Source: Chlorokybus atmophyticus (taxonomy: Eukaryota > Plantae > Mesostigma and Chlorokybus algae). Taken from it: a stretch of DNA of 64,000 nt. Positions 1 to 64,000 of this stretch are shown piece by piece. Numbering within the stretch: position 1 is the stretch's first letter; every line of letters starts with the position of its first letter. Under the pieces are notes generated by a model, which ran no database searches, was not told the DNA's origin, and saw only the letters and a program-made list of their open reading frames with translations. Location: positions 585,368 through 649,367 of the forward strand of contig RHPI01002533.1 of assembly GCA_009103225.1 (NCBI GenBank), read 5' to 3'. Made by a program: the position numbers and the translations under genes.

Positions 1-3000
1 TTGCTTGATGGCGACCAAGAAGGTTGCAAGGACGTCTGTTTGCAGGAGGGACCAGTTGTGTACATGAAGCTTGTGCGTGGCCATAGGGAAACACATGTAT
101 ATATGCCTGGCAGATGTGTCGCATGTTTCTGCACCTGTTACATGCCAATACCGCAACACAAATGTTTGTCAAATGCACGTGCATAACCTATCAAGTACAT
201 TACACAATGCCTGCGCTGGAAGTCAGTTTTGATGACGAAAATTCAATACATGAGCATTGACATGACTTCAGCTGGTGTACGTATGTAGATGTACATACTT
301 CATTCCGTGAGATTATTTTGCATGAGGACGACTGTTGTGCCTGCAGGTTTTTAGTGCAACCAGTAGTGCCTACCTGCATACCTGTATTCATGCAGATGTA
401 TTGAAACTGAAAACATAATCATCATCGCTTCTGCATATGAGCAACCCCAACCCCACCACCCAACCCCACCACCAGCACCTGCCAACTGCCAGCACCACCG
501 AACTGCCAATGACACCAATCTACCAGCAGAACAGCTCCCACCCGAACGGCCCTGCGCGTGTGGTGCTTACGTAGGCAGCACACAGCGAGGGTTAGGGTAG
601 ACTGGCAGCCAGGGCCGCGGCATGAGCGGCGAGATGCACAGAGTGGCGGGGAAGAGGGAGAGCGAAAGGGAGGGAGTCGTCGTCATTGTGATTGCCATGC
701 TGCCCGTTGACACCAGCGACTAACAGCAGCCCGTATGGGCAGGTAATGATAAACGTGTGCATGTACATGCATGTCTAAGGGGAAGGCTAGTAGCTGGTAG
801 TTTAGTGCAGTAGATCACGGTGGTGACAACGGTGAAATGTATACTAGTGTGCATGTAATGCTTGAGTGGTTGTGATACATTGCATGCGTGTGCCTATAGC
901 ACGTCATATATCCTGTACACTCACCTTGTTACTACATGCGCGACCACCGGGCTACCTACTTTACTCCTACACCTACATCTACGCCCCCCTGTTAGTCATG
1001 CATGCATTAGTTGCAATCGTTTACCTGCACCAGCGTAGCCACGTGGTTAGCGGCCCATTTGCAGCAGCACCAGCGGTCACAACAGCAGCAGGACTTGGAC
1101 TCCCCCTCCCTCCTCCCTTCCCTACACCCTCCCTCCTCCCGCCGTCTTGACGCTCTGCCGTCCGCTTGCCCGCAACTGCGTCGCTGCAGCCAGGGTTAGG
1201 GTTCGCGCCCATTGGCAGCATGCAGTCTCATGCACGGCATGTAGCACACTGCTGTCGCTGCGCTGCTGTGTGGTGCGCACTATATGCACATCCATCCCAT
1301 GACCAAGGACACTGATTAAAGAGTTGTGTTTGATGGTCACTTTCAATGTTAGATAACATTCGACGTGACAATCTATCTATGTATACATCAATCTCCATAA
1401 CTACTCTAGGCATGCAATAAGTACACCTCCATCTTTGGGCGCAAATGTGACATCATGCAGTTCAACAGGAAGCCCTAAATAATGTACCAGGGAAATTGCC
1501 TCAACTTATACATGCCCATGCGCATAGGTATGGGCCCAACTGCAATGAACCAAAATTGCCATAAAAGTGTTAAGTCCACTACGAACAATTCGTGCCACTA
1601 TGGTAGTATAAAATCCGTGAACGAAACGCTCACCAACAATGTTGAGTTTAAGCACGCGCCATGCAGCATGACGGTACCCAAGGCACGTTGCGAAACCTGG
1701 TTTACAAAGGGTTCTATTGCATTTGCTAGAAGCGTCTTTGGATGACCTCACATACCCACAAACACCAAATGCAATTGAGACACAAGTCAATCATGATGAG
1801 TCTAATCACAATGTAAGACGCCTGCAGCAAGTGACTTTTGTCCACTCCTAATGGTTGTTGAAAGTTACGTGTTAACACAACCGCGATAACCGTAGCTGCA
1901 GCAGCACCATCATTCTCACCTTGATGTTGTTCAACATGTCAACATGTCAGCATGTCAACCCAAGACCGTTGTATCCCAACGAGTCAACATCAGTCATGAA
2001 CAGCAACCCTCACATGTGCTACTCGCTCATCGCATCCGCAACCGCAACAGCGCCGATCACAGGTTGTGCATGCGCATGCATGTCCTGCATTTGATGTACA
2101 TGAACTCTTGCATTGAGCTTGCCCAAACAAGCAGCAGCGCTTGAAACACAATGTGCAATTGCATGATCTACTGACTGCAGTGCTGTATGCACATGTAGGC
2201 CTGCCAGCACACCACCTCCACAATATGTCATGCGTGGTGTAATCTGGCAGAGGGTAACCACTGCCAAAGCACAGCGTAACATGCGAGGTCTGAAAGTCAG
2301 GTAAGCAGGCTTACACATGACTTGAAAACTTGCATGAGAGGCCATGTTCGTTATCATGACTGACATCACCATTGCTACAGCGGGCAAGCAGGTAAAAGAC
2401 ACCCATGACAAAATTTATACACGCCAAGTTGTCCGGGTCGCTACTATGCGCAGGTGCATGTGCTTGTGCGTGCACGAGTGGGTGTGCGCGCGTGTAGATG
2501 GAGGTGCGTGACAGTGTAGCCAAACTTGGCGGCTTGCCTTCACAGTCCACGTACTGGACAAAGGTCCAAGCAACAGGCAACGGAAAGCAAAACAACAACC
2601 GCATACGAAAGGCGTAGTCAAACGAACATGCAATAGCTACTTTTGCTTACTGTATATGCTTTGGCTAGGCGCGAGGGAGAGCAGATTGCTAAGCTGACTG
2701 TATACAGAAACTGCAAGTGATGTATGCAACAAGCAGTAATGTTTGCAACTCTGCGCTGGATTGATAATTTCAGACCACAAGTGAAAAACAAGCAAACCCA
2801 GATGTTTCAGCGATCTTGCAAGCGGAGCACACCCAGTGACAAACACGACACGCCTACAGCTCTTAGCCACACATCTCGTACTGCTTGTCATCCTCCTCCT
2901 CGTGCTCCACCACTATCACCACCGCCTACTCGTCAGGCACTTTGCGCCGCCGCGGCCGCCGCCGACATGTCGCCCAATGTCTAGCTCCAATTTGCACTAC

Positions 3001-4209
3001 AGTGGCGGTTTGACAGTGAGCTTGTAGAAATTTTCAGGGCGGAGGCCGCGGGAATGGCGGCATTGACGCCAGCGTGCAGCACGTCCTCCGTTTCGACGCC
3101 AGCGCTGCTACCTTCAAGTGCGTGCCAGCAGAGGCTCCGCCGCCGCAGCCAGCGACGCCGACGACGAGCGCATCTAGGACAAGCAGCCGCGGCAGCAGGA
3201 GATCGTCATGACCGAGGTGAGCGGTGAATGAAGCAGCAAAGCAAAGCTGCGCAAGCAAGACAGCTGGCAGCTTGCTTGCGTGCAATGTTCATGCCACTTG
3301 CTTGCGTGCACTGCTTGCAAACTTGATGGCCAACCGAGGCAGCAAGCGTGTAAGAGCACTGCCTGCTTGCTTTTCCAAAGGCAAGCAGGCAAGTGTTTCA
3401 ACTTCTGTCTTAGCTGATGACATCGTGTAGATGTAAGGTGGCTGTAGTCAGTGTCGTTTTACTTGAAACCCCACGCCACTTCTGGCCTCGGTTGTAAGTA
3501 GTTCGTTGATTGTTCACGTGGTTGCTTGCTGGCTTGCTTGAGAGCAAGCAATGCAAGCGTCCAATCCTGAGGAAGGCAGAAGTTGCGCCAGTATTGGACA
3601 CAGCTGGGATGAATCCAAGACAAGGTAAGCTGAGCTGAGCTCAGCTTAGCTAAGCTTAGTTCGGCGTTTGAAATGTCTCTCTTGCAGGCACGCTGTTGTT
3701 GCAAGAAGTATGTTTGCTCAGGTCGGGTCAATAATCTTGATCATGCCGGTCATGTAACTTGCTTTGCACTTCACTCTCTTGGTAACAATTGCAGTAGCAT
3801 CCAGCTTGTGTTGAAACCTCTTCAAACTCACTTGCACACCTACTTACACAAGCACACGCAAGCACAGACAAATTCAGGCAAGAGTGCACGCTTGTCAGTC
3901 ACTCGTGTGCAGTGCTTAGCGAGGGTAGCACAACACCGCCACAACTGCCACCCACCTAAATATTAACGCCAGCCACAACGGCAACAACACCCACAACACC
4001 CGCAAAAAGTGCTGTCATCTTATTTGCAGAAGCAGCGACAGACGGGGCGGCAGCAGCATTGGCATGGCCAAAGCCCGCACGGACGTTCATGACATCGCCT
4101 GCGCCAATGTACAGTCAATTTTTGGTGAGCTAGCTTCAGTACTTAATGAACCTCCTTCACCTGTCGTGTTCATCTCTTGGGCAAACCACGACAATGACAA
4201 CACCAACAA

Positions 4210-6605
4210 ATGGGGAGTATGCAGGGGTGGGCTCTGGCCATGGGTGCCGCAGGGGCGGCTGGCTTGACAGCGGCAAAGCCTGCACATCTGCTGCCAGCTG
4301 CTTCAAGAAGAACGGAAAAGTCCTTTGTCGTGAGGGCGTCCTCAACGCCATCATCGTCATCATCGTCCTCCTCTCCGTCCTCCTCCTCGTCCTCTCCATC
4401 CACGTCCTCCTCTCCAGGTGACGCCTTGCGCAGCCTCCCGCTGAGACGCGATCCTCCTGCCACTCGCCGCTTGCCCGCTCCGCCAGCTGGTGCCACCCCT
4501 CCCGGTGAAAATGGTGCACTTGCAGTTGCTGGACCTCCACCTACTCCTCCTCCATCTCCGCCTAATCCTCCAGCTCCTCCCCCGCAGCGCCGCACCCGTA
4601 GATCTGGCGTGGACATTGAAGAGGTGAGACCACTTGAACACTCCGACCGTTGGTGTTGATACTTGACCACCACGCATCTGAGTATTCAAGCCCGGGAGCT
4701 TGCATGCCAATTAGCTAGCATGCAAGCCACCTGGCATGATGTCGTTTTGGCAAGCATGCTAGTAAAGCTATGTCTTTCTTTGTCTCTTGTCTCTTGTTGG
4801 TTACAGGTGAGGCGGTCCATTGAGAGGCTTGAAGGCAAGGATCGGGTGGTGAGGGCGACGCTGAAAGAGCTTGCGGATGCCATGGCTGCATTCGGGCAGG
4901 AGAATGGCACAGCTGCTGCACCTGCCAGCAGCAGCAGCAACAGCAGCAACAGCAGCAGCACAGATGTCAGTCTCAGCCTCAGCCCCAGCAATGCCAGCAC
5001 TGGCAACGGCGCAAGCACGAGTGCGAGCGCGAGCGCCAGTGTCAGCGGTCAAGGTGTTGACGTTGCGAGCACAGCTGAAGAGAACTTGAACGAGGAGGAG
5101 GAGGATGTGGTGTGCGTCGTGACGCATCCGGGCGCAGAAAGCTGCACCAAGACTATCATCGCCACCGATCTTGCAAACCGGTGAGTGCTGCGGGTCAATT
5201 GTTTTCTGGCCACACCGGACAAGTAAAGACTGTCATGCAAATGGCTGACATCCTTGCATGGATGCAATTTGGCAAAAAGGTTGCAACTGAGATGGCATGC
5301 TGTTGTACTGTTGTCATTGTTCAGGACGGCCATGGTGACCATGACGACCACAGTGCACATGCAAGACATTGATGGCGTTGCATCGGCAATGACCGCCCGG
5401 GACTTTGTGGCGCTGGCAGCACAGGGTCTTGCTGAGGCCGCCTTGGAATTGAAAGAAAGCCGCTCGCAAGATTTTGGTGGCGTGCGCAAAGAGATATTGC
5501 AGTTGCATGAAGGCATCGTCAACGTGCTTGCCAAAGGCAAAGTCATTTCTACCAAACCTAATGAGCCCCCCAGCAACTTTGGACACGAGAGCTTCATATG
5601 CGAGTTGGAGGACAAGAGCACCGGCAAAGTGGTATATACACCCTCAACTGCAATGCATGCTGCTGAAAGGTTTTGTGCTGTTTGTGCTTTACCCGACTGT
5701 TTGCCAGCTTAAAGCGTTGTTCAAGCCAACGATTGAGGGTCACGCGGATGGCTGGCATCGCGCTCCCATCGAGTGGGTAGCTTATGAGCTGAACCTGCTG
5801 CTGGGCATGGATTACGTCCCGCCTGTAAGTTGGTAACAATGCTGCTGATACGACGTCTCCTGCGCAGTGCGTTGCACGCTGTTGTTGGCACACCAGTTAC
5901 ACATACGGTTGAACAATTGCACATGACCAGGTGGCCTACCGAAGGGGAGGAATCAGTGTGTGCGGCCGGACATTTGAGCAAGGCGCGTTTATATACTATG
6001 CCCCCAACTGCAGGCCGCTAAACAGGGTGCATCCAGACAACTGGGGGGTGCCGGTTGAGAGGCTGCTGAGTGACACGCGGATACTCGACGTGCTGCTCAA
6101 CAACTCGGACCGGCACGCCGGTCACTTCCTTCTTGGAGAACACTGGGCCACTGGGGCAATGTCGGCTATTCTGATCGACCATGCAGCAGGCTTTCGCAAG
6201 GTCAGTCTGTCTTGGGGGGGGGGGTATTTGTCTCGGCGCCAAAGTGAAGTACTTGCTGCTGACCTGTGGCTGTGTGTATGTGGGTGTGTGCAGGAGGCTG
6301 TTGTGAACATGACGCATGAGAACGCGTTTGAAACCGGCCCCGTGCGCTCCGTCTCTGCACAGACGTACCTTCGGTTGCGGTTTCTAGACGCCACTACGAT
6401 CCGGCACAGATTTGCCAGCGTGCTGTCGGAACGAGAGATGAAGAGCATGCTCGCACGACGCAAACTGGTATGTACATGCATGCATGTGCCTCGTCCATAT
6501 GTACTTATTACAATGGGCTAAGGCAGCTGTGTTATGCGCCAGGTTCTCGACTATCTGGACGAGCTGGTGGAAAGCAAAGGTTACAATGAGACGGTTCTGA
6601 GCTGA
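4210..6605 (+). CDS. Probably plastid-targeted atypical kinase of the PI4K type II-like fold; multi-exon
   Basis: The N-terminus is Ser/Ala/Arg-rich and transit-peptide-like (KSFVVRASSTPSSSS). Spliced exons give LFKP (ATP Lys), EWVAYELNLLLGMDYVPP, LLNNSDRHAGHF (catalytic loop) and AILIDH. The last exon VLDYLDELVESKGYNETVLS ends at TGA 6603-6605. Start codon uncertain (4210 or 4240). Confidence 0.75.
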
Positions 6606-7310
6606 GCTCAGCTGAGCTGAGCTGATTCGGGCTTATGTGATGAGCGATTCTAGACACAGACGCGTTGCCACATAAAGAGGGTCGCTGGCTGAGGTGGATT
6701 GGACCAAGCAGGTCGCCTAGATTCTTTGGTATAATTAGGGCACATACCTTTGGCATAACTAGGACACATACCTTACTGACCATAACCTTGTAATGTCACC
6801 GTGGGAGTAAAGTGGATGTGATTGTGGTTGACAACCTTGCGGCTTGCGACCTTCTGAACATGTTGTTGGAAGGCCTCCACAGCATGAACCAAGCGACAAC
6901 GTCGTGCACAGCATGTCCCAATATGTATTTTCCACAAACCAGGTTTGGGATGGTTCCATGCCAACCAAGCATTTATCTAATTGGCATGAAGTCATGCCCG
7001 ACACCTAAACTAGTATATCTTGAAACTGGTGGTGCTCGCACCAGTGCTTTACTTGTGAGAATGACGTGGTAAACTATCATTCATGTATACAGATATGCAT
7101 AAGATGTACACAAATGAGCGGCACAGTTGGCATGCTTGGATGCAAACAACCACAGTATCAGAGACTAGCGCAATACTCCCCCTAAGTTACAAACCATGCT
7201 TGGTCAAGCAGATATGTCGAGCACAGCACTGTTTGCTACATTCATCCTTTGTTTAATGTACCACAATCACAGTGTACAAAACAGGCTACTAGATACTGCA
7301 TATCAACACA

Positions 7311-8035
7311 TCAGCTGAATGCGCCGCTGGACTGCCTGCGTAACCGCTCGAACCGCCAAATTGCTGAGCCAAAAGCAACCACAACCGCAATCCCAAGCAG
7401 CCAAGGGAAGCGCTTTGGCAAAGGCGCATCTCGTCGCGGGCTGGCATGCAATGACGGATGCTGTTGGTGTCCATTTGTTGCATGGTCGTGCCTCGAATCA
7501 CCATTCTGGTCATGCTCGTTGGCTTCCAGTTCCCATAAGTGCAGCTGCTCATGATCGCGTAACGACCGCAACATTACATACTTGTTGCAGTTGTGGCAAA
7601 GCTCCGTCCGGCTCCCGCATGTGTTCTCGTGCTCTGACAGGTCTGTCGCCACACACGGCAGCTCGCAAAACTCGCAAGCTATTAGTCGGCGCGGGCATGC
7701 ATTGCTTTCATGGTCCTCCATGTGTCGCACCTCAAGCTGTGTACCGCACTTGCTGCATGGCATCTATGCACACATGACAGCATCAAGTGTGTACAGCGTG
7801 ATGCAACGTCACGGACATGTTTCCATCACCTGTCCAAAGTTCACACCACACATGCAAGCATGCTATGCTGCGTGTAGCGTATTTATCTTGCCCGAGTACC
7901 TGTGCATGCTGTTGCTGGAAGTGCTCCTGCTTGGAACTGCGAGGGATCATTCCTCCGCATAATTGGCAGCGCTCCAAGTTGCGCCTGCAGTGCACTTCAT
8001 GCAAGGCCAGGTTGCCAGCAGGAATTGTAGAGCCG
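7311..8035 (-). CDS. TRAF-type zinc-finger protein with C-terminal transmembrane anchor (XAF1/TRAFD1-like, plant type); 5' exon not resolved
   Basis: Repeated Cys/His units: HEVHCRRNLERCQLCGGMIPRSSKQEHFQQQH, CSKCGTQLEVRHMEDHESNACPRRLIACEFCELP, HENTCGSRTELCHNCNKYVMLR. Hydrophobic tail WLLGIAVVVAFGSAIW. One intron between ~7765 and ~7890. Confidence 0.8.
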
Positions 8036-8799
8036 CTGCGCGCACAAAGTGGTGTCAAGGTTGTCCGTGAGGCAGCTTGGAATGCAGCACTGCAGGGGAT
8101 GCGTAACACTACATTGTGCCCATAAGGCTGGAACTGGAATCACCAAGTCGCTGCATGCAGCACGCAACATGTACCAGTGGTCTTATTTTTGAAGGGGTAA
8201 ACTTCAAGCAACGTAAGAGCAATGAGCTTTTGGCCACTGCTGGCAGTCACGGTCTGCATTGGTGGGTTCAACCTGTCTTTGACAATCAGCTCCGACGACG
8301 TCTGACTACACGCACTGCGCATGCTATCAGGTGTTCCATCGATAGCTACACACTCTCTACAAGGCAACGACCACCTTCTACAACCTCGCCCCAGCACAAG
8401 CAAGCTCACAAGCGTGCTCCACAAGCAGGGAATGCTCCATGCAAGAAGATTGCTGATTCATTTGCTGAGCCATAGCATAGATAAGGTGCCGAAAGCAAGC
8501 AATTTGCGTGAAGAACTCTGGTTGCTTACCAGTGCGTGCACACCGCCTCCAACACAGAGCTCTCCACCAACTTCATGGTGGTGAATCTGCAGCTGTTGCC
8601 TTGAATAGCAAGCTTCAATGGCCAAGCAGCACAGCCGCCTAGTCAATTGAGCAGTTTGCTTAGCAAAGTTTGCCACACAAATTGCCGCCACCGTCGCCGC
8701 TAGTAACGCCCGTGTTGAGCAATACTGCAACTGTTGTTTTTGCAACTGCTGGTGGGCAAGTTGTTGACGGGGCGGCGGAGGAGGACAAGGCGGCGGCGG

Positions 8800-11700
8800 G
8801 GCCGTTCAGGTGCGCTGCAACGGGCGATGAGTGCTTGCGGGCGGGTGGTTGCGTTAGTTGAGAGGATAGAAAATTAGCTGAGGCTGAAGACGAGAATGCT
8901 GTAAGCTTGTGACAGTGCGGGCTGGTAGCTTTGAGTTGAGCAGCCTTCAACGCATTGTGATCTCTCTAGGCATGTTATACAGGTGACCAACTGGTTGTCG
9001 TGGTGTAGCATGTTACTAATGAATGCCGTCGCTGTTGTCGTGGCTTTTTGCCTGACGTCGTGTGCATAATTGCCCCAGCATTTGGACCACTAGCTGATTG
9101 TTCGCAACTGCTGTTAGCGACAAAACCACTGTTTTGTCGAGTGTTGCGGTGGGGCAATAGCTGCATCACAGAGATTGCTACATACAGGGGGTTAACGCAA
9201 CAACCGTAACCACAACCTGTGAATCTCTGTGACACTGTCAGCAAACACAAAGGACCCGGTAAGCATGTTGAGAAAAGAGCGAGAGCATACTGCTGGACTC
9301 CTCAGCTAGGTGCTCATGCTAACGGCATGCACAACGCCTGATATGCGCTTCGGTAGCTTCGCGAGGCTGATCGGCATTGATGCTACACTGGCCTCCGTCC
9401 GTTTCAACTTCCTACATCACGCTGTGGTAAATACTGTTGGAGTGTTTGGTGCATTACTCTCATCACCAGGTTGCGTTGTTGGCACCAAGCAGTACAGCCT
9501 GCGATGCCGATACGTACAAAGGCTTGCCTTGTGCATGGATGTATGAGTGTGTACAACGCTCTTAACGATACGAAGATGCAGGTATTATTGTCCGCGCGCT
9601 CTCCAGCAGCGATGCCAGGTCAGATATGCTGCATGCTAGAGCGAGCTAATTAGCTGTGCTCCGTCAGATTAAACCATCGTTTTTGTTACCTGCCAGCAGT
9701 GTCATGACAGTTGGGTGCTTCGGGTAGTTGCAGGAGCACTATGCCCACATCTGGCAGTTTGTCTTGTCCTGCATGCATGCATGGGCGTGGGTCAGGTGCA
9801 GAGCGCCTTCGGCGCGCTAGCTGCGAAATCGCAATAAGGGCCACCCGATCAGCGCCAGCTCCTCCTGGTCCTGGTTATGACTGTTTGGCAAGCGGTTGCT
9901 TATCGCGCTACAAGTTGGTGAGCTGCTTGCTGCTGTTGTCTGTGCACAATAGTTGTCGTGCATGTGGTGTTGACTGCAAACTGACTTGCAGCCAAGCACT
10001 CTAGCAAGCTGTGTTGGTTGACATGTACGCAACTAGCTGCACTTGGACGTCCACAAAACCAATCAATTACATAAGAGAGCCAGTCGAGCTCCCAAGGTAT
10101 CTCTGGTAATCATCTAGAAATCTATTGAAATTTTTGCTGAAGTACAGCACAGTCGCAGATTGTCGCGTGGCAAAATCTGAGTTATGACCACGCACGGAGT
10201 TGTGGGCCACCTCATGACAGACGCTCAGAAACCAGTCCACTATCATATCCGTATTGTTCCCTTGGTAGAAGCCAGCATTGAACCAGAGCTCGCCTTGTCG
10301 GTTGAACGCCTTAACTGGGGACTCCTCATCATAGAAGATCATGATGCCCCAGTTGGGCTGCGCAAACACGTGTTGTACAAACAGTTGTAGAAACCCGAAC
10401 AAGCCAAGACATCTGTCCAGCTGTTCCTGAGACAGCTGTTTGCCAGCTGGCAGGTACACATGGCATGGCATGCTTGCTCCTTCACTTGAGGTATTGAGGC
10501 AGTAGTTTGACTTGAGCAGGTCGATCCTTGGACCTGCACATGGCTCCAGCTTGGGTGCCACACCAGGTCCGCCAGGTATAACGCCTTGTACGTGTCCGTC
10601 ACGACAGTGCCTTCCCAGAGACCCGCTGACTGCGTCCTGCACACGACGGGTATGCTCTGGTTGCCGTGTATCTGGATGATCAGTGGTTTCCTCTGTGCTG
10701 TCGACAACCACCCACTCGTCTTCTGCGTGTCCTGCTTGCTGCGGTGATGTGGGTGTTGCAGGTGTTTGTGACCTGTCGCCTCGTTGTTGTGAATGCTGCT
10801 GTTGTTGCCTTGGAGGTGCAGGTGATGCTGGCGGCATCTCTTGCGGGCCTGCAGGCAGCTGCCCAATGCTCTCCAATGCTGGTGCGTTGACTGCTATCAG
10901 CCGCGCCATGATGTCCTTGTGAATGTCGGGGTGTTTGTCTCTCAGGGCCTTTAGCTCCATGATCTCAAATATTATCAGGTTGATGAGGCATGCGCCTCTG
11001 TTGCATTGGGTCCTCTGACACTGCATTGTACGCCTGTGCTTGGCCACCAGCCTTTGGTGAACCCGCTCCAAGGACTGCAGGTACTTGAATTGTATCACGA
11101 GTCTCAGTGGCTGTCCGTGCAGTGCAAAGATCACGTTGTCAAACCTGTTGTTGTAGTCTCTCACTAGCAAGGCGGTCACTGGGATCGCCAGAGAGTTTGC
11201 TACAATGCTCAGCACTTTCTGAACATCATGGCGCTGTTCTGCAGTCATATCAGGTTCTCCCTTGTCCACCAGCTCCTTCGACTTCCAGGACCAAGCCTCG
11301 TCAATGCTCGACAGCAGACCAGCATACTTCCATATATCCAACATTGCTGCAGACACAATCTGCGGCACGTAGTCAAGCATTTCAACAATGTCTTGGTCAA
11401 GATGATGGCGTGTCGGGAAATGATCCTCGCCGAAAATTTCCCACAGTCCATGGGCCAATGCCCGCATTTTCTTGCTTTTCCCGCTTTTTGCTGCATGGGC
11501 TTGCAATGCAGAAGCAATACTTGAGGCTTCGTTGGTGTCAATGGCGTTGTACAGGGCTTTGCAAAGGCGTTGGTATGCAGCTTTACTGTGAGGGACATTG
11601 TTTTTGTGCTGCTCGTTCAACTGGTACACTGCAGCGGGAAGGACGCGGCACAGCAGGGCAGGTATGGATATGCTTGAGCGATCGCGTTCAACACCAAATG

Positions 11701-13850
11701 ACTGCAGTTCTGATGTACTCCCTGTGTAGTTCAACCCGATGCCGAGCACTGTCTCCCAAGAACTGTACTGCACCTGGATGCCGTGCAGAAAGATTTTGCC
11801 CTCATAGGCTCTATCGTATAGGACATCCGCTTCTGCTGTATGCAGGACATCAACGTCTGATGCCAGAAACAAGTACTTGCTCGTATCTACGAGCGGTGTT
11901 GTAAAGTGTCTTCCAAAAACTGTGCATACTGGCGTTCCGCAGACTGGGTGGGACTGTTGCCGGAGTAATGACCAAATTTAAGCTGTCCTGAGTGAAGCCA
12001 GGATCCCGCCGATACTCAAAGTTCCAGAGATTGTTCCCAGTAACATATCGGGCAGAAGCACCACTAGCAATCAGCCTGTTGATCTGCACTTTCATGCCTT
12101 CACCGAAGTTGCCAGCATTGTAGTCGTTGTCCCTGCTGGTGCTGTGGCCCAGGAGCATCACATCCAGTGAAAGGGTGGTGGCGAAGTTGACTGCAATAAA
12201 GCCCTGTCCGCCGGCTTTGCGACCAAAGCCCACGCAAAGGCCCAGACATTGAGCTGGTTGGTTGGCTGGTGGCAGGTCCACTTCGAGTAGGGCATGGAAG
12301 GCACTGATGCCAACCTCACGTAGCTTTGTCACGCTTGCTGCAGGTACACGCCAAGCGCCAACACGATGGGTGCGCGACAGGCGCAGACACTGGTCCATCC
12401 AGTTCTGCACCAGTTCTCGCACGCCACCATTGTAATGCGGCGAATAATCGCGTGCCATGTTGAGACTCCTTGCATAACCAACCTGCAAAGCTTGTGGCGC
12501 CTGCGAGCCTCCTCCAGACATGTTGACGGTGACCGGTCGGTGCGCTCGCAGGCACTCAACAAGTAATCTTGCAATGCACTGCTGTTGAGTATCGTCTATC
12601 TCCACAGACTGCTCTGCATGCCACAAACGATGTCAATGACTGTGTTGGAGTATGCCACTTATATCGCATTGACAACAGGCACCTGCAACGCAGTGGCCAG
12701 CAGATGTTCTTACCTTTGATCGCCATAGCAACTGCCTGCCATTCGCCATCCATTTCCGTCGCCGACTTAAAGTGGTTGTGCTCTGAGGCGAGTCAAGCGA
12801 GTCACCTGTTGTCCCGAGTATAGACATCGGTGTCATGAAGGGGGCTCAGATAAAGAGCTACAACCATTGTCGTACATGCCGACTATGCGACCCTATGAGC
12901 GCACAATGCCGAGGACTCAAAACACACACTAATCAACAACAGCCTATGCTTACTACGCTGCATCTGAGAGAGGGGGGGGCTAGGTCTGAGTGAAGTGAGA
13001 GTGGTTGCAACGACCAAACTGAATGTCGTTAAGTTCAGTCGTATTGCAGTGCTACCCATTTCATTAATGCCGCAACAGTAGCAAAGGTAGCAGGTAGAAA
13101 AGGGACAATATGCAGTGCCAAGATCATGCACGTCATGCATTTACTTACTGTCAAGATATGCAGCAGGAGGGATGGGTGGGGGAACTCGTCAACTTGGAAG
13201 CAAGTCTCACATGCGCATGCTGTCTCCTGGCAACTTGGTCACCTGTCGACTCTCCTTCGCGCTCCAGCTATAGACCACAGACCATTCTACAGTGGCTGGC
13301 TCTCAACAAGCAGCTGCTCCCGCTGACAGCTCACAGCCAGTCGCTCCCGCCCTAGCTTCGCCCCTGCAACTCTTCCCTTCTGCCCGACTCCTCGCTAGCT
13401 TAACTCAACAGCGCTTTCGAGAAGCCATCAGGGCAGGCGCAGGAGAGCCCGCGCGGTCAAGTGATGGGACGAACGTCCGCATGCGCCGGGGCGTTTGTGA
13501 TTTGCAACTTGAGAGTTACATCACATTGCCCAGGCGCTCGGGTGCAAGCGCACGTGGCAGTCGTGACTCGAACGTTCGCGTGCACAGGCGTTGCAAGTTG
13601 CGACACATATCGCCTGGCGCTCTCGGGCGCGTGATTGTGACCGCACGTGGCAATCGCGGCAGCAGCTGGTTTACTGAGCCGACTTGAGTGAAGCGAACAT
13701 GATCGCACCTGACGCGAGCTCCGAGGTTGAAGAGCAAGAGCTTTCGTCAAATTCCCATCTTTGGCCTGATAAACACACTTGTCAGGCGGGTGTGTTGTCA
13801 TACTAAAATTATGAGTTGATTTGATACATGCTTCCGCATAACAGAAGGAA
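8800..13850. repeat. Copy A of a ~5-kb segmental duplication (paralogous to ~25330-30660)
   Basis: Collinear same-orientation similarity, e.g. ctgtaagcttgtgacagtgcgggctggtagct (8900) vs ctgtaagcttgtgccagtgctggctggtagct (25490); tatagaccacagaccattctacagtggctg (13270 vs 30001); aacgtccgcatgcgccgg (13473 vs 30188). Boundaries approximate. Confidence 0.9.
10067..12753 (-). pseudogene. GHKL ATPase-HExxH metallopeptidase gene, copy A, frameshifted
   Basis: ORFs 11850-12626 and 10067-11872 together align to the single 849-aa ORF at 26812-29361. At ~11930 copy A reads gtgcatactggcg where copy B reads gtgcacactgtggcg (2-bp deletion). Motifs RELVQNWMD, GNFGEGMK and CHEVAHNSVRGHNSDF are retained. Confidence 0.8.
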
Positions 13851-24790: not shown

Positions 24791-26811
24791 TGACCTATGT
24801 TGACGAAATAGCTACATGCACTACGTATGGCAAATTGTGCTTGTGCTGCTTATATGCCATGATCACAACCAATGAACGGCAACGCGCAGAGAGCACGTGC
24901 ATGTTCCACTGCGGCTTAAAATGGTGAGCATGCTCCACATTTGGGCAATGCTCCACGCGAATTGAACTTTGATTAAGTGCTTAGCGACAGCACAAGGATG
25001 CCACAAGCACGCTTTGCGCTGCAATAACTGATTTGCCTCCGTCCGAAACAGTGTGCTTCCTTACCAATGCGTGCACGCTGCCTCCATAACGGAGCTCTCC
25101 ACCAAAGTCATGCTGCTACGTTTCAGCCTCTAGTTGTCACCTTGACACACAAGCTTAAGCGGCCAAGTAACAAGCCGCCTAGGCTAGGTGGTCTGGCCCA
25201 AGCTTGCTGTCAGCTAAGCAATGCACAATTAAGCACTTTGCCACTGCCGCCGCCTGCCTGCAGTCATGCCCTGGGCAACGACCGTAGGCACGAGCTAAGG
25301 CTGGTACTAGTTTGAGGGGGTGGCGAAGGCGGCGGCGGTAGCGGTGGAGCAGGGTGAGAGGCGTCACTGGCGGTCAAGTGGATTGCCCGAGAGTGAAGCG
25401 CAAGCAATAGCCTGACCGCTTGCGGTTGCTTGGTTGCGTGTGCGTTAGTTGACGAGGTCACGGTAAGCTGGTTGTTGAGGTGTGGATACTCTGTAAGCTT
25501 GTGCCAGTGCTGGCTGGTAGCTTCAAGTTGAGTAAGCTTCAACGTGTTATCTTATTCAAACCGGCACATGGTGTGGTTGCAAATGCCGTCGCTGTTGTGG
25601 GTGCTGCTTGACGCGTGCATACGTGGTTGATCTTCTGCTCAACAGCTGTCAAGCTTTCTGTTGTACTGCGCGCCTGCATGCGGCAGCGTTTGAGCCAGCG
25701 TCTTCTGACTTGCGACAAAAATACTGCTCCGTCACGTACACAACAGTTGCACCACACAGGTTGTTACGCGGGCACCACTCAAGTCCTGCCTCAACAACCC
25801 GTGATCCTCTTTGTAACCTTTTTGCAAGCACACAATAGCTGGTCAGCATGTTCAGGACAAGCATGCATTGCTCTGGACTGCTCATCCAGGCCTTGTGCTC
25901 ATGTTGACTGTAGTAAAAACGGTGACCTCATGTGTGCCCATGTGTGCTCATGTGTGGACAGCTTTCTGGCTTCAACAGACCGGTGGCTGCCTCATGGGCA
26001 ACCATACCCGGGGGGTTGCCCATATTAGCTTTCTGCTGCAACACCCTGTGGTTCATGCTGTCGAAAGTTGGTGCAGTATGCTCACCACCCCCACATTGGG
26101 CTGTTAGGGAAAAGCAGTACCGCATGTGTGATGCCTACACCACTGTACAAAGCTTGTGCAAATGCAACGAGGCAGGTACTCCTGTCTGCGCGCTCTTCAG
26201 CAGTGCCAGGTCAGATATGCACCTTGCATGCTACTTTGCCCTCAGTTGAACTGTGTTGGTGTGACTTGCCAGGAGTCATGTCACAAAAAATTGGTCTGCC
26301 ACATACACAACAAATGCTGTGGCATACCATGATATACTGTACCTGCCCGTGTCTGGCAGTTTGTCAGGCGTGGAGGGGTGGGGGTGGGGTGGGATTGTAT
26401 TCGTGGGTTGATTGGGTGGCGAGTGGCTTCAGCATGCTAGCTGTGACATTGCAATTGGAGTCCCTCAAGTCAGTGCCAACCCCAACTAGCATGAACATTC
26501 TGCGCCGAGCTGTTGCGCTATCTCTGGCATATGACGATGGAGCTGGTTGCTGCTCTTATCTGTGTATAATGTCTGTTATGCATATGGTTTCAATTATGCA
26601 TTGACTGCAGCTAAGAGCACTCTAGTCTAGCAAGCTGTGTTGGTCGACATGCAAGCAAGCAGGTGCACTTAGTAGTGCGCTTCACACAACCACACCAGCC
26701 AACTACATAATAAGCATGTCAGTCGAGCTTTTAAGCTGTTGCTAGTGTTTCTGATTTCTAGTTCTTTGTTTCTAGTGATGTTTCTACTAACCGACAGTCT
26801 TGTTCTATTGT

Positions 26812-29486
26812 TCAAGCCATGAGTCTGTTATATTTGTCACTGAAGTACAGCACAAGCTCAGCTTGTTGCATAGCAAAATCTGAATTGTGACCGCGCACGG
26901 AGTTGTGGGCCAGCTCGTGACAGACGGTAAGAAACCAGTCCGCTTTCTCCGCTTCCTTGTTAATCCCTTGGTAGCATGCAGCATTGAACCAGAGCTCTCC
27001 TTGTTGTCGGTTGAACGCTTGGACTGTGGACATCTCATCATAGAAGATCATGATGCCACATTCGGGCTGCGCGAACACACTTCTTATAAGCAGCTGTAGC
27101 ACGCTGTACAAGTCATGACACTTGGCAAGTTGTGTCGGTGACAGTGACAGCATGCCAGACGGCAAGTACACAAGGCACGGCACACTTGCTGTTGCGCCTG
27201 CATTGAGGCAGTAGTTTGACTGTAGCAGGTTAATTCTTGGAGCTGCACACGGCGCCGGCGTGGCTGCGGCTCCAGGTCCGTCACCAGGTATAATACTTTG
27301 TAAGTGTTCCTCACGACAGTGCCTTCCAACAGACCTCCTCACTGCCTCTTGCACATTGCGGTTATGCTCCAGCTGCCATGTATCTGTTGCTGGATGATCA
27401 GTCGTTGCTTCTGTGCTGTTGACAACCACCCAATCGGCCTCTGCGTCTCCTACTTGCTGCGATGCTGTGATTGTTGCAGCTGCTTGTTCTGAGGTGTCGC
27501 CTTGCTGTTGCGGCTGGTGTTGTTCTGGTTGTGGAGGTTTAGGTGATGCAGTCGGCATCTGTTGCAGGCTTGCAGGCTGCCGCCCAATGCTCTCCAATGT
27601 CGGTGCGCTTGCTGCTAATAGCCGTGCCATAATGTCCTTGTGAATATTAGGGTGCTTGTCTTTCAAGGCCTTCAGCTCCGTGATCTCAAACATGAGCAGG
27701 TTGATGATGCATGCGCCCCCGTTGCACTGGCTTCTCCGACATTCCAACGTACGCCTGTGCTTGCTCACCAGCCTTTGGTGAACCCGTTCCAAAGACTGAA
27801 GGTATCTAAACTGCACAACAATCCTCAATGGCTGCCCGTGCAGTGCAAGGACCACATTATCAGATCTGTCGTCAAAGTCTCGCACTAGCAAGGCAGACAC
27901 CTGGATTGCCAGAGAACTTGCTAGGACGCTCAGCACTTCGTTAACTTCATGTCGCTGTTTTGCAGTCATATCAGGTTCTCCCATCTCCTCCAGCTCCGTC
28001 GATCTCCTGGACCAAAGCTCTTCAATGGTCGGCAGCAGACCAGCGTACTTCCATATGTCCAACATCGCTGCAGACACCCTTTGCGGCAGGTAGCCAATCA
28101 TTTTAACATCGTCTCCTTCCAGATAGTAATAACATGTAGGGAAATGAGCCTCGCTATGTTGGTCTCGAAAAACACCCCCCAATCCACTAGCCAATGCCTT
28201 CATTTCCTGGCTGCTTCCGCTGGTCCTTGCATGGGCTTGCAAGGCTGAAGAAATGCTTGAGGATTGATCGGTGTCAATGGCGTTGTAGAGGGTTGTACAG
28301 AGGCGTTTGTATGCTTCACTGTGAAGGTCAGGTGCTTCGCGGTGCTGGTCCAACTGGAACACCGCAGCGGGAAGGACGCGACACAGCAGGGCAGGTATGG
28401 ATATGCTCGAGCGATCGCGTGATACATCGAGCGAGTGTAGTCCTGTTGTGCTCCCTGTGTAGTTCAGACCGATGCCAAGCACTGCATCCCTAGAACTGCA
28501 CTGCACCTGTATGCCGTGCAGAAAGACTTTGCCCTCGTAGGCTCTATCATACAGAATATCCGCTTCTGCTGTGTGTAGGAGATCAACGTCTGATGCCAGA
28601 AACAGGTACTTGCTCGTATCTACGAGCGGTGTTGTGAAGTGTCCTCCAAAAACTGTGCACACTGTGGCGTCCCGCAGACTGGGTGGGACTGTTGCCGGAG
28701 TGATAACTAGATTCAAGCTGTCTTGCGTGAAGCCAGGGTCCCTTTGATACTCAAAGTTCCAGAGGTTGTTCCCAGTAATATACCGGGCGGAAGCACCACT
28801 AGCAATGAGCCTGTTGATCTGCACTTTCATGCCTTCACCGAAGTTGCCAGCATTGTAGTCGTTGTCCCTGCTGGTGCTGTGGCCCAGGAGCATCACATCT
28901 AGTGAAAGGGTGGTGGCGAAGTTGACTGCAATGAAGCCCTGTCCGCCGGCTTGGCGGCCAAAGCCCACGCAAAGGCCCAGACATTGAGCTGGTTGGTTGG
29001 CTGGTGGCAGGTCCACTTCTAGTAGGGCATGAAAGGCACTGATGTCAGCCTCACGCAGTTGTGTAACACTTTCTGCAGGTACACGCCAAGCGCCAACACG
29101 GTGGGTGCGTGACAGGCGCAGACACTGGTCCATCCAGTTCTGCACCAGTTCTCGCACGCCGCCATCATAATGCGGCGAATACTGGCGCGCCAAGTTGAGA
29201 TTTCTAGTATAGCCTTCTGTCGGCGTGTTCAAAGCTTGTGGCACCTGTGAGCCTCTTACAGACATGTTGACGGTGACGGGTCGGTGCGCTCGCAGGCATT
29301 CAACGAGTAAGTTTGCAACGCACTGCTGTTGAGTATCGTCCATGTTCTCTGCATGCCACAAACGATGTCAATGACTGCGTTGGAGTATGCCACTTATGTC
29401 ACATTGACAAACAGGTACTTGCAACGCAGTGGCCAGATGTTCTGACCTGTGAGCGCCATAGCAACTGCCTGCCATTCGCCATCCAT
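26812..29486 (-). CDS. GHKL (Bergerat-fold) ATPase fused to a C-terminal HExxH zinc metallopeptidase-like domain; intact copy
   Basis: 849-codon open frame (26812-29361). N-box GGVRELVQNWMD, ATP-lid LLGHSTSRDNDYNAGNFGEGMK, VSRDRSSI, Q/P-rich linker, C-terminal IFYDE...AFNRQQGELWFN...WFLTVCHELAHNSVRGHNSDF. A probable short first exon MDGEWQAVAMALT (29447-29486) has a GT donor conserved in both copies (inferred). Confidence 0.8.
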
Positions 29487-30465
29487 TCCGCCACTGACCT
29501 GAAGTGGATGTGCTCTGATCTAAGTCAAGCGAGTCACCTGTTGTCCCCAAGCACAGACATCAATGTCATGAAGAGGGCTCAGATATAGACCTACAACCAT
29601 TGTCGTACATGCCGACTCTGTGAGCCTATGAGCGCCCAATGTAGAGGACTACAGACACACACCCAGCAATTAGCCTACGCTTGCTGCGGTGCGTCTGAGA
29701 AGTGTGTGTGTGTGTTAATGTCTAAATTGAGAGTGGTTGTAATGACTGAACTAAATGTCGTTGAGTCGTTGAATCGTATTGCAGTGCTACCAGTTTTATT
29801 GATTCCGTAACAGAAGCAATGGTAGCAGGTAGAAAAGGAGAACTTGCAGTGCCGAGATCATGCACGTCATGCATGTACTTACCGGCAGATATGCAGCAGG
29901 CGGGATGGGTGCAGGGACTTGTCAACTCGGAAGCAAGTCTAACATGTGCATGCTGCTCCTGGCAACTTGGTCACCTTTCAACTCTCCTTCGCGCTCCAGC
30001 TATAGACCACAGACCATTCTACAGTGGCTGACTCACACCAAGCAGTAGCTGCTCCCGCTGATAGCTTACAGCCAGTCTCTCCCACCCTAGCTTAACTCCT
30101 CCGACCGTGCAACACCTCCCTTCTGCCAAGCTCCACCCTAGCTTAACTCCTCAGCGCTTTCAGCGGGCATCAGGGCCAGGCGCAGTCAACGTCCGCATGC
30201 GCCGGAGCGTTTGTGACTTGCAACTTGCGAGTTACATCACAGTGCCCAGGCTCTCGGGTGCGAGCGCCTGGGCATTGTGATGTGACTCGCACGTGGCACT
30301 GCGGGCCTAACGTGACGGCCAAAAAGTCCGCATGCCTGGGGCGTTGCGACAGGCAACGCAGTGCCAGGCGCTCGGGTGCGTCAGCGCACGTGATAGCGAC
30401 CGCACGCGATAATCGCGGCAGCTACTGGTTCACTGAGCCAAGTTGAGTTACAGCGAACATGGTCT

Positions 30466-30537
30466 CACCTGACGCAACCTCCGGTTAACGAGCAGTTCTC
30501 AGAAAACCTACTCGTTAACTGGAGGTCGCGTCAGGTG
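30466..30537. repeat. 27-bp stem, 18-nt loop inverted repeat
   Basis: CACCTGACGCAACCTCCGGTTAACGAG (30466-30492) vs CTCGTTAACTGGAGGTCGCGTCAGGTG (30511-30537); 2 mismatches. Confidence 0.9.
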
Positions 30538-33393
30538 CGGTCAAGTATGAGAGAACTTTCTCTCAATAATGCAGATGACGTGGGCCAGACTGGGCGGCTG
30601 GTTGTGGATTGACTCCTACACTGTAAATGGACATCCGACACGTTCTTCCGCACAACAGAAGCGCAGCTGATTAATAGCTGATCATGCAGATATTGTTTGG
30701 CTGATGATTACATTGGCGTTGAATGAAATGGCGGATGATGTTCAGTTGCTTGTTGAAGTGTTTGTCCAGCCTTACCCTAATATGTCATGGAGTATTATTG
30801 TATAAGGTGTATTCTTAATCAAAAATCATGTATGAGTTATGCAATGTATGTGTACAAAAGATGCAAGAGGAAATTCGTGCATGCACATGCACTGTTATCA
30901 TAATAAAAATGTGTGTTACGAGCCCAACTGCTAATCGTTTATAAGCTATCATGATAACGGTCATCATTTTCTATTAGATTCTAATACAAACGCCGTTCAA
31001 ATCTTAAAAGCGTTGTTGTTATCTGCTTTTATTGTATATGTTAATGACCCTTTTTTTCAACACGTGAAAAGTACATATCTGCATGCCATGCAGAATATGT
31101 GCTTTGTAGATTACATTTGCTTTATTGTGAATATTGACTTACTAGTAATCACATATTGACACATTTTATCCTACTACAAACATGAATCTTAAAGGCGCAT
31201 ATCACGTTAATGTGATTTATTAATTCATGGTAATATATATATGTAGTATTGGTTTAACCAGTTAGCAACGTGGCTTTGTTAGCGGGTCACAATTGGATCG
31301 TGGATCGTTTTTTGGCAAACGATAAGCAAAGAGCCATATAAGCTTCTTGAAGCCATTAGCCGGAACACAATGAATTGCTATATGATATGGCAACTTTTAT
31401 GACAAATACACACACAAGTTATGTGACCACACCCACATTAACTAGCCTATTAAACTATCGTAACCAGCATCAGCTTTTGCTCCCTCCCTCGGCGATCGCG
31501 TCGCAAATTTTACATTTTACACGGTAATTAACTAAGGAGTAAGGGAATGACGGGTGCCTGAGCCTGCCTGCCGCTGCCTGAAATGTTACTTTTGGACTGT
31601 TGGGTTTGTCGTTGGCTTATGTGGACTGGCGCAGATGGCCGCGGGCCGAAAGTGGTTGTCGGTGGCACTGACCGGCCGAGAGTTGTCAACCAGTTACCCT
31701 TTTGTCGATGCGCACAGACAGCCGTTAGCCGGTAGTAGGATAGCTGACATCAATAGCCGGCAGTTTTCTTGCCGTTACACTGATGTTAATATGTGACCCT
31801 TACGGTTTAACAAAAGTTGGCAATTCTTGCCGTAAGCCAACACCAACATGCCATGCAGCTTGTACAAACCTTGAACTGAATGTTTGATCTTGCAGCTATA
31901 AGCCCACAATATATACAAAGTCCGACAGTGGTGAGAGTATGTCCACTTGCAACTGAGCAGCCGACTTGCGCATGAAACTACATGAGTGCGACAGCTAGAC
32001 TCAATACAACATTGAGTCTAGCTGTCGCACTCATGCAATGCTTGTCAACCCGTGATGCCTGCCTCAGAACTCCTCCTCAACCCCCTCCTCCTGTTTCTCC
32101 TCCGACAAGTCTTCTGCTTCAACTTCGGAGTCGGTTCCATCTGCTGCCTCGCTCGCTGACAATACAGCAGCTTGAATGTTAGCACCTCGCCGTGCATGCG
32201 CATGCACTTGATGGTCGCTTTGAGAGTGACCGCTTGCATTTGGTAATGCTGTAAGGGTGGCGTTCTGCCAGAGGACTAGCCCATCAGCATACACATGCTT
32301 ACCTTGTCTTCCGCTTCGTTGCACTCCACCAGGCAGACAGTCAGCCTGCCGCGCTGCTCTTGGTTCACTCTGATCGACATGGCAATCTGCAAGCATACTG
32401 CTTAATTGCCGCTGGAAACATTAAACTAGGTCATGAATTACCCGTTCATGGTACTCCGCAGCTTCTCCTTGCGACTCCTTGCGACTTGTGAGCTCCCGCA
32501 AGTAGAAATAGGCTGTGCATTTGCAAGATTGGTCATGCTGTTCATGTGCATGACACTGGAGGCTGTGCATGAGGGTATGCATGTGGTATTGACACTGTAT
32601 GTCATGTGCAAGATACTTGAGGCTGTGCATGTGCAAGATAAAAGAACCTTAGCATGTGGCATTGATATATGCATCTTAACCCACCTTGGTTATGCCAGTC
32701 TTGTTTGGTCCCTTCAATCACGTCGCCGTGGTCGCAGCTGCTGGTGGGTCGGATGTCCTAAGAGGCAGTATTGTGGTGTGCCTTCGCCCACTCGGTGGGG
32801 GAGCCCTGTAAGATATTGCCCAAGTCATTGTTATCATTGGCTGTGCCCTTGGTAGGCATGGTGAAGTTTGACACCAAGGACATCCCACCGGCACCTTGCC
32901 CGCCCTGTGCGAACATGGGCTTCATTCCGGACCTCGACCACAACGCCTACTACGCCCCTGGCAGCGCCGCTAACGATCCACCAAACGCCACATACCCTCG
33001 GCAATACCGCCCTGTATGGGCATAGCTTCGCGGAGCCATCAATGGTGTTTTCGTGCGCAGGGACTGGCATTGCCAGCACTTGTCTATGGTACGAACTGCC
33101 ATTGCCACTGTACAAAGGTACCATTTTAATGGCACATTTTGGCAAAGGCATCTTCGTACCATTGAAACGGTTCAATCAGGATATCTATGCAGACTCACCC
33201 CACCCTAGGCGTGTAATGGCTCGATCATATAATAGTAATGGTATGACGGAGCCGTCACGCCTGTGAATGGCGGCCAAGTTTCGCGCCTCTGTCATGCAAG
33301 GGTAGCGGCGGCGACGGCGGCGGCTGTGCGTGTTGCTGGATATGATGATGCAGGTTACATTGGCGACACCTGTGTCGACATTAGTAGTGAGCT

Positions 33394-36300
33394 ATGGGAG
33401 TCCTTTGTCCGTATTGCCACATGCACTTCGCCACACGCAGCTTGGTCTACATGCACATTGTTAGCAGCAGGGTGTGCAAGCAAATTAAGCCGTATATCGG
33501 CCAGCGTCCATTACGGTACGATGCGGGTCATTTTGAACCGGGGAGTTCGTTCCAGGATGCGCACATGCTTGATGCTGCAGGACCCCTCTAAGAGTCACAC
33601 GCACAGCAGCAATAGGAGGAGGAGGAAGTGAACGAGGGCATTTGATGTGTGCGTGTGCCTACAAAACCTGTGGCATGCTAACATGGAAGTGGAGGCGTCC
33701 CTTCGCACGCGTCGGAATTCAGGTGGTATGGCTTGGAGCATGCTCTTGCAGTGGCATTCGTGCAGTGCAACAACGCCCAAGGCCGGTCGGCCTCCGACAT
33801 GGGACGGATTATCAAGTGCATCCGAAATGCACATTTCTTGGCGGAAGAGCTCCAGTGGGTTACCGGTGTGCATGTGGCCAGCTACCTCCGGTCCACAATT
33901 GCTTTCTGTGAGACTGAGGTGTGTTCACGGTGTACGGTGCATGTGCTTCAATCATAAGAGCCATGTCACATATGCACATGCGAGTGTGCTGCCGTGTCAG
34001 AACTACGTAACGGCTGACCTGCGCAAGCCTAGAGACCCTGAGCATCAGCACATCATCGTCACATGCATGCCGGCCAAGGTCTATGAAATGCAGTATCGAT
34101 GCAGTATCTAATCAAAGGCCAGCATGCCTGCTAATGCTTTGGGTCGGAGCAAGTATGGCTCGCGCGGTTGTATGGCAATCCACTGCCGCTAATGGCTTCA
34201 ATCTCCAGTACAGCGATGACGAGCACAGCTTTGGCCACCCTTCCACGCGCGATTGGTGGAAGGATGTGGAGGTGGATTTAGAGGAGAGGTGGGGGAAGCG
34301 TCCTACTATGCGCCTGCCATCTTAAACAGTGACAAGACCACACTTGACAGCGCGGGCAAGCGTTCTGAGTATCTTCTGATGGCATCACGTGCCAACTACA
34401 GTTGGGACATGTATGCTAGCTACATGGGGGTTGTTATGATAGCGCTTCTACCGGTGATTCACGCAATGGCCGGGCATCCCACCTGGGCGCAGGGCAAGGA
34501 ATTGTTCCCAATTCAAAAACGTGAGATTTTTTATGACGCTTTAAATTTAGTGTTACGGGATGTGAAGTGGGAGCTGGGAAGGTTGGCAGCTCATCAACTT
34601 AAATGGCATCGAGCGTCGTGTGTTTCCCACGCTTGCCAACTACATCAGCGACTGGCAAGTAGTGGGCATGCATGGTTGTAACCGGATGCAGCCTGCCGGC
34701 AAACAGTTCATGGAGGATGTTGTCAGTAGAGCATATGAGTTTGTCATGTTGCAGGAGACTGCCACACTCGCACGCACTTCGCCGGGCAACCAAACACGAC
34801 ATCTTTGAGATATTCATCTTGTCACCAAAGTAGATCTGGTGGTGATGGATGAGGACCGGGAGTTGAGAACCGAGGCTTTCTACACAACAGCAATACGACA
34901 GCTGCGGGCGGACCTGCATAGCGGTGTTAAAAAAGCATGCTAGACAAGCAAGGCTTTCAAAGAGCAGCACTTCATGCATGTCGAGGAGGTAATGGTAAAA
35001 ATACCGCCATTTGTGAAGATGAATGGCTTTTCGTGTAACCAGGCAATGTGGTTTGGCAACATAATGCACTGTGGGGTTGGCGACAGTTGCGGGTGCCGGG
35101 AGCTGACTGCTACTCTCGTCTTGCCCCTGACGCAATGCATGTGCTGGGAGGCATCGTTGACCACCTGCTTGCTGCTGTATACGACGCTGCAAAAGAACGC
35201 ATGCGTCCATCCAGAGATAGACTCTGCAGGCCAGGCATGTCTTTGCTGCTGAACATAAAAGCCAACGACGCGTGCTCACAAGCAGATGTGCATAGGTTGA
35301 TTGCATGCAAGGCGACTCTACGGGTTTCGCACCTTAAGGCACCCACAAGCACAGTGGATTTCTTCTCGTCCGACCACTCCTTTCAGGTGGTGGAGAAAGT
35401 GGCGGTGCTGCAGCTGCTGCCGGTCCTTAAAAACGGTTTCCTGCTCGACAGTGAGGGCAACGATTGCTTTTCTATTGCTGCCGCATCGCTTGCCCAGTGC
35501 TGCAAGAAGTTGCTCAAGGCGATGAACACACAAGAGAGACCCTGACCACAGCCGACAACCAGCTGACTGCCTTCAAAACTGCAGTGTTGCATCCGCTACT
35601 GTCGTCATATTCTGCACAGAAGTCGGGGTTAAAAATCGAGAAGATGCATTTGCTCACTCATTTTGAGCCGGCAATTGTCAGCAGTGGACACCCAAATTGG
35701 TTCAGCGCCAAGCGCATGGAGCAGATGCACGCTTCAAATATCGGATAGTGGGCGCGTGGTGGCAACGACCGGGACTACCAGGCGCGTATCCTAAAGGCAT
35801 GGAGCTGTGCGGAAAATGTGAGACATGATGGCATGGTCGTGGACTTTAAGATGCACTTGGTCAGGGCGCAGGCAGCCGTGCTGTAATGTAATGGAGAAGA
35901 CGGACAAGTTGCTATGGATTGATGTGCTGACACGAAGGGAGTCCAGCCTGTACCAGAGCGACCGTGCGCGTAGCCGCCAAGTCGCCCTGAAGACTCCATT
36001 TGTCGACAAGCTGCCTGCCACCCTGGACAGCTGGTTGAGGAGGGAACAACTTGAGTTGGCCGACGGGTGGCGTGCTGTTGGCGTGGTAAATGGAGGCGCA
36101 GCGGTGTACATGACATCAGGAGTCAGCATGGCGCGCGCAACTGGGATGTTACATGGGCGGCCTTGGTTCTGTCACTTAAGTTGAAAGGTGATGAGGACGG
36201 TGTGAATGTGACATGGTGGGCTCAGGCTCTCCTTTTTTTGCGCGTGGTGGTGTGGGGTGGTAGCGGCGAGCGCGTGTGAAAACAGGTCGTATTTGTCCGC

Positions 36301-36480
36301 TGGTACACGAAGCTGGATGTGACGAGCGACACAAAGTGCATCGCTTTGGAATGGGAAAGCGTCGAGGAGTCCACATCTCGATGTCGTGACTCTGGAGCAA
36401 GTAAAAGGCATTGTCTAGCTGCTCCCCATATCTGACAAGGACAGCGCCCGTGTACAAGGGCAAGTATTGGGTGAACGTTC
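33394..36480 (+). mobile_element. Degenerate Plavaka-type (CACTA/EnSpm-related) transposase gene with N-terminal C2H2 finger
   Basis: CPYCHMHFATRSLVYMH; APAILNSDKTTL (cf. PIILxSDKT); FPTLANYISDWQ (cf. FPxLxxYIADxPE); LAPDAMHVLGGIVDHL (cf. PDxLHQLHKG); KIEKMHLLTHF...GHPNWFSAKRMEQMH (cf. PKxHxxxHY...G...TExxExxH); C-terminal RATGMLHGRPWF and VFVRWY. Broken by stops and frameshifts. Confidence 0.8.
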
Positions 36481-36700
36481 ACTGCACTGCCACGTGACAC
36501 ATACACTTGTCTCACTACTCTAAGTGTGGAGCGTATCAGTCAGTTGGGCATTGCTAATCGTATGCTAAGACTTTTGCATGTGGACGTGTACAATACCGGG
36601 CAGCTGCCACTGCACACCTGTCACCACAATCGAATGTTGAATGCAACATTCAACAATCAGTCAGCTGTGTGCCATTAAGCATCAATACAATGCACCACAT

Positions 36701-37776
36701 TCAAGCCTCATAGTTCCATGACACAGGAGGGTAGTCACAGCGCATGTCCATTGTTTCCAGCATGAGACGCCCTATGCACTCCGCCATTGCGGGAGGAACT
36801 GCATTCGTTATGGTGACGGCTGAGGTCATCCATGGCACTCCCAGCGCTGTTTGCCATGCATCGATGCCGCCCCTGGTGCTTTGAAGGCCATAGACCAGGT
36901 ACATTTGATGTGGCGCGTTTGATGTCACGATTGTCTTCTTCGCGCTAGCGGACAAGTGCGGCGATAGCAGTCCAACCGCCTTGCCTGCGTGCGAGCAGCG
37001 TGCAGGTGGGGTAGCTACTACTGGCTGTGTCTCAAATAAACGGTATCGAAACGGTGATAGGCCAAACATCGTACCACAAAGTGACAGATTGGGCTGAATC
37101 AGGAAGCTGCTCCTGGCACATTTCCAATCACAAAATTGACATGGCTTACAAGCAGCAGATGTCGGATGAGCGGAATCATATCTTAGTGTCTCCATGTTGT
37201 GCCATGTGCCGCCCGTTAAGGTGCCGGGACAGCACCTGAATAGACCTGGCATGATGGATTGGCCCGTATGAGACCGTTTTCGCTTAGCTCTCCTGCACTC
37301 ATTGTGCATACATCGCGGTGTAAGAAGGGCAGCGGGTACTCAGAGGAGGGACTTATGTCCATCCCGGTCACGTCAAAGCCTGTGTGATATAGACCGACAC
37401 TGGCATCGCCATCGCCGTAGAATACATCGAGTGCCCTTGGTCTGCGTGTGCGTCCAAGCTTGTTGTTAAATAGCGTATATGTGGTCAAAACTGGCCGTGG
37501 TGCTGACCAGGGATTAACAATGCTGCTGTCCGGGCTTACTTTGCGACTGACATTCTCCCCTCCGACGCGCAAAGCATGGCGTGCCCCGTCAACTGATGTG
37601 TACGCGAATACGTTGTGCCCTTTGAAGTTGATGGTTTGTAATCGATCATCGTCATCGAATACTATACGGTGCTGCCCTGCAAAGCCATTTTCCATTGCAC
37701 CATGCATATATGACGCGTCCGCAATCTCGCACGCCAAGAAGCGATGGTGACCTGACGCTTGCTTAAATAATTCCAC
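36701..37776 (-). pseudogene. Small prokaryote/phage-type DNA (cytosine-5) methyltransferase with N-terminal extension, disrupted
   Basis: Motifs occur in canonical order: I ALDVFYGDGDASVG; GFDVTGMDISP; IV IRANPSCQVYS (Cys kept); H*DMIPLIRHLL; VI FVIGNVPGA; LCGTMFGL; VIII FRYRLFET; IX/X ALGVPWM...TNAVPPAMAECIG. There are two in-frame stops and a frameshift near 37100. Confidence 0.85.
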
Positions 37777-39098
37777 AACGCCCGCATATTATTCCCCATC
37801 CTACGGCCAATGCACTATGATACTCACACCGATCAGCTACTCGCATCTCAACTTAACTGCGTTCCGCAGCTGATGCAATGCGCTGTCCAATGGTCGATGG
37901 TCTGCCTCCTCTACAGCGGCCAGGGGTGGAATTGCCCACGCGCACACCGTGGAAAACTGCTATAAATGCGGCAACAGCATCAACATGCATGTAATAAGCA
38001 TACGCCCAACATAACATGTTGTGATACGTTGCTGACCACTCTGCTGAATTACCTCCACAGCATCCACCACCTGTTCACTAACCACATGTCCTGGTGTTGT
38101 CCATGTAAAGAAGCGCATGGGTTCCCCTCGCCACTCGAAGACTGAGCGCGAGCACGATTTGCACACGCACTGCACACAATGAAAAAACTCGAGTTCCTTG
38201 CACAGCACTTTGCCGAGGCGGTAGCCAAACACGTCGACATTGTGTGTGGTGTGTGTGATGCCAGCAAGCAGCACTAAAACCGTGGCACACTCACTGCACG
38301 CTGGCATTTGGTTAAGTTTGCTCACAAATACTGCCTACGGCCATTGGCACATACGTACGCATTGCATTGTGGGCACACCAAGTATGGTCTCCTAGGTGAG
38401 GGGGATTCAACTGCTGCCACCGACATCATGCCAAATATGCATCGATATGGTTGCCCACAAACTAAGTGGGACTTTGGGGTATAGGCATCAATTTAGGGTT
38501 GCCAACTTGCGAATCCTAAATGAATCACACTTCAAGAAGCACGACTGTACCATGGACGGTATTACAGTACCATACATAGAACTACATCAACATGAATGGT
38601 ACTCCATCCATTAATGGTACTACAGTACAAGGATACTCGCATACTACCACAATCGTAGAGTAATACTGTGCTGTATTCCGTTAAACCGAGAGCGCTGTCC
38701 GAGTTTGTTGCTGTTTACCATACTCTAAACCTGCAAGGTATGCAAGCCATGCACTGACTCATGCGCCGGGCAATTATCATACACATGTACAGCCAATGCT
38801 TCTGACAACATCAGATTTCAGGTGCACAGCCATGCACTATGCTGCAACTATACATGTACCCACATGGTTCACAAGCGTTCAACACAAAACTACAGAACAT
38901 GCACAATTGTCATTAAGGCGGGTGCCAAATCACCGCCGACACATTGGCGTCTTGCAGCAGGCGTGGCGACCAAAACGGGTGAGGTTGCTTGCACATGGGA
39001 CACGCTTGCTAGCTCCTTTGATTTATTTGCCACGTGCTGGCACTGGTACATGATGCAAACATGGCACATTGCATGCTTGCAACAGGGCGTCTCCCCGC

Positions 39099-39399
<301 letters not shown>

Positions 39400-39456
39400 C
39401 TCTTCAATGCGCCAATTCAGCACTCATGGTGCACGCGGGTGTGGAAGCTGCCTCGA

Positions 39457-42400
39457 CTACCAACCTCTGTTATCGCGTTGCAGGCGCAGCGACTCCCATC
39501 TGAATGGCGCAGCATACTGCTTCTCTGCCTGCTCGATCATCTGACGCCCATCTGCCGCCATACACCACCTGCTGGTCTTGGTGGTCTCGTCCAACATGCG
39601 TTCATCCAGGCCCTCGACATGGCTGTCGTCACTCGCGTAATCGCCCGCATCGCCATCTTCTTCGAGCTTCCACAGAATCAGCTCGACGTGCCGTATGACA
39701 TACAGCCACTCCCAGCCAAAGCATGCCAAGTACAGCTCGAATGGTTTTATTTGCCACCCAGTATGTTTGCTCAGGTAGTGGCACACAACTCGACCCGCAT
39801 CAGGCGACATCAATAGGTACATCTGTTGCAGCAAGTCGAAGTTCTGCTCCGCGGATAGCTCTTGCACATTGCCAGGTTGCTGCGGCAGCAACAACACCAT
39901 CATATCGAGGAAGGCAAGGGGCAACAACGTACTACGCATGGCCATGTCGTGTTGAGGTTCCAACCATGGCCAATCTTCAGAGGTCTGTTTACGGCACTCT
40001 TCGCGTTTGCTCCCACTTAATGCATACTTTCGTCGCCCACCTCGAGGCATGCCGCATGCGGTGATGCAGCGCGTCTTGGGCGTGTTGTAGCTACAACCAA
40101 ATTCGTAATGCAAAGGAGTTGTATACGGCGATCAACTCCTTTGCACTACGAGTCAGCCCCTCAAAGCGTCTGCGCGTCGGTGCTTTGAGCTTAGGCAGCT
40201 CTTGCCGCACCAGCTGTCTTTTTGGACAATGCTGAGCGGCCATATGACGCTGTAAACCCGCCTGTGCCGACTCAGAACACACAATCAGCCCCAGCGAGGC
40301 TTTAAAGCGCTGTGCTTCTTCCAAATACATTATAACAATACGTCTTAGCAGGCGCTCTCTGTAGCACTATTACATAGAGGAGGTAAAGCGTTATCTTCTT
40401 GCTCCACAGCCTTGCGCTTGTTGGTTGCCTCTCGTTCCTCCACGACTTCATGTTGCTTCATGAGGTCGAGCATGAAGCTACCCTGGTCTTTGAGCTCAGT
40501 ATTTAAGACACCTCGATCAATTTCTTTATCAACAAGACAGGCTAGGATCAATATGGCAAGCTTAATGGGAAAGGGCGAGCTACCGCTGCTTCGTGATGGA
40601 GATGCCTCCGGATGGTCAATGTGCGGTGCAAGTGAGTCTCCACAGCAGGAAGGGAGGGTGCTGAATTGTTATTGCGAGCATGTGACTGTGGTTGAGGGGA
40701 GGCAGGATGTGCAGAACAGTCGGCTACGTCTTGCCTATCACACGAAGGCGAGGCCTAAGGCGTTAGCGCAGCACCCTGAGTCGTAGCCGGTGGTAGCGGG
40801 GAATTGGCAACGCCATTCCGCCACTCTCCAATTAGGTCTATTACCTCCGGTGGCACTTCATGCATAGGCCACGACCATTGTTCCATGCTTGCAGGCTTTA
40901 GGAGCCAAAAGTGTGCTTCTGGCTCATTAACAGCAGTGTTGCCCACTATTCGGATTGAGTTGGGGGCTTCTTTATTTCCAACCCAAAACTGCGCTGCCGA
41001 GCCATGGCACCCACTCCCCATGCTCGCGCTGAACGGTCACGCAGCCAATCAACACGCCCAGCTTGTTGGCAAATATGGTCATTTGCAGGTGCTCCACGTA
41101 CACATCTTTTCTCCGCACGATCTGTCGCACCTTGGCCATGGCTATGTCAATGTTGCAATTGTCATTAGCCAACATGGTCGCAGTCAGTTTGTCGTAATAC
41201 TGCGCCATCTCTCCCGCAGCACCAGAGGATCTGCAAAAGTCTGGAATTCTGCTCGCCACACCTGCATCGATAGCCTTGGCGGTGATTTTGCGGAAAGTGT
41301 CCCCCCTGCCGTCATCGTCCATGGTGTCCAGCATGGCCCAAATTCTGCTTGAGCTGGGGTACTTGTGATTATCCAGGACACTTTGCACTATGGATGGCCT
41401 GGCGCGAAACACACAACGATAGAAGCAATTACCATCCGTTGGCGCATTGAAGTGGTCCCATGAGGCGAGCTGGCCACCTAGCACAACTGATGGCCGTATG
41501 CGGGTTGCGGCCAGCTCCTCTGATGACTCGCTGGCAGGTGGTGACCCCTGCTGCATGCGCATACATCACTCAAATGGTGTGTCTAACTGTCGACGGCAAG
41601 AGTCACAGTGACTGATAAAGTACCTAAGCTTGGGGCAATTTGCCGGCTTCAACTTGCAGCGGGTGGGGTAAGGTAGGTGCGGAAGCCACATCGGTTGTTG
41701 CATTGTGCTATGGTCTCGCCGGTTGCGGCAAGGAGGATTGTTGCCCCGCAATCACCGGTGCTGCTCGTGGAGGAGACGGCAGTGCATGAAGGACTGGTGC
41801 CGAGGAAGGTGGATGCGCTCTGGCTGCGGGGATCAGGAGCGGCATGTGAGACCACTTGTGCATGCAGCAAGGGGGGCTGTATATAGGACCCAGGATAAGA
41901 TGGCTCACAATATTGCAAAGGACGTATATAAGCTTATGCAGTGCCTGACGCATTATTCCCAAGGCACAAGCATAAAAGATAGCGACTTACCTCAATGGCC
42001 CGTGGGCTGCATGGAGCAGGGGAAGCCATGGGGGCCGACAAGGTGGTATTGGGTGCACTCTCCCCGCCACCCTCAATCGCAGACTCGTCACAGAGCTCGT
42101 GAGCCATGGGCACAGGATGCGCCATTGCCCCAATGGACATGTCGGGAACCAACAGGCCAACATGCATGTTAAACTGATGCCGCGGCGCCCATCAGCAAGT
42201 GGGATTGAAGGACCAGTTGATGGATTGAATCTAGGCCTGCTTAGAAGCTCCAACAGGACCTAGTGCACTGTGGTGCTGTCAACAATAACATGTGGGTCAG
42301 CTGCATGCGACACTGCAATATTCAACTGCGTCACACCGTCATCAGTTGGTTGCTTCGAACAGTCACATGCGGCATTGCTGGTTGATGCACGAATGATTGC

Positions 42401-43150
42401 ATAGACTGCGTCATTGCTGGTTGATGCACTACTGCTTGAATGCCGGACAAATGGCCACGCGCTCCTGTGCTCAAACCCAGCCTACTTCGTTCGGCACGCG
42501 CGCGCGACTTCGCACGCTCGCGCACATCTTAGCAAAGGTAGGCATGCATTGGAGGTGCATGCAGTCAGCATGCATCTCCACTACTGGTTGAATGCCGGAC
42601 AAATGGCCACGCGCTCCTGTGCTCAAACCCAACCTACTTCGGTTTGGCACGCGCGCGCGACTTCGCACGCTCGCGCACATCCTAGCAAAGGTAGGCATGC
42701 ATTGGAGGTGCATGCAGTCAGCATGCACAGCGAGATTGGCAACAACATATAGCCGCCTAGCTCTGTCTATCTGCTCTGGCTTTTGCAATGTCGGCTTCAT
42801 CGTGGGGTGGGTATGGGTGATAGTGGAGGCCTGCAGCCACGCTACATGTAGTACATGGACTGCGCGGAAAACAAATTGCTCTTGAATGGAAATGCATATG
42901 ACTGTTGAGCGTATCTCTGCATTCCGTTGTGCTTGTTCCCACAATCGCAATTGGTCCCGCATAGTTCTGACAAGGGGCTCCAAGGTCTGCAGCTCCTGAT
43001 CCACCACTCTTTGTTGCAAAAGCGAGCCACCAAGCAGCTCTCTGTGTGAAGCTGGTCTTTAATTGCTTGCTGGTTTGTCCAATGGTGGTGATGCATATTG
43101 GACAGCCCCATTGCTGACGCATGCCATGATCCATGACGTGGCGCCCGATA
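39457..43150 (-). pseudogene. Degenerate multi-fragment accessory gene containing an OTU-like cysteine protease domain
   Basis: ORF 40972-41562 has WDHFNAPTDGNCFYRCVF (OTU catalytic D-G-N-C). The adjacent frame 40755-41021 supplies EPEAHFWLL (catalytic His candidate). Upstream are CPIC and coiled-coil fragments (42471-43150); downstream are further minus-strand fragments to 39457. That these fragments form one gene is inference. Confidence 0.6.
42427..42727. repeat. Tandem duplication of a ~150-bp unit (period 152)
   Basis: cactactgcttgaatgccggacaaatggccacgcgctcctgtgctcaaaccc... at 42427 is repeated at 42579. Confidence 0.9.
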
Positions 43151-44249
43151 TTAGCTGGCTTCGCTGCTTGAACTCTTACGACCACAACTTCTCGCAAGGT
43201 GTGCCACGCCGCCGCTGCCGCCGCCGCCTCCTCCTACTCCTGGTCTTCCGCCTCCTAGTCGAACCTAAGTCCACCATGCCGAACATTCGAGTCGTCATCG
43301 ACCTGATGCCTCTGCGTGCCATCATCCGGCCATTAATGAAGCTATTTGGGTGAGTGCATGCTAACTCCCATTCGGGCTGGTCGAGCGATGCCGTATCATA
43401 AATGGTACGACAAAGCCATCGTACGCCAATGGCTGGGGTTGGACGAGAGATGCCTCCGTCGTACCATTAATGTTACGTTCAAGCCATTGTTACCCTTGGT
43501 TGTACAAAGCATGGATGGTACGAATGCATAAGTCGTACCATCAACCATAGGAGAGAAGGACGCACTGTAAGTGCGACTCTTGTGCGGGACACCAGACGTT
43601 AAAAAACGCCTCATTTTCGTTTTCGCGCCTGAACATTTGCGCGGGCCACCTGGCGGCGGCAGCATTGAATGCGGCAGCGCCACCATCAGCTAAGCAGGCG
43701 ACACCCGACTATCAATTTGAGAGATGTCTCGTCGTCAATCTGCAGGTGCACCTTGTCGTGGAGGTCGGCGCCCCAAGTCCACATTGCCCCCAGTGTTCAA
43801 CCATGCAACCGTCGCCAACCAGCAGCAGCCACTCTTGGCCAATCCATTGCAGCAAGACCCCGCGGTAACGCCCAGCCCATCACAACAACTCCACCTGACA
43901 CCGCAGTCGCAAGGGCAAGCTAAAATGCATGCATTCCTAATGCACTGTGCACGTTGCTTCTTGCTCAACTTTTAAACTTTTATGCTTGCTTCTTTCAAGA
44001 CTGGCACAATGATTCACTGCATGCGTTCTGAACACACTGTGCACGTTGTTCTTCTTGCTCAACTGTGAGGGTTGCATCTTTCATGGCTGGCAGCATGACT
44101 CACGTGGTTGTGCTCTCAGAGGGTCGATTGAAACCCCCAACCCAAACGCATTTGGCCGTGACGTAGCAACCTCGGCCGTCAGCAACCCTTCCCCAAGCAA
44201 ATGGAAGATTGGCAACGAGGTAAGCATTGTGTGACACTGTGTGTAACGG

Positions 44250-45550
44250 ATTGTTCTTCTATGGACAGCATTTGCGAGATGCCGTCGTTGAAATTATAAA
44301 CGGCCACTGGGTAGAAAGCCACATTTATCCCAAGGAGGACACTATTCGTGACGTCATGTGTTAGGTTCTGTGAATGCTTCATGACCTCACTGCACCGTGA
44401 CACTGACCAATCTGCCCGTGACGGGTAGTTGGCTTTGACCATGACGACGAGGCCGATGCGGCCAATTTCTGAGCTGGACGCCTAAGGAGTGCCCCTTCCA
44501 CTGGAGTGTCGTCTTGAAGAAAGCTACGCAGGTCCGGTCTGAGAACGTCACCAAGATCAAGCATGTCCTTGAGAAAGAGCGCAAGTGGACACTGTTTAAC
44601 AGCAACAAGCGCAAGCGAGTTGGGTCCCTCACCACCATGTTTGCTATGCAACACTGCCTTCTTACTCAGCCTCCATACACACGTACGCATCTCGCCTATT
44701 GTAACCGAATTTATCATGCACATCGCCGCCCTGATGGACCCCGCGACCCAAAAAGCGTAGATGCGCGACGCGCTCCAAAGTAAGTCACAGGCACTATTAC
44801 TAGCCTAGTGCAGGCTCAACTTGAACTACCTATATCGTGATTAATGCCTTGTTGGTATGACTCTCGCAGACAAGTCATGGCGGAAATTTAAGGTGACCGA
44901 CAATACAGACCCGCAGCGGAGGAGATACATCCATAAATGGGGCAATCCCATAATCTGGCAAATGATCGTGCAATACCGGTCTTACGCCGTCACTACACCT
45001 GGTCCCCGGCAGCTGACAGTCAACCACCTCGCATACCCGTTGCTTACGATGAGCACTCTAAACTCAATTTAGCAATTTAGGAATGCTGTAGCCCCAAACT
45101 ACAGGCTTGCAGACGCGCTGCAGTGAATAGTGGCTTTCAATGCCACTAAGACATGCCTGTAAACTACGCAGGTGGAGCGCATCCTAAAGGGCAAAGATGG
45201 AGACCCTCCCTTAGCTATCAGCATCGACACACATGAAGAGTGCCTCAGCGAAATCAACACCATGATCATGTCAATGAAGCGAGAGATGACAACGGTACGC
45301 AGCCCTCTAGCCATTCACCCTTGTGAAACGCCGCACTGCATCTTGTGTCAAATACCTGAAAGATCCCAATTGGCGCCGGCCGCAAGAGACGTCTGCTCGT
45401 GACCCACTTGCTGAGGCGGAAGCGGCATTTAATTGGCTGGCGCAACCGTTTGATGAGGAGGAAGAGCAAGCTCCGGCGTCTCCTCTACAAACCCCAGCGC
45501 GTGGTGCTTTGTTTCATGATGAGCAAGGCGATAATGGCGAGGAGCTGTAG
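44250..45550 (+). pseudogene. Fragments of an uncharacterised, probably transposon-accessory gene
   Basis: Protein-like exon-sized frames (HLRDAVVEIINGHWVESHIYPKEDTIRD; KIKHVLEKERKWTLFNSNKRKR; VERILKGKDGDPP; acidic tail ending GDNGEEL*) with in-frame stops. No family recognised. Confidence 0.3.
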
Positions 45551-45966
45551 CGCAATTGGTAGTCCGTTTAGCTGGTAGTGTACACATCTGCAAGGCTCTT
45601 GTGACTTAGTGTTGTGCATCTTAAACCAGCTCAGTCAATCGTCATTATGCTCATGCATGTAAACTCTTGCATCCCTATGATAAACAACAAAACTGCAGGC
45701 ATTCGAGTCACATAATCGAACTACAAGCCTTGGCAAGTGACTAAGAGACACTGTACACATTTTAGATACCTATACATAGCACATGCCCATAACGATGTTG
45801 GCAGTCAGTGACAATCGCGTGTAGTCATGCTATGCAAATACATATAACGACAGTTACACATCAGTTACCTTCAATTGCTTGAAGAATGCCTTATCTTGTC
45901 GACAACTTCCTAGTTGGTGCTTGTGAATTAGGCTCAGTCGCCTGCGCTAGACTGTTGTGTAACCTG

Positions 45967-46175
45967 CAGGTGCCTGTTGCATAGGCTGAGTCACCTGTAT
46001 AAGACTGATGTGTGATTTGCAGGTGCCTGTTAATTAGGTGTAGTCACCTGTTAAGGCCTGATGTGCAACTTACAGGTGCCCGTTAATTGATTATGGTCAC
46101 TTGTTAAGGCCTAATAAGTAACTAACAGGTGCATGTTAATTAGGCATAATAATCAACTGTCAAAGACTGAATTGT
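45967..46175. repeat. Four ~53-bp tandem repeats
   Basis: CAGGTG at 45967, 46020, 46073 and 46126. Each unit is followed by a tcacctgt/tcacttgt/tcaactgt and an aaggcct/aagact motif. Confidence 0.85.
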
Positions 46176-46347
46176 AACGGAAAGGGCCTGATAGTAACGG
46201 AAGTTATTTTTCGGTGTATTGAGATTACAGGTGGACTGAGCCACGACAGCCTAAATTGATATCTTCAAGTGCACGGCCGTTGCCAATATCCAGTCGGCCG
46301 GCAGGGGAAACATTTTGCGACGCGTGACTCTCGGTATCCACCTAAAG

Positions 46348-46394
46348 TGCACACAAGCTTGGGGTGTCTGGCAGACACCCCAAGCTTGTGTGCA
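46348..46394. repeat. Perfect 47-bp palindrome (23-bp arms, 1-nt spacer)
   Basis: TGCACACAAGCTTGGGGTGTCTG-G-CAGACACCCCAAGCTTGTGTGCA. Confidence 0.95.
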
Positions 46395-47507
46395 TTCGCG
46401 ATACACCATTCGGGTGTAAAGGGCTTGCTGTACGCGTGCATGCCTGAGCTGCGGCAAGCAGCGTGTTTGTACGCATGTATGTATAGGGTATGAGTCATAT
46501 TGCACACATGCAATATGCGCACACATCAGCGAACAACAACAGTAACACGCAAGCTAGCAAGCAAGGCAACATAATTACATTACGCCGGGGGCATTCACAC
46601 TACTCTATGCTAAGTGACCTATGTGCAATGCAATGCCGTTAAGTGAAGCACGCAATAGCAGCAGCAGCAGCAAATACCAACCAACTAACCAATCAACCTA
46701 ACTGTACAAGTGCAGCAATAGTTAGTGCTCAAGTAGAGGCTTGGGTGGAGATGAACAGAAAGCACATGCGATGTGGTATGTGAGGTGCTTTGCTGTGCTC
46801 TACGCCCCCCCTCTTCCCCGCCACTCTCTCTCTCGCCTTGGTGCTGCTCTGGCGGCTCTTTAGGGTTGCGACGCCAGCAGTACAGTAGTGAGTCGTAGGT
46901 TGTAGGCAGTAGTCGTTACCACAGGCTAGTTAATGTGTCCTTACCAGCATCAACATCGCTGCCGCCTGTTTGCGTGCAAGCATATACTTCTGCTTGCGTT
47001 CATTTCTGTTAATGTGGCTGACTAATTGGAGTGGCCAGAATATATGCATGAACACTTCTGTTGCACATTGTTTGTACATACCCTTTACATGCAGCTCCAC
47101 CATGTAGCAACGAGGCAGCTTCATTGTCAGGGATTCATTGTTAGGCGCAAGGGCACTTGCATCTCAATGGTAACAGAGAGTACACAGAGCAGGTGGTTAG
47201 CAATTGCATTTGCATTCAATTTGTTGAGCCCAATGACATCAGTAGCGCAAGGCAGGCAGTAGGGGCAGGCGCAGGCTCAAACCCCATTGTTGACGCAGCA
47301 TCATCCCAAACACATGCCACTCACGTCTATGTGCAGCAGCGAAAGCCCACAAGGTGCCTATCTCCCTGTGTGCATTCATGTGAGCGTGCATGCACATGTT
47401 GTATTGCAGACTTCAATGATCGCCGATGCTGGGGCCATCATATGATAAGCGTCAGGCACACGGCCGCAGCAACTGCAACTGCAACAACCTCATTTGCCAA
47501 CGCGTTG

Positions 47508-49592
47508 CTAAGCTAGAAGAAGCTCTGGCATCTCGTTCTCCACATGCAGCAGAGTAGAGTGCACCTTTGTAGCCCAAGTGTCCAACCTATCGCGCAGTGC
47601 TTGGATCTGAGGGATGGCAAGAACCCTGGGTTGGATCCACTGCACCCGCACCGTCCCGTCCACTTGGTCAATAACGCCCTCCATCAGGTGCACCTGCAAC
47701 ACCATATTTGTTTTGAAAAGCACAACTCCTGGGATGCCTTGGTCAAAAACGACCGCCTTCATATGTTGTTCGGCAAGCACTCATGCACAAACGTACCGAC
47801 AGAGCCTTCATCAACAGCAGTTCCACATCCTCAAGCGATAGCTTTGTTTGTTGCGCGATTGTTGACAGTGCAATGGTGCGGTCTTCAGCAGGTCGGCTGC
47901 AAAGGAGACACATCGTTGGTGCATCACATTGACTGAGATAGCAACACAGCATACACCAGGCCCTCAAGACTTTGCTAGCAGGCCCACCTGAACACAAGTT
48001 CCAGCAAGCTCAAGATGGTAATCTTTTCTCGCAGCCGTTGCTGGTTCTGCACAAGCGCAGGCTGCGCGTTGAGCTGGTTTGCGTACGTGTGGCACAGCTT
48101 GTCGTACTCCGCCAGCTGTCCAGCATTGTATGCACGCAGTACATGCAGCAACCACTCTGACGATGACCCCTCTAGTGACTTCACCTGACCAACACACACA
48201 TCTACGTCAGTCTGTTCGAGTTCAACTGACGCCATCATCAATATAAGGTAGGTGACGCACAATTGGGTGCGCCAACAGCTCGCCGAAGTTGTAGATATTG
48301 TCGCCCAGCAATGCAGCCAAGCCCAAGTCAACAGCGAGCGACTGCGCAAGGGAAGACCATGTATCAGTCATATTCTGCTTTGCATGTCAGGAACATGCAA
48401 ACCCAGAACCGTTTCGGACAAGGGAAGACCATGTATCAGTCGTATTCTGCTTTGGCTTTCAGGAACATGCAACCCAGAACAGTTTCAGACAAACTACACG
48501 AACTGGGTCTTGTAAAGTGATGGTAAACGGTTGGAACTTACCAACTTGGCAGGGTCTGAAAGGGTGTCTATATCAGTGTATGCCAGGTAAAGCAACGCGC
48601 TCTTGAAAAACTCAGCAAAATCCGGCTTGGCCTTATAGTACTGTGAAGAAACCCAGTGGACTGTGGCATGCACGGAGGGGTCCACATCCGTGAGACTGTC
48701 CAGTGTGGCCTTGCTCTCATCGATTATCCTTTTGCATTCCTTCAGGTCGCCCATGGCCAACTTCAGGGGCGCTAGCTGCAGGCGAGGTACAACTTTGGAC
48801 ACGATAGCATGTAGCCATGGGCGGCAATCATGCATTGCAAGCGAGCTGCTGCTTCCAATGACGCAGTAAGAACAATCAACAAAATTGATGTACCCGCAAC
48901 TGACCTGTATGCGAACAAAGAGAACTGGCTGCTGAACACCAACTTCTTTTGTGTCAGCCAGCTTGTCAGCTACGCTCTCCAGAAACGAATACGCTGACTC
49001 TGGCTCACTGTACTGCCGCGAAACAACAACAGCTAGCTGCGCAACTTTCAAGAGGTTCAATTTCAGCTCAAAGTCCGAGATGAAGTTCTGATAAAGCCGA
49101 ATAAGCGCATCACCCTCCTGCATACACCAAGTTAATGTCAGTACCGCCAAACCATGCACTAGTACAAGCAGACACTGCTGTTGTCAGCACAGTCATTACA
49201 TGCAACTGCGCTGCTGTCATCAGCACAATGCATTCAGGTGCAATGACAATGCTGCAATGCTTGCGATCCCATCCACAAAGGTGTAAACAGCATGCTCACA
49301 CCACATCCAATGCTGCAATGCTTGCGATCCATGCACAGAGATGTAAATAGCATGCTCACACTACATCCAACGGTAAACACGTAGCTTTGAATGTTATACA
49401 AGAAGTGACTCAAGAGATTGCACTGTGCACGATGTTCCATACCTTCATCTCCGGCCGCGCCACAAATTCTTCCAGCTTCAACGTCAGTTGATGCCATAGC
49501 TTTCGTGTATACAGGTCTGCTAATTGTTGATACCAGTTTGCCAGCTGTGGTCGTGCAGCCTGCTCGCTCTCAATGAATGCTAGCGCAGACAT
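47508..49592 (-). CDS. RPN9: 26S proteasome regulatory subunit RPN9/PSMD13; multi-exon
   Basis: MSALAFIES...LADLYTRKLWHQLTLKLEEF; LYQNFISDFELKLNLLKVAQ; DVDPSVHATVHWVSSQYYK; LGLAALLGDNIYNFGELL; PCI-domain end MEGVIDQVDGTVRVQWIQPRVL. Confidence 0.95.
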
Positions 49593-50963
49593 GCTGCTGG
49601 ACAAATGGGCAATACCCCGATCGGGAACACGTTTCAAAAACAACAAAACCTGCAAAACTTCCAGTCAGTCAAATATTCAATTGACTGTTGGAAGATCCAT
49701 GCAGCATGCACACCAGCGTGTAAAACGAGGAGGGACTCTCCATGCCAACAATTACATGAGGTTTTTCGAAATACTTGCAACAAGACGTCAATACTTGAAC
49801 TGGTGTTGCTGCAAAGAGCGTTACCAGTCCTCCCAGCAGAGCATAAACATGCACAATAATCACCGAGTTTGACTGATGACTGCAAACAGCTGTCTTACTA
49901 CACAGATAAAACACTCTCGAGTGTCAACCACATGGGCAACTCAACCATGGGCAACTTAAACACCTCCATCAGCTGCCAGCACTTTACAGCTCAAGTACTT
50001 CACTGTATGTCTAGCGGCATACAACCAAGCACCGTCCCCATCTCTAGCACGGTTGCAGCAACCGCTTTTGAGTTTGGGTTTCATATATGAACAGTACTTG
50101 TTGTTGACCAATGAACGATCACAACAGCAACCAGCCGTCACTCTGAGAATCATGCAACATACGTAGGTGATCAAATTACGGTTGATCTTATACTCGGAGC
50201 AGTGTGAAGCATACAGGCAGGTCAGGAACGAGGCCACTGGTGTTCATCACCCACCTCGCAGCAGTCCGGAAGCAGCAGCGCGTCCGTGCAAACCCACGCT
50301 CAGGCAAGCACGAAGTCAAGCAAGTAACCAGACCCCCGGTCAAGCACGCAAAGCTCCCCGTCGTCCTCCTCGGCCACCGCCACCTCCCACCGCCGCCCTG
50401 CACTAACCACCAGGCCGCAACTCTGAACGTTACTCACGGACCGTAACCCTATATCTAAGTAATGCTGCACCGTGCTAACGTTTGCACTTTCACAAGTCAA
50501 TTCTAACGTTCAGATGACACCAGCGAACTACCGTCCGACAAAAGTTTCCCGCCAGCGTAATGCAAAGCACATCAGGCCATACCACTGTCTGCGACCAGGC
50601 CGGCATTGCTCTACACGGCGGCGACAGGGCTGATTGCGTCTGCTGCACGGCGTTGCAGGCGTGTGGCTGAACATAACACAGGGTGAATTGCAGCAACTGG
50701 GATAGACCGGAGGCTCTTCACCGGGCAGCAGCGGCAGTAAAGTGCGCTGATAACGCGGGGGAGGAGGCTTGAGCTGTGGTCCTGCTCGGGAAAGGGTGGC
50801 TGCTTGGTTGTTTGTATGTATGGTTTTTTAGCTTACGGCACATGGTAGGCTGGCTGATGGTTTCGGTGATGCGGTCGTGATGGACATGCTTGCAAAGGCG
50901 TTGCGCACGCCACTGGCAATAGGTGGTGGTTGAGGTGGTCGGGTGTGAACGTACTGAAATAAG

Positions 50964-53461
50964 ATGGATTTCAGCGAGACCCTCAGGCAGACCGGTTGCT
51001 GCGCGTGGTCCCCCACTGGAGCCCACGTCGCAGCCTCCATTGACAACAGGGTGTTTGTGAGAGACAGCCTCACATTGCAGGTGAAAAGTGGTGATGTAGT
51101 TGAACAAGGTTGGTAGCATGCTCGCTGTTCGTGTCTTTTGCAATGGCAAGTGCGTAGTCGTTCAGTGTATGGTTTCTGGTATCTGCTCCAAACAGACTGA
51201 CATTCACTGCTTTCTGTACTTGAACCTTGTTGCCATCAGAGTTGGGTACCTCACGTGCGTAAGGTTGCCATAAGCTTCATTTCTGCCAATCACCTTGTTG
51301 CCGATACGTGTGTTCACCCCTTAGTAGATAGGCACGCTGATGATAAATGGTGTTGGCTAGCAAAGTGACAGGTAGCCCCTGCAGTAGTCACACTATGGTT
51401 GAGTGCGCACAAAGACCCTTCTGTCTTCATCGTACATCGCACAACACTGTGGGTTGTAGCACAACATGTCATGCGTCGTATGACAATGACTGTAAACACC
51501 CTCTGCGTGCCATCAGGTTGTTCATATATTCTCTTGCCTGGATCGCGTGGAGCAGATCGAATGGTCCACAGACTCCACAATGCTACTTTGCTGCTTGTAC
51601 AAGCGCTCTACTCTTCAGGTAACTCTCATCGAGCTCCCCACGCTTTGCCACGCACGAACGCGTGCATCTCACATTCCCCAACCTCAACGGCAGCCTTCCC
51701 TAGCCACGAGCGCATAGCTAACGTCATGTAAAACTGCCGTAAATGTTGACTATTGAGCATACGGGCATAGCCAACATGAAGCTTTTTTGCTGTTAGTGAT
51801 TTATTCAGTTTACATATTAGCACGCCGTGTCAAGCGTCATTTGCTGCTAGCGGTCCACATGCTGTTGGGTTGTTAAGCGCACGTGAGCCGGCATCTATGA
51901 CACAGGCGTTCTCAATAGAGCAACCTGACTGGTACTGCAAGATTGACGAGGGTCCAGCTGGCGTGGCGGCTGCGCGATGGGCGCCATGCGGCCGCCAACT
52001 CTTGAGCACCGCGCAGTTCAACATTCGCATTACGGCCTGGTCTCTGCACTCCAAGTCATGTGTTTACATCCCGGCCCCAAAGCACGCCACAAAGGGACTC
52101 GCCTTCTCATCTGATGGCAGGTGCGGACATGAGCGCTCTTCCATCAACATATACATGCACAGTTAACCAAACTAATCTGTACATAACTCATTGGCAGGTT
52201 TATGGCCTTAGCAGAGCGCAAAGATTGCAAGGACTATGTCAGCATATTTGTTTGTGAAGGGTGGGACGTCATCACGTCCTTTCCGGTGGAGACGACGGAC
52301 CTTGCGGACTTGGCCTGGTCGCCGGATGGCAGCAGCATTGCCGTATGGGACTCGTGCTTAGACTACCAGCTCTGCGTGTACTCTGCCGACGGGCGGCTTA
52401 TTACCAAGTATGAGGCGTACAAAGACGCTCTCGGCATCAGGTCCATGGCTTGGTCGCCATCTGGCAGCTTCATCGCCATCGGCAGCTACGACCAGAAGGT
52501 ATCAATGTGCATCAGTTGATGTCCCAAGCCTGCATGATGTGACTACTGCAAGGATGTGCTATCTCAACCTTTGCAACCGCTGATTGAATCACCTGAACAG
52601 CAAACACCAGTTCACCAGTGTTGCACTCGTGCAAATTGGCTGACAGCGTGCATTGGACTGGCTCTCTTTACAGGTCCGCATCCTCAATTACCTTACATGG
52701 AGTTGTTTTGCTGAACTGGAGCATCCGTCGGCCGTGAAAGGCATTCACGATGTTGTCGTGTATCGGGAGGTGGAAGAGGCGTGCGGCACATCTCCACAGG
52801 TATGTGCACAGCAGCATGGCAACCAAGCAGTTTGTTAACCAACTGAGATGAAGGTCCATATTTCAGACTGTGTTGGATGACCAGTTCGCTCTTCCAGCAA
52901 CAAAGTCCCGCTATGATGTTGCACAGCATCCTGCATTGATACCAAATCTGAGGCCTGCACCCGACAAGCCCAACCCAAAGATGGGAGTTGGTGAGTATAT
53001 GACTGGTTTTATGTGATGCAGTACTGGTATGCATGGTCATTACGACTGCGTCTTGTGTTATTGATCATTCATGGTAGTGATTGACTTTGTTCACCTCAGC
53101 ACAAGTTGCCTGGAGTCCCGACAACGAGTTCCTCGTGACACGCAATGCCAACATGCCAACGGCGGTGTGGATATGGGACATGCAGCGGATGGTGCTGTCG
53201 ACTGTGCTGCTCCAGATCGACCCCGTGAAGGCGGCCGTGTGGGATCCGCAGCAGACCCGCCTGGCCGTGTGCACAGGCACCTCACGTTTCTTCATCTGGT
53301 CTCCTCAAGGCGCCTCGTGCTATCAGATCCCTGTCGCCGACTTCCGAGCGCTCGGGCTGCAATGGCACCCGTCCGGGACAGGTCTGCTCTTAACTGACAA
53401 GGACCGCTTCTGCTGCAGCTTGCTTGCGGATGGCAGCCAGTCTGACAGTGATGAAGACTGA
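50964..53461 (+). CDS. WRAP73: WD40 centriole/cilia protein WRAP73 (WDR8); multi-exon
   Basis: MDFSETLRQTG...; VVHIFSCLDRVEQIEWS; WYCKIDEGPAGV...[92 protein letters not shown]. Stop at 53459-53461. Confidence 0.92.
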
Positions 53462-54225
53462 CTTTCAAGCAGTTCAGTGGTCCTTGTACAACCTGAGTGT
53501 ACATCGCGGTTCACCTGCACAATGGGATGTGGGGACGATTGCTATTACCCAATACAGTGACTTCCTGGTCTACTAAGGGGGGCAGCCCGTTTCTTCTGCT
53601 GGCAATGCTTCGCATACTTCGCATACTCATGCTTTACACACTTTGGCACGATTTTCTACAGGCCACATCTGCTGCGCCCGGGCAGACAGATACCATGAGA
53701 AGAAAACAGCAATTCCGGAGCAAGGTTTATGAGTAGTCAATCCCAACCGCTGGCCCAATAGCCACGCACACTACCGTCCTTGTGTTATGGGCAGCGGTGC
53801 CTGCAATTTTTGGCTTTGGCAATGCAAGTGCATGCAGTTGAACTTCACGGCTGCTGGGTGCGATTGTGTCTGTGTCCCGCACTGCGTTTGATCTCAGTCA
53901 TCAGGCTGATGATATGCATTGGCAATGCTGGTGTGCAGGTACCAGATGCATGCAAATGCACGCCATGCGAACGATGATATACGATTATGTCGCAGTGCAT
54001 GTGCTGTCTACCCTATGCACAACCTATAGATGTGCTGGTGCACAGTCAACGACGCACTGCCAATAATGCTTGCTAAGTTGCTGCTATTGCGGCCACCAAA
54101 AAGCATAACCGTTTGTCGTTTTCGAGCCAACTGCCGAGCAGTGGCGAGGGCCATCACGTAAGTACTGCAATGCAAGAGATAAATCCATTTGAGAAAGTGC
54201 TATGTATTATGTAGTCATAAGGGTG

Positions 54226-55217
54226 TCAACCATCTAGGACGCCAATGATCCCGCATGCAATGCGCCCGCCCGAGTTTCCATTGATAAGGCTGGTGGGAGC
54301 ACCGCCCAAGCCAAGGTCGTCGACACCGCTGTGGATGGTAACAGCGCGGCCGATGATGGAACGACCACCAGTCAGGCGCAACCGATTGGCATAGACGACG
54401 GTGTCAACGTTGCCCGATGCGTCCGCCTCCAAGTTGGCCAGGTCGCCCACATGGCTCGGCACGGTGTTGATGTTGCCGTGCACCGCCTCTGTCGGGTTGT
54501 AGTGGCCGCCAGTGGAGTTGCAGGCCTGAGTCAGGTTGCCGAACTCGTGCACATGCCACCCATGCCTGTTAGAGAGCACACATACATGATAGTCAGAACA
54601 GTCAGGACAAAGCTTGATTAATCCAGTGTGCAAGTAGGAGTCGTGCAGAGGCACTCAACAGTCACAGTCAATCATGGGCCAGAACTTACTTGCCGGGGGT
54701 GAGGCCAGTGAGGTGGGCTTCGACAATGCAGGGACCTGTTTCCTGCTGGGTGAAGAGCACGTAACCTTCAACGCCGAAGCCTCCTGTGGTCATTACCGCC
54801 AGCGCTTGCCTAACGGAACCGGTCCAAGAAAAGAGGCAGAGAACACACGTCATGTCAGTGTCAACACACACTCAACCAATGCATGCAGCTGTGTGGCGAG
54901 GGCCTCTCTCTCTCCCTCTCGCCCTTTCTCTCACTCTCTAGCTCTCTGTCACTCTCTCTCGCCCTCTTCCTCTCTCTGCATGAGTGTCGCTACGTATGGC
55001 TCCACAAACGTCACATGGACGCTGCGCCACACCACGCCACCACCGACGGCAGCATGCACAACGACAGCATGCTGATGCTTACGACACAAGCACGGAAATG
55101 TACACCCACACACCTGGGGCGGCGAGGCGGCTTGTTGTGGGCCTCAGCCGCGGGGGCGAGGACCAGGACCAGCAGGCACAGGGCCAGGCCCATCGGCAGC
55201 ATGCTGCTCTTCATCAT
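54226..55217 (-). CDS. Cu/Zn superoxide dismutase with N-terminal signal peptide; 3 exons
   Basis: All metal ligands are present: HGWHVH, GGHYNP, VHG, SHVGDL, TIHSGVDD, GNSGGRIACG. Exon 1 MMKSSMLPMGLALCLLVLVLAPAAEA is a classic signal peptide. GT-AG junctions join the frames correctly (CCCAG|gt...ag|GCAAGCG; GGCAA|gtaagt...cag|GCATGGG). Confidence 0.92.
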
Positions 55218-56522
55218 CTCCGCTCAACTTCCTGCTAGTCTGCGCTTACCCTCCACACACGACAACCACGGCAACCCTGTAAGCAACCACGCCGCCGCCA
55301 CTGCCACTGCCACTGCAAGCTCGCTTGCTTACTGTACACAATGTGGGAATGCTAGGAGTACGCACCAGTTTATGCTTTGTGTGCAAGCGGCGTTTTGCGC
55401 CGCACCCTTCTTGTACAGCGGACGCTCGCAACTTTGGGCAATGCTTGAACGCGTCAAGTGACGTGACGCGTATCGTTTTGAAGCGTTTGTTTGATAACAC
55501 GCTGCGCTGAAGCCAGCGGGACAATCTGTGGTCCATACTGAGGGATCTACAGTGCATGAATTCCTAGGGCTCTGTACCCAGTAAGTCAGATGCATGCCTA
55601 CTTTCAATCTCGCGTCGCGTCTCTCAAGGGACAGTAGTGTACGCAGCCGCGGCCTGTTGTAGGGACTCATTATATGAGTACATACCAGGGCCGCGCCATG
55701 GCATATACCGACCAATCAGGTTCGTTAGCGGCCTACGCAGCTTGGGCTACGCGCTTTGTGAGGCCGCGCCAACTCACGTCACAGCCATGCAAGGCCCTTG
55801 GACTTAGGCAGCCTACTTGTTTCCAGATGGTGACACGTGGGCGCCTAGGCGACCGATGGTGAGGCCTCATTCGAACTTGTTACACCTTCATGTTCCTTTG
55901 CTGGTCCCACTATGATGTCCCTCTCTCATGCAATAAGTAACATGACACTTGTAGACTATAAGTTGTAGTGGTGTCTAATTTGCAGCCTCTTGTTGCATTG
56001 TGTTGCACCATTGCGCAAAGAGTCGTTGAAGCATTGTGGTATATATATATGCACAAAAAGCAAGTCAATGGTAGAGTAAATAATCGGAGCGAAATTGGCA
56101 AACAAAGCAAGCAATGCACACAATGCACAGTATCAATGGCCCAAGCCTCTAACAGCTGATACAACAACGGACTCACACAACCAACACTACACACAACTAA
56201 CATGAGATAGCAGCAGCAGGCAGTAGCAGCGGCGCGGGCAACCCACACAGCTTGCCTGTTCCCCACTTGTCACAGCAGCGCTACCAGCTAGCAACTGCCA
56301 AAAGTGGGTCGTGCCAATTGGGGCCACGGGAGGTTTTGAGTCTGTTGAAATAGGGTTTGCTCGCCACAGCAGTTTCACAACTTCGTACCAACACATCACA
56401 GCACAGTGATCAAACCCCCAGCTGCATGGGGGTGTTAATAAACACCCTGGACAAGCAATATGTTGTCAGTGCATGCAGCGTCAAGCAGAGCATAGCATAG
56501 ACTAGACTAGCGTCCTGGTGAC

Positions 56523-57470
56523 TCATGCTCCCCGCAATGTCCTCATCATGCGCGCGATCATGCGATACAAATACTTTGCGGAGACACCATAGAACCCTGC
56601 CGTGCGAAACATCCCGCCCCTCAACTTAGACAGCAAATGGCGGTAATTGTAGCCGTGAGCGGCCATGTCCAATATCAACTGTGCTATGCTTGTGTTAAGA
56701 TCTGGCTTGAATGAACACAAGCGCTTGAAACGTGCATACTGACCAATGAGAACACCGTACTTACACCCTGCATGCAGATCAGTTAGTGCGGGTGCGGTGC
56801 TCTGCATACATATACATATATATATATTCGCAAGATGTATATGAAAACGTGGGGTTTCCCGCATTGGTAGCGGCAAAAGTGTTTAGATTACTTGAACAAT
56901 TCAGTGCATGCAACCCTACCACAATCAACACCACAACTTGAACGTATCATCTACTTAGCAGCTTGAAGCAATGTTGTGGTTGTTTTGTGAAAATGGCTTG
57001 TGCTTATGCTTGTATTCCGATTACAGGCTGATGTGTTAAGTCTATGTATGCGAATGACAAGGGGGCTTTTTAGATTGTCTAAGCAATGGCGGTAGACATA
57101 CTCAGTTCTATTGTTATAAATCATCTCGTTGAGACGCCACTTGCACGTATGCATGTATGCAAACCAAGTAGGCTTGTCTTTAAAAATCGTGGTCGTTCTT
57201 ATGAGCGTTGTCAGGATCGCAGACATCATCCGGCCTCGGCCTCGGCCTACATGCGCTATTCTGAACATAGTTCTGTCGAGCGATGTCGTGCTAGATGTCC
57301 CATGCTTGCATATCCGCTTGCCAATCCATGAATTGCACATATGACTCTGCTTTTATTACTCCAAATAGTGCGATGTTTGCTTTTTAATATGCTGAGTTGA
57401 GCTACGTGCTTTGCTGCAATGCCTTTGCAAATGCCCTCACTTTTATGGCCTCCATGTGCAATTATAATGC
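56523..57470 (-). mobile_element. Degenerate Penelope-like retroelement fragment (RT thumb region plus upstream remnant)
   Basis: KYGVLIGQYARFKRLCSFKPDLNTSIAQLILDMAAHGYNY resembles the PLE RT thumb (GxxxGQxxRxxRxC...F...L...GY). Upstream is a frameshifted PVIG-YKHKHKPFSQ-like segment. The RT catalytic core is not seen. Confidence 0.55.
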
Positions 57471-57472
57471 AA

Positions 57473-57522
57473 CACCTCGCCATTGCGGGCTGCATTATAA
57501 TGCAGCCCGCAATGGCGAGGTG
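57473..57522. repeat. Perfect 50-bp palindrome with no spacer
   Basis: CACCTCGCCATTGCGGGCTGCATTA|TAATGCAGCCCGCAATGGCGAGGTG. Confidence 0.95.
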
Positions 57523-58590
57523 CATCTGCGGCAGTGCAAGGTGCACGGAACATGGCAACCACTCTGCCAATACTCCTGACTTCTACATCACGTTGTCTAA
57601 TTCGGTCGCTTTATGGTGCAGGCGTCACATACTCAATTAACATATGTAGCTAAACTTTTCCTCCGCTCATCAATGCTACGCTTGCAAGTACAGCTGGACG
57701 CTGCCTTGCACATTGCAGGTCTTGGTCTGCCCTGCGTACTTGGTCTGGCCCCGCACATAGCTGCACGCAGCAATCAGCCCTTTCGTATTAACTTATGCAA
57801 GCAGCACGCTTCAAACAAATTTGGGCTGTCAATTGACATATGGTACATAGAAAGGACAAAGAAATTTGCAGTGAGCAAGTAGACTTTGGCGTGGCAACAA
57901 CACAACAACAGCAATACCAACAGAAACACAATAGTGTTTTGGGCTTTGATTTAAACCAAGGGGTTGGTTCCTATGTACAATGCAACAGGCTAGGAGTGAC
58001 TTTGATGTGTAAAAGCTCTTTCTTGGCCCCTAATTTATGTGCCTTGCATGCTTCTTATTGCATGCTTGTGTGCTCCCATACAGCACAACCTATGAGCTTG
58101 CTGCACCGCAACTCTTATGCGAATTATGTAACTCAATCAAGTGGCATGGAATCTGTTGCAGCGCACCAACTGCGGCACAACCCGCCGATGCCCCAATGCA
58201 TACAATGCATCTTCTGAGCGTCTGACCTAACCACATGTCTGAACCTGCCACAAGTGCAGTGCGCCATACAAGCTGAACTAACCCAAGTGACGCGACTCGG
58301 AACAATATATATATACAGCGGCACAGGCAGACTCTGCATGTGCCTTATCGGACAACGCCGCCGCAGTATCATAACAACTGGCTGAACGGGGTAGCAGAAC
58401 CATGCAGCACGCAGTGTCTATGTGCACGCACAGTCACATCCCAGAGTACGCAGCCTCGGTGGGCGCGCTGACCAATACGCAAGAGTGCAGGTGCTGGCCA
58501 AGAAGCGTATGACAGGTTAACTCAATGCTTGCCTAATGTCCGTCCCCAAGTGCTTCCAGCGCCTATGTTGTGGGGTTGGCTGCACTAAGC

Positions 58591-60724
58591 TCATGAAGCA
58601 TACCAGTCGAGAAACAGCAGCCCAAATATCGCCACGGCAAGAATTAAGATGATATACGCTCTGCTGCTGCTGTTGTAAGAAACCGCCTTGTGCAGCTCCT
58701 TGTTACCCGTCTGTATGTTTGCTGAAACTGCGACAGCCTGTGCACACACAGAAACCGCTCTCACATGGCCATTCAGTTGTGTACATCTACCTTGCTGTTC
58801 AACACACACAAGACAGCCATTCAACTGCTGACAAGTCTCAGCGCCAGTTGATGCACACAGGTGGTGTGAGGACATACCTGTGTGTACAGCATCTCAATCT
58901 GCTGTGCTTGCTGCACGACGTGCGTGGAGAACAGCTGGTTGAGAGCGGACATCTCGAGCATGGAGCGCTCCGCCTGCTGCACCTGGTCTGCGAGGCCTAC
59001 CAGCTCCTCCTGCACGCAATCACAAATGTGTAGGCCGCGCTGTTATTGGCTCAAATCAATAGCGGATACTTGTGGCATGATCTGCCTGTATGCACCTGCA
59101 GCGCCCTGTTTTCCATCTCCAGTTGCGCTTGCTGCGGGTCAGCCGGCAGCAGTTCTTCCACCTTGCCATTTGCGTCTGCAGTAAACTCAACTGTAGTTAC
59201 GGCATTCACGAATCCAGATGATGCAAAAGCAAACACATGCCATCATTCTCTGTATGTGAAACAGCTTTTGCTAGACTCCATCTGCTAGACTAGAGATGCC
59301 AAGGCATGAAGTACTGCAAGCGCGAATGCCGACCATACACTGGCCTCTGTCACATATACTTTACAAGGAGGGCAGGGCCGGCACCAAGTTTGGATACAAG
59401 CACAGTGCAAGCAGAGATACCAATCAGCCTGGCTACTTGAGACACGAGAAGCGTACTTGCAACAACAAGCCTGAGAGTGCATGCTGCGTGTTGCTATTCT
59501 GACAACTGCAAACAGAAGTGCTTACCAGGTGGCAAGCTGCTTGGCTGTTGCTTGAGCAACAGACCCCTCTTGAAAGACTGCCGGCACAGAAACAAAAGGG
59601 GCAACATGATGAGTCACTTCCATTGGCTACAACTGGCCGGCCAGAACTTACTTGATCCATACCTTGCGTTTGTTGAGAACCTGCTGGAACCGGATTGCGC
59701 GGTACTTGTCAAAGGTTGAAGTCACCGTTGCAAGTCTCTCACTGATTATGAGAACCTGCAACAACGACCTGCGGCTCTCAGCAATGACATGCCGGTACGT
59801 CATGGCAACGCAGCATCATCTCTTGTAAGCAACTCAGAAAACTTGCAAGCAATGTGCTCACCATGCCATGCTGGTGCGCGCGCATGTCCGCATTGCTTTT
59901 GGCAGCGCTTGGTATTGATGCTGTCAATGTCTCTATTCGCGCGCGGCAAGCCTTCACAAACAACCCTACCTACAAGCTCAATTAGAACAACAATAAATGT
60001 ACCTTTTATCACTGCATGCAATGTGTGTTGATTGACAGAGAAAGCCGCATGACAGAAAAGAGTACAACAAGAACAGGAGAAAGAGCTGAAGCAAAAGAGA
60101 AACTGGGATACATAAACAACAGTGTACCGTACCTCGTTCTCTATGTGGTCCCTTTCCCGCTCAGTCAACCTGTCAGGCTCCGTGTAATCCCGCCGATGTT
60201 GCGAGACAAATGTGGCCATCGTGCGGATGTTACTGTACTGCACACGAGATGCCACACGTTTGCGTCATACTACACGCACGTTGTATTCAGTCAAGACATA
60301 GGAGATGCACCATACCATCTCGTTGGCTGTTTGCGAAAACGCGGATCTCTTGCCAGCTGGTCGCAGAATCGCCTTTGCAGTCGCCTTGGTCTGCATCCCA
60401 CATCGTCAAACACAATGAAATCTGGTCGACTGACTGTTGAATCCATGTACCAAGTCAATTGCTTCAATCCATGTTCTGACGACATGCATAAATTAACATT
60501 ACCTATAAATAGGCACTGCACAGCAAACAACACGCATCAAACTATTCGACACCTACAACGTAACTGAACTTGCCAACCAAAGGTGTGCTGTATTAGATTT
60601 CGCATGATTTGCCTCAGTAAGAGTATTTTACACTGGCAAGATTGCATAACAGTACCTGATCCAAGCCATGCTGTGACGCGTAGCGCCTGGCTGCGTCCCG
60701 CAGCGCAGGAGTTATGTCCGTCAT
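58591..60724 (-). CDS. SYP81: ER Qa-SNARE syntaxin-18/SYP81; multi-exon
   Basis: MTDITPALRDAA; FVSQHRRDYTEPDRLTERERDHIENEV; AHQHGMV; SNARE motif QVQQAERSMLEMSALNQLFSTHVVQQAQQIEMLY; C-terminal TM RAYIILILAVAIFGLLFLDWYAS*. Confidence 0.92.
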
Positions 60725-61852
60725 GACGACGGCAAGCGCAGCCGCCGGTGCATGCAGCTTGCCGTGTGCAAGGCAGGTAACTATAGCCTAGATAATGGAT
60801 TTCTCTGCCCACCTCTGAGCCTACTCCTAGCACTACTACAGACGGCGGGTGCAGCTCTACTGCGATTCCCTGAAAGCCCCACAGCTGGCCAAATTGCGCG
60901 CACCCAAAGAGGTAACCTCGCAAAAAGCGGGCAGTTCAAACACGCACTGCTGCTGCGCTGTTGCGGTAAGCAGCCTCTTCAAGCAGACAACACGACACGC
61001 AAGCGAGCAGGCAGACAAGTCCAGCCAGGCGCGGCAGACAAAGCAACAGCTCTAGTAAGAGCTCCAGCAAGCAGCAAGCCCTCTGCCTGGAGCTCGTCCT
61101 CCACCGCGAGGGCTACCGCCGCCGCCGCCGCCGCCGCTGCCGCCGCCGCCCACACCTAGCAGTTGCTAGCCAGCAAGACCAGAACACCTCTGCAATATAG
61201 AACTTGGGGGTCTGCAGCCCGCTTCTGTGCTTAGGCGGGAAAAGCTTTGCAACGGCGGCAGTAGCGGTGGCGGTCGTGGGGTTCCGCGAGCAGGGCGAAG
61301 GGCGTGGAGCTGTGTACATTGGCGTGTTGACACCGCAGAGCACCTGAGCCACCTAGTGCGGTACTGCTGCCCAGGTAGGCATTGTTGTTATTCTGACCAC
61401 CGTGTAACCGTGCGCAGTTCGGTTTTGTGCTTGTAGACATCTGCTCACAATGCAGTGCGGGACGCTGCATGACCAGCATGTAAGCTACGTTACATATGCC
61501 GTGCAGTCTGCATTCTGCTGTGCGCGATCCTGCTGCTCGCAACAACAAGCAGCTCCAGCTTGCTTGGTGACCAGTGGTCACGGACCACAACTGAATGACA
61601 TGAACTCGAGATTCTTTCGGCTGTACTGCCAAACATTCCCTGTTGAGAATCCCGTACTTTGCACACTGTACAGACTCTACTGACCAACAGCCCAAAGCAA
61701 AGCTCAACGCATCCATCAGCACCCAGCTCTGTTAGCCTGCCCGCAAGCATTGCAAGCGTGTTACATTTGTGTTTTGCACCATTGCATCGCATGTTCGTTG
61801 CAGGATAGGGCAAGAAGATTGGAATTAGCTGCTCAAAAGGTGTCCTCAGAGT

Positions 61853-63723
61853 ATGGGACGACGTGCTCGCCCGAATCGGCCACCTTTGCCGCGGCAGCCG
61901 CCTTTGCAGCCATGCCCGTCCGCTCAATCCACCGCCAGTGCCAATGGCGAAGCTGCTGCTGCCCCGGCCAGGAGAGGGCGCAAGCGTAAGGTTGAAGAGG
62001 CTGCAGAAATGCAGCACGACGAAGCGGTGAGTTACTGCAAGGCTGTGTGAATGGTGTGAAGTCTTTGTAGCTGATTGCGCAACACTGAATGTATGCAGCC
62101 TTCTACGAGCGGCTTTGAACCGGGTGCACTTCCTATAAGAGGTTATTTCAGTGCCAAGTATGGTCCCAAACGCGTCGCGCCGGACAGCAGCGCACCTGCT
62201 ATCAATGTCGCCAGCAGACAGGTAGGTAAAGCCTTTGGTGTGAGGTATATGGCAATGGTGGAGAATCAGCACTCACTCAAGATGTCTGTCGTGTGTACAG
62301 GACTTGCTTGAGGCGGAGTCAGCTGCAGCGGAAGTGCATGCTGGCGAGCGTGAACAACTGCTCAGCACATACACAGCACAATTTCCGAAATGGATGTTTC
62401 AGTTGCGGTACGCACAGACATACCTTGGGGCATGCCGTCAACGATCATGCCATCACCGACTAGTCTGCAAACGCAGCTGTTGTGCACAGGGCAGGGTTCA
62501 GCCTGCTGTTCAATGGATTTGGTTCCAAACGCGCTCTGCTGGAGCGGTTTGCTCTTGAATGTTTGAACGACGCAACCTCTGTTGTCATTGACGGCTACGC
62601 GCAGGACCTCACGCTGAAACAGGTACAACACATGTCACATGTTGTGCGGCATCCATCCAACATATCGTACACTGCACTACGCTACACTCAGCAACATATA
62701 ACAATATCGGACAGTGTGCCGCGCGAAGCCAGTGTTTATGTGTCAGGTTTTGGCGGCAATCTCGCATGCACATCCAAGTTCTTACAGCAGCCACCATGCA
62801 GACGAGCCGCAATGTTCAACTGCTCAACGCCCACCAATGGCTGCCAATAGCATTGTCTATGTTCTCATACACAACATTGACGGCCCAGCTCTGCGCTCCT
62901 CCACTGCGCAGCTCGCGCTCTCACGAGTCGCGAGCTTGCCACACATACATCTGATAGCAAGCATCGACCATGTGGACATCCCGACCTGTAAGGACCAACC
63001 TTCAAGTTGGCATGATACTCGTGGGTAGCAGCTCTCTGTCAACTGTGGTTGCTGATGCATGGGTAACTGTGTATGCGCAGTATGGGACAAACAGGTGTTG
63101 TCGCGGTTCAACTGGTGGTGGCACCACATGCCCACGTTTGAACCGTATAAGCTTGAGACTGCGCACATGAAGCCATTGTTAGCAACAGGAAAGCGGGAAG
63201 ACGCACAGGTATGAGTGTTGCGCGTCTTAATTGCGCAACGTGCTTCACTAATCCATGCAATGTGTACAGCTGGAGAGTGCCGCGGTTGTGCTTGCCAGTC
63301 TGACTGCCAACTCAAGAAAAGTGTTCAAGGTGCTGGCAGAGTACCAGCTCGCGCAGACCAGCAATTACGGTCAGTGCTTGTTGCTGCAAGGCTAGTGTTG
63401 GCAAAGAGGGGGAATTTACTCATTTCATCACGCATACGGCTCGCATGCAGGCCTGCCCTTTGAGTCTCTGTTCCGGCTCTGTCGTGCCAAGTGTCTGGTG
63501 ACATCTGATGCTGGACTGCGCTCGCTGATGGGCGAGTGCCGGGACCATCACTTGGTGCGCACACGTCGAGCAGAAGCTGGTAGGTGGTGCCAGTCATGGC
63601 AGTCTGCAGGCAAGGCGGCCTGTAGATGATGGACATTATCGTTATTACGCAGGCACAGAACACTTGTATGTGCCAATGGGCAAAGAGGCGCTCGTACAGC
63701 TCGTGAACGAGATGCAGACGTGA
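61853..63723 (+). CDS. ORC2: Origin recognition complex subunit 2; multi-exon, start codon tentative
   Basis: QFPKWMFQLRAGFSLLFNGFGSKRALLERF; VVIDGY; VLIHNIDGPALR; IHLIASIDH; FNWWWHHMPTFEPYKLE; LFRLCRAKCLVTSD...RDHHLVRTR; last exon ends VNEMQT* at 63723. Confidence 0.93.
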
Positions 63724-64000
63724 GTGGACAGTCCAAGTCTGGTCATTAAGAAGAACGAGATGGCTTCTCTTGGCTTGCCTTGCTGGTGAACGACAACCAA
63801 GATGGACCGGTGTGGGGAGGAGTTGGGGAGCAGGTGTTGACCGCCGTGGAGGCGGAGTGTGTGCAGCTAATGCGGGCCCTCTGCTGAAGTGCGGAGCAGC
63901 ATCAAAGGCTTGTTTTGGCCGCTTTGTCATGCAGTTGGGGTCGGGGCCCCCAAGAGAAGCAAAGCCTCCTGGAACTGGCGTACAATTAGCAGCGCCAAGT

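Follow-up and report, generated by a model that had tools for sequence, protein, structure and literature searches.

Within the window, a 64,000-nucleotide stretch of Chlorokybus atmophyticus DNA, lies a nuclear gene, accompanied by a tandem paralogue, for a predicted protein of ~858 amino acids composed of two enzyme modules. Most of the coding sequence is present as an 849-codon open reading frame (ORF) at positions 26812-29361 on the minus strand. A 40-nt first exon (29447-29486, minus strand), read from the sequence as an ATG at 29486 followed through 13 codons and one further nucleotide, encodes the peptide MDGEWQAVAMA, which also heads the JGI model of the paralogue. It is joined in frame to a second exon of 2537 nt, stop codon included (26812-29348, minus strand), across the sole predicted intron, a GT..AG intron of 98 nt (29349-29446, minus strand; donor GT at 29446/5, acceptor AG at 29350/49); the junction codon GAG keeps the frame across this splice, predicted from the sequence alone. 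An earlier sequence-only reading of this DNA had described the gene as nearly intronless with a 2.5-kb exon, and one short exon plus a 2.5-kb exon was what we found, at exactly the coordinates claimed. Residues are numbered here according to the 849-codon ORF, and the query used in the searches was exon 2, with exon 1 not joined on. The GC content at the gene resembles that of its surroundings. The window around the gene has transposon-like features, and a gene of the XAF1/TRAFD1 zinc-finger type adjoins it.

The paralogue (copy 2; 10067-12760, minus strand) comprises two ORFs, 11850-12626 and 10067-11872, and a first exon of its own. Self-BLAST aligned 10137-13736 with 26840-30494 at 80% DNA identity, and the two proteins share 84% identity in the N-terminal part and 65% in the C-terminal part, bearing out the duplication that had been claimed; ~1 kb of upstream sequence (29487-30494, minus strand, matching 12761-13736 by self-BLAST) was duplicated along with the gene. 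Copy 2 is broken by a single 2-bp deletion near 11932, all other coding indels being multiples of three. The dN/dS between the copies is 0.22-0.41 in the folded parts and 0.68 in the linker, and both Chlorokybus copies evolved under purifying selection. The JGI model of copy 2 (P0001) bridges the 2-bp break with an intron and fuses the gene to the downstream zinc-finger gene, and it lacks the third zinc ligand; this fusion was found in no other family member and is to be taken as real only if RNA shows it.

All of the motifs quoted in the sequence-only reading were found in the ORF, namely RELVQNWMD (aa 70-78), NFATTL (aa 147-152, standing where DxGxG is expected), GNFGEGMK (aa 172-179), SRDRSS (aa 314-319) and CHELAHNSVRGHNSDF (aa 814-829). 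Alignments of up to 61 homologues show residues E71, N75, D78, N147, G172, G175, G177, K179 and R317 to be either invariant or conserved to 90% or more, and the same holds for H815, E816, H819 and H825 in an alignment of 60 sequences; the conservation of these columns, from E71 through to H825, indicates that the motifs are not due to chance. In GHKL ATPases the N box supplies the catalytic Glu and a Mg-binding Asn, and here an N box of the form ExxxNxxD (E71, N75, D78) is present and at least 90% conserved in 61 sequences. The G2 box of the ATP lid, GxxGxG, is likewise retained, with G172, G175 and G177 invariant or nearly so and followed by K179. The canonical G1-box DxGxG with its adenine-binding Asp is absent from the protein and Asn147 takes its place; this Asn is nearly invariant in the eukaryote-type family and the phage type alike, and stands at the G1 position of a fungal SACS-DUF3684 protein (P0166) also. 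Just before the G2 box, the Chlorokybus copies carry a Ser at the position of a Lys conserved in their relatives. Because of the Asn in place of the G1 Asp and the Ser in place of the conserved Lys, ATPase competence and nucleotide specificity are uncertain.

AlphaFold (AF2) models were made from homologue alignments. The N-terminal model (pLDDT 87), together with fold matches and conservation, delimits a putative GHKL (Bergerat-fold) ATPase core at aa ~40-250 (28609-29244, minus strand). Foldseek matched this model to Hsp90/TRAP1 (E 1.8e-6) and VIA-align matched it to the Hsp90 N-terminal domain with a moderate Z score of 9.2, whilst GyrB, TopoII, MutL, MORC2 and histidine kinases were among its other matches; the best 50 structural rows were all GHKL proteins, in agreement with the fold previously proposed for this half of the protein. 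A transducer-like and helical middle region follows at aa ~251-600 (27562-28608, minus strand), defined by Foldseek, hhalign and invariant columns, and it holds the invariant R317 and a eukaryote-specific H528/C541/C546/C551 cluster. Model residues 15-550 align to full-length TRAP1/Hsp90 (Foldseek, E 1e-6), with a low TM of ~0.3. From structure prediction, motifs and transitive homology, residues ~40-600 are predicted to be an Hsp90-like GHKL ATPase with a transducer and middle region and a sacsin/Tiamat-type G1 Asn. The region of the Cys cluster (aa ~490-555) was considered as a degenerate second zincin and dropped, the phage-type zincin profile matching the C-terminal domain only.

A disordered, Q/P-rich low-complexity linker at aa ~601-715 (~590-715; 27217-27561, minus strand), recognised from its sequence and from the lowest column conservation in the protein, leads to the C-terminal domain (aa ~716-849; 26815-27216, minus strand), which the AF2 model, structural matching to Wss1 and a motif profile identify as a Wss1/WLM-like minimal zincin. 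The C-terminal model (pLDDT 92) had Wss1 as its top Foldseek match (probability 1.0) and aligned to Wss1 with Z 9.0 (109 residues aligned, rmsd 3.1) and Z 8.0, scores of 8-9 being moderate, followed by selecase, YbeY and SPRTN (SPRTN Z 6.4). The zinc site H815-E816-x-x-H819-x5-H825, HExxHx5H, aligns position by position with that of Wss1, and the C-domain profile places HELAHNxxxxHxxxF against the HELTHNxxxxHDxxF of Wss1. The zincin that had been suggested from the HExxH motif is thus borne out, and the C-terminal ~135 residues are predicted to form a minimal zincin closest to Wss1, with the catalytic Glu and the three zinc-binding His kept. We are highly confident of these domain identities and of the family relationships described below.

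Family models were of little help for the Chlorokybus protein, which gave no usable match in Pfam, NCBIfam, PADLOC or PDB sequences. Neither HATPase_c nor HATPase_c_3 from Pfam matched it at E<=1, whilst the phage relative GAP31 gp101 matched these models with E 7.5e-4, below the cut-off. No match was obtained with the TmtA, DUF3684 (PF12449) and SACS (PF25794) models, nor with Pfam WLM (PF08325), although two of 34 relatives match WLM at E 0.0026, again below the cut-off. Full-length and N-region profiles found only low-complexity or chance matches among PDB sequences. A C-terminal PD-(D/E)xK nuclease is absent, the protein ending with the zincin at aa 849 and no further ORF or domain following. 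The local Pfam copy apparently lacked PF25856, since relative P0104, which has a precomputed PF25856 match, gives none there. Membership of the MORC family was rejected, there being no Pfam match and the Z scores for MORC2 (6.7) and MORC3 (5.3) lying below those for Hsp90 and topoisomerases; membership of the canonical sacsins was rejected for want of a SACS model match.

Word-indexed protein searches, in which linker words dominated or too few words were shared, brought up nothing beyond the paralogue model or a single fungal protein, and it was an exhaustive HMMER search that uncovered the family. There are some 35 full-length homologues of this architecture among the matches, spread over many eukaryotic supergroups and including proteins from Pedinophyceae, Tribonema, Balamuthia, Palpitomonas, Ancoracysta, Pharyngomonas and Sanchytrium; these are the closest relatives of the Chlorokybus protein. 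The tree places a pedinophyte green alga as the sister of Chlorokybus (SH-aLRT 91), and a branch with SH-aLRT 100 splits eukaryote-type rows from phage/bacterial-type ones. HExxH is missing from a few relatives, one of them being P0026, the only one of 34 members with a J domain in the linker. The sequence-only reading had named, as what would refute it, best hits to vertically inherited plant or algal MORC- or sacsin-type orthologues of the same architecture; the relatives come near to that case, save that they are orthologues of neither MORC nor the canonical sacsins. The fungal DUF3684 link that it had put forward held up, since the HExxH domain also stands at the end of a Sanghuangporus SACS+DUF3684 protein (hhalign probability 98). 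In the N region, hhalign against a single fungal SACS sequence recovered the N box only. An Ascomycota cluster was seen in the shape search. A stand-alone copy of the zincin domain is carried on a giant-virus-like contig.

The likeness to uncharacterised phage and bacterial ATPases, also noted beforehand, was substantiated. The protein matches phrog_6077 (E 2.9e-13, over aa 147-359 only), searches by language model and by shape lead to PF25856 clusters, and in hhalign the eukaryotic alignment (A1) matched the phage/bacterial one (A4) with a probability of 100 (E 2.7e-39, aa 52-499). Most of the ~440-aa phage-type proteins likewise have a Wss1-like HExxH domain at the C-terminal end; their C-domain alignment (A5) matches the eukaryotic C domain with a probability of 93.6 and Wss1 by sequence with E 3.4e-4, and their N-terminal regions weakly match Tiamat TmtA models, down to 8e-7, over ~70 residues. 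The two-module design is ancient, both modules of the ~440-aa phage/bacterial version being homologous to those of the ~850-aa version in scattered eukaryotes. Defence islands had been suggested as a possible setting for prokaryotic homologues; the phage ones sit instead in replication and nucleotide-metabolism modules, where the neighbours in phages and prophages are genes for ribonucleotide reductase, thymidylate synthase, Gam, DNA polymerase and RNA ligase.

Many scattered protists have this design too, and bacteriophages have a shorter form of it; for the Chlorokybus gene, which is uncharacterised, the function is one that we infer. If the protein works like Hsp90, MutL, MORC and Tiamat, binding of ATP would dimerise the N-terminal domains into a clamp, the clamp would capture a substrate, and the tethered protease would then cleave what had been captured. 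Proteins bound or crosslinked to DNA would be the likeliest substrates, given that the protease resembles Wss1 and that the phage versions belong to modules for DNA replication and nucleotide metabolism; this suggestion draws on the phage neighbourhoods and the likeness to the Wss1 fold, no DNA-binding motif having been found in the protein. We read the protein as a compact relative of the Tiamat/sacsin-type ATPases which keeps an apparently active protease and so may be an ATP-gated clamp protease. On balance we lean, by a little, towards the explanation as a whole, that of a two-module GHKL ATPase-zincin of an ancient family serving as an ATP-gated protease on DNA-bound proteins. Of the ATP-gated mechanism, which is argued by analogy, we would say that it is possible but somewhat doubtful.

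An effector role in conflict or immunity (the sequence-only reading had suggested an immune or stress effector) overlaps with this mechanism and differs in biological role: the ATPase and middle region would sense a viral or foreign ligand, as in Tiamat, with the protease as the effector in place of the Tiamat nuclease. The relationship to Tiamat/sacsin-type ATPases, the reported occurrence of Tiamat-like proteins with swapped effectors, peptidases included (bioRxiv 10.64898/2026.09.30.754977), the patchy spread across eukaryotes, the tandem duplication with C-terminal halves diverged to 65% amino acid identity and the XAF1/TRAFD1-type neighbour are all consistent with such a role. However, dN/dS is below 1 throughout, positive selection not being seen at this resolution, the prokaryotic relatives lie in phage replication modules and not in host defence islands, and the Chlorokybus protein has no PADLOC match, so that we consider this role unlikely. 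A chaperone-protease of protein quality control, in which an Hsp90/sacsin-like module holds misfolded clients for the zincin to degrade with no link to DNA, would account for the alignment of the whole N-terminal 560 residues to full-length Hsp90/TRAP1 and for the J domain of P0026, sacsin itself joining Hsp90-like repeats to a J domain (bioRxiv 10.64898/2026.09.30.754977). We find it distinctly improbable, as that J domain is confined to a single member which lacks HExxH, the TM to full-length Hsp90 is low, the nearest protease fold is that of a DNA-dependent protease and the phage context is one of DNA metabolism.

It might instead be that one or both modules are catalytically dead and act in binding only, as has been proposed for the Wss1-like fold of Tiamat. 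The substitutions of the G1-box Asp and, in Chlorokybus, of the conserved Lys, the loss of HExxH in a few relatives and the description of the Tiamat protease-like fold as inactive (bioRxiv 10.64898/2026.09.30.754977) point in this direction, but in 60 sequences the catalytic Glu and three His are either invariant or conserved to 90% or more, conservation extends to the N-box Glu and Asn and to the G2 box, ATP is hydrolysed by B. cereus Tiamat, and the same G1 Asn is present in a fungal SACS-DUF3684 protein of the broader group; a scaffold or pseudoenzyme is accordingly very improbable. That Chlorokybus recently acquired the gene laterally from a phage, a bacterium or a giant virus, perhaps carried by a mobile element, is in our judgement hardly credible. 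Lateral acquisition had been proposed in the sequence-only reading, and a nearly intronless and duplicated gene, transposon-like features in the window, phage relatives and the zincin copy on a giant-virus-like contig would all suit it. The top matches are nevertheless eukaryotic and of the same architecture, with the phage type a distant outgroup, the nearest named relative is another green alga, the GC content is like that of the surroundings, the gene has a predicted spliceosomal intron, and no full-length eukaryote-type relative was found in the IMG/VR scans. Most probably the gene belongs to a eukaryotic family of patchy distribution and was retained in the Chlorokybus lineage, and is no recent foreign import.

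GHKL ATPases drive chaperoning, changes in DNA topology, mismatch repair and chromatin compaction; to our knowledge they have not been reported to drive proteolysis. A family extending from phages to eukaryotes in which an apparently active Wss1-type protease is tethered to a GHKL clamp provides a directly testable model of ATP-gated proteolysis, for which the short phage versions (~440 aa) are convenient in biochemical and structural work, and it joins two active fields, the DNA-protein-crosslink proteases and the Tiamat/NO VEIN/sacsin group, the Wss1-like fold of which has just been described as a pseudoenzyme (bioRxiv 10.64898/2026.09.30.754977). Rather unlikely, and put forward tentatively, is the broader proposal of a new class of ATP-dependent proteases, with a GHKL clamp and not an AAA+ ring at the core and present in phages and many eukaryotes, that would remove DNA-bound or crosslinked proteins and may represent the ancestral active state of the Wss1-like fold that is "dead" in Tiamat, NO VEIN and sacsin-type proteins. 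As regards Chlorokybus, the finding is a smaller one, that of a gene most probably retained from a patchy family.

The design bears most comparison with the Tiamat (TmtA)/NO VEIN/sacsin-type ATPases, with which it shares an Hsp90-like GHKL ATPase with a G1 Asn (as seen in P0166), a transducer with a conserved Arg and a Wss1-like fold downstream of the ATPase. The Chlorokybus protein is, however, approximately half their size or less, and it differs from Tiamat in having no PD-(D/E)xK nuclease and no DUF3684, SACS or TmtA model match; its Wss1-like domain keeps an intact HExxHx5H, whereas B. cereus Tiamat is an Hsp90-like ATPase which hydrolyses ATP and has a Wss1-like fold described as inactive (bioRxiv 10.64898/2026.09.30.754977). 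The zincin is homologous to the end of the fungal SACS-DUF3684 protein, and according to the same preprint InterPro records ATPase-DUF3684 fusions as often ending in a metallopeptidase (bioRxiv 10.64898/2026.09.30.754977). With Wss1/WLM and SPRTN it has the minimal zincin fold in common, and its zinc site has the same spacing and the same flanking residues as that of Wss1 (HEL-x-HN-x4-H-[DN]-x2-F), but unlike Wss1 and SPRTN it is fused to an ATPase, it gives no Pfam WLM match, and ubiquitin-like, SHP, VIM and SIM elements were not identified in it. The phrog_6077/PF25856 (MPN635_N) "ATP-binding proteins" are homologous through the ATPase and middle region, are similar in overall shape (TM 0.56-0.61), and many of them end in a Wss1-like HExxH domain; they nonetheless form a separate clade of proteins of 370-460 aa, against ~850, without the Cys-cluster insert and long linker, and some, such as phage GAP31 gp101, are without the protease. 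FtsH, in which an AAA+ ATPase is joined to an HExxH zincin, serves as a working model for ATP-coupled proteolysis and resembles the Chlorokybus protein by functional analogy only, in that a single polypeptide combines ATPase and zinc metalloprotease; its ATPase fold (an AAA+ ring as opposed to a GHKL clamp) and its zincin family (M41) are unrelated, and FtsH is membrane-anchored.

The protein encoded by the minus-strand gene at 26812-29486 (copy 1) gave no match in direct scans of Pfam, NCBIfam, PADLOC and the sequences of the PDB. An exhaustive HMMER search found 252 relatives, some 35 of them full-length (750-1100 aa, 25-31% identity), and AlphaFold2 models were built from three alignments of these relatives (A1-A3). 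In Foldseek, the model of the N-terminal 561 residues (pLDDT 87, pTM 0.84) matched full-length Hsp90/TRAP1 at E 1.8e-6 (probability 1.0), and its first ~210 residues superposed on the N-terminal domain of Hsp90 (Z 9.2) as well as on GyrB, TopoII, MutL, MORC2 and histidine kinases. GHKL proteins filled every row of both structure-match lists and, as the matches are unanimous and the motifs conserved, the GHKL assignment can be considered secure, although the Z values themselves are moderate. For the C-terminal 150 residues (pLDDT 92), the nearest structures were Wss1 of Saccharomyces cerevisiae and Schizosaccharomyces pombe (Z 9.0 and 8.0), followed by minigluzincins, YbeY and SPRTN; in the profile of this domain, HELAHN-x4-H-x3-F pairs residue for residue with the zinc site of Wss1.

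The residues expected of both modules are retained across the family, with the N-box Glu/Asn/Asp, the G2 box, R317 (the invariant Arg of the transducer-like part) and the Glu and three His of the protease being invariant or at least 90% conserved. At the G1-box position Asn replaces Asp throughout the family, in the ~440-aa phage/bacterial proteins (phage type) and in one fungal SACS-DUF3684 protein, and so looks like a clade character and not decay. Ahead of the G2 box Chlorokybus has Ser where its relatives have a conserved Lys. A His/Cys3 cluster (H528, C541, C546 and C551; aa 528-551, about 27709-27780) does not vary among the eukaryotic proteins and possibly binds a structural zinc; the part of the middle region that holds it is specific to eukaryotes and, by hhalign, has no counterpart in the phage type.

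The window is nuclear Chlorokybus DNA, and the only close database protein, the JGI model Chlat1/136, is 99-100% identical to it. Copy 1 consists of a long ORF of 849 codons (26812-29361, minus strand), used alone as the query in our searches, preceded by a predicted 40-nt exon, read from the sequence as running from an ATG at 29486 to a GT donor, and a predicted 98-nt intron ending in an AG acceptor. The frame of this exon runs on into the long ORF, giving a predicted protein of 858 aa, and its peptide is kept in the JGI model of the tandem paralogue (copy 2; 10067-12760, minus strand). The GC content of copy 1 is similar to that of the adjoining DNA. The contrast in exon size between this gene and its surroundings, remarked upon in the sequence-only reading, is real, since the nearby zinc-finger gene is divided into three short exons over 1.3 kb.

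That reading had also proposed a likeness to phage and bacterial ATPases, which was borne out by a match to phrog_6077 (E 2.9e-13) and by an hhalign comparison of the eukaryotic profile with 17 phage-type proteins (probability 100, aa 52-499). Relatives are encoded by phages of the Vequintavirinae, and language-model and shape searches indicated Uroviricota and Bacillota clusters of PF25856 (MPN635_N). Most of the ~440-aa proteins carry an HExxH domain at their C-terminal end, which shares homology with the C domain of the eukaryotic proteins (probability 93.6) and matches Wss1 by sequence (E 3.4e-4), so that the two-module design is common to both types and was not put together in the alga. 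Prokaryotic homologues are widespread (Bacilli, Lachnospiraceae, CPR bacteria and actinomycetes), and the loci inspected lie in phage-like DNA; that of Oceanobacillus neighbours ribonucleotide reductase, nucleotide pyrophosphohydrolase, Gam, thymidylate synthase and DNA polymerase genes, and a second has a family-A DNA polymerase and an RNA ligase beside it. The same zincin subfamily (motifs AFN..G.LF.N and W.WF..CHELAHN..H) was also found as a stand-alone protein of 152 aa at 5782-6240 of an AT-rich IMG/VR viral contig of 84.6 kb (UViG_2816332431_000007), which has a giant-virus look and a RING-finger neighbour.

Full-length homologues of the eukaryote type (~850 aa) were found in Pedinophyceae sp. 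YPF-701, Tribonema minus, Balamuthia, Palpitomonas, Ancoracysta, Pharyngomonas, Sanchytrium, Picozoa and two further deep eukaryote lineages, and the shape search added an 815-aa Ascomycota cluster (TM 0.69). A maximum-likelihood tree built on the shared region, with metagenomic rows given a type from their length and motif as an assumption, has a branch with SH-aLRT 100 that parts eukaryote-type from phage-type rows; the Chlorokybus copies are sisters, with the pedinophyte as their nearest neighbour (SH-aLRT 91). Family members occur both in the parasite Sanchytrium tribonematis (P0005) and in its algal host genus Tribonema (P0012 and P0171), which stand apart in the tree and thus give no sign of host-parasite transfer.

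The duplication proposed from the sequence was recovered by self-BLAST, which pairs 10137-13736 with 26840-30494 at 80% identity, the block taking in ~1 kb 5' of the gene. Copy 2 is split into two separate ORFs (84% protein identity to copy 1 in the N part, 65% in the C part), with a single 2-bp deletion near 11932, the remaining coding indels in the DNA alignment all being multiples of three. Between the copies dN/dS is 0.22 in the ATPase core, 0.35 in the middle region, 0.41 in the zincin and 0.68 in the linker; for most of their history both have therefore evolved under purifying selection. The break could be recent or an assembly error, or splicing could bypass it, as it does in the JGI model. 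This model joins copy 2 to the gene directly downstream (7314-8639, minus strand), an XAF1/TRAFD1-type TRAF zinc-finger gene of three exons with a C-terminal hydrophobic tail, and in doing so removes the third zinc ligand; the fusion is doubtful. On the downstream side of copy 1, all that is left of the zinc-finger gene is a decayed remnant of its first exon, with stop codons (25049-25171, minus strand). The dS of the ATPase core (28663-29361 against 11853-12626) is 0.26, about half the 0.45-0.57 seen elsewhere in the gene, which points to gene conversion in the 5' part or to a mosaic history. The AT-richer spacer between the copies holds a dispersed ~245-nt repeat (14814-15055 and 24489-24734; 86% identity) whose arrangement is not collinear with that of the gene duplication and which is probably a small mobile element; near-perfect tandem repeats lie at 39101-39399 and 42427-42727 (50-nt register, 99% identity; ~150-nt units, 97%).

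As to function, the phage gene context and the Wss1-like fold lead us to favour proteins on DNA as the putative substrates. The protein may instead have a conflict or immune role, or may act as a chaperone-protease, to which the J domain of one family member lends some support. That member (P0026, a metagenomic protein of 1121 aa) has the J domain in its linker, with HPD at 793, and is without the HExxH motif, possibly reflecting a switch from protease to Hsp70 recruitment.

The link to fungal DUF3684 proteins proposed in the sequence-only reading also held, as the eukaryotic profile matches the very C-terminal end of a Sanghuangporus SACS + DUF3684 protein of 1735 aa (probability 98). Tiamat, NO VEIN and their relatives have been resolved into an Hsp90-like ATPase, TPR-like folds, a metalloprotease-like fold that resembles Wss1 but is inactive, and a PD-(D/E)xK nuclease, four parts in all; Bacillus cereus Tiamat hydrolyses ATP, and according to InterPro, as cited there, a metallopeptidase is often present at the C-terminus of ATPase-DUF3684 fusions (preprint, October 2026; 10.64898/2026.09.30.754977). 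Phage-type proteins match Tiamat models weakly, over the N-box to G2 region. The family described here is thus a compact relative of the Tiamat/NO VEIN group, having neither a DUF3684 match nor a nuclease and, whereas the Wss1-like fold of that group is described as inactive, keeping its protease motif intact.
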